Assembly: GCA_947632145.1 (NCBI GenBank)
Contig: CANRNW010000003.1
Coordinates: forward strand, 8,019 to 72,018
Length of the DNA: 64,000 bases
Direction of reading: 5' to 3'
Source: an uncultured Clostridia bacterium
Lineage (GTDB): Bacteria; Bacillota; Clostridia; TANB77; CAG-508
This document shows positions 1-64,000 of the stretch, in pieces (within the stretch, counting starts at the first letter, position 1; every line of letters begins with the position of its first letter). A model generated the notes under the pieces. It did no database searches, had not been told where the DNA came from, and was given only the letters and a program-made list of their open reading frames with translations. The translations under genes were made by a program, and so were the position numbers.

Positions 1-2
1 GA

Positions 3-1688
3 AACTTTTTTGGATTGTGTCCTTTTCATAAAGAGAAATCGCCTTCTTTTTCTGTTTCTCCGGATAGACAAATTTTCCATTGCTTTGGATGTGGAGCTGG
101 CGGAAATGTAATACATTTCATTCAAAAAATGGAAAATATAGATTTCAGAGATACTATGGAATTGCTTGCAGAAAGAGCAGGAATTGTTTTACCTACAATC
201 GAAAACTCTGAGGAAGATAGAAAGCAATTATTAAAGAAAAAAGTATATGAAATAAATGAAAAATCGGCACTTTTTTTTCACGAAAATTTATATAAACCAG
301 ATTCAGTTCAAGCACAAGAATACATAAAAAAGAGAAAATTAGATAATAAAACATTAAAATCTTTTAGAATAGGCTATTCTGGAAACTACAATGAATTATA
401 TACATATTTAAAAAAAGAGGGCTATTCAGATGAAGAGATAATAGCATCAACTCTTGTTATAAAAAACGAGAATGGCTCATATGTTGACAGATTTAGAAAA
501 AGACTTATGATTCCAATATTAGATGTGCGAAATAGAGTAATAGCATTTGGAGGAAGAGTTTTAGATGATAGCTTACCTAAATACATAAATTCACCAGAAA
601 GCATAGTGTATAGTAAAGGAAGAAACTTATTTGCATTAAATATTGCAAAAAATTCTAATCCACAAAAGCTTATAATTGTTGAAGGTTATATGGATGCAAT
701 ATCATTATATCAAAGAGGAATAAACAATGTTGTTGCTTCTCTTGGTACTGCACTAACTGAGGCACAAGGAAGATTACTTAGAAAGTATTGCGAAAAAGTA
801 ATAATTTCTTATGATTCAGATGGAGCAGGACAAGCAGCAACTCTAAGAGGATTAGAAATTTTAAAATCAATAGGGTGTGATGTTAGAATACTTCAAATGG
901 AAGGTGCAAAAGATCCAGATGAATATGTTATAAAATATGGTAGTGGTAGATTTAACTTATTAGTTGAGAATGCTATATCATTAGTAGAGTTTAAAGTTAA
1001 GGTATTAAAAAAACAGTTAGATATAAATAATACTAATGATAAAATAAAATTTTTAAATGAAATATCAAAAATACTAACAGCAGTAGATAATAATATAGAA
1101 CAAGAAGTATATATAGAAAAAATATCAGCAGAGTACAATATATCTAAAGAAGCGATATATGCACAAATAAATAAAATGAATTATTCTCAAAATCAAGGTA
1201 AAAAAATACTAGAAAGAACCACATATGTAAAACCTAAAATGAAAGATGATAAAAATACTGAAGCTTTGATACAAAGAGAAAATATGATTGTTTCACTTTT
1301 AATAAGTGAAGGAAAAGATGTATATGACCAAATAAAAGATATAATAACTCCACAAGATATGAAAAAAGAAGAAAATAAAGAAATAATGACAAAAATGTAT
1401 GAAGAATACAAAAACGGAAATAGTAATATAAATAACATATTAGATTTATTTGAAAATAATGAAGAAATAATAAATTATATTACTGGCATAATGGCTACAG
1501 ATTATGAAATTGCAAATGTAGGAAAGTCTATAAAAGATATCATACATATTTATAAAAAAGAAAAATTGACTAACCAAAAAAATGAAATTATAAAAAAACT
1601 AGATGATAAAAATTTACAATTAGAAGACAAGATAAACCTTGAAAAAGATTTAAATAACATTATTATAGAACTTGCAAAATTTAAGTAG
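3..1688 (+). CDS. dnaG: DNA primase DnaG (N-terminus upstream of window)
   Basis: The ORF is open to the window edge. It has the zinc finger [20 protein letters not shown] and TOPRIM motifs IVEGYMD and [11 protein letters not shown]. The track 'M' at 15 is an internal TTG. Confidence 0.95.
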
Positions 1689-1713
1689 AGTGCTAGAAAG
1701 GAAAGTGTTAAAA

Positions 1714-3141
1714 ATGCCAAAAGTAAAAAAAGAAGAGGTAAAAGTTGCAAAAGAAGAAGTAAAAAAACAAGTAAAAGTAAATAAAGAAAACAAAGAGAAA
1801 AAAGAAACAAAGCAAACTAAAAAAGCAGAAAAAACAAACAAAACGGAAAAAGTAGAAAAAGCCGACAAAACTGAAAAAACAGAAAAAACTGGAAAAAAAG
1901 TTAAAGCAGAAGAAACAGAAAAGGCAGAAAAAACGGATAAAAAAGTTAAAACAGGAGAAACAGAAAAGGCAGAGAAAACAGATAAAAAAGTTAAAACAGG
2001 AGAAACAGAAAAGGCAGAGAAAACAGATAAAAAAGTTAAAACAGAAGAAAAAAAAGAAGAAGAATCAAAAGAAGCTAATGAAAAAGTTCAAGAGATAGTA
2101 AGAAAAGCAAAAGAAAAAGGGCAAATAACATATGGAGAATTGGCAAGTGAACTAGGTGATGCAAACTTAGAGCAAATAGATAAAGTATTTGATGCTTTTG
2201 AAGAAATAGGTGTAGATGTATTAAAAGATGAAGATTTAGAAGAGCCTGATTTAGAGGATTTAGAGAGTGTAGAACCTGTAGAATACATTGATTTAATGAA
2301 CTTCGAAGGTGTAAATGTAGATGATCCAGTAAGAATGTATTTAAGGGAAATTGGAAAAATACCGTTATTAACATTTGAAGAGGAATTAGATTTAGCAAAA
2401 AGAATGTTAAATGGAGATGAAGAAGCAAAGCAAAAACTATGTGAATCTAACTTAAGATTAGTTGTAAGTATTGCAAAAAAATATGTTGGAAGAGGAATGC
2501 TTTTCCTAGATTTAATTCAAGAAGGAAATATGGGATTGATAAAGGCTGTTGAAAAATTTGATTATACTAAAGGATACAAGTTTAGTACTTATGCAACATG
2601 GTGGATTAGGCAAGCAATAACAAGAGCAATAGCAGACCAAGCAAGAACAATAAGAATACCAGTTCATATGGTAGAAACAATAAATAAACTAATTAGAACT
2701 TCTAGACATTTATTACAACAATTAGGAAGAGAACCTTCTCCTGAAGAAATTGCTAAGGAAATGGATATAAGTGTAGAGAAAGTAATGGAAATACAAAAAA
2801 TAGCACAAGATCCAGTATCACTTGAAACTCCAATAGGAGAAGAAGATGACAGCCATTTAGGTGATTTTATACAAGATGATGATTCACCAGCTCCACATGA
2901 TTCAGCTGCATACACTCTTTTAAAAGAACAACTAGAAGAGGTTATGGAGACTTTAACACCAAGAGAAGCCAAAGTATTGAAGTTAAGATTTGGATTAGAA
3001 GATGGCAAAACAAGAACTCTAGAAGAAGTTGGAAGAGAATTTATGGTAACTCGTGAAAGAATAAGACAAATAGAAGCAAAAGCATTAAGAAAATTAAGAC
3101 ATCCTAGTAGAAGTAAAAAGTTAAAAGATTATATGAACTAA
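1714..3141 (+). CDS. rpoD: Primary sigma-70 factor RpoD/SigA with a long Lys/Glu-rich repetitive N-terminal extension
   Basis: The C-terminal ~300 aa are canonical sigma-70 regions ([27 protein letters not shown]; [20 protein letters not shown]). ATG 1714 lies behind GAAAGGAAAG. The dnaG-rpoD order is classic. Confidence 0.95.
1891..2043 (+). repeat. In-frame 45-bp tandem repeat (~3.4 copies; [15 protein letters not shown] units) inside rpoD
   Basis: Copies 1936-1980 and 1981-2025 are identical. 1891-1935 is a diverged copy and 2026-2043 a partial copy. Confidence 0.85.
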
Positions 3142-3235
3142 GAAAAATACTCACAAATACTTGATTTTTCTAATAAAAAATGTTACAATAAATATGTATT
3201 GTAACATTTTTTTGTAAAGAGAGGTTAATAAAAAA

Positions 3236-3556
3236 ATGGAAGAAGTAAAGAAAAAAAATCCTATTAGAAAATTCTTAGATTGGTTAAAAACTCCAGATGA
3301 TGATGAATTTGTTGATGGAGAATTAAATATAAAAGCATTTGGTGATGAAACTAATGAAACTATTGAAGAATTAAAAAAATCAAACAAAAAAATAGATGAA
3401 ATGAGTAAAAGCTTCTTTGAGGAAAATAAAGCAAATTATAAAAAACGTATAAAAACACAAGGAAACGTTGAGTTACAAGGAAAAGCAAATACAGAGAAAG
3501 ATAATACAAAAATTCAACCAAGTGGTAAATCATCAAAAGTACAAGAAGAAAGATAA
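3236..3556 (+). CDS. Hypothetical charged protein (106 aa)
   Basis: ORF with upstream GAGAGG SD-like sequence. No recognisable motif. Confidence 0.5.
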   Translation: MEEVKKKNPIRKFLDWLKTPDDDEFVDGELNIKAFGDETNETIEELKKSNKKIDEMSKSFFEENKANYKKRIKTQGNVELQGKANTEKDNTKIQPSGKSSKVQEER

Positions 3557-3583
3557 GAATTATAATTTTAAGGTGAGGTTTTT

Positions 3584-3724
3584 ATGGAAAAGAATATAAA
3601 AATAGTAAATGGTAATGGATCTGAAATTGAAATATCTCCAGTATATGACCACTTAAATTCAGCAAAACCAAAAATAAAAAAAGAAAAAAAGGAAATAATA
3701 ATACCAGAAGAAAAAAAGAAATAA
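3584..3724 (+). CDS. Small hypothetical ORF (46 aa, below track cutoff)
   Basis: AGGTGAGG SD lies 7 nt before ATG 3584. Product is MEKNIKIVNGNGSEIEISPVYDHLNSAKPKIKKEKKEIIIPEEKKK. Confidence 0.35.
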   Translation: MEKNIKIVNGNGSEIEISPVYDHLNSAKPKIKKEKKEIIIPEEKKK

Positions 3725-3789
3725 TTAAAATGTTGTTGACAAACTTATAAAAACTTATTATAATAAATAAGTCGCTTGACAAAATATAT

Positions 3790-3866
3790 GGCGAGGTAGC
3801 TCAGTTGGCTAGAGCACTTGGTTCATACCCAAGGTGTCGAGGGTTCGAATCCCCCTCTCGCTACCA
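3790..3866 (+). tRNA. tRNA-Met (CAU anticodon, elongator-like; a tRNA-Ile2 lysidine type cannot be excluded)
   Basis: Hand-folded cloverleaf. Acceptor GGCGAGG/TCTCGCT (two G-U pairs), D arm GCTC..GAGC, anticodon stem CTTGG/CCAAG with loop TTCATAC, T arm GAGGG-TTCGAAT-CCCCC (one A-C mismatch), encoded CCA. Confidence 0.85.
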
Positions 3867-3877
3867 CAACTTAAAAA

Positions 3878-3917
3878 AATAGCATGTTTCAATAGATTTG
3901 AGATATGCTATTTTTTT
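3878..3917 (+). terminator. Hairpin plus T-run after the tRNA
   Basis: AATAGCATGTTTCAA..TTGAGATATGCTATT stem followed by TTTTTTT. Confidence 0.6.
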
Positions 3918-4042
3918 AATTATCACATTTTTATCACATTATTGCATTAGCAAGCCAAATTGACATTTTATGTAAATTATGTTATTATGAAAATATGATA
4001 CAATAGTATTGTAATAAAAAAAGTTATCCTATATAATATAAG

Positions 4043-4072
4043 AAAATGTCAAAAAATGTCAGAAAATGAAAA
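4043..4072. promoter_or_regulatory. Three 10-bp-phased direct repeats (GAAAATGTCA / AAAAATGTCA / GAAAATGAAA) upstream of the three-gene operon
   Basis: Read directly. They lie between a TTGACA-17-TATTAT promoter-like element (3959-3987) and the GTG start at 4153. Confidence 0.3.
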
Positions 4073-4152
4073 TAAAAAAATCTTGTAAAATATTATATAA
4101 TAGTATAAAATATTCTAAAATAGAAAGAATATAAATATACTAGGAGTATGAA

Positions 4153-4791
4153 GTGAATAAAATATATATAGGATTTCACGGAACATTAAAAGAAAATAAA
4201 GAGTCTATTGAAAATAATGGATTTAAAAAATCTATATCTACAGATAAGCAACATTGGTTAGGTGAAGGAGTATATTTTTTTGAAGATGAATATTATGCAG
4301 TAGAATGGAATGTACTTGATATAAAGAAAAAAAGAAAAGAAGGAATTAATTTAAAGCCATCTGATTATATAATATTGAAAGCTTTTATAATGTGTAACTC
4401 CAATAAGATGCTAGATATGAGTTCACCAGAAGGTATTGTTTTATATAAATATTTCAAAGACAAATTAAAGGAAAAGTACATAAAAGAAGGAAATCAATCT
4501 GAGATAAATAAATTAAATGGAAGAAGTACAAAATTTTGGATGAATGCATTAGCAGATAATGGATTTTTTGATGAATTTGATGTATTGTTAGCTAGTTATG
4601 TTAGAACAATACAAGAATTAGGAAAAAATGATGATGATTTTATTAAAAATCATCAAAGGCAAATTTGTGTAAGAGAAACTAAATGTATATATAGTGTAAG
4701 AGAATATAATGATATCGATAGAGTTAAAGATTTATATAGAATTATAATTAAAAATAGAAAAATAGAAATGATAGGTGAATATAATGAATAG
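4153..4791 (+). CDS. DUF3990-like / ADP-ribosyltransferase-fold-like protein (candidate toxin), 212 aa
   Basis: GTG start 6 nt after AGGAG. The N-terminal layout IGFHGT..(25 aa)..LGEGVYFFEDEYYAVEW matches the YHGS..G.GFY.T..A.EWA pattern I associate with DUF3990. Family call is from memory, not HMM-verified. Confidence 0.55.
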   Translation: MNKIYIGFHGTLKENKESIENNGFKKSISTDKQHWLGEGVYFFEDEYYAVEWNVLDIKKKRKEGINLKPSDYIILKAFIMCNSNKMLDMSSPEGIVLYKYFKDKLKEKYIKEGNQSEINKLNGRSTKFWMNALADNGFFDEFDVLLASYVRTIQELGKNDDDFIKNHQRQICVRETKCIYSVREYNDIDRVKDLYRIIIKNRKIEMIGEYNE

Positions 4792-5038
4792 ATTAAAAAG
4801 ATTAATGAAAAAAATTGACAGTATAGTTGATAAGATGACAATAGAAGAAATAGAAGAAAGAATTAGAATAGATGAAAAAGAAAATGTTGAATTAGAGCTT
4901 TGTGGGAATGATTATAAAACAGTAGATTTTGAAGAAAAAGATATAAAATATGATATGAAAATAAAAGAACAATGTCAATATAACGAATATAATGAATATA
5001 TGGAGGAAAAAGAATGGACAAGTTTAAAAGCAAGTTAA
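4775..5038 (+). CDS. Small acidic protein (candidate antitoxin), 84-87 aa
   Basis: Overlaps the upstream stop by 17 nt (ATG 4775; the alternative ATG 4784 has better SD spacing). Overlaps the downstream start by 25 nt. Glu/Asp/Lys-rich. Confidence 0.5.
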   Translation: MNIMNRLKRLMKKIDSIVDKMTIEEIEERIRIDEKENVELELCGNDYKTVDFEEKDIKYDMKIKEQCQYNEYNEYMEEKEWTSLKAS

Positions 5039-5418
5039 TATTTAAAAAATACATAGTAGATGAGATAAATTTTAATTATAATGAAAAGTTCATAGATAAA
5101 CCAGTAAAAATAGATTTTGACATAGATAAAGAGATTGTATACATATCAGAAAAAGAAATGCAAGTGAGATTAATAGTATACTTATTTAATAATACACCGA
5201 AGGAATATCCATACAAGATGAAAGTAGCTATTAGAGGATTTTTTGAAATTGAAAATAATGACGAAAATATTAACTTTGAACCTAATGCGATTGCTATTTT
5301 ATATCCATATATAAGGTCTATAGTATCTACTTATACATCTAGTGCAAATGTTATGCCGTTAATATTACCTGTAATAAATGTAAATAAAATGTTGCAAGAT
5401 AAAGAGAAAGAGAACTAG
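5014..5418 (+). CDS. SecB-like chaperone (134 aa)
   Basis: GGAGGA SD. Aligns by eye along the whole length to E. coli SecB. The strongest match is NAIAILYPYIRSIVSTYTSSANVMPLILPVINV versus [30 protein letters not shown]. Confidence 0.75.
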   Translation: MDKFKSKLIFKKYIVDEINFNYNEKFIDKPVKIDFDIDKEIVYISEKEMQVRLIVYLFNNTPKEYPYKMKVAIRGFFEIENNDENINFEPNAIAILYPYIRSIVSTYTSSANVMPLILPVINVNKMLQDKEKEN

Positions 5419-5555
5419 TGATAGTTCTCTTTTTCTTATTTCATATCATTGAAACTACAATATATTTTTTACTTCCTATATTTCAAATAACATTGACAAA
5501 AAAATTAAAAGCATATATAATTACGGAAGTAAGAAAAATGAGGTGTGTTTTTATT

Positions 5556-6644
5556 ATGAAATATATTAAAAGAACTATTCTCTTAGCAATAATTCTTATT
5601 ATATTAAAAATATCTAGTTCATACGCAATAGATGGAGTTGTTATACAAGATGGAATTAGAGTTAGAAAAGGACCAAGCACAGATACAGCTATTGTTACAG
5701 TGCTAAATAAAGAGGCTCCAGTAGAAATTATTGAAGAAACAAATGGATGGTATAAAATTAAATATACGCAGTTAGGTAATTATGAAGGATATATGAGAAA
5801 AGATTTCATAAAGCAAACAGGTACAGGAACAATACCCGTAACAAATTCAGAACAAGCAACTCCTGCACCAACTACAACACCAACACCCGTAGACACACCA
5901 ACACCTGCAACTACGGAGCCTCAACAAAATGAAAATCCAACAATAAATTTGTTAGGGCAAAAAATAGTAAATAATGATGCAAATGTATATATATTACCAG
6001 TAGTTACATCAAGTATAAAAGATACAATTAAGAAAAATGGTGAAATTTTTGTACGAGAAATTGCAGGAAATTTTGCTTATGTAGAATATAGTGGAAAAGC
6101 AGGATGGATAAGAACTAGTTTAATACAAGAAAAACCAGAAAAAGATACAACAACTACTAATAGAGGTTCAAGTTCAAGAGAATCTGTAGTAAATGTAACT
6201 GCACAAGTAGTAAATACGCCAACAGAGAAGACAGAAGTAGTTACAACACCAGTTAGTGCAAGTTCAATAGGTGAGCAAATTGCTAGTATGTCTAAAACTT
6301 ATGTTGGTTACAAGTATGTTTATGGTGGAGCTAGCCCATCAACTGGATTTGATTGTTCAGGACTTGTATATTATATATGTGGTAAATTAGGATGCAAAGT
6401 AAATAGAACTGCAGATGCACAAGCAAACAATGGAGTTTATGTTGAAAAAGCAAACTTACAACCTGGAGATTTAGTATTTTTTACAGACTATAAAACAAAT
6501 CAAGGAATTGGGCATGTTGGAATATATATAGGAAATAATCAATTTGTACACGCATCTACTCCAACAGCTGGAGTAATAGTATCAAATCTAAGTGATGCAA
6601 GTTATGTAAAAAGATATGTAACTGCAAGAAGAGTAGATTTATAA
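5556..6644 (+). CDS. Secreted cell-wall hydrolase: SH3b domains plus C-terminal NlpC/P60 domain
   Basis: Signal peptide MKYIKRTILLAIILIILKISSSYA after AGGTG. NlpC/P60 motifs DCSGLVYYI and GHVGIYIGNNQFVHAS. Thr/Pro linker. Confidence 0.85.
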   Translation: MKYIKRTILLAIILIILKISSSYAIDGVVIQDGIRVRKGPSTDTAIVTVLNKEAPVEIIEETNGWYKIKYTQLGNYEGYMRKDFIKQTGTGTIPVTNSEQATPAPTTTPTPVDTPTPATTEPQQNENPTINLLGQKIVNNDANVYILPVVTSSIKDTIKKNGEIFVREIAGNFAYVEYSGKAGWIRTSLIQEKPEKDTTTTNRGSSSRESVVNVTAQVVNTPTEKTEVVTTPVSASSIGEQIASMSKTYVGYKYVYGGASPSTGFDCSGLVYYICGKLGCKVNRTADAQANNGVYVEKANLQPGDLVFFTDYKTNQGIGHVGIYIGNNQFVHASTPTAGVIVSNLSDASYVKRYVTARRVDL

Positions 6645-6677
6645 TGGGGGTAATTTATAAATATTTAAGGAGTGCTT

Positions 6678-9080
6678 ATGGTTAAAAGACCAATTGTAAT
6701 TGCCTCTATAGGATATATGTTAGGAATAATTTTAGGGCTATATTTTGAAAAAAGTATAGCTCTAATTTTTTTAGGAATTTTAATTATAGTTTTTTTAATA
6801 AAGTTTTTAAATAAAAATATTAAAAGATATTTAAAAGTCATATTTCCTAAAAAAATGATATTCATTTTATTTGTATTTATTATAATAGGCGCAATTTATA
6901 GTTTTACATTAGATAGTAGGTATAATAAAATCTATGGAATCGATAAAAACGTTGAGATAACAGGGGCTATAGAAACAGTTGAAAATAAAAATTATTCAAA
7001 TAAATACATTTTAAAAGTAAAAAGTATAGACAAAAAACAATATGCGAATTTAAAACTAATACTATATGTAAAGAAAAACCAAGACATTTTAGAATATGGA
7101 GATTATATAAAATTCATAGCAAAATATACTAAACCAGAAGATAGTAGGAATTATAAAGGATTTTCATATAGAGATTATTTAAAACAAAATAATATTTATG
7201 GAACAGTAAATGTAGTGAATACAATACAAATACTAGAAAAAAACAAAACAAGTTTTATAGAAAGAAATATAAATGCATTAAGAAATAAAATAATTAAAGA
7301 TATAAATAACAATTTGCCAGAAGATGAGGCTTCAGTTTTTTTAGGAATATTACTAGGAGAAAAGTCTCAGATTTCAGATGAAATAAATACATATTTTAAA
7401 AATGGAAATATGGCACACATATTAGCCATATCTGGTGCTCATGTAAGTTATATAGTTATTATAATAAATTTGTTTTTTGGGAAAATGCAAAAGAGGTTTT
7501 CTAAAATTTGCATTATAATAATTTTAATCTTTTTTATGATGCTTACAAATTTTAGCCCATCTGTTGTAAGAGCTTGTTTAATGACTATAAGTGTTTGTTT
7601 TTCAAAATTAGTTCATAGAAAATCTGACATATATAATAATTTAAGTTTATCGGCTTTAATAATCTTATTTTTTAACCCATATAAATTATTTAATATAGGT
7701 TTTGAATTGACATTTTTAGGAACTTTAGGAATAGTTTTTATAAGTCCTAAATTATGTAAAAAAGAAAATAATAATGAAAAACAAAATATACTAAAGAATA
7801 AATTGAAGAAAGTAATAAAAGATTCAATAGTAATTTCTATATCTGTGCAAATTCTAATTGCACCAATAATTATTTTAAATTTCAATGCAATTTCATACAA
7901 TTTTTTAATTTCTGGAATAATATCAACTCCAATATTTGCTTTAATTATGATAATAGGTATTTGTTTCTTAATACTAAGTCCTTTAAGAATAATTCTTTAT
8001 CCAATTATAAGAATATTAGTAGGATTTTTAATATGTATATCTAAAGCTTTATCAAATTTACCATTTTCTAGTATTACAATACCAACACCTAATCTAATTT
8101 TTATAATAACATATTACATAATTTTGTTTTTAATTTTTATCTTCCAAAATAAATTATTTCATAGAATCTTTAAAAATAGAGAAAAAATCAAAAGAACAAT
8201 GAAAAAAATTATAATAGTAATTATAATAATAAGTTTGATTTTTCAATTGTTTAATAATTTTAGTTATAAGTATTTACGAATTTATTTTATAGATGTAGGA
8301 CAAGGAGATTCAAGTTTACTTATTACTCCAAAACATAAAACAATTCTAATTGATGGTGGTGGAAGTTCAGATAAAGATTATGATATAGGAAAAAATATTT
8401 TAGTACCATATCTGCTAGATAGAGGTGTTTGGACTATTGATTATTTAATGGTTTCACATTTCGATAATGACCACTGCGGAGGGCTTATGTATTTATTAAA
8501 AAATTTAAAAGTGAAAAATATACTTATATCTAAGCAAGCCAAAGTAAGCGAAGAGTATACAAAATTTTTGGAGATTGCTAATGAAAAACATATAACTATA
8601 AAAGTTGTACAAAAAGGGGATGTAATTACTATTGAAAAAGATTTAAGAATTTATGTATTGTATCCTTCTTATAATCTGGAATTTGATGATTTAAATAATA
8701 ATTCTTTAGTTGTAAAATTAGTGTATAAAAATTTTAGTATGCTATTTACTGGAGATATTGAAAAAGAGGCAGAAAATGAAATATTAAAAATGTATGGTAA
8801 AAATGTGCTAAAGAGTACTGTATTAAAAATAGCTCATCATGGTTCAAAAACATCATCAACACAAGAATTTATAAAGTTGGTTAATCCGAAAATTGCTTTA
8901 ATAGGAGTTGGAAAAGACAATAATTTTGGACATCCGAATGAAGAAATTTTAGAAAGACTAAATAGTTTTAAAGTAAAGGTATTTAGAACAGATGAATGCG
9001 GAGAGATACAAATAAGAACTAATGGAAGTGATGAAAAGCAACTAAAAGTAGTTTCAAAATTTAATAATATAATGGATTAA
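6678..9080 (+). CDS. comEC: DNA internalisation competence protein ComEC/Rec2 with C-terminal metallo-beta-lactamase domain
   Basis: Polytopic membrane core (competence domain) plus FIDVGQGDS..HFDNDHCGG..AHHGS motifs. Confidence 0.9.
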   Translation: MVKRPIVIASIGYMLGIILGLYFEKSIALIFLGILIIVFLIKFLNKNIKRYLKVIFPKKMIFILFVFIIIGAIYSFTLDSRYNKIYGIDKNVEITGAIETVENKNYSNKYILKVKSIDKKQYANLKLILYVKKNQDILEYGDYIKFIAKYTKPEDSRNYKGFSYRDYLKQNNIYGTVNVVNTIQILEKNKTSFIERNINALRNKIIKDINNNLPEDEASVFLGILLGEKSQISDEINTYFKNGNMAHILAISGAHVSYIVIIINLFFGKMQKRFSKICIIIILIFFMMLTNFSPSVVRACLMTISVCFSKLVHRKSDIYNNLSLSALIILFFNPYKLFNIGFELTFLGTLGIVFISPKLCKKENNNEKQNILKNKLKKVIKDSIVISISVQILIAPIIILNFNAISYNFLISGIISTPIFALIMIIGICFLILSPLRIILYPIIRILVGFLICISKALSNLPFSSITIPTPNLIFIITYYIILFLIFIFQNKLFHRIFKNREKIKRTMKKIIIVIIIISLIFQLFNNFSYKYLRIYFIDVGQGDSSLLITPKHKTILIDGGGSSDKDYDIGKNILVPYLLDRGVWTIDYLMVSHFDNDHCGGLMYLLKNLKVKNILISKQAKVSEEYTKFLEIANEKHITIKVVQKGDVITIEKDLRIYVLYPSYNLEFDDLNNNSLVVKLVYKNFSMLFTGDIEKEAENEILKMYGKNVLKSTVLKIAHHGSKTSSTQEFIKLVNPKIALIGVGKDNNFGHPNEEILERLNSFKVKVFRTDECGEIQIRTNGSDEKQLKVVSKFNNIMD

Positions 9081-9134
9081 ATGTATAATTTTTCAAAAAA
9101 TGTTAACAATACACCTAAGAGATAGGTGATTATT

Positions 9135-9728
9135 ATGAAAAAGAGATTGTTAGTATTAACAGTAATATTGATAATTATATTTGGCTTTTTAATGGGAAAG
9201 TATATATATAAAACCCTAAGTTCTAGTGATAGCTATAACGCGGAGATTTATAAATCAAATAAAATAGCAAGTGAAACACCAAACAAAGTTAATGATGATG
9301 ATGAGGTCAAAGAAACAAATGCAAAAGAAAAAAAGATTTCTCCGAATGCAAAAGTAATAACTAATATTTTTTATAATGAATGTGGACACACAGTGAAAAC
9401 TTCAAAAACCATAGAAAATGAATATATTAATTTAACAGAAGAAGAATTTGCAGAAGAATTAAAAGATTTTGAGATACAAGAATTTGAGCCAGAAGAAATT
9501 ACAATATATAAAGAAGAAGATGGCATATGCAATGAACACTACATTTTAAAAGATATGGATGGATATGTGGCAATATATAATTTAGATAGTGAAGAAAATG
9601 AAGTTCTTGAAACTGTTACAGAAATAGGAGTTGAGTTTTTACCATTAACAGATTCTGAAAAGATAAAAGGTGGACTTAAAGTATATGGAAGAGAAAACTT
9701 AAATAGATTATTAGAAGATTTTGAATAA
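9135..9728 (+). CDS. Membrane-anchored hypothetical protein (C-terminal BofC-like DGYVAIY..LLEDFE region)
   Basis: N-terminal TM helix. AGGTG SD before ATG 9135. The domain call is weak. Confidence 0.5.
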   Translation: MKKRLLVLTVILIIIFGFLMGKYIYKTLSSSDSYNAEIYKSNKIASETPNKVNDDDEVKETNAKEKKISPNAKVITNIFYNECGHTVKTSKTIENEYINLTEEEFAEELKDFEIQEFEPEEITIYKEEDGICNEHYILKDMDGYVAIYNLDSEENEVLETVTEIGVEFLPLTDSEKIKGGLKVYGRENLNRLLEDFE

Positions 9729-9772
9729 TCGCCACATGTATAATAAAAAAAGAAGACTTATGTCTTCTTTTT

Positions 9773-10039
9773 CTATGCAACTATTGCATTTATTTTTTTT
9801 GCTAAATTAGATTTTTTTCTAGCTGCTGTGTTTTTCTTTATAACACCTTTTGTACAAGCTTGATCTATTTTTTTTGTAGCATCAACGAAAAGTTTTTTTG
9901 CTTCTTCAGAATTTCCTTCTGATATGGCTAGTTCAACTTTTCTTACAGCTGTTCTATATCCTGTTTTAATCATATTATTTTGTGCGGTTTTTTTCTCAAT
10001 TACACTAACTCTTTTTATAGCTGATTTGATATTTGGCAT
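9773..10039 (-). CDS. rpsT: 30S ribosomal protein S20
   Basis: MPNIKSAIKRVSVIEKKTAQN.. is typical S20. 88 aa. Confidence 0.95.
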   Translation of the reverse strand: MPNIKSAIKRVSVIEKKTAQNNMIKTGYRTAVRKVELAISEGNSEEAKKLFVDATKKIDQACTKGVIKKNTAARKKSNLAKKINAIVA

Positions 10040-10190
10040 ATATTTTGCACCTCCTCTAAGAAATGAATAATTTTGACTTTTAATATTTTACCATATAGAA
10101 ATAAAAAAATCAAGCCACAAAGTGAAAAAAGTAGACAAAATTTTAAAAATAGTATATATTATATAAGAATGTAAAAAAGGTGGAGAGGGT

Positions 10191-11567
10191 ATGGAAAATA
10201 AGTTTTTATTATATAGAGAACAATATAAAGAATTCATATATAAATCTTATGAAATTAAAGAAAATCAAGACAGCATTGAAATAAAGTACGAGTTCGAAAT
10301 TCCACAGTTAGCAAAATTTGAACCTAAAATAATTATACAAAAAAAGAATATAAAATTTAAATCTGTAAATAATTCTTATGTTAAATATTTAGCATTTAAC
10401 TTAGGAATGGTAGAGTTAATAAGCTATTGGAAATGTGTGTGTCCTAAAACAGTAATTGTAAAATGTGGCTATTTAGATGAATATCAAAAAAATTGGTTTA
10501 AAAAGCTATATTACTATGGATTAGGAGAATATAGATACATAAACAATATAGATATAGCAGAAGATGAAATGATGGACATAATAGTTGAAGCAAAAAAAGA
10601 AGAAATAAAAATACCAGATATTAAAACAAATGGGGCAATAATACCTGTTGGTGGTGGAAAAGATTCAACAGTAACGCTAGAACTATTAAAAAAATATAAA
10701 AATGATAATTATTGTTTAATAATAGGCTCAAAAGAGCCTTCTATGAAGTGTGCTGAAATTGCAGGATATGAAAATAATAAAATAATAGAAGTTTCTAGAA
10801 TAATAGATGAGAATATAAAGAAGTTAAATAATGAAGGTTACCTAAATGGACATACTCCATTTTCTGCAATGCTTGCGTTTTTATCATATTTAATAGCTAC
10901 TTTAACAGAGAAAAAATATATCGCATTATCTAATGAATCTAGTGCAAATGAAAGTAATATAGAAGGAGAAAATATAAATCATCAATATTCTAAAAGCTAT
11001 GAATTTGAACAAGATTTTAATGAATATGTAAAAAAATATTTTTCAGAAGAAGTAAAATATTTTAGTATGCTAAGACCAATAAATGAGTTACAAATAGCAA
11101 TGTTATTTTCAAGAATTGAACAATATCATAAGATATTTAAAAGTTGTAATGTAGGAAGTAAACAACTACCTTGGGTTTGGTGCTGTAATTGCCCAAAATG
11201 TTTATTTGTATATTGCATATTAAGTCCGTTTTTATATAAAGAAAAATTAGTCAACATATTTGGTGAGGATATGTTTGAAAATAAAGATTTATTAAATACA
11301 TTTATAGAACTATGTGGATATGGCAAGAATAAGCCATTTGAATGCGTTGGTACCTATGAAGAAATAAATTTTGCGCTATCAAAAACAATAATAAAATTAG
11401 AAAAAGAAAATAAAGAATTACCTTACATGCTTAAATATTATAAAGAAAATTATAAACTAGTAGATGTAAGTAATAACAATTTGTTAAAACAATATAATAT
11501 CGAAAACAATTTACCAAAAGAATTCGAAAATGTACTACAAAACAAAATTAAGGAGGAAGTATGTTAG
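10191..11567 (+). CDS. PP-loop-like ATPase of unknown function; candidate UDP-MurNAc-L-Ala-L-Glu epimerase (MurL-like)
   Basis: VGGGKDS motif resembles a PP-loop (SGGxDS). CNCPKC motif. Its stop overlaps the murD-like start (11561). Confidence 0.45.
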   Translation: MENKFLLYREQYKEFIYKSYEIKENQDSIEIKYEFEIPQLAKFEPKIIIQKKNIKFKSVNNSYVKYLAFNLGMVELISYWKCVCPKTVIVKCGYLDEYQKNWFKKLYYYGLGEYRYINNIDIAEDEMMDIIVEAKKEEIKIPDIKTNGAIIPVGGGKDSTVTLELLKKYKNDNYCLIIGSKEPSMKCAEIAGYENNKIIEVSRIIDENIKKLNNEGYLNGHTPFSAMLAFLSYLIATLTEKKYIALSNESSANESNIEGENINHQYSKSYEFEQDFNEYVKKYFSEEVKYFSMLRPINELQIAMLFSRIEQYHKIFKSCNVGSKQLPWVWCCNCPKCLFVYCILSPFLYKEKLVNIFGEDMFENKDLLNTFIELCGYGKNKPFECVGTYEEINFALSKTIIKLEKENKELPYMLKYYKENYKLVDVSNNNLLKQYNIENNLPKEFENVLQNKIKEEVC

Positions 11568-12892
11568 AAAAGCTATTAAATAATTTAAGAGAAAAAAACA
11601 TACTAATTTTAGGATTTGGAATTGAAGGAAAATCAACATATTCATTCATAAGAAAACACTTTCCCAAAAAGCCTATTACAATTTGTGATGAAAAAGAAGA
11701 TTATGAAAAAGAACTTGCACAAGACAAATATGCAAAGTGTATTCATGGTAATGAATATTTAGAATGTACACAAGATTTTGATTTAATATTTAAAACACCA
11801 GGAATTTCATTTAAAGATATTGATATTAGTAATTTTCAAGATAAAATTACAAGTGAACTAGAAATGGTATTGGAATTTGTAGATATATTTACAATAGGAA
11901 TAACAGGAACAAAAGGGAAAAGTACAACAAGTTCTCTAATGTATAGTGTTCTAAAGAACAACGGAAAAAATACAATGCTTTTAGGTAATATTGGAATACC
12001 TATATTTGAAAAACTTGATGAAATAACAAAAGACACAATTTTAGTTTTAGAATTATCTTCACATGCTTTGCAATATATAAAAAAATCTCCTAATGTTGCA
12101 ATTTTATTGAATATATTTGAAGAACATTTAGATCATTATAAATCATATGATGAATATATTGATGCAAAATATAATATATTTAAATATCAAACTGAAAGGG
12201 ATTATGCACTATATAATATAGATAATGAAGTTATTAGCAACAAAGATGTGAAAACAAAAGCAAAGAAAATTATTGTATCAATGAAAAAAGAAGATGCGGA
12301 TGTAATCTTAAAGGGAAATGAAATATATTATAAAGGAAATTTAGCATATATAGATGATGAAAAAAGACATATATTAGGAAATCATAACTTAAACAATATA
12401 ATGTTTATTGTGGCTGTAAGTGATATATTAGGTCTAGATTTTAACTTAACAAAACAGGCAATAGATGAATGTATGCCATTAGAGCATAGAATGGAGTATG
12501 TAGGAAAATTTAACGATATAGAATACTATAATGATTCTATTGCAACAATTCCAGAGGCTACAATAAATGCAATAGAAACTTTAAAAAATATAAATACACT
12601 AATTGTTGGTGGAAAAGATAGAGGTGTACACCAAGGCGAATTGATTGAATATATAAACAATAGTAAAATAGAAAACGTAATATGCTTACCTAAAACTGGA
12701 GAATATATAGCAGAAGGAATAAAAAATAAACAAGTTTATTTAGTAGAAAATTTAAGTCAAGCTGTAAAAATTGCAAAAGAAAAAACTAAAAAAGGAATGA
12801 TTTGTTTACTATCACCAGCAGCATCAAGTTACGGTTATTTCAAGAATTTTAAAGAAAGAGGAAATCTCTTCAAAGAATATGTAAAGGAATAA
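11561..12892 (+). CDS. murD: Mur ligase, MurD family (UDP-MurNAc-L-Ala:glutamate ligase)
   Basis: GITGTKGKSTTSSLM P-loop, NIFEEHLDHY, C-terminal LSPAASSYGYFKNFKERG. 443 aa. Confidence 0.85.
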   Translation: MLEKLLNNLREKNILILGFGIEGKSTYSFIRKHFPKKPITICDEKEDYEKELAQDKYAKCIHGNEYLECTQDFDLIFKTPGISFKDIDISNFQDKITSELEMVLEFVDIFTIGITGTKGKSTTSSLMYSVLKNNGKNTMLLGNIGIPIFEKLDEITKDTILVLELSSHALQYIKKSPNVAILLNIFEEHLDHYKSYDEYIDAKYNIFKYQTERDYALYNIDNEVISNKDVKTKAKKIIVSMKKEDADVILKGNEIYYKGNLAYIDDEKRHILGNHNLNNIMFIVAVSDILGLDFNLTKQAIDECMPLEHRMEYVGKFNDIEYYNDSIATIPEATINAIETLKNINTLIVGGKDRGVHQGELIEYINNSKIENVICLPKTGEYIAEGIKNKQVYLVENLSQAVKIAKEKTKKGMICLLSPAASSYGYFKNFKERGNLFKEYVKE

Positions 12893-12907
12893 AATTTTAA
12901 AAAACTA

Positions 12908-12964
12908 TTGACAGTTGAGTAATTGTTCAACTATAATAAAGTTGGTTGAACAATTACTCAACTG
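12908..12964 (+). promoter_or_regulatory. Promoter (TTGACA-18-TATAAT) overlapped by two copies of a 20-bp operator in perfect inverted orientation
   Basis: CAGTTGAGTAATTGTTCAAC at 12912-12931 is the exact reverse complement of 12945-12964. Each arm is itself TTGA..TCAA pseudo-palindromic. It lies directly upstream of the ArsR-family gene. Confidence 0.7.
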
Positions 12965-12987
12965 TTTTTATATAAGGAGGAGATATT

Positions 12988-13356
12988 TTGGAAAAAACAT
13001 CATTTGAATGTGATTGTGAAGTAGTTCACAGTGATATATTAGAACAAGTAAAAAAACAAATACCAGAAGAAAATGATATATATGATTTAGCAGATTTTTT
13101 TAAAGTTTTAGGAGATAGTACTAGAGCAAAAATTATGTGGGCTTTAGATTTGCATGAAATGTGCGTATGTGATTTAGCAGTATTACTTAATATGACTAAA
13201 TCTGCAATATCACATCAATTAAGTACATTAAAAGAAAATAATTTAGTTAAATTTAGAAGAGAAGGAAAAATGGTGTTTTATTCTTTATCTGATTATCATG
13301 TAAGAGAAATCTTTGAGAAGGGTATGGAGCACATAAAGGAGGAGGCTACATTATGA
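12988..13356 (+). CDS. ArsR/SmtB-family metal-sensing repressor (CadC/CzrA-like)
   Basis: TTG start after AGGAGG. wHTH CVCDLAVLLNMTKSAISHQLSTLKENNLV. Overlaps the ATPase start. Confidence 0.9.
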   Translation: MEKTSFECDCEVVHSDILEQVKKQIPEENDIYDLADFFKVLGDSTRAKIMWALDLHEMCVCDLAVLLNMTKSAISHQLSTLKENNLVKFRREGKMVFYSLSDYHVREIFEKGMEHIKEEATL

Positions 13357-15194
13357 GTGAAAACAAAAAAGAGATAATACAGATTGCAATTAGTATAGTT
13401 TTACTTATTTTAGCCACTGCACTAAAACAAATAGGAGAAATTTGGCAATTAGTATTATATATATTAAGTTATATTATAGTAGGAAAAGATGTAGTTATAA
13501 AAGCTATAAAAAATATATTTAATAAAGAATGGCTAGATGAAAATTTCCTTATGACAGTATCTACAATAGGTGCATTTTGCATAAAAAAATATCCAGAAGC
13601 AGTTGCTGTTATGGTATTTTATCAAATAGGTGAGTTATTTCAAGATTATGCAGTTAATAAATCTAGAAAATCAATTCAAAGTTTAATGAACATTAGACCA
13701 GATTATGCAAATGTAGTAAGAAATGGAAATGTTGAGAAAGTAAGTCCTGAAGAAGTTGAATTAAATGAAATAATAGAAATAAAATCAGGAGAAAAAGTTC
13801 CATTAGATGGAATTGTTATAGAAGGAACTTCAATGCTTGATACATCTTCTTTAACAGGAGAATCTGTACCAAGAAAAATTGACATAGGAGATAATATTTT
13901 AAGTGGATGTATAAATATTGGTGGTTTATTAAAAGTAAAAGTAATAAAGAAATTTGAAGAATCAACAGTTAGTAAAATATTAGATTTAATCGAAAATTCA
14001 ACTTCTAAGAAATCTAAATCAGAAAAGTTTATTACCAAATTTGCTAAATATTATACACCAATAGTAGTTGGTTTAGCTTTTATTTTAGCCATAATTCCTC
14101 CTATTATATTACAAGATTCATCATTTGGTATGTGGCTTTCAAGAGCATTAACATTCTTAGTAATATCATGTCCTTGTGCATTAGTAATATCTGTTCCTTT
14201 AAGCTTCTTTGGAGGAATAGGGGGAGCTTCTAAAAAGGGAATTTTGGTAAAGGGAAGTAACTATTTAGAAACACTTTCAAAAGTAGATACAATAGTGCTA
14301 GATAAAACAGGAACAATTACAAGAGGTGTTTTTAAAGTACAAGAAATTTGCCCTAAAAATATAACTGAAGAAGAATTATTAAAATTAACAGTACATGCAG
14401 AATACAATTCAAATCATCCAATATCAATGTCTTTAAAAGATATATATAAAGGCTCAATAGATACATCTAAGATACAAAATGTAGAAGAATTAACAGGCTT
14501 AGGTGTAAAGGCAACAGTTTTTGAAAAAAATATGTTAATTGGAAATGCAAAACTAATGAACAAATATAGTATAAAGTTTGAAGAAGTAAACAAAATTGGT
14601 ACAATAGTGTATGTTGCAGTAGAAAATGAATATGTTGGATATATTTTAATTTCAGATGAAATAAAAGAAGAAATTACAAAATCTATATGTACTATGAAAG
14701 AAATTGGAATAAGAAAAACTGTAATGTTAACAGGAGACAAAAGAGATATAGGAGAAGAAATTGCAAAATCTGTTGAAATAGATGAGGTTTATACAGAATT
14801 ATTGCCAACAGATAAGTTTGAAATATTAGAAAATATTATAAGTAAAGAAGAAAATGGTAAAAAAGTGGCATTTGTTGGAGATGGAATAAATGATGCACCA
14901 TCTCTTGCAAGATCTGATGTAGGAATTGCTATGGGTGGAATTGGTAGTGATGCTGCTATTGAAGCTGCAGATATAATAATTATGACAGATGAAATATCAA
15001 AAATAATAGATGCAATAAGTATATCTAAAAAAACTCTAAAAATAGTAAAACAAAATATAATTTTTGCATTAGGAGTAAAAGTGTTAATCTTAGCATTGGG
15101 AGCATTAGGAATATCTGGAATGTGGGAAGCAGTTTTTGCAGATGTAGGAGTATCTGTAATAGCAATTTTAAATGCAATGAGAGCAATGAAATAA
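13353..15194 (+). CDS. cadA: Heavy-metal (Cd/Zn/Co-type) P1B-ATPase, without an N-terminal HMA domain
   Basis: SCPCALVIS (CPC), DKTGTIT, GDGINDAP. 613 aa, starting directly with TM helices. Confidence 0.9.
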   Translation: MSENKKEIIQIAISIVLLILATALKQIGEIWQLVLYILSYIIVGKDVVIKAIKNIFNKEWLDENFLMTVSTIGAFCIKKYPEAVAVMVFYQIGELFQDYAVNKSRKSIQSLMNIRPDYANVVRNGNVEKVSPEEVELNEIIEIKSGEKVPLDGIVIEGTSMLDTSSLTGESVPRKIDIGDNILSGCINIGGLLKVKVIKKFEESTVSKILDLIENSTSKKSKSEKFITKFAKYYTPIVVGLAFILAIIPPIILQDSSFGMWLSRALTFLVISCPCALVISVPLSFFGGIGGASKKGILVKGSNYLETLSKVDTIVLDKTGTITRGVFKVQEICPKNITEEELLKLTVHAEYNSNHPISMSLKDIYKGSIDTSKIQNVEELTGLGVKATVFEKNMLIGNAKLMNKYSIKFEEVNKIGTIVYVAVENEYVGYILISDEIKEEITKSICTMKEIGIRKTVMLTGDKRDIGEEIAKSVEIDEVYTELLPTDKFEILENIISKEENGKKVAFVGDGINDAPSLARSDVGIAMGGIGSDAAIEAADIIIMTDEISKIIDAISISKKTLKIVKQNIIFALGVKVLILALGALGISGMWEAVFADVGVSVIAILNAMRAMK

Positions 15195-15201
15195 GAAAAA
15201 A

Positions 15202-15224
15202 CTCCCTTTCAAAAAGAAAGGGAG
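15202..15224. terminator. Bidirectional hairpin CTCCCTTTC-n5-GAAAGGGAG
   Basis: Lies between convergent cadA (+) and the 15257-15499 ORF (-). Confidence 0.7.
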
Positions 15225-15256
15225 AAAGCGTAAAGTTTTTTTAAACAATCAAAATA

Positions 15257-15499
15257 CTAAATCTTATCTACATCGAAATGTATACGGATAATATAATGAT
15301 TGTCAGGTTGATTGTAATTGTCGCGCCAAGCAGTAATGGTAATTAACTCATCACGGCGCTCCAACCGGAAACAATCCATGTCAGTAACTGTTGAATCTCT
15401 CTTCATTGAATTAAGTTCATTTACAGAAAGGTTCAAACCAGCCTCTTTGGCTTTTCTAGGAATCAGCTGCATCAACAGCACATACGGAATTGTTGCCAT
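15257..15499 (-). CDS. GC-rich orphan ORF 1 (80 aa), hypothetical
   Basis: AAAGGAGG SD 8 nt before ATG 15499 (MATIPYVLLMQ..). Visibly higher G+C than its surroundings. Own TGTTATAAT promoter. One in-frame CGG (15367-15365). Confidence 0.6.
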   Translation of the reverse strand: MATIPYVLLMQLIPRKAKEAGLNLSVNELNSMKRDSTVTDMDCFRLERRDELITITAWRDNYNQPDNHYIIRIHFDVDKI

Positions 15500-15788
15500 A
15501 AAAATACCTCCTTTAAATATGAGTACTGTAGGAATGTCACGAGTCATTGGAGGCTCGTATAAGTATGCAATAAATGCACATCAAGAAATATTATAACATA
15601 ATTTACATAAATAGGCAATGCTTTTATTGCCTATTTTTTGACCACTTAGTATATTGACTTTGCACTAAAATAGAAATATACTATATTAGTCATAGAATTG
15701 TAGAAATACAAACACTTTAATATAAATATGTAGTGAATAGTGAGTAATACAAAATCTGCTATTCGCAAATTGTGAAGGAGGAAAATCG

Positions 15789-16370
15789 ATGAATGACTTA
15801 ATAGAAATTAGATGGCATGGAAGAGGTGGACAGGGTGCAAAAACGGCATCATTATTGCTTGCGGATGCTGCATTTAACACAGGAAAATATATTCAAGGAT
15901 TTCCTGAATATGGTCCAGAAAGAATGGGAGCACCAATAACAGCATATAACAGAATAAGCAATAGTCCAATTACAGTACATAGCAATATATACGAACCAGA
16001 TTATGTAGTAGTTGTAGATGATACACTATTAGAATCAGTAAATGTTACAGCTGGTTTAAAAACTACGGGAGCAATAATTATAAATACAACAAAAGATGAG
16101 TCATATTTAAAAAAAGTTTTAAATGGATATAATGGAAAAATATTTACAATAGATGCAAGAAAAGTATCTATGGAAACTTTAGGAAGATACTTTCCTAATA
16201 CTCCAATGCTTGCGGCAGTTGTAAAAGTAAGTGAAGTTATGTCAGAAGAAGACTTTTTAAATGATATGATAGGCTCATTTAAACATAAATTTGCCAAAAA
16301 ACCTGAAGTAATTGAAGGTAATATGAAGGCTCTAGAGATGTCTTTAAAAGAGGTAAAACAAATTCAATAA
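15789..16370 (+). CDS. porC: Pyruvate/2-oxoacid:ferredoxin oxidoreductase, gamma subunit
   Basis: IRWHGRGGQGAKTAS.. is a typical gamma subunit. First of four coupled genes. Confidence 0.85.
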   Translation: MNDLIEIRWHGRGGQGAKTASLLLADAAFNTGKYIQGFPEYGPERMGAPITAYNRISNSPITVHSNIYEPDYVVVVDDTLLESVNVTAGLKTTGAIIINTTKDESYLKKVLNGYNGKIFTIDARKVSMETLGRYFPNTPMLAAVVKVSEVMSEEDFLNDMIGSFKHKFAKKPEVIEGNMKALEMSLKEVKQIQ

Positions 16371-16383
16371 GGAGGAAACAAAA

Positions 16384-16668
16384 ATGGCTGAAATAAACGC
16401 AAACACACCTTGGCAAGATTTAACTATAGGTGGAAACATATATGAGGCAGGAAATGCAAGAAACTTCAAAACAGGAGATTGGAGAAGTGTAAAACCAATA
16501 TATTTATCTGAAAAATGTAAACAATGCGGTTTATGTTTTCCAGTTTGCCCAGATGATGCAATACCAGTAAATAAAGAACAAAAAAGAGAAGATTTTAATT
16601 ATGATATGTGTAAAGGTTGCGGAGTATGTGCTAAAGTATGCCCATTTGGAGCAATCGAAATGAAATAA
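16384..16668 (+). CDS. porD: 2-oxoacid:ferredoxin oxidoreductase, delta (2x[4Fe-4S]) subunit
   Basis: CKQCGLCFPVCP and CKGCGVCAKVCP motifs. Confidence 0.85.
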   Translation: MAEINANTPWQDLTIGGNIYEAGNARNFKTGDWRSVKPIYLSEKCKQCGLCFPVCPDDAIPVNKEQKREDFNYDMCKGCGVCAKVCPFGAIEMK

Positions 16669-16681
16669 TTTGAAAGGAGAA

Positions 16682-17875
16682 ATGAAAATGTCAATAAGAG
16701 AACGCTTAAGTGGAAACGAAGCAGCAGCAACAGCTATGAAACAAATCAACCCAGATGTAGTAGCTGCATTTCCAATAACACCATCAACAGAAATACCACA
16801 ATATTTTTCAAGTTTTGTAAGTAATGGAACAGTAGATACAGAATTTGTAGCAGTAGAAAGCGAACATAGTGCAATGAGTGCTTGCATAGGAGCAGAAGCA
16901 GCAGGAGCAAGAGCTATGACAGCAACTTCATCAAATGGTTTATCTTTAATGTGGGAAATGATATACATAGCTTCAAGTTTAAGATTACCAATAGTAATGT
17001 CATTAGTAAATAGAGCAGTATCAGGTCCACTAAATATACACAATGATCATTCAGATGCAATGGGAGTTAGAGATTCAGGATGGATACAACTATTTTCAGA
17101 AAATAATCAAGAGGCTTACGATAATTTAATTATGGCTCATAGAATAGCTGAACACAAGGATGTATTATTACCACTAATGGTATGCCAAGATGGATTTATA
17201 ACATCACACTCAATAGAAAATATTGAACTAATAGAAGATGATTTAGTAAAAGAATTTGTTGGACAATACAAACCAGAACATTATTTGTTAAATGATAAAG
17301 AACCTATGGCTGTTGGACCTTTAGATTTACAAGCATATTTATTTGAACATAAAAGACAACAAGCAGAGGCTATGAGAAATGCAAAAAAGGTAATTTTAGA
17401 AGTTTCAAAAGATTTTGAAAAAATGACAGGAAGAAAATATGGATTCTTTGAAGAATATAAATTAGAAGATGCAGAAATAGCAATAGTTTGTATGAATTCA
17501 ACAGCTGGAACAGCAAAATATACAGTAGATAGATTAAGAGAAAAAGGAATAAAAGCAGGTTTATTAAAAATAAGAGTATTTAGACCTTTTCCAGCAGAAG
17601 AAGTTGCAAAAGTATTGTCACACTTGAAGGCAATTGCAGTGCTAGATAAAGCAGATTCTTTAAATGCAGCAGGTGGAGCATTATTTGAAGATGTAGTATC
17701 TGGTATGTATGTATCAAATATACATGTACCAACTGTAAGTTATGTATATGGTATTGGTGGAAGAGATACAAAGTCAGATGATATAGAAAAAGTATACAAT
17801 GATTTAAGTGAAATTGTAAAAACAGGAAAGATTGATAATCCTTATAGATATTTAGGTGTAAGGGGGGATAAATAA
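16682..17875 (+). CDS. porA: 2-oxoacid:ferredoxin oxidoreductase, alpha subunit
   Basis: LSGNEAAATAMKQINPDVVAAFPITPSTEI.. ATG 16682 or 16688 after GGAGA. Confidence 0.85.
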   Translation: MKMSIRERLSGNEAAATAMKQINPDVVAAFPITPSTEIPQYFSSFVSNGTVDTEFVAVESEHSAMSACIGAEAAGARAMTATSSNGLSLMWEMIYIASSLRLPIVMSLVNRAVSGPLNIHNDHSDAMGVRDSGWIQLFSENNQEAYDNLIMAHRIAEHKDVLLPLMVCQDGFITSHSIENIELIEDDLVKEFVGQYKPEHYLLNDKEPMAVGPLDLQAYLFEHKRQQAEAMRNAKKVILEVSKDFEKMTGRKYGFFEEYKLEDAEIAIVCMNSTAGTAKYTVDRLREKGIKAGLLKIRVFRPFPAEEVAKVLSHLKAIAVLDKADSLNAAGGALFEDVVSGMYVSNIHVPTVSYVYGIGGRDTKSDDIEKVYNDLSEIVKTGKIDNPYRYLGVRGDK

Positions 17876-18828
17876 TGGCATATAATCATAAAGAAATAAT
17901 TGCAAACCGTCCATCAAGATTTACATCTGGACATAGAATGTGTGCAGGTTGTGGTGCACCTCCAGTAGCAAGGATGGTATTAAGAGCATTAAAGCCAGAA
18001 GACCATGCTGTAATAACAGGCGCAACAGGTTGTATGGAGGTTTCAACATTTATATATCCATATACAGCTTGGACAGATTCATTTATACATACAGCTTTCG
18101 AATGTGCAGGTGCAACTTGCTCAGGAGTTGAAGCGGCATATAAATCAATGAAAGCACAAGGAAAATTACCAGAAGATAAAGATACAAAATTTATAGCTTT
18201 TGGTGGAGATGGTGGAACTTACGATATAGGTCTTCAAAGTTTATCTGGTGCAATGGAAAGAGGACATGATATGGTATATGTATGTTACGATAATGGAGCA
18301 TATATGAACACAGGTATTCAAAGGTCTTCTGCTACACCAAAATTTGCAGATACAACAACAACACCAGCAGGAACAAAAATACCTGGTAAAATGCAATCAA
18401 GAAAAGATTTAACTTTAATAATGGCAAATCATCATTTACCTTATGTTGCTCAAACAGCTGCAATAATGAATTTTAAAGACTTATATGAAAAATCTGAAAA
18501 AGCAATATATACAAAAGGAGCATGTTTCTTAAATGTTTTAGCACCTTGCCCAAGAGGATGGGGCTATCCAACTGAAATGTTAATGGAAATAAATAAACTT
18601 GCAGTTGAAACTTGCTATTGGCCATTATATGAGGTAGAAAATGGAAAATATAAAATAACATATAAACCAGCAAAAAAATTACCAATAGAAGAATTTTTAA
18701 AACCACAAAAAAGATTTAAGCACATGTTTAAACCAGGAAATGAATGGATGATAGAAGAATTCCAAAAAGAAGTAGATACAAGATGGGAAGAATTATTAAG
18801 GTTAGAAGAAATAACAAATAAAGAATAG
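17875..18828 (+). CDS. porB: 2-oxoacid:ferredoxin oxidoreductase, beta (TPP-binding) subunit
   Basis: GHRMCAGCG.., GGDGGTYDIGLQSLSG TPP motif. Start overlaps the porA stop. Confidence 0.85.
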   Translation: MAYNHKEIIANRPSRFTSGHRMCAGCGAPPVARMVLRALKPEDHAVITGATGCMEVSTFIYPYTAWTDSFIHTAFECAGATCSGVEAAYKSMKAQGKLPEDKDTKFIAFGGDGGTYDIGLQSLSGAMERGHDMVYVCYDNGAYMNTGIQRSSATPKFADTTTTPAGTKIPGKMQSRKDLTLIMANHHLPYVAQTAAIMNFKDLYEKSEKAIYTKGACFLNVLAPCPRGWGYPTEMLMEINKLAVETCYWPLYEVENGKYKITYKPAKKLPIEEFLKPQKRFKHMFKPGNEWMIEEFQKEVDTRWEELLRLEEITNKE

Positions 18829-18830
18829 AA

Positions 18831-18864
18831 CAAAGCCACACAGTAAATGTGTGGCTTTGTTTTG
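18831..18864. terminator. Bidirectional hairpin CAAAGCCACACA-n5-TGTGTGGCTTTG
   Basis: Lies between porB (+) and the 18870-19190 ORF (-). Confidence 0.7.
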
Positions 18865-18869
18865 CGGTA

Positions 18870-19190
18870 TTAGCCGATGTAGCAAAATATTGCTCTCTCG
18901 AATTCTTCAGAGTAATGTTGATCCCTAAAAGTGGCAATAACTTCAGATATAAATGGATCCTTACATCTATCAACGTATCTCATCAGGCGATAGAATTCTG
19001 ATGGATTTTGACGCAGACTAGTTAAAATCATACCGTTAATAAGTAACTTAGATTCTGAATCTACCACATCAACGATTCTCAAGTGACCACTGTAAAGTGA
19101 AATAGCATGAATTTTGCGAGTTTTCTTGGATACGTAAATATACCCACCAGTATTGATCATCTGGAACTTTTCATACCGTGACATGTTCAT
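18870..19190 (-). CDS. GC-rich orphan ORF 2 (106 aa), hypothetical
   Basis: AAGGAGG SD. Perfect TTGACA-17-TATAAT promoter (minus strand; + coordinates 19287-19259). One in-frame CGG at codon 5 (19178-19176). Confidence 0.6.
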   Translation of the reverse strand: MNMSRYEKFQMINTGGYIYVSKKTRKIHAISLYSGHLRIVDVVDSESKLLINGMILTSLRQNPSEFYRLMRYVDRCKDPFISEVIATFRDQHYSEEFERAIFCYIG

Positions 19191-19351
19191 AAAGCAACCT
19201 CCTTGATGTCATGTAAATTTTAATTAATAAAATTTACTAGGCTAAAGTGAATAAAGATATTATACCAAAAAGCTAAAATTATGTCAACAATAGATATTTT
19301 GTAAAGATTGTGATATTATAATATTATTGTAGTATAAAGGTAGGAGGAAAA

Positions 19352-20575
19352 ATGGAAATAATAGAAATTGCAAATAAAATAAATAATGCAGGTGGAAGTT
19401 TATACTTGGTTGGTGGAGCAGTAAGAGATGAACTTATGGGAAAAGAAAATCATGATGAAGATTATTGTGTAACTGGTTTATCTTCAGAAGAATTTATAAA
19501 ATTATTTCCGATGGCACATATAAGAGGGAAAAGTTTTCAAGTATATGATATAGAGAATAAAGAATTTGCTTTAGCAAGAACTGAAAAAAAGGCTGGTTTA
19601 GGTCACAAGGAATTTGAAATAACAACAGATAAAAACATAACAATAGAACAAGATTTAAAAAGAAGAGATATAACTGTAAATTCAATAGCAAAGGATGTTT
19701 TAACAAATAAAATTATAGATCCATTTGGAGGAGTAGAAGATATAAATAATAAAACAATAAGAGCAACTTCAAATGCATTTTTAGAAGATCCTTTAAGAGT
19801 ATACAGAGTAGCAAGATTTGCTGCTCAGCTAGAATTTACAGTTGATAGTAATACATTAGAGTTAATGAATAGTTTAAAAAATGAACTAAATACATTATCA
19901 AAGGAAAGAGTATTTGAAGAATTTAGAAAGGCTTTGGCACAAAATAAACCATCAATATTTTTTGATATTTTAAAGAAAGCGAATGTATTAGAGATACATT
20001 TTAAAGAAATATATGATTTGATTGGTGCATTACAACCCGAAAAATACCATCCAGAAGGAGATGCATATAATCACACAATGATTGTACTAGATGAAATTTG
20101 CAAAAACACAGAAAATTTAAAAATAAGATTTGCGGGTTTAGTACACGATTTAGGAAAAGGGATAACACCAAAGGATGAATACCCTCATCATTATGGACAT
20201 GATGTTAAAGGTGCAAGTGTGGTAAAACAATTTGCAAATAGTTTAAAGATGCCAAAAGCTTGGGTAAAATGTGGCGTGATTTCTGCAACTGAACATATGA
20301 GAGGTGGAATATTTTTTGAAATGAGACCTGAAAAGCAAGTTCAATTTATAGAAAAAGTATCAAAATCAGAATTAGGATTAAATGGATTGCAATTGGTTGT
20401 AAATGCAGATAAAGGTGCAAGAAAAGAAACAAATAACTTCGAAATTCTAGGGAAAAAGATGTTAGAAGAAAGAAACGGAGAATATATAATAAAAAAGTAT
20501 GGGAATTTAAAAGGACTAGAAATGAAACAGAAATTACAACAAGAAAGAATTAAATATCTTCTACGGAAATATTGA
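19352..20575 (+). CDS. cca: CCA-adding tRNA nucleotidyltransferase (HD-domain type)
   Basis: GGAVRDELMG, RRDITVN, HD motif VHDLGKG. An in-frame CGG lies 3 codons before the stop. A +1 reading would end at 20597. Confidence 0.85.
   Translation: MEIIEIANKINNAGGSLYLVGGAVRDELMGKENHDEDYCVTGLSSEEFIKLFPMAHIRGKSFQVYDIENKEFALARTEKKAGLGHKEFEITTDKNITIEQDLKRRDITVNSIAKDVLTNKIIDPFGGVEDINNKTIRATSNAFLEDPLRVYRVARFAAQLEFTVDSNTLELMNSLKNELNTLSKERVFEEFRKALAQNKPSIFFDILKKANVLEIHFKEIYDLIGALQPEKYHPEGDAYNHTMIVLDEICKNTENLKIRFAGLVHDLGKGITPKDEYPHHYGHDVKGASVVKQFANSLKMPKAWVKCGVISATEHMRGGIFFEMRPEKQVQFIEKVSKSELGLNGLQLVVNADKGARKETNNFEILGKKMLEERNGEYIIKKYGNLKGLEMKQKLQQERIKYLLRKY
20564..20566 (+). other. In-frame CGG (cca), ambiguous +1 site
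   Basis: CTA CGG AAA TAT TGA versus CTA c GGA AAT ATT GAC TTT TTA CGA AAA AAA ATA TAA. Confidence 0.3.
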
Positions 20576-20647
20576 CTTTTTACGAAAAAAAATATAATAT
20601 ATATGTAGTTATTTAAAAGTAACAAATTTTGAGGAGGAAAAATTGTT

Positions 20648-21442
20648 ATGGGAGAAGTAATAGTTATAACATCAGGAAAGGGTGGAGTTGGAAAAACAAC
20701 AACAACAGCGAATTTAGGAGCTGCCCTAGCATTAGAAGGAAAAAAAGTAGTTTTAATAGATACAGATATAGGACTTAGAAACTTAGATGTAGTTATGGGA
20801 TTAGAAAATAGAATAGTATATGATATAGTAGATGTAGTTGAAGAAAAATGTAAATTAAGACAAGCATTGATAAAAGATAAAAGATTTGATGAACTTTTCT
20901 TATTACCAGCAGCCCAAACAAAAGACAAGAGTGCAGTAAATGAAACTCAAATGAGAGAATTAACATCAAAGTTAAAAGAAGAATTTGATTATATATTGAT
21001 AGATTGTCCAGCAGGAATAGAACAAGGATTTAAAAATGCTATAGCTGGAGCAACTAGAGCAATTGTTGTTACAACTGCTGAAATATCTGCAATAAGAGAT
21101 GCAGACAGAATTATTGGTTTATTAGAATCATCAGACATAAAAAATCCTGAATTAGTAGTAAATAGGTTAAGACCATCAATGGTTAAAAAAGGCGAAATGA
21201 TGGATGTTGATGATATCATAGATTTATTATCAATAGATTTAATAGGAGTAGTTCCAGATGATGAACACATAATAAGTCAAACAAATAAGGGAGAACCAGT
21301 AATACAAAATAGACATGCTCCATCAGGAAAAGCATATTTAGAGATTGCAAAAAGAGTATTAGGAGAAAATATTGATGTAACTATACCCGGTAGAGAAAAG
21401 GGATTTATAGCAAAAATAAAATCACTTTTTTCAAGAAACTAA
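20648..21442 (+). CDS. minD: Septum site-determining ATPase MinD
   Basis: VITSGKGGVGKTTTTANLG deviant Walker A. C-terminal amphipathic helix. Confidence 0.95.
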   Translation: MGEVIVITSGKGGVGKTTTTANLGAALALEGKKVVLIDTDIGLRNLDVVMGLENRIVYDIVDVVEEKCKLRQALIKDKRFDELFLLPAAQTKDKSAVNETQMRELTSKLKEEFDYILIDCPAGIEQGFKNAIAGATRAIVVTTAEISAIRDADRIIGLLESSDIKNPELVVNRLRPSMVKKGEMMDVDDIIDLLSIDLIGVVPDDEHIISQTNKGEPVIQNRHAPSGKAYLEIAKRVLGENIDVTIPGREKGFIAKIKSLFSRN

Positions 21443-21481
21443 TTCAATATAATATAATTACAAAAGTTTGGGGGTAAAAAG

Positions 21482-22144
21482 ATGTTTGAGAATATCGCTA
21501 ATTTTTTTAGAAAATTAATGAAATCAGAAAAAAAAGAGTCAGGCTCAAAAGATGCTGCTAAAGAAAGATTACACCTAGTATTGATGCAAGATAGAGCAAA
21601 TGTATCAGCTGACTTCTTAGAATTGATGAAACAAGAAATAATTGAAGTTATAAAAAAATATATAGAAGTAGATGAAAAAGAAATAGATGTTAGATTAACA
21701 AATAAAGAAAATGAGGATGGAACAAATGGTGCACCAGCTCTATATGCTAATATCCCAATTTTAAATATAAAAAATGAAATGAAAAAAGAAGTAATGGCAG
21801 AGAAAAGAGAAGAAAAAATTGAAGAAAAGTCAGAAGAACATGCAGAAGTAGAAAACCAAAGTACTGATGATGTAAAAAAGAAAAGCAATGATAATACTGA
21901 AGAAAGTCAAGATGTCGTAGAGGAAAGTGCTTCTCATATAGAAGATGTAAATGAAAATAATTCAGATACAGAACAAACTAGTGAAACCGAAAATAGTGTA
22001 GAGGTAAATGTTAATCATACAGAAGAAACAACAGAAAACATAGAGGAAACAAATATAGAATCAAATAATACACAACCAGAAACAGAGCAACAATCTGAAG
22101 AAAAAACTGAAGAAGTTGTTGTTAACCAAGTAAATAATATTTAG
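21482..22144 (+). CDS. minE: MinE with ~120-aa acidic C-terminal extension
   Basis: The first ~97 aa are canonical MinE (SKDAAKERLHLVLMQDR.., EIDVRL). The rest is Glu/Asn/Thr-rich low complexity. Confidence 0.85.
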   Translation: MFENIANFFRKLMKSEKKESGSKDAAKERLHLVLMQDRANVSADFLELMKQEIIEVIKKYIEVDEKEIDVRLTNKENEDGTNGAPALYANIPILNIKNEMKKEVMAEKREEKIEEKSEEHAEVENQSTDDVKKKSNDNTEESQDVVEESASHIEDVNENNSDTEQTSETENSVEVNVNHTEETTENIEETNIESNNTQPETEQQSEEKTEEVVVNQVNNI

Positions 22145-22243
22145 ATAAATTTTTAAAATAAAGTTTTAGGGGCGTAATTGATGTGTAGTGGCGCATGATT
22201 ACGCCCTATGTGATATTGATGATTTATAATTTAGGAGAAGATA

Positions 22244-23345
22244 ATGAATAAAAGAAATTTAAAAAATACTGAATGGACCATACTTATAATAAGCTTGGCA
22301 TTATTTGTAATAGGAATGATAGCATTATATTCTTGTACTCAATCTACAAATTTTGAAGAAATGAAAAAACAAATAATATGGTTTGCAATAAGTATACCAA
22401 TACTTATTATATTTATGGTAGTAGATTATGATTTACTTAGTAGGGCATCTTATGTACTATATGGAATATTCATATTGCTTTTGGTTGCAGTTTTATTTAC
22501 GCCAGAAATAAATGGCGCAAGAAGTTGGTTTAATATTGGTGCTTTTTCATTTCAACCAGGAGAATTCGCAAAAGTATTTGTAATACTAATGTTTTCAACA
22601 ATAATATGTAAATTTCAAGAAAAAGGAAAAAATGAAATAAATAATCCAATAAAACTAATAATATCACTAGCAGTTGTTGCTATTCCAGTTTTACTAATAG
22701 CAATTCAGCCAGATATAGGAACTGCAGCAGCATTTATAGTATCTACAATCTTTATATTATTTGCTGCCGGAATAGATAAAAAATATATATTAGTAACTTG
22801 TATTTTAATAGTTATTTTAGTTCCTTTAATATATATGTTTGTATTGCCAGATCATGCAAAAACTAGAATAGATGTATTTTTAAATCCAAACTTGGATCCA
22901 AGAGGTGCAGGTTATAACATAATTCAATCTAAACTTGCAGTTGGTGCAGGAAAAGTATTTGGAATGGGTATATTAAAAGGAAATCAAACACAATTAGGAT
23001 TCTTATACCCTAAAACAACAGATTTTATATTTGCAGTTGTGGGAGAAGAAATGGGATTTATAATTTCTACAACAGTTGTAATATTGTATGTATTGTTATT
23101 AACAAAAGCTATATATATTGCTAAAACTGCAAAAGATGATTTAGGTTCATATATTGCAACAGGAATTGCTCGGAATATTATTTTTCCATGTATTAGAGAA
23201 TATAGGAATGACAATAGGATTATTGCCAATAACTGGAGTTCCTCTACCTTTTATAAGTTATGGTGGAAGTTCTCTTATAACCAATTTTATTTTTATAGGA
23301 ATATTACTAAATATTAGTGCCAGAAGACAAAAATCGATTTTCTAA
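22244..23345 (+). CDS. rodA: SEDS-family peptidoglycan polymerase RodA (frame junction at CGG 23171)
   Basis: Track ORFs 22244-23317 and 23154-23345 join as ..ATGIA|GILFFHVLENIGMTIGLLPITGVPLPFISYGGSS.. when C23171 is skipped. Confidence 0.9.
23171..23173 (+). other. In-frame CGG at +1 frame junction (rodA)
   Basis: GCT CGG AAT in frame 0; GCT c GGA ATA TTA restores the conserved SEDS C-terminus. Confidence 0.85.
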
Positions 23346-23424
23346 AATAAAAAATAATCAGTATATTGCGTTGCTATTTTAAACAAGAAAAAAACGGTAT
23401 TTCTTGCTAGAAAGGATTAAAACA

Positions 23425-24405
23425 ATGTACATACATACATTAAAAATAGGAAATGTAGAATTAAATAATAATATATTTTTGGCGCCAATGGCGGGGATAA
23501 CAGATAGGCCATTTAGAATTATAAATAAGGAAAAAAGCAATCCAGGGCTTGTTTTTACAGAAATGATAAGTTCAAAGGCTATACACTATAAAGATGAAAA
23601 AACAAAAATGTTAGCTAATGTTTTAAATGAAATTCCTCCTATTGCAATACAAATTTTTGGAAGTGAACCAGAAATAATGGCAGAAACTGCAAAAGAACTA
23701 AGTAAAATTGCAGATATAATAGATATAAATATGGGATGTCCAGCTCCTAAAGTTGTTAAAAATGGAGATGGAAGCAAACTATTATTAAATTTAGATTTGG
23801 TGTTAGAAATAGTTAAACAAGTTGTTAGTGCAACCACAATACCTGTAACTGTAAAATTAAGAAAAGGCTGGAATAATGATAATATAGTAGCAGTTGAGGC
23901 TGCTAAGATTATAGAGAACGCAGGAGCAAGTGCAATAACAATTCATGGAAGAACTAGAGAAGAGTACTATTCAGGAAAAGTCGATTTAGATATAATAAAA
24001 AAAGTAAAAGAAGTGGTAGACATTCCTGTAATAGGAAATGGAGATATAAAAACAGCAAAAGATGCTTTAAAGATGTTCGAATATACTAATGTTGATGGAA
24101 TAATGTTAGGTAGAGCAACTCTAGGAAATCCTTGGATTATAAAGCAAATTAAAGATGAACTAGAAGGAAAGAAAACTTGTTTGCCAACTTTAGATGAAAA
24201 ATTAGATACAATAAAAAAACATATAGACTTAGAAATTGAAGAAAAAGGAGAATATGTAGGAATAAGAGAAATGAGAAAACACATTTCTTGGTATATTAAG
24301 AGTTTAAAAGATTCAAGCAGAATAAGAGAAAAGATAAATAATTTAGAATCAAAACAGGAAGTTATAGATTGTCTAGATGAATATTTTAAACAAATACAAA
24401 TATAA
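23425..24405 (+). CDS. dusB: tRNA-dihydrouridine synthase (DusB-like)
   Basis: LAPMAGITDRPFR, NMGCPAPKV, TIHGRTREEYYSG. Confidence 0.9.
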   Translation: MYIHTLKIGNVELNNNIFLAPMAGITDRPFRIINKEKSNPGLVFTEMISSKAIHYKDEKTKMLANVLNEIPPIAIQIFGSEPEIMAETAKELSKIADIIDINMGCPAPKVVKNGDGSKLLLNLDLVLEIVKQVVSATTIPVTVKLRKGWNNDNIVAVEAAKIIENAGASAITIHGRTREEYYSGKVDLDIIKKVKEVVDIPVIGNGDIKTAKDALKMFEYTNVDGIMLGRATLGNPWIIKQIKDELEGKKTCLPTLDEKLDTIKKHIDLEIEEKGEYVGIREMRKHISWYIKSLKDSSRIREKINNLESKQEVIDCLDEYFKQIQI

Positions 24406-24429
24406 TTGTATTATAAAATAATAAATAAA

Positions 24430-24519
24430 GCAGAAAATATAATAAAAAATAAAATACATTACAAATTATAATTTTTTTCATTTGCATTCGTTATTTTATT
24501 TTTTATTATATTTTTTTGC
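24430..24519. repeat. 27/28-bp AT-only inverted repeat with ~35-nt spacer
   Basis: GCAGAAAATATAATAAAAAATAAAATA (24430-24456) versus the reverse complement of 24492-24519. One mismatch and one extra A. Confidence 0.7.
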
Positions 24520-24631
24520 ATAGAAAAATCACAATGAAAATTTATTGTAAACGTGTAGGAAAGGACACCTCATTATTCTGTATTTGTAGGGATAGATCTT
24601 GTTCCCTCACGTAAGAAAGGATTGTGTTTTT

Positions 24632-25303
24632 ATGAAAAAAAATATTTCTATAATAATTGCTATTATATTGATTGTACTTGTAATTTTTTTGTTTTTTGTA
24701 AAAAATAATTATAAATTTTTCAATTTTGGAAATAATATGAGTAATAAATCAGCTGATGAAATTAAAAATTATATTTTAAATATGAATTCGTTTAGTGCAG
24801 AAGCAACGGTTACAATAACAAGCAATAAAACAACAAATACATATATATTTAATCAAAAGTTTAAAGGTAACCAATATATTCAAGAATTGTTAGAACCACA
24901 AAACATAGCAGGTTTAACTATAAAATATGATGGAAATCAAATAATAATAGAAAATACAAAAATTGGAGTATCCAAATTATATGAAGATTATAAATATATA
25001 ACAAATAATTCTTTATGTATAAATACATTTATTAGTGATTACAAGGAAGAAACTAATAAAAATAATGTATATGAAGAGAATGGAGCAATTATATTAGAAA
25101 CAAAAGTAAAAAATGAAAATGTATACAATGTAAATAAAAAGCTATATATAGACCAAAAAACAGGCAAACCAATAAAAATGGAAATACAAGATATTACACA
25201 AAACTTAAGGGTTTACATATTATATAATAAGGTAGAAATAAATACCTTGCAGGAAGAAAATATAGTAGCCTTTAAGCAAAATAGAATACAAGATATAATA
25301 TAG
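24632..25303 (+). CDS. Membrane-anchored hypothetical protein (YdcC/LolA-like by size and position upstream of mazF)
   Basis: N-terminal TM helix MKKNISIIIAIILIVLVIFLFF. The family call rests on synteny only. Confidence 0.45.
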   Translation: MKKNISIIIAIILIVLVIFLFFVKNNYKFFNFGNNMSNKSADEIKNYILNMNSFSAEATVTITSNKTTNTYIFNQKFKGNQYIQELLEPQNIAGLTIKYDGNQIIIENTKIGVSKLYEDYKYITNNSLCINTFISDYKEETNKNNVYEENGAIILETKVKNENVYNVNKKLYIDQKTGKPIKMEIQDITQNLRVYILYNKVEINTLQEENIVAFKQNRIQDII

Positions 25304-25375
25304 AAAAAGGTCTTTCTGCTAAATTTGAACTAATATTTAATGTATAAAATATACAAATTAGCAGGAGTGAATAAT

Positions 25376-25726
25376 ATGGTAGTAAAAAGAGGAGATATGT
25401 TCTATGCAGATTTAAGTCCAGTTGTAGGTTCAGAACAGGGTGGAGTAAGACCAGTGTTGATAATACAAAATGACACAGGAAATAAATACAGCCCAACAGT
25501 TATAGCAGCCGCAATAACATCACAAATGGGAAAAAATAAATTGCCAACACATATTGAATTAGATTCGGACGAATTTGGCTTAAAATCTGATTCAGTTGTA
25601 TTAGCAGAGCAAATAAGAACAATAGATAAAAGTAGACTTAAAGAGAAAATAGGCCATATTGATGATTTGAACGTTATGAATAGAATAAATAATGCATTAG
25701 GAGTAAGTTTCGGACTAGGTGAATAA
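25376..25726 (+). CDS. mazF: MazF/EndoA (PemK-family) endoribonuclease toxin
   Basis: [49 protein letters not shown] is near-canonical EndoA. Confidence 0.92.
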
Positions 25727-25884
25727 GTATGACAGAGGCGTATAAAAAGCGCCTCTATTTTTTTACAAAAATAATATTTACAACAATAAGAACCAATGAT
25801 ATAATCTATTTGTATTATAAAATGTTAAAATTAGGTCAAAAATATACATATCTACATAAAAGTAATCAAAAGAGGAGATATAAT

Positions 25885-26685
25885 ATGAATCAAATATTGA
25901 TGGTTGAAGGTAAAAATGGGAAAAAGAATAATAATACCATAGATATTAAAAAAATTGTTATGTTTTTTAGTGTAGCAATAATTATATTTGGTGGATTATT
26001 GATAGTAAATGGAATAACTGGGATAAATAAAAATAAACCTAAAGTAGCAGTAGACAAAACACCCAAACCACAAGTATCACCAACACCAAATGAATATGCG
26101 GATGATGAAGAAGCACCTGAAATTGAGTTATTATTATCAGGTGAAAAAGTAAGGATAGTTGCAAAAGATGATAGAGCAATGGATTATATAGAATATAGTT
26201 GGAATGATGATGAAGTAGAAAGAGTTAATATTGATGAAGAAACAGAAGATAAAACGCAAATGGAAACAAGTGTTAGCATATTGCAAGGAAAAAATACTTT
26301 AAATGTAAAGGTAGTAGATAAAGCTGGAAACGAACAAGAAAAAACACAATCATTCCAAGGAAAAGTAAAACCAGTAATTACTCTATTATTAAATTCAGAA
26401 CAAAATGGAGTAATAATAAAAGCTGAATGTACAGATGGTTTAAGTAGATTAGAATATACATTGAATGGAAATTGGTATAGGTTACCATTAGATTTATATA
26501 CAAAAGAAGAATGGGAAACAATCCCATCAGTAATATTAGAATGGTCTGAAGATGGAAAAATCATAAGTGCACAATATACTCAAATGCTATTAGAAGGTGA
26601 AAATGATTTCCATGTATATGCATATAGCAAAGAAAATTTAGTTGGAGAGGGAAGCGGAAAAAGGACATATACAGTACAACAATAA
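25885..26685 (+). CDS. Membrane-anchored hypothetical protein with Ig-like extracellular region
   Basis: GAGGAG SD, one TM helix, beta-rich ectodomain. Confidence 0.5.
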   Translation: MNQILMVEGKNGKKNNNTIDIKKIVMFFSVAIIIFGGLLIVNGITGINKNKPKVAVDKTPKPQVSPTPNEYADDEEAPEIELLLSGEKVRIVAKDDRAMDYIEYSWNDDEVERVNIDEETEDKTQMETSVSILQGKNTLNVKVVDKAGNEQEKTQSFQGKVKPVITLLLNSEQNGVIIKAECTDGLSRLEYTLNGNWYRLPLDLYTKEEWETIPSVILEWSEDGKIISAQYTQMLLEGENDFHVYAYSKENLVGEGSGKRTYTVQQ

Positions 26686-26718
26686 CACTATTAAAAATGT
26701 AAAACTAAAGGAGAAAAT

Positions 26719-27486
26719 ATGAGTATAAATAACTTAATGGCATATTTTTTAATATATTCATTTTTAGGATGGCTTTTAGAGTCTATATATAAAACGGTTT
26801 TAGAAAAAAAATTAGTTAATAGTGGATTTTTATACGGCCCAGTTTGCCCAATATATGGGTTTGGAGCATGGATAATGCTCATGTTTTTAAAAGATTATAG
26901 TAATAATATTGTGTTATTATTTTGCATTGGATTTTTTGTATTGTCAATATGGGAATACGTAGTTGGACTATTATTGGAAAAGCTTTTTAAAACTAAGTAT
27001 TGGGATTATTCAAACAAAAAATTTAACATAAACGGAAGAGTATGCTTACTAAATTCTTGCTTTTGGGGAATTTTATGTGTTATATTTATAAAATTGGTAC
27101 ATCCGCCAATCGAAAATATAATAATTCAAGTCCCAAAGGATTTGTTAGTTTATAATAATATTTTGTTATTTTCAATATTTATAATTGATTTTATATTTAG
27201 TGTAATTAAGATATATAACATAAATCTAAGTATAGGATTACTTAATGATATAAGTAAAAAAATAAAACAAGAACTTGATAGAATAAAAGAATATGCAGGT
27301 AATAAAGCTAAAGAGAGCGAAAAATTGCAAACTATTATAGAAGAATTAAAAGAAAAACAAGAGAGTTTGAAAAACAAGTTAGAAAAGCAAACAGTTAGAT
27401 TAAGAAAAGCATTTCCAACAATGAAACATTTAAAATTGCCAGAATTTATAAACCAAAGAATAGAATCTATTAGGAAAAACAAATAG
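26719..27486 (+). CDS. Polytopic membrane protein (DUF1113 / putative ABC-transporter type IV family) with C-terminal coiled coil
   Basis: FLIYSFLGWLLESIY..GFLYGPVCPIYGFGA signature. Confidence 0.6.
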   Translation: MSINNLMAYFLIYSFLGWLLESIYKTVLEKKLVNSGFLYGPVCPIYGFGAWIMLMFLKDYSNNIVLLFCIGFFVLSIWEYVVGLLLEKLFKTKYWDYSNKKFNINGRVCLLNSCFWGILCVIFIKLVHPPIENIIIQVPKDLLVYNNILLFSIFIIDFIFSVIKIYNINLSIGLLNDISKKIKQELDRIKEYAGNKAKESEKLQTIIEELKEKQESLKNKLEKQTVRLRKAFPTMKHLKLPEFINQRIESIRKNK

Positions 27487-27501
27487 AAATGAGGATTACA
27501 T

Positions 27502-28440
27502 ATGATGATACAAGAAATTTTTATAATTGATGAAGATAATGATCTTTTAAAAGAAATAAAAAGAATATTTAAAAATGAAAAAGAATTTAAATTTTTAAGT
27601 ATGAAAACAAATGAAATAGATATTGCGTTAAAAAATATACCATCTTTAATAATTATAAATGAAGATACAGTCAAAGAAAATATTATATCACTTTGTCAAA
27701 GAGTAAGAGAAAATGAAGATAATAGCATAACACCAATAATTGTATTGTCATCAAATAATCATAAACAACATAGAATAGAAATATTAAAAAATCAAGTACA
27801 ATATTATATTACAATGCCAGTTGATGATGAATATTTATATTATACAATAAAAAATATAATAGGGTTGATGTATAACAATAGAAGAGTAAGTCCATTAACT
27901 GGACTTCCTGGAAATGTTCAAATACAAGCAGAGATGAAAAAAAGATTATTAAATAAAGAAATTTTCGAGGTTTTATATTTTGATTTAGACAATTTCAAAG
28001 CATATAATGATATATATGGATTCTTACAAGGAGATGAAATTATAAAATATACGGCAAGAACAATAGTAAAAAATACACATAAAGAGGATGAGCTAAATTC
28101 TTTTGTTGGACATATTGGTGGGGATGATTTTATAGCCATAGTTGGAGAGAATGCAGATTACGAAAAAATATGCCAAGATGTTATTGCAGAATTTGATATA
28201 GGAATAAAAAATTATTTTTCAGAAGAAGACTATGAAAGAGGTTATTTAGAGGCAACAAACAGAAAAGGAGTGGTAGAGCAATTCCCACTTACTTCGATTT
28301 CTATAGGAGCTGTAATTGTAGATCCAAAAAGATTTTATAATACACTTGAAATTGCAGAAGTAGGAGCGCAAGTAAAGCATACATCAAAAATAATAATGGG
28401 TAGTAGTTATGTAATAGATAAAAGAAAATTAAGAGGGTAA
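27502..28440 (+). CDS. Receiver-like domain plus GGDEF-family domain (GGDDF variant)
   Basis: FDLDNFKAYNDIYGFLQGDEI..GHIGGDDFIAIV. The N-terminal REC-like fold lacks an obvious acceptor-Asp context. Confidence 0.75.
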   Translation: MMIQEIFIIDEDNDLLKEIKRIFKNEKEFKFLSMKTNEIDIALKNIPSLIIINEDTVKENIISLCQRVRENEDNSITPIIVLSSNNHKQHRIEILKNQVQYYITMPVDDEYLYYTIKNIIGLMYNNRRVSPLTGLPGNVQIQAEMKKRLLNKEIFEVLYFDLDNFKAYNDIYGFLQGDEIIKYTARTIVKNTHKEDELNSFVGHIGGDDFIAIVGENADYEKICQDVIAEFDIGIKNYFSEEDYERGYLEATNRKGVVEQFPLTSISIGAVIVDPKRFYNTLEIAEVGAQVKHTSKIIMGSSYVIDKRKLRG

Positions 28441-28510
28441 AAATACCATTTGACAATTTATTATAAAAAGAGTATAATAAATTTATGAATAAAAAACGGA
28501 GGTGTTTTAT

Positions 28511-28618
28511 ATGTCAACAGCTTGTACAAAATGTGATTATTGTGATGAAGATGGACATTGCTCAAATAGTAAGAACCCAGGAAAATGGTGTGAAGGAAAG
28601 TGTGAATATTATCACTAA
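28511..28618 (+). CDS. Small six-cysteine protein (35 aa, below track cutoff)
   Basis: GGAGG SD 7 nt upstream. Product MSTACTKCDYCDEDGHCSNSKNPGKWCEGKCEYYH. Followed by hairpin AGATTATTCG-n5-CGAATAATCT plus a T-run. Confidence 0.5.
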   Translation: MSTACTKCDYCDEDGHCSNSKNPGKWCEGKCEYYH

Positions 28619-28788
28619 GATTTTTAAGATTATTCGTAAAACGAATAATCTTTTTTTATGCATATATCTTGACAGTTTACAATAATCAATATAAAATAGT
28701 ATAGTGGAGTAAGTTAAATTATATAAAAAACATAAAATTATATATATTTATCTGAACATTGAAAATTAAATAGAAAGAGGTGCATATT

Positions 28789-30333
28789 ATGGATAACATA
28801 TTAACAATTGTACTTACCTTTCTAATCTCATTAGCAGTTGGAATAGCTTTAGGTTTTATAATAAGAAAAAAGACTGCAGAATCTAAAATACAAAGTGCTG
28901 AGAATGAAGCAAAAAGATTATTGGAAAATGCAAATATAGAGGCTGAAAATAAGAAAAAAGAAGAAATAATTAAGGCAAAAGAAGAAATATTACAAGCTAG
29001 AAATGAGTTAGATCAAGAGATTAAAGAAAGAAGAAGCGAAGTACAGTTACAAGAAAAGAGAATAATTCAAAAAGAAGAATTATTAGAAAAAAGATCAGAG
29101 ACTTTCGAGAAAAGAGAAAACGAACTTGAAGAAAGATTTAAAGAAGTAGAACAAACAAAACAAGAAACAGAAGAATTATTAAATAAGCAAATTCAAGAAT
29201 TACAAAGAATATCAGGTTTATCTACAGAGGAAGCAAAAAAACAATTATTAGAAGAGTTAGATAAACAAATAACTAGCGAAAAGGCGGCATTGATAAAAGA
29301 AGTAGAAAATAAGGCAAAAGAGGATGCTACTAAAAACGCTAAGGAAATACTTACTTATGCTGTACAAAAATGTGCGGCAGACCATACATCAGAGACAACA
29401 GTATCTGTTGTAGCTTTACCTAATGATGATATGAAAGGTAGAATTATAGGTAGAGAAGGTAGAAATATAAAAGCATTAGAAACACTTACAGGAATAGATT
29501 TAATAATAGATGATACTCCAGAAGCTGTTATATTATCTGGATTTGATCCATTAAGAAGAGAAGTTGCAAAAATCGCTTTGGAAAAACTTATTGATGACGG
29601 TAGAATTCATCCAGCAAAAATAGAAGAAATGGTTGAAAAAGCAAAAGAAGAAGTTGAAGCAACAATAAAAGCAGAAGGAGAAAGAGCAGTTTTAGAGACA
29701 GGAGTTCACGGATTACCACAAGATATAGTAAAACTAATAGGTAAATTAAAATACAGAACTAGTTATGGACAAAATGTATTGAATCACTCAATAGAGGTTT
29801 CAAATTTAGCTCGTATAATGGCAGAAGAATTAGGATTAGATCCTAAAATAGCAAGACGTGCAGGTTTATTACATGATATAGGAAAAGCTTTAGACCACGA
29901 TATGGAAGGAACACACGTAGAAATTGGTGTAGACATATTAAAGAAATATAAAGAAAATGAAATTGTAATAAATGCAGTACAAGCTCACCACGGAGATGTT
30001 GAACCTAAGTCACTAGAAGCAGTTCTTGTTCAAGCAGCAGATGCAATATCTGCATCTAGACCTGGAGCAAGAAGAGAGACATTAGAAACATATATTAAAA
30101 GATTAGAGCAATTAGAAAAAATAGCAGATTCATTTGAAGGTGTTGAAAAATCTTTTGCAATACAAGCAGGAAGAGAAGTAAGACTTATTGTAAAACCAGA
30201 AAAAGTTTCAGATGACCAAATGGTTATAATGGCAAGAGATGTTGCAAAAAGAGTTGAAAGTGAAATGGAATATCCAGGACAAATAAAAGTAAATGTAATA
30301 AGAGAAACACGTGCAATAGAATATGCAAAATAG
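28789..30333 (+). CDS. rny: Ribonuclease Y
   Basis: N-terminal TM helix, coiled coil, KH domain ([15 protein letters not shown]), HD domain (LLHDIGKA). Confidence 0.95.
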
Positions 30334-30337
30334 AAAA

Positions 30338-30368
30338 AAGACTTCAACCAAATTAGGTTGAAGTCTTT
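30338..30368. terminator. Bidirectional hairpin AAGACTTCAACC-n7-GGTTGAAGTCTT
   Basis: Lies between convergent rny and yabG. Confidence 0.75.
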
Positions 30369-31115
30369 TTTCCCCTAACCATTGTTCCACTTACACCTTT
30401 AATTCCACTACTCAAAAATGGTTCAATATCATAAATAGATATATATTTATGAGCATCTGTTAAGGCTACTTTTTTTGCAACAATAAGAGGATCTATAAAA
30501 TCAATCAATATTCTACCGTGGAGATGATGCAAAATCTGCACCAGCACCAATAATGGCTTCAAAGTAACTTTGACAAGCTCCTGCGAAAATTACTAAATCT
30601 TCACTAGAACTAGCCCAATTTCTTGCTTCTTTAACAGTATTTATGAAATGTCTTGAATTACGATAATTGTATATGTTGTTTTTATCAGTATTATTTTTAA
30701 GCATTGCATCATGACCAGTTATTACTAATATGTCTGGTTTATATCGTTCCAGTAAGTTTCTTACAATACTTGCTTGTTTGCTTTCTGGAATATTTTTAAC
30801 AATTGCGTTTAATCCAGATTGTTTATAATATCTTGCAGATTTTTCAGTATAACGCCTATCTCCATCTAAATGCAATATAAGAGCATTGCTTGTAGTTAAT
30901 AATCTAGTAGAGCTATTTAAATTTTTAGTTTCTAGAGAACTATCCATTAAAACTAAATCAGATAACGGAGCATCTGCGATAATTCTAATATTAAGACCTT
31001 TTAAAATTGCAATTTTGGTATTATTTTTTGATTTTATAATTTTGTCAACTATAAATAAAATATCTTTGTTATATGATTTCCTTGCAACAACATTTCCGCT
31101 TTTTAAGTTGTTTAT
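30353..31115 (-). CDS. yabG: Sporulation-specific protease YabG (frame junction at CGG 30518-30516; no canonical start codon)
   Basis: ..VARKSYNKDILF.., PDILVITGHDA, VIFAGACQSYFEAIIGAGADFASSP|GRILIDFIDPLIVAKK.. matches B. subtilis YabG only after skipping the C. The frame is open from 31124. The best N-terminus starts at ATA 31115. Confidence 0.8.
30516..30518 (-). other. In-frame CGG at +1 frame junction (yabG)
   Basis: CCA CGG TAG(stop) in frame 0; CCA c GGT AGA ATA TTG continues YabG. Confidence 0.85.
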
Positions 31116-31316
31116 CTGTTTTTCTTAAATACGCAAAATTCAATTATAATATTCATTCCTTTCAATAATAGATATAATGGGACAATACATAATATGTAGT
31201 TTTGTGTCGAAATGTGTATTAGTATTGCTTTTTTTAGATTGATAAAATATAATAAAGATAAATGAATAGTTAAGAGTACAAAATTTGCTTTTATGAAATT
31301 TTGAAAGGAGAAATCA

Positions 31317-32252
31317 ATGAAAGAACAATTTGATTTTTATAGTAAAACTGTTTTAAAATCATATAATTTAGATGATAAAATGAGATATCAATTAAATATG
31401 TTAGATAATTTAGATGTATTCACAAGAAAACACTGCGAAAATGTTGCTAATTTAACTTGTAGAATGTGTGAATATATGCATTTAAATAAAGATTTTACAA
31501 TATATTGCACAATTTGTGCATATTTACATGATATAGGTAAATTGTTTATACCACCAAAGATTCTGCAAAAGCAGTCAGCACTTACTGATGAAGAGTATGA
31601 GGTTATGAAAACTCATACGATAATTGGTTATGATATGTGTATGAAGGATTTGAAATTAAGACCTTATGCAGTTGGAGCAAGGAGTCATCATGAGGCATTA
31701 AATGGTACAGGGTACCCTGATGGATTGAAGAAGAAAGATATTCCACTAGAAGCCCAAATAATTAGGGTAGCAGATGAGTATGATGCAATAGTTAGTAAAA
31801 GACAATATAAATCTCATATAGATATTTCAGACACATTAAAAATAATAATTGGGGATACAAGACCAAACACAAAATCGACTGCACTAGAATCATTGACAAT
31901 AGATGCAAAGGTTGGAAAGGTAAATCCTAAAATAGTAAAAGTACTTTTAAAAGTTGTAATAGATGATATTGAATATGAAATATCTTGTTTATTCGAATAT
32001 ATTGAATATTTAAAAACTGAAATAGAGAGATTAGAACAAATAGATAAATATCATGAAAAAATGATTGCTCAAAAAAGAGAATCAAAGAAAGAATATTTTA
32101 CAGAGGGTATGAGAGTATTATTAGGGAAAAATGAAACAATAGAAAATTATAAAGATATATTAAATGAGTATAGAAATGCACTAAATGAGAGAGAATTAAA
32201 GATAGAGAAGTTAAATGATGAAATTAAAAAAATAAAAAAATTAAAAGTATAA
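31317..32252 (+). CDS. HD-GYP domain phosphodiesterase with C-terminal coiled coil
   Basis: LHDIGK, HHEALNGTGYPDGL. Confidence 0.85.
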   Translation: MKEQFDFYSKTVLKSYNLDDKMRYQLNMLDNLDVFTRKHCENVANLTCRMCEYMHLNKDFTIYCTICAYLHDIGKLFIPPKILQKQSALTDEEYEVMKTHTIIGYDMCMKDLKLRPYAVGARSHHEALNGTGYPDGLKKKDIPLEAQIIRVADEYDAIVSKRQYKSHIDISDTLKIIIGDTRPNTKSTALESLTIDAKVGKVNPKIVKVLLKVVIDDIEYEISCLFEYIEYLKTEIERLEQIDKYHEKMIAQKRESKKEYFTEGMRVLLGKNETIENYKDILNEYRNALNERELKIEKLNDEIKKIKKLKV

Positions 32253-32318
32253 AAATATTGAATTTATTTAATGTATGTGATATAACAAATGTAAAATATA
32301 CAAAGGAGAGAAAAAACA

Positions 32319-32465
32319 ATGGAAGAAAAAAAGGTAGAAAAGAAAAAAATAGACAAAAGAAAATTAGCAACAAAAATTATGGCAGGATTTTTAGCAATAC
32401 TTATGGTAGTTGGAACAGTAGGAAGTTTTGTATATTACCTTGTAAATTATGTAATAAAGAAATAA
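32319..32465 (+). CDS. Small membrane protein (48 aa, below track cutoff)
   Basis: AAAGGAGAG SD. Product MEEKKVEKKKIDKRKLATKIMAGFLAILMVVGTVGSFVYYLVNYVIKK. Confidence 0.45.
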   Translation: MEEKKVEKKKIDKRKLATKIMAGFLAILMVVGTVGSFVYYLVNYVIKK

Positions 32466-32474
32466 GAGGTACTT

Positions 32475-33377
32475 ATGACAAATAATTTTTTTGAAAAATT
32501 AAATCAAATGTATAAAACAAATTTAATAGGATTTTGGGATGGATTATATCAAAATCCTATTAAATTAGTAATGCTAATATTAGATATTAGTATTGTATTA
32601 TTTTTAGCATATAAATTACTCAAACTTGCTAAAAATACAAGAGCTTGGCAGTTATTAAAAGGAATAATATTTTTAATTTTAGCAACTTGGGCAAGCTCAA
32701 TATTGGGACTAAACATATTAAATTATATACTTACATCATTTATGACATATGGAGTAATAATTTTAATAGTTATATTTCAACCAGAATTGCGTAGAGCATT
32801 AGAACAACTGGGAACAAGTAAAATAACTAGGTTTTTTGGAATAGATAAAGATTTAGCAACGAAAACAAAAGAAAACATATATAAAATAGTGATTGCTGCC
32901 TTAGAATTATCTAAGAAAAAAACAGGTGCACTAATAGTTATAGAAAGAGATATAAAAATAAAAGATATAATAAACACAGGAATTTTAATGAAAGCAGAAA
33001 TATCTCCACAACTTTTAGTAAATATATTTGAGCCTAAAACTCCATTACACGATGGAGCAGTTATAATTAGCGAGAATCAAATAATGGCAGCAGCTTGTAT
33101 GCTACCTCTTGCAAATGATACAGACATTGCAAAAGAATTAGGAACAAGACATAGATCCGGAATTGGAATTTCTAAAGAATCAGATGCAATAGTTATAATA
33201 GTGTCTGAGGAAACAGGAAAAATATCAATAGCTAAAGATGGAACGTTGATAGCAGATGTAAAAGAAGAAGCATTGAAAAAAATACTGATAAAAAATATTG
33301 TAACAGATAGATTTGTGATAAACGAAAGGAAACACAAAGTAAAATTATTTAATAACAAAAAGGAAAATAAACAATAG
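32475..33377 (+). CDS. cdaA: Diadenylate cyclase CdaA (DisA_N/DAC domain, three N-terminal TM helices)
   Basis: GALIVIERD, PLHDGAVII, GTRHRSGIGISKESDA. Confidence 0.92.
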   Translation: MTNNFFEKLNQMYKTNLIGFWDGLYQNPIKLVMLILDISIVLFLAYKLLKLAKNTRAWQLLKGIIFLILATWASSILGLNILNYILTSFMTYGVIILIVIFQPELRRALEQLGTSKITRFFGIDKDLATKTKENIYKIVIAALELSKKKTGALIVIERDIKIKDIINTGILMKAEISPQLLVNIFEPKTPLHDGAVIISENQIMAAACMLPLANDTDIAKELGTRHRSGIGISKESDAIVIIVSEETGKISIAKDGTLIADVKEEALKKILIKNIVTDRFVINERKHKVKLFNNKKENKQ

Positions 33378-33392
33378 TATATTATATGATAA

Positions 33393-33420
33393 GGGGTCGC
33401 ATGGCATGCGACCCTTTTTG
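33393..33420 (+). terminator. GC-rich hairpin GGGTCGCAT-ggc-ATGCGACCC plus T-run
   Basis: Immediately after cdaA. Confidence 0.8.
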
Positions 33421-33500
33421 TTTACAAATCAACATAATTATGGTATAATAATATGCATAGACAATCTTGTCTAAATAAATTTTTTTTAGGAGGTTCTTTT

Positions 33501-33974
33501 ATGGAACGGAAAGCGATTTACTTTAATGGCGATGTAACCTTGCTGAAATTGAATGAGTTTTTAGAAAAAATAAAACTTAAAGATTTTGGCATAACAGACA
33601 TCGTTATCGGCGGTAGTTTACTGCAGGAAGTTGAAGATCTGAATAAGAATATTCTTGCGGTACCGGTAAATTTGTGGTTTTTGGATGACATTGAAAATCC
33701 CGATGCTATCATAAAAGTAGATGGCGACTTATACTGTGTAGGAAATATTGATGCATATCATTTCTCCGTATCTGGTGATATTACGTGTGAGAAGGATGTG
33801 GATATTGCCTACATTGAAAGTGGTGGAGATGCTACTTTTGAAGGCAACGTGAATGGCAATGAAATCAAAACTTTTGGCGATTTTACCTGCTATGGAGCCT
33901 GCAATTCAAGTGTCATGGTAGGAGGTTTCTTTATCTGTAAAGGCGATTGTACAGAGGATGTTAAAAAAATCTAA
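33501..33974 (+). CDS. GC-rich orphan ORF 3 (157 aa), hypothetical; Gly/Asp/Cys-rich beta-repeat-like C-terminal half
   Basis: TAGGAGG SD. TTTACA-17-(TGG)TATAAT promoter at 33421-33449. CGG is codon 3 (33507-33509). Terminator GGGAGCA-n4-TGCTCCC at 34003-34020. Confidence 0.6.
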   Translation: MERKAIYFNGDVTLLKLNEFLEKIKLKDFGITDIVIGGSLLQEVEDLNKNILAVPVNLWFLDDIENPDAIIKVDGDLYCVGNIDAYHFSVSGDITCEKDVDIAYIESGGDATFEGNVNGNEIKTFGDFTCYGACNSSVMVGGFFICKGDCTEDVKKI

Positions 33975-34089
33975 AAATTTCATATTGGAACATTCTTTTT
34001 TTGGGAGCAGAATTGCTCCCTTTCCTTTTTTGCAACATTTATTAAACTATGGTATAATTATTAAGAATTTAAACTAAGAGGTAACAAAT

Positions 34090-34824
34090 ATGCGAAATAT
34101 AAAACTAATAATAGAATATGATGGAAAAGGTTTTAATGGGTGGCAAAAACAACCTAATAAGCCCAATATTCAAGGAGAAATAGAAAATGCAATAGAAAGA
34201 ATAACCGGAGAAAAAGTAGAATTATATGCAAGTGGTAGAACAGATGCTGGAGTTCATGCTATTGCTCAAACAGCAAATTTTAAAACTAACAGTAGTATTC
34301 CAATAGAAAAGCTTTGCTTGGCAATAAATTCACAATTAAAAAAGAGTATAGTTGTAAAGGAAGCAACAGAGGTTGATGAGAATTTTCATTGTAGATATAA
34401 TTGCAAAGGCAAAAAGTATAGGTATATTATAAATAATTCTATAAATGGAAGTGCTATATATAGAGGGCTAGAATATCATATGCTAGCAAAATTAAATGTA
34501 GATAAAATGAGGGAAGCAGCAAAATTTTTTGTTGGTGTTCACGACTTTAAGGCGTTTAAATCTAGTGGAACAAGTAGCAAAAGTAGTGTTAGAGAAATAT
34601 ACACAGCAGAAGTAATAGAAGAAGGGGAAAGAATAAAAATAGAACTTACAGGAAGCGGATTCTTATACAATATGGTAAGAATAATATCTGGAACTTTAGT
34701 AGATGTGGGCTTAGGAAAAATAAAACCTGAAGAAATAAAAGATATAATAGAAAACAAAGATAGAACAAAGGCAGGAAAAACTTTACCTGCACATGGATTA
34801 TATTTAGTAGAAGTATATTATTAA
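34090..34824 (+). CDS. truA: tRNA pseudouridine(38-40) synthase TruA
   Basis: IEYDGKGFNGWQKQ.., ASGRTDAGVHA, GSGFLYNMVRI. Confidence 0.95.
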   Translation: MRNIKLIIEYDGKGFNGWQKQPNKPNIQGEIENAIERITGEKVELYASGRTDAGVHAIAQTANFKTNSSIPIEKLCLAINSQLKKSIVVKEATEVDENFHCRYNCKGKKYRYIINNSINGSAIYRGLEYHMLAKLNVDKMREAAKFFVGVHDFKAFKSSGTSSKSSVREIYTAEVIEEGERIKIELTGSGFLYNMVRIISGTLVDVGLGKIKPEEIKDIIENKDRTKAGKTLPAHGLYLVEVYY

Positions 34825-34910
34825 AATCACAAATTGATAAATTATTCATATAATAGCATTAAGAGATAGTAGAGATGATTTTAATCGTCTAAAGAACAGG
34901 AGGGAAATAT

Positions 34911-35243
34911 ATGAATACTTTATTGATTTTTTTTGCGCTACCAGTTGCAACTATAATATTAGCTGTTGTTTTAGAAAAAGTACTTAATTGTCCGTTAGCA
35001 GTAGCGGCAGTATTTTTTGCCATATACTTAATTGTTACATTTGCTGTATTTGATGCTACTTTTCTAATTGCAACTATTGTGTATACTATTCTAGCATTTT
35101 TAAGTGCTGTAATTGCTAGATTTTTAAGTAATTTAAATTCTAATGATGACAATAATAATTCAAACGATTGTGGGTTAACTACAGTATCTAATAATAGTGG
35201 TAATACTAATAGCTGTGGTTGTCGATGTAGAAGAAGATTTTAA
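34911..35243 (+). CDS. Small membrane protein with Asn/Cys/Arg-rich tail
   Basis: Three predicted TM helices. GGAGGGAAA SD. Confidence 0.5.
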   Translation: MNTLLIFFALPVATIILAVVLEKVLNCPLAVAAVFFAIYLIVTFAVFDATFLIATIVYTILAFLSAVIARFLSNLNSNDDNNNSNDCGLTTVSNNSGNTNSCGCRCRRRF

Positions 35244-35353
35244 TATGAATTAAAAAAATAAAGAAAGGAAAATAATAATATGCATTATTGTTTCCCTTTC
35301 TTTATTTTAAAATTTCTATTTCATATTTGTTCCATATTGTTTTATTTCTAAGA

Positions 35354-37750
35354 TCAACTTATCTTATTTTCTTTTGCATTTTTTGCATATTTTTTTAGTT
35401 TTTCATAAGCTAGGTAATTAACTGTACCAGCAGGGAATAGACCATTTTTATCTTTTTTACCAGCTGGAACTCCAGTTAATATTTCAATTCCTTCATCTAT
35501 TGTACTTACTGCATATATATGGAATAAACCTTGTTTTACAGATTCGACTACTTCATCTGAAAGGTTTAAATTTTTAACATTTTGAACTGGAATAATTACA
35601 CCATGAGATCCGTTTAATCCCCTCATTTTACATATTTGGAAAAATCCTTCAATTTTTTCATTAACTCCACCTATAGGTTGAATCATACCTTTTTGATTAA
35701 CAGAACCTGTTACTGCAATAGATTGGTTTATTGGTATATTAGATAAGCTTGAAAGTAATGCATATGCTTCTGTGCTTGATGCACTATCACCATCAACACC
35801 ACCATATAATTGTTCAAAACAGATACTTGCTGTAAGTGATAATGGTATTTCTTGAGCAAATTGTTCTCCGATATATCCAGATAATATAAGAACACCTTTA
35901 GAATGTGTAGATCCAGACATTTCAACTTCACGCTCAATATTTATAATCTCGCTTTTTCCCATATATGTGTTAACTGTTATTTTTGCAGGTTTACCAAAAG
36001 AATAGTCTCCAATTGTCATTATTGTAAGCCCATTGATTTCACCAACTTGAAATCCATCTGTATCAATAAGTAATGTGTTGTCTTTTATCATTTCTAAATA
36101 CTTTGTATCATATTTTTTTATTCTATCAATTCTTTCATCAAGAGCTTTTTGAATGTAATTTTTTGTAACTATTTTTTTCTTTGCTAGTTTAGCCCAAGTA
36201 GCAGCTTCTCCAACAATTTCACCAATTTCATTAAATTTTGTTGAAAGCTTTTCCTTGTCTCCTGCAAGTCGTGATGTAAATTCAACTACTTTTGCCATAG
36301 CTTCAGGATCCAATTCTAAAAGACCTTCTTTAGAGCAGTAACTATGAACAAATTTTGCAAGTCTAATAATATTGTCATCTGTTCTTGGAGCATCTTCTTC
36401 AAATTCGACTTTTACTTTAAATAATTTTTTAAAGTCTGGATCTGCTGCTAGTAATGTTTGATAAATATTTGCATTACCTATAACTAAAACTTTTATATCT
36501 AATGGAATTGGTTCTGGTTTTAAAGATACCATAACCATTGATGAACGTTGATCCATAGTATTTTCTATATTTAATTCTTTAACCATTAAAGATTTTTTTA
36601 AAGCTTCATAACACATAGCACTAGATAATAAATCTTTGGCTTGAAGCATTATATAGCCACCATTAGCTTTATGAAGAAGTCCAGGTTTTAACATTGTATA
36701 ATCTGTTTTTAACATTCCATACTGATTCTCATATTCAAGTTTACCAAACATATTTTGATAACTATAGTTAGAATCCATTACAACAGGTGCACCTTCTAAG
36801 TGACTATTATCAACAAATAAGTTAACTCTATAGTTAAGCCAAGGCTTTGATGCAGCATCTGGTCCTTGTCGACCATTTTGATTTTTGTAATTTGAATTTT
36901 CATCCACAAGAAATAGTGGAACATTTTTTAATATATCTGCTTTTATATCATCTAAAAATTTAACAATTTTTTTATTCTTTTTATATTTAGATTTTAAATT
37001 ACTAATATGAACATTTATAGTAAGAAGAGCAACATTAGATTGCCATTCTTCAATTTTTTTATCAGCTTCTTTTTCAATTACTTTTATTTCACTAAGCACT
37101 TCGAAAACTTGCTCTTGTACAGAGGTAGATTTTTCTTCAAATTGTTGTTTAATACTTTCATCAAGTTTTTCAAATTCTTGTTCTTCAATTGCCTTTCCAT
37201 CTATTACTGGCATCATATAAACACCACTTTGTGTGGCTTTAACAGAAAAACCTTGTTCCATTGTTTTTTTATTTAAGGCTTCTAATAAAGTATTTCTTTT
37301 TTCTTCAAATTCTTGTCTTATTAGCTTCTTTTCTTTTTCAAAGTCATCATTATCAAAAGTTCTTTTTATATCTGTTTTAATATCTTTTATAAAAGAATCC
37401 ATATCTTCTTTAAAAACTTTACCTTGACCTGCAACAAGAGGTACTGCAATTGGTTCGTTAGAATTTTCAAAATTATATATATAACACCAATCTGATGGTT
37501 TCTTTTGTTTTTTTGCAATAAAGTCTAAATAATTCTTTGTATACATAGTTTTTCCAACGCCCATAGGACCTTCAAGATATAGGTTATAACCTTTTATTCC
37601 AACATTTAAGCCAAATTCTAAGGCTTTTATTCCTCTATCTTGACCATATACAAGGTCGATTGTGTCCAAATCTGCTGTGCTTTCGAATGTAAACACATTT
37701 GAGTTACATACATTTTTTAAATCTTTGTAAGATAATTCATTCTTCTTCAT
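35354..37750 (-). CDS. Lon-like ATP-dependent protease (AAA+ module with long helical insertion plus S16 Lon protease domain)
   Basis: GPMGVGKT Walker A. C-terminal GGVDGDSASSTEAYALLSSLS..PIGGVNEKIEGFF. AAGGAGG SD before ATG 37750. Confidence 0.8.
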   Translation of the reverse strand: MKKNELSYKDLKNVCNSNVFTFESTADLDTIDLVYGQDRGIKALEFGLNVGIKGYNLYLEGPMGVGKTMYTKNYLDFIAKKQKKPSDWCYIYNFENSNEPIAVPLVAGQGKVFKEDMDSFIKDIKTDIKRTFDNDDFEKEKKLIRQEFEEKRNTLLEALNKKTMEQGFSVKATQSGVYMMPVIDGKAIEEQEFEKLDESIKQQFEEKSTSVQEQVFEVLSEIKVIEKEADKKIEEWQSNVALLTINVHISNLKSKYKKNKKIVKFLDDIKADILKNVPLFLVDENSNYKNQNGRQGPDAASKPWLNYRVNLFVDNSHLEGAPVVMDSNYSYQNMFGKLEYENQYGMLKTDYTMLKPGLLHKANGGYIMLQAKDLLSSAMCYEALKKSLMVKELNIENTMDQRSSMVMVSLKPEPIPLDIKVLVIGNANIYQTLLAADPDFKKLFKVKVEFEEDAPRTDDNIIRLAKFVHSYCSKEGLLELDPEAMAKVVEFTSRLAGDKEKLSTKFNEIGEIVGEAATWAKLAKKKIVTKNYIQKALDERIDRIKKYDTKYLEMIKDNTLLIDTDGFQVGEINGLTIMTIGDYSFGKPAKITVNTYMGKSEIINIEREVEMSGSTHSKGVLILSGYIGEQFAQEIPLSLTASICFEQLYGGVDGDSASSTEAYALLSSLSNIPINQSIAVTGSVNQKGMIQPIGGVNEKIEGFFQICKMRGLNGSHGVIIPVQNVKNLNLSDEVVESVKQGLFHIYAVSTIDEGIEILTGVPAGKKDKNGLFPAGTVNYLAYEKLKKYAKNAKENKIS

Positions 37751-37786
37751 TAGTACCTCCTTAATTATATAGCGCAATCATACGCT

Positions 37787-38228
37787 TTACATATATAATG
37801 TCATAATAACTGCATCATCTGTATTATTATAATATTTTTTTCTAATACCTAATTCTTTAAATCCGTGCTTTTGAGTATAATTTTCTTGCAATTTGATTAT
37901 TTGCATTTACTTCTAAAGTTAATTCGGTAAATTTTAATTTTTTTGTTAACTCTATAAGTTTTTGCAATAACAAAGTTCCTATACCATTTCCTCTATAATT
38001 TTTTTTAACTACAATATTTGTTATATGTATGTTATCTACAGATTTCCAAATACCAGCAAAACCAACTACTTCATTATTTAGTTTTGCCACAATGTAATGA
38101 GAATTCTCATTATGTAATTCCGATTTTAAAGTTTCTGCTGACCAAAAATTATCATAATCTGAAAATAGAATAGGCGAGATAATGTCAAAATCAGAAATAG
38201 TCATATCACTAATTTCTAAATTATCCAT
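37787..38228 (-). CDS. rimI: Ribosomal-protein-alanine N-acetyltransferase RimI (frame junction at CGG 37865-37863)
   Basis: GNAT motif YRGNGIGTLLLQKLIE. Frame 0 ends ..SKARI*. Skipping the C gives the canonical end ..LYSKA|GFKELGIRKKYYNNTDDAVIMTLYM*. Confidence 0.88.
37863..37865 (-). other. In-frame CGG at +1 frame junction (rimI)
   Basis: GCA CGG ATT TAA versus GCA c GGA TTT AAA GAA TTA GGT. Confidence 0.85.
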
Positions 38229-38899
38229 TTAATTCTTTCATCCTTTCAGCTTGAGATTTTTTTAAGTACATAGGTAAAACAGTGTCTGCATTTTCAGTAT
38301 ATCCATTTTTATATTTTTCAAAAGCACATTTTCCTATATTTGCAGAATGTTGATCGTTATTTTCAGAAAATTTTGCATTTTTAAAAAGATTTACTAAAGT
38401 GTTTTTATAATTTATAGAACCTGTACCTACAAAAGTTATGTCATTATAATTTTTTAAAGCAGAAGATATGTTAGAAATGTCATCTGTTGTATATTCTTCA
38501 AGCAAATTATAGTTTTTATCAAATACGGCATAATATACCTGATTGTTATTAGCATCGATTAAAGAGCAAATAACACCTGTCGCATTTGGAACATTATACG
38601 CTAAACAATCTAGTGAACTAACTCCAATCACAGGAATATTTGCAACTTCTGCAATTGCTTTTGCAGTTGCAATTCCAATTCTAATTCCAGTAAAAGAACC
38701 GAGGCCCTTTGTTACAAGCAATTAAATCTATTTCTGGTAATCCAATATTTGATTTTATAAATAAATTTTGTATCAATGGCATTAAATTTTGAGAATGTGT
38801 TTTGTTGTCATCTATAACTAATTCTTCTATAGTTTGATTATCTTCTAATAATGCAACAGAGCATAGGTTACTAGATGTGTCTATACTTAATATTTTCAA
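38221..38899 (-). CDS. tsaB: tRNA t6A37 biosynthesis protein TsaB (frame junction at CGG 38701-38699)
   Basis: MKILSIDTSS..ACNKGP|GSFTGIRIGIATAKAIA.. The canonical GPGSFTGxRIG motif appears only after skipping the C. Confidence 0.9.
38699..38701 (-). other. In-frame CGG at +1 frame junction (tsaB)
   Basis: CCT CGG TTC in frame 0; CCT c GGT TCT TTT ACT GGA restores the protein. Confidence 0.88.

Positions 38900-64000: not shown

Follow-up and report, generated by a model that had tools for sequence, protein, structure and literature searches.

The analysis of a 64,000-nucleotide stretch of contig CANRNW010000003.1 from an uncultured Clostridia bacterium (referred to below as the window) revealed three overlapping genes immediately 3′ of tRNA-Met which very probably form a self-contained cassette of the CmdTAC (PD-T4-9) type, most likely serving as an abortive-infection defence against phages. 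CmdTAC, characterised in E. coli, protects bacteria from phages by means of a toxin-antitoxin-chaperone (TAC) module with a toxin that ADP-ribosylates mRNA (Vassallo 2022, 2024; Mets 2024); it was described in 2022 and its mechanism was dissected in 2024 (PMC9519451, PMC11618068, bioRxiv 10.1101/2024.02.24.581848). An earlier note on this DNA, which knew of no characterised TAC module with an ADP-ribosyltransferase (ART)-like toxin, is outdated on this point by these publications. The three genes being a remote copy of CmdTAC in a clostridial genome, the locus adds a new and distant member to a kind of system that is already known. An ART toxin modifying mRNA in a TAC system has been known from 2022-2024, and the locus opens no new question; it provides a well-delimited Gram-positive example of CmdTAC (Clostridia, apparently gut-associated) with a clean empty-site comparison.

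Gene layout and flanking DNA

The three genes lie on the plus strand and encode a cmdT-like toxin (4153-4791; 212 aa, GTG start), a cmdA-like antitoxin (4784-5038; 84 aa if it starts at ATG 4784, 87 aa if at GTG 4775) and a cmdC-like chaperone of the SecB family (5014-5418; 134 aa). The reading frames noted earlier (4153-4791, 4775-5038 and 5014-5418) were reproduced, together with the 25-nt overlap of the antitoxin and chaperone genes. The 17-nt overlap claimed for the toxin and antitoxin genes shrinks to 8 nt if the middle gene begins at ATG 4784; this start is preceded by an AGGTGA Shine-Dalgarno sequence and was chosen by gene callers in four contigs with an identical toxin. The overlap of the three genes suggests translational coupling. 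All three ORFs are intact, and Shine-Dalgarno sequences, a promoter-like site and a terminator-like hairpin are present.

The three genes are flanked by a candidate promoter and a terminator of their own. A terminator-like hairpin consisting of an A-run, a stem and a T-run (3871-3919, plus strand; inverted repeat with 22-nt arms, 91% complementary; RNA fold -24.2 kcal/mol, z = -8.3) would insulate it from tRNA read-through. The candidate sigma-70 promoter at 3960-3988 (plus strand) comprises TTGACA, 17 nt, TATTAT and a TG extension and matched 11 of 12 positions in a consensus scan; the motif TT[GT]ACA...TTATGTAAATTATG is common to the window and to the homologous cassette of another locus (L165), and the site would drive the operon. 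An intrinsic terminator (5402-5437, plus strand; 16-bp stem followed by a T-run; -21.1 kcal/mol, z = -5.2) includes the gene 3 stop codon, and the predicted promoter of the next gene comes after it at 5493-5521, with 12 of 12 consensus positions.

The spacer in front of the toxin gene had been described as a 290-bp AT-rich region with phased repeats. It measures 286 bp (3867-4152) and is AT-rich as stated (about 22-25% GC), a composition ordinary for this genome; repeats are present but short. Direct repeats surround the promoter (3921-4061, plus strand). TATCACATT is found at 3921 and 3932, two copies 11 nt apart, and its total in the window equals the chance count. AAAATGTCA is found at 4043 and 4053, 10 nt apart, and a third copy, inverted, lies at 3961-3969 across the -35 box; the window holds six copies against 2.3 expected, a number reached in 2 of 100 shuffles. 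A 20-nt repeat with 97-nt spacing is also present in the spacer. The short repeats near the promoter may be operator sites, with weak to moderate statistical support, and autoregulation through them is speculative.

Comparison with an empty site

Comparison with a sister genome, a Clostridia MAG (L006), identified the cassette as a 1,608-bp insertion at 3867-5474 containing the hairpin, the promoter, the three genes and the terminator. The gene order of L006, dnaG-sigA-106-aa ORF-tRNA-Met-NlpC/P60-ComEC, is syntenic with the window; 151 unrelated bp are found there instead of the cassette, and homology ends at 3866 and restarts at 5475. The left boundary of the insertion is tRNA-Met (CAT) itself (3790-3866, plus strand; ARAGORN; Rfam tRNA 61 bits), which lies outside the cassette and is 92% identical in the two genomes. 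The Rfam search of the window returned nothing besides this tRNA.

Relatives of the cassette are mostly cargo located just downstream of prophage lysis genes, a setting compatible with a defence role. The site being empty in the syntenic genome and the relatives being in prophages, the cassette is accessory DNA. In the window it sits alone between core genes, with phage genes absent nearby. Searches for traces of integrase-type insertion found the tRNA 3′ end only once, no meaningful direct repeats flanking the insertion, no integrase ORF near the cassette and no compositional anomaly. The position beside the tRNA gene looks incidental, since there is neither a duplicate of the tRNA 3′ end nor an integrase, and the relatives are in prophages and not at tRNAs.

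The three gene products

Gene 1 encodes a predicted ADP-ribosyltransferase of the PARP/diphtheria-toxin (H-Y-E/D/Q) type. Nearly all of the top 50 Foldseek matches to its AF2 model (pLDDT 85.9, pTM 0.82) were PARP ART domains, with probability 0.99, and the viral library yielded ART-PolyVal and PARP domain proteins; TM scores to solved ARTs were modest (0.35-0.42, E about 4e-3). Among ART folds, the NatT toxin and DarT-like proteins were also retrieved. The profile of the toxin family aligned H9 and Y41 with the H and Y of PARP16. In the family, all 195 sequences compared have the H and the Y, and 174 of 183 have Q170; H9/Y41/Q170 is the predicted catalytic triad. The ART-like character proposed for this protein agrees with the predicted fold and the conserved H and Y. 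It had also been said not to be of the HigB, HicA or MqsR type, and genes 1 and 2 indeed gave no Pfam or NCBIfam match to those families.

The match of gene 1 to the PADLOC profile PD-T4-9_A was weak (E = 2e-5, 22 bits); 41 of 49 toxin family members match this profile. Compared with relatives of 180 aa the toxin has about 30 additional C-terminal helical residues, and both the C-terminal helix and a central helical insert (residues 92-135) vary between toxin clades. For the comparison with PDB a family profile was needed: phmmer with the single toxin sequence found nothing useful there. A tblastn search of GenBank phages with the toxin produced one unannotated fragment only.

The middle protein was found to be small and acidic, as noted before, with an antitoxin-like tail: its C-terminal half is both acidic and aromatic-rich, and it ends in ...EWTSLKAS. 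It is 65% identical in one relative (L005), and the WTS-KAS tail is kept in L165. We analyzed 36 middle ORFs of toxin-x-chaperone loci, which measure 64-127 aa and are acidic in 29 cases. Thirty-four of the 36 (about 94%) end in AA, AS or VA, as against 8% of background ORFs; AA accounts for 24 and AS for five, the window's own protein ending in -KAS. HMM searches with the middle protein gave no match, and CmdA was likewise reported to have none. The middle protein and E. coli CmdA have in common an N-terminal helix-[TSN]x[ED][ED]-helix pattern. A CmdA-type antitoxin has helices at its N-terminus, followed by a long and disordered chaperone-addiction tail, and ends in an AA/LAA degron for ClpXP; CmdA itself ends in LAA or AA and its removal is ClpXP-dependent, the tested degron being -AA/-LAA. 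Judged by its sequence, the product of gene 2 appears CmdA-like in its small size, its acidity, its helical N-terminal part and its aromatic-rich tail, which ends in -KAS.

Gene 3 matched Pfam SecB with 35.7 bits (cut-off 26) and PADLOC PD-T4-9_C with E = 6.7e-20, and the chaperone family profile retrieved SecB chains only from PDB. A single chaperone sequence gave spurious arrestin matches only in a phmmer search of PDB, and here too the family profile was needed. The AF2 model (pLDDT 89.6) resembled E. coli SecB 1QYN (TM 0.76) and M. tuberculosis Rv1957 (5MTW; TM 0.62-0.69) in Foldseek. The alignment to SecB made earlier by eye was reproduced by HMMER, which placed LYPYIRSIVS...LPVINV of gene 3 against LFPYARELVS...LSPVNF of H. 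influenzae SecB, in agreement with the Pfam match and the fold. As modelled, the product is a probable SecB-fold chaperone of the TAC type.

A SecB-like ORF was found no more than 900 nt downstream in 61 of 83 toxin homologues, and six more were cut by contig ends; viral contigs also contain about 16 CmdT-like ORFs that have enough DNA after them but no detected SecB-like gene. Conservation decreases from chaperone to toxin to antitoxin, in keeping with the high variability reported for CmdA. The order toxin-antitoxin-chaperone had been read correctly from the window, genes 1 and 3 matching PD-T4-9_A and PD-T4-9_C.

Relation to E. coli CmdTAC and other systems

Known CmdTAC systems of E. coli come from ECOR22 and O112ab:H26. 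Neither L120 nor L110, two enterobacteria-like viral loci, led to the E. coli locus by DNA similarity, whether searched in near or in distant mode; it was recovered via the published Y41A mutagenesis primer. The recovered locus, part of a P2-like prophage, measures 1,214 bp, the same length as in ECOR22. Comparison of the toxin family profile with E. coli CmdT by hhalign gave a probability of 94.4% (E = 8.8e-8), and hmmsearch aligned CmdT nearly over its full length (residues 7-172, 36.6 bits). BLASTP of gene 1 alone aligned only the N-terminal NAD-binding half, with 40% identity over the first 52 aa (E = 2e-7).

The motifs IGFH, WLxxGxYF[WF] and RQ[IM]CV align between the toxin family of the window and E. 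coli CmdT. H9, Y41 and Q170 fall on the E. coli H, on the Tyr that the Y41A primer mutates and on Q in RQQMCV. E. coli CmdT has an H-Y-[E/D/Q] triad in which Y41 is essential. The H would be residue 9 and the Y residue 41 in both toxins, provided that the ECOR22 protein starts at a GTG two codons downstream, as the published numbering implies.

Two descriptions of a CmdTAC locus have been published: a CmdT homologue followed by a second ORF and a SecB-like third gene (PMC9519451), or CmdT and CmdC HMM matches within two genes (PMC11618068). The gene order in the window agrees with both, as judged with the HMMs of PADLOC, not those of DefenseFinder. The window shares with E. coli CmdTAC the order toxin, small antitoxin, SecB-like chaperone, a similar size (1,266 bp here, 1,214 bp there), an ART-fold toxin (predicted here) with H9 and Y41 in the same positions and RQ[IM]CV, an antitoxin that appears to have N-terminal helices and a long C-terminal tail with an alanine-rich end, a chaperone matching PD-T4-9_C, and the state of an accessory, mobile-element-associated cassette. 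It differs in sequence, identity to E. coli being about 20-21% for the toxin, 14% for the antitoxin and 24% for the chaperone. Further differences are the antitoxin end (-KAS, in contrast to -LAA or -AA in E. coli), the extra C-terminal helix of the toxin, the Gram-positive Clostridia host and the position of the cassette, alone at a tRNA gene between core genes and outside a prophage. Toxin identity of about 20%, the weak PADLOC toxin match, the modest TM scores, the -KAS end and the additional helix count against the assignment.

Classical TAC systems (M. tuberculosis HigBA1-Rv1957, MqsRAC, HigBAC) likewise encode a SecB-like chaperone together with a toxin-antitoxin pair. The chaperone model superposes on Rv1957, and the C-terminal extension of the antitoxin is consistent with chaperone addiction. 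The toxin of the window, however, is a predicted ADP-ribosyltransferase and not an RNase of the HigB, MqsR or HicA type. Antitoxins of the classical systems combine an HTH domain with a chaperone-addiction tail, and in the window antitoxin a DNA-binding domain like that of HigA or MqsA is not recognisable. A classical RNase-toxin TAC (HigBAC, MqsRAC, HicAB-SecB) was rejected, there being no HigB/RelE, MqsR or HicA match and the toxin being ART-like. DarTG is also a toxin-antitoxin defence system with an ART toxin that modifies nucleic acid. DarT modifies thymidine in ssDNA and its antitoxin is a macrodomain, whereas the window locus has a chaperone and no macrodomain, and DarT was a weak fold match only.

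Mechanism and alternative explanations

The mechanism proposed for the window cassette is modelled on E. coli CmdTAC by homology only. The E. coli chaperone, itself a SecB homologue, assembles as a tetramer and keeps the antitoxin stable within a 1:1:4 complex; abortive infection is triggered when it captures a phage structural protein, and CmdT blocks translation by ADP-ribosylating single-stranded mRNA, its target being the adenine N6 of GA dinucleotides. In the uninfected clostridial cell the chaperone, probably a tetramer, would hold the C-terminal chaperone-addiction tail of the antitoxin, which in turn would help the toxin to fold and keep it neutralised. On infection, abundant newly made phage structural protein would compete for the chaperone, and the freed antitoxin would be degraded by a Clp-type protease via its alanine-rich end. 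The freed toxin would then ADP-ribosylate single-stranded mRNA with NAD+, translation would stop and phage replication would be blocked.

It is rather unlikely that a cassette of the same architecture and family has a toxin that modifies structured RNA, tRNA, DNA or protein, or that only consumes NAD+. Such a target would fit the identity of about 20% to E. coli CmdT, the BLAST alignment restricted to the NAD-binding half, the clade-variable insert 92-135 and C-terminal helix, and the NatT toxin and DarT-like proteins among the Foldseek ART matches. However, the CmdT motifs, RQ[IM]CV at the site of the third catalytic residue among them, are kept across 196 family members, and the CmdA-like and CmdC-like partners are retained. 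We regard as highly improbable a TAC addiction module or a remnant of prophage cargo that persists selfishly and has no phage-defence role in this host. The cassette does stand alone between core genes without phage genes nearby, it could be left-over given that close relatives lie at prophage ends, and the first TAC systems were described outside a defence context; yet its ORFs are intact and accompanied by Shine-Dalgarno sequences, a promoter-like site and a terminator-like hairpin, prophage-end cargo loci are typical sites of defence genes, and both E. coli CmdTAC systems tested defend against phages.

Two readings that concern single genes are hardly tenable. SecB export is not expected in this lineage. 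Gene 3 shares with housekeeping SecB (E. coli, H. influenzae) the Pfam match, the fold, which is closest to that of E. coli, and the helix-1 motif [LF]-[YF]-P-[YF]-x-R, as would be seen if it were an export chaperone with genes 1 and 2 as unrelated neighbours. Against this, it scored only 16-34 bits with the NCBIfam SecB equivalogs (TIGR00809 / PRK05751; cut-offs 103-244), the PD-T4-9_C match is far better (E = 6.7e-20), the gene overlaps the antitoxin gene by 25 nt, and its homologues sit in the same triad, mostly in prophages. The equivalog scores and the absence of the gene from syntenic L006 effectively refute a housekeeping role. Equally remote is the chance that gene 1 is a member of Pfam DUF3990 instead of the CmdT family. 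That label, given by the earlier note, came from a GFHGT...GxGxYF resemblance only; the window protein gave no PF13151 match at E ≤ 1, and of 49 relatives none matched PF13151 at E ≤ 0.01, whereas nine matched PARP and 41 PD-T4-9_A. The DUF3990 assignment was rejected on the absence of PF13151 matches.

Within the preferred CmdTAC reading, there is a small chance that the clostridial clade is a functionally distinct variant, with a toxin of about 210 aa carrying the extra C-terminal helix and an antitoxin ending in WTS-KAS. The toxin of such a variant could have a different nucleic-acid or protein target, its antitoxin could be removed through a protease and degron other than ClpXP and -AA, and its chaperone might respond to a structural protein made by clostridial phages; we know of no phages for the host's uncultured Clostridia lineage. 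The free-standing unit of terminator, promoter, genes and terminator may also move, without an integrase, from prophage cargo loci to intergenic sites of the chromosome and back. For experiments on the degron and on sensor specificity, use can be made of the near-invariant H, Y and Q in about 200 diverse CmdT-like proteins, and the AA/AS/VA ends of the middle ORFs and the order of conservation could likewise guide such work.

Organization of the locus downstream of tRNA-Met

The tRNA-Met gene (CAT, 3790-3866, plus strand) and the three plus-strand ORFs that the earlier note placed behind it are all present in the sequence as described. Gene 1, for the predicted toxin, occupies 4153-4791 (212 aa, GTG start); gene 2, for the predicted antitoxin, 4775-5038 (87 aa, or 84 aa from the ATG at 4784); and gene 3, for the SecB-like chaperone, 5014-5418 (134 aa). 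Each has a Shine-Dalgarno sequence. On four metagenomic contigs with an identical toxin, gene callers put the start of the middle gene at ATG 4784, so that toxin and antitoxin overlap by 8 nt and not by 17; antitoxin and chaperone overlap by 25 nt.

The 286-bp spacer between tRNA-Met and gene 1 holds a strong A-run/stem/T-run hairpin (3871-3919; -24.2 kcal/mol, z = -8.3) and a near-consensus candidate extended -10 promoter (3960-3988). Two copies of TATCACATT are found there about one helical turn apart, as are two of AAAATGTCA, which has a further, inverted copy on the -35 box; statistical support for both repeats is weak to moderate. A predicted terminator (5402-5437) overlaps the gene 3 stop codon. 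The mechanically delimited ORF that follows (5418-6644) starts at this stop codon and includes 5418-5555. The start of this NlpC/P60 gene is more plausibly ATG 5556, with a product (MKYIKRT...) that has a signal-peptide-like N-terminus; a 12/12 promoter match at 5493-5521 and a GAGGTG Shine-Dalgarno lie upstream.

A predicted ADP-ribosyltransferase and a SecB-family chaperone

The sole Pfam match of gene 1 was to the PARP catalytic domain, below threshold. The DUF3990 label proposed earlier was not borne out: none of 49 family members matches DUF3990. With 1,630 clusters at 50% identity (E<=1e-3), the toxin family is a large one; a structure model based on 49 relatives reached a confident pLDDT of 85.9. 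Foldseek searches with this model returned almost exclusively PARP ADP-ribosyltransferase (ART) domains as top matches in the PDB (probability 0.99, TM 0.35-0.42), and ART-PolyVal and PARP domain proteins in a viral library. In the family profile, H9 and Y41 of gene 1 line up with the PARP16 catalytic H and Y. Both residues are invariant among 196 family members, and Q170, in the Q-I-C-V strand, is kept in 174 of 183 sequences. PADLOC matched gene 1 to its model PD-T4-9_A (E = 2e-5), which 41 of the 49 relatives also match.

Gene 3 scored 35.7 bits against Pfam SecB (gathering score 26) and reached none of the housekeeping-SecB equivalog cut-offs in NCBIfam. In the PDB, its family profile (50 homologues) matched SecB chains and nothing else. 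The AlphaFold model (pLDDT 89.6) consists of four strands, a long helix and a C-terminal helix; it superimposes best on E. coli SecB (TM 0.76) and also fits Rv1957, the M. tuberculosis toxin-antitoxin-chaperone (TAC) chaperone with its chaperone-addiction (ChAD) peptide (TM 0.62-0.69). PADLOC reported a PD-T4-9_C match (E = 6.7e-20).

A variable middle gene

Profile searches with the gene 2 protein found no match. We gathered loci encoding toxin relatives, on 80 viral and 5 metagenomic contigs, where 61 of 83 toxin ORFs had a SecB-like ORF within 900 nt downstream and contig ends cut off 6 more. The distinct middle ORFs (n=36) are 64-127 aa long and mostly acidic (29/36). Thirty-four of them end in AA (24), AS (5) or VA (5), vs about 8% of background ORFs. 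The gene 2 product ends in ...EWTSLKAS; a relative with an antitoxin just 33% identical overall has the WTS-KAS tail as well. At all distances sampled, conservation ranked chaperone over toxin over antitoxin.

About 16 CmdT-like ORFs on viral contigs with downstream room had no detected SecB-like gene (loci L097, L103, L117, L129, L133, L134, L140, L143, L144, L149, L158, L161 and L163). For many of them a small downstream ORF was not obvious, and several come from high-GC hosts. These may represent solitary or two-gene forms of CmdT, or their partners may be very divergent.

Comparison with E. coli CmdTAC

PD-T4-9, later renamed CmdTAC, is a TAC system of E. coli ECOR22 (PMC9519451). CmdT, an ART carrying an H-Y-[E/D/Q] triad and inactivated by Y41A, acts on single-stranded mRNA, where it modifies adenine at N6 within GA dinucleotides; CmdA aids CmdT folding and neutralises it; ClpXP degrades CmdA, whose C-terminal end is LAA, unless it is shielded by the SecB-like CmdC, which T4 capsid protein titrates out of the complex (PMC11618068; bioRxiv 10.1101/2024.02.24.581848). 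Homologues in Gram-positive bacteria were noted by its authors (PMC11618068). A published call requires CmdT and a SecB-like gene separated by a single ORF (PMC9519451, PMC11618068), CmdA being left out because it is too variable.

Using the published Y41A primer sequence, we located an E. coli CmdTAC locus in strain N2250. A DinI-like gene and the portal gene flank it within the variable region of a P2-like prophage; its length, 1,214 bp, is the same as in ECOR22, and it starts with an exact match to primer CV111. The window toxin family profile matched N2250 CmdT in hhalign (probability 94.4%, E = 8.8e-8) and in hmmsearch (36.6 bits, residues 7-172), with the motifs IGFH, WLxxGxYF[WF], A..W and RQ[IM]CV aligned. 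The published residue number Y41 is consistent only with an annotated ECOR22 protein that begins two codons further downstream, at a GTG; counted in this way, the catalytic residues of the E. coli toxin would be H9 and Y41, exactly as in the window toxin. The antitoxins share a helix-[TSN]x[ED][ED]-helix pattern at the N-terminus. Identity to the E. coli proteins is low (toxin ~21%, antitoxin ~14%, chaperone ~24%), and on sequence grounds the cassette is a distant CmdTAC member. Its assignment to this kind is well supported and, in our judgment, highly probable. The architecture that the earlier note had read from raw sequence was correct; its premise that no ART-toxin TAC had been characterised is superseded, since CmdTAC has been studied in depth, and the cassette is a distant addition to a known kind.

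By homology, the antitoxin would be stabilised by the chaperone, for which a phage structural protein would compete. The antitoxin would then be open to Clp-type degradation via its alanine-rich end, where -KAS may act as the same degron. The toxin would carry out NAD+-dependent ADP-ribosylation of mRNA, in which so divergent a protein may have kept the GA specificity, and the outcome would be abortive infection. Degron and GA specificity are the least certain points of this reading.

Genomic setting

The cassette is flanked by core genes: dnaG, sigA, a conserved 106-aa ORF and the tRNA on one side, and the SH3-NlpC/P60 hydrolase and comEC on the other. Gene order is the same in L006, a syntenic sister Clostridia MAG, whose NlpC/P60 protein shares 78% identity with that of the window; the DNA to the left and right of the insertion shares 91-92%. 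In place of the 1,608 bp of the window (3867-5474), L006 has 151 unrelated bp. The window locus bears no trace of the cassette's route of entry, having no integrase, duplicate of the tRNA 3' end or compositional anomaly. The relatives sit elsewhere: the triads of L005 (70% identical) and L165-L170 (chaperones 54-66% identical) all lie directly downstream of prophage holin/endolysin genes, which belong to several types. Its position beside the tRNA gene therefore looks incidental, and the cassette behaves as mobile cargo.

In four of these loci an HTH_3/HTH_19 protein of 109-114 aa with a weak SpoOE-like match is encoded after the triad, on the opposite strand (L005 8100-8429; L165 6653-6997; L166 6664-7008; L167 6653-6997); it may be a regulator at the prophage edge and is absent from the window. 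In L170 a Y1 (IS200-type) transposase gene (7004-7774) lies ~600 bp downstream of the triad. The toxin of L168 and L170 (5143-5733) keeps H and Y, with RKMVCV in place of RQICV and LFLGFG where others have WLGxG. The near-invariant Q and W are thus missing from at least one prophage-borne clade, whose toxin may be inactive or rely on another third residue.

Other features of the window

The N-terminal region encoded by sigA (1672-3141) contains a K/E/T-rich tandem repeat (1757-2073) with periods of 9, 45 and 90 nt, in which one 15-residue unit occurs three times. The sigma-70 factor has 489 aa in the window vs 447 aa in L006, so repeat number seems variable among close relatives. Between sigA and tRNA-Met lie two small ORFs without Pfam matches. 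The first, 3236-3556 (106 aa), is conserved in L006 at the equivalent place (7137-7457); around the second, 3584-3724 (46 aa), the DNA is ~92% identical to that of L006. The 862-aa product of ORF 41537-44125 has a Pro/Ser-rich linker close to its C-terminus, encoded by a 30-nt tandem repeat, CCAAGTCCATCACCAAGCCCATCACCAAGT (43981-44107, ~4 copies, 91% matching). ORF 62440-63741 carries at its 3' end a 9/27-nt tandem repeat, ACCAGAACAACCCCAAGAACTACAAGA (63639-63715, ~2.7 copies).
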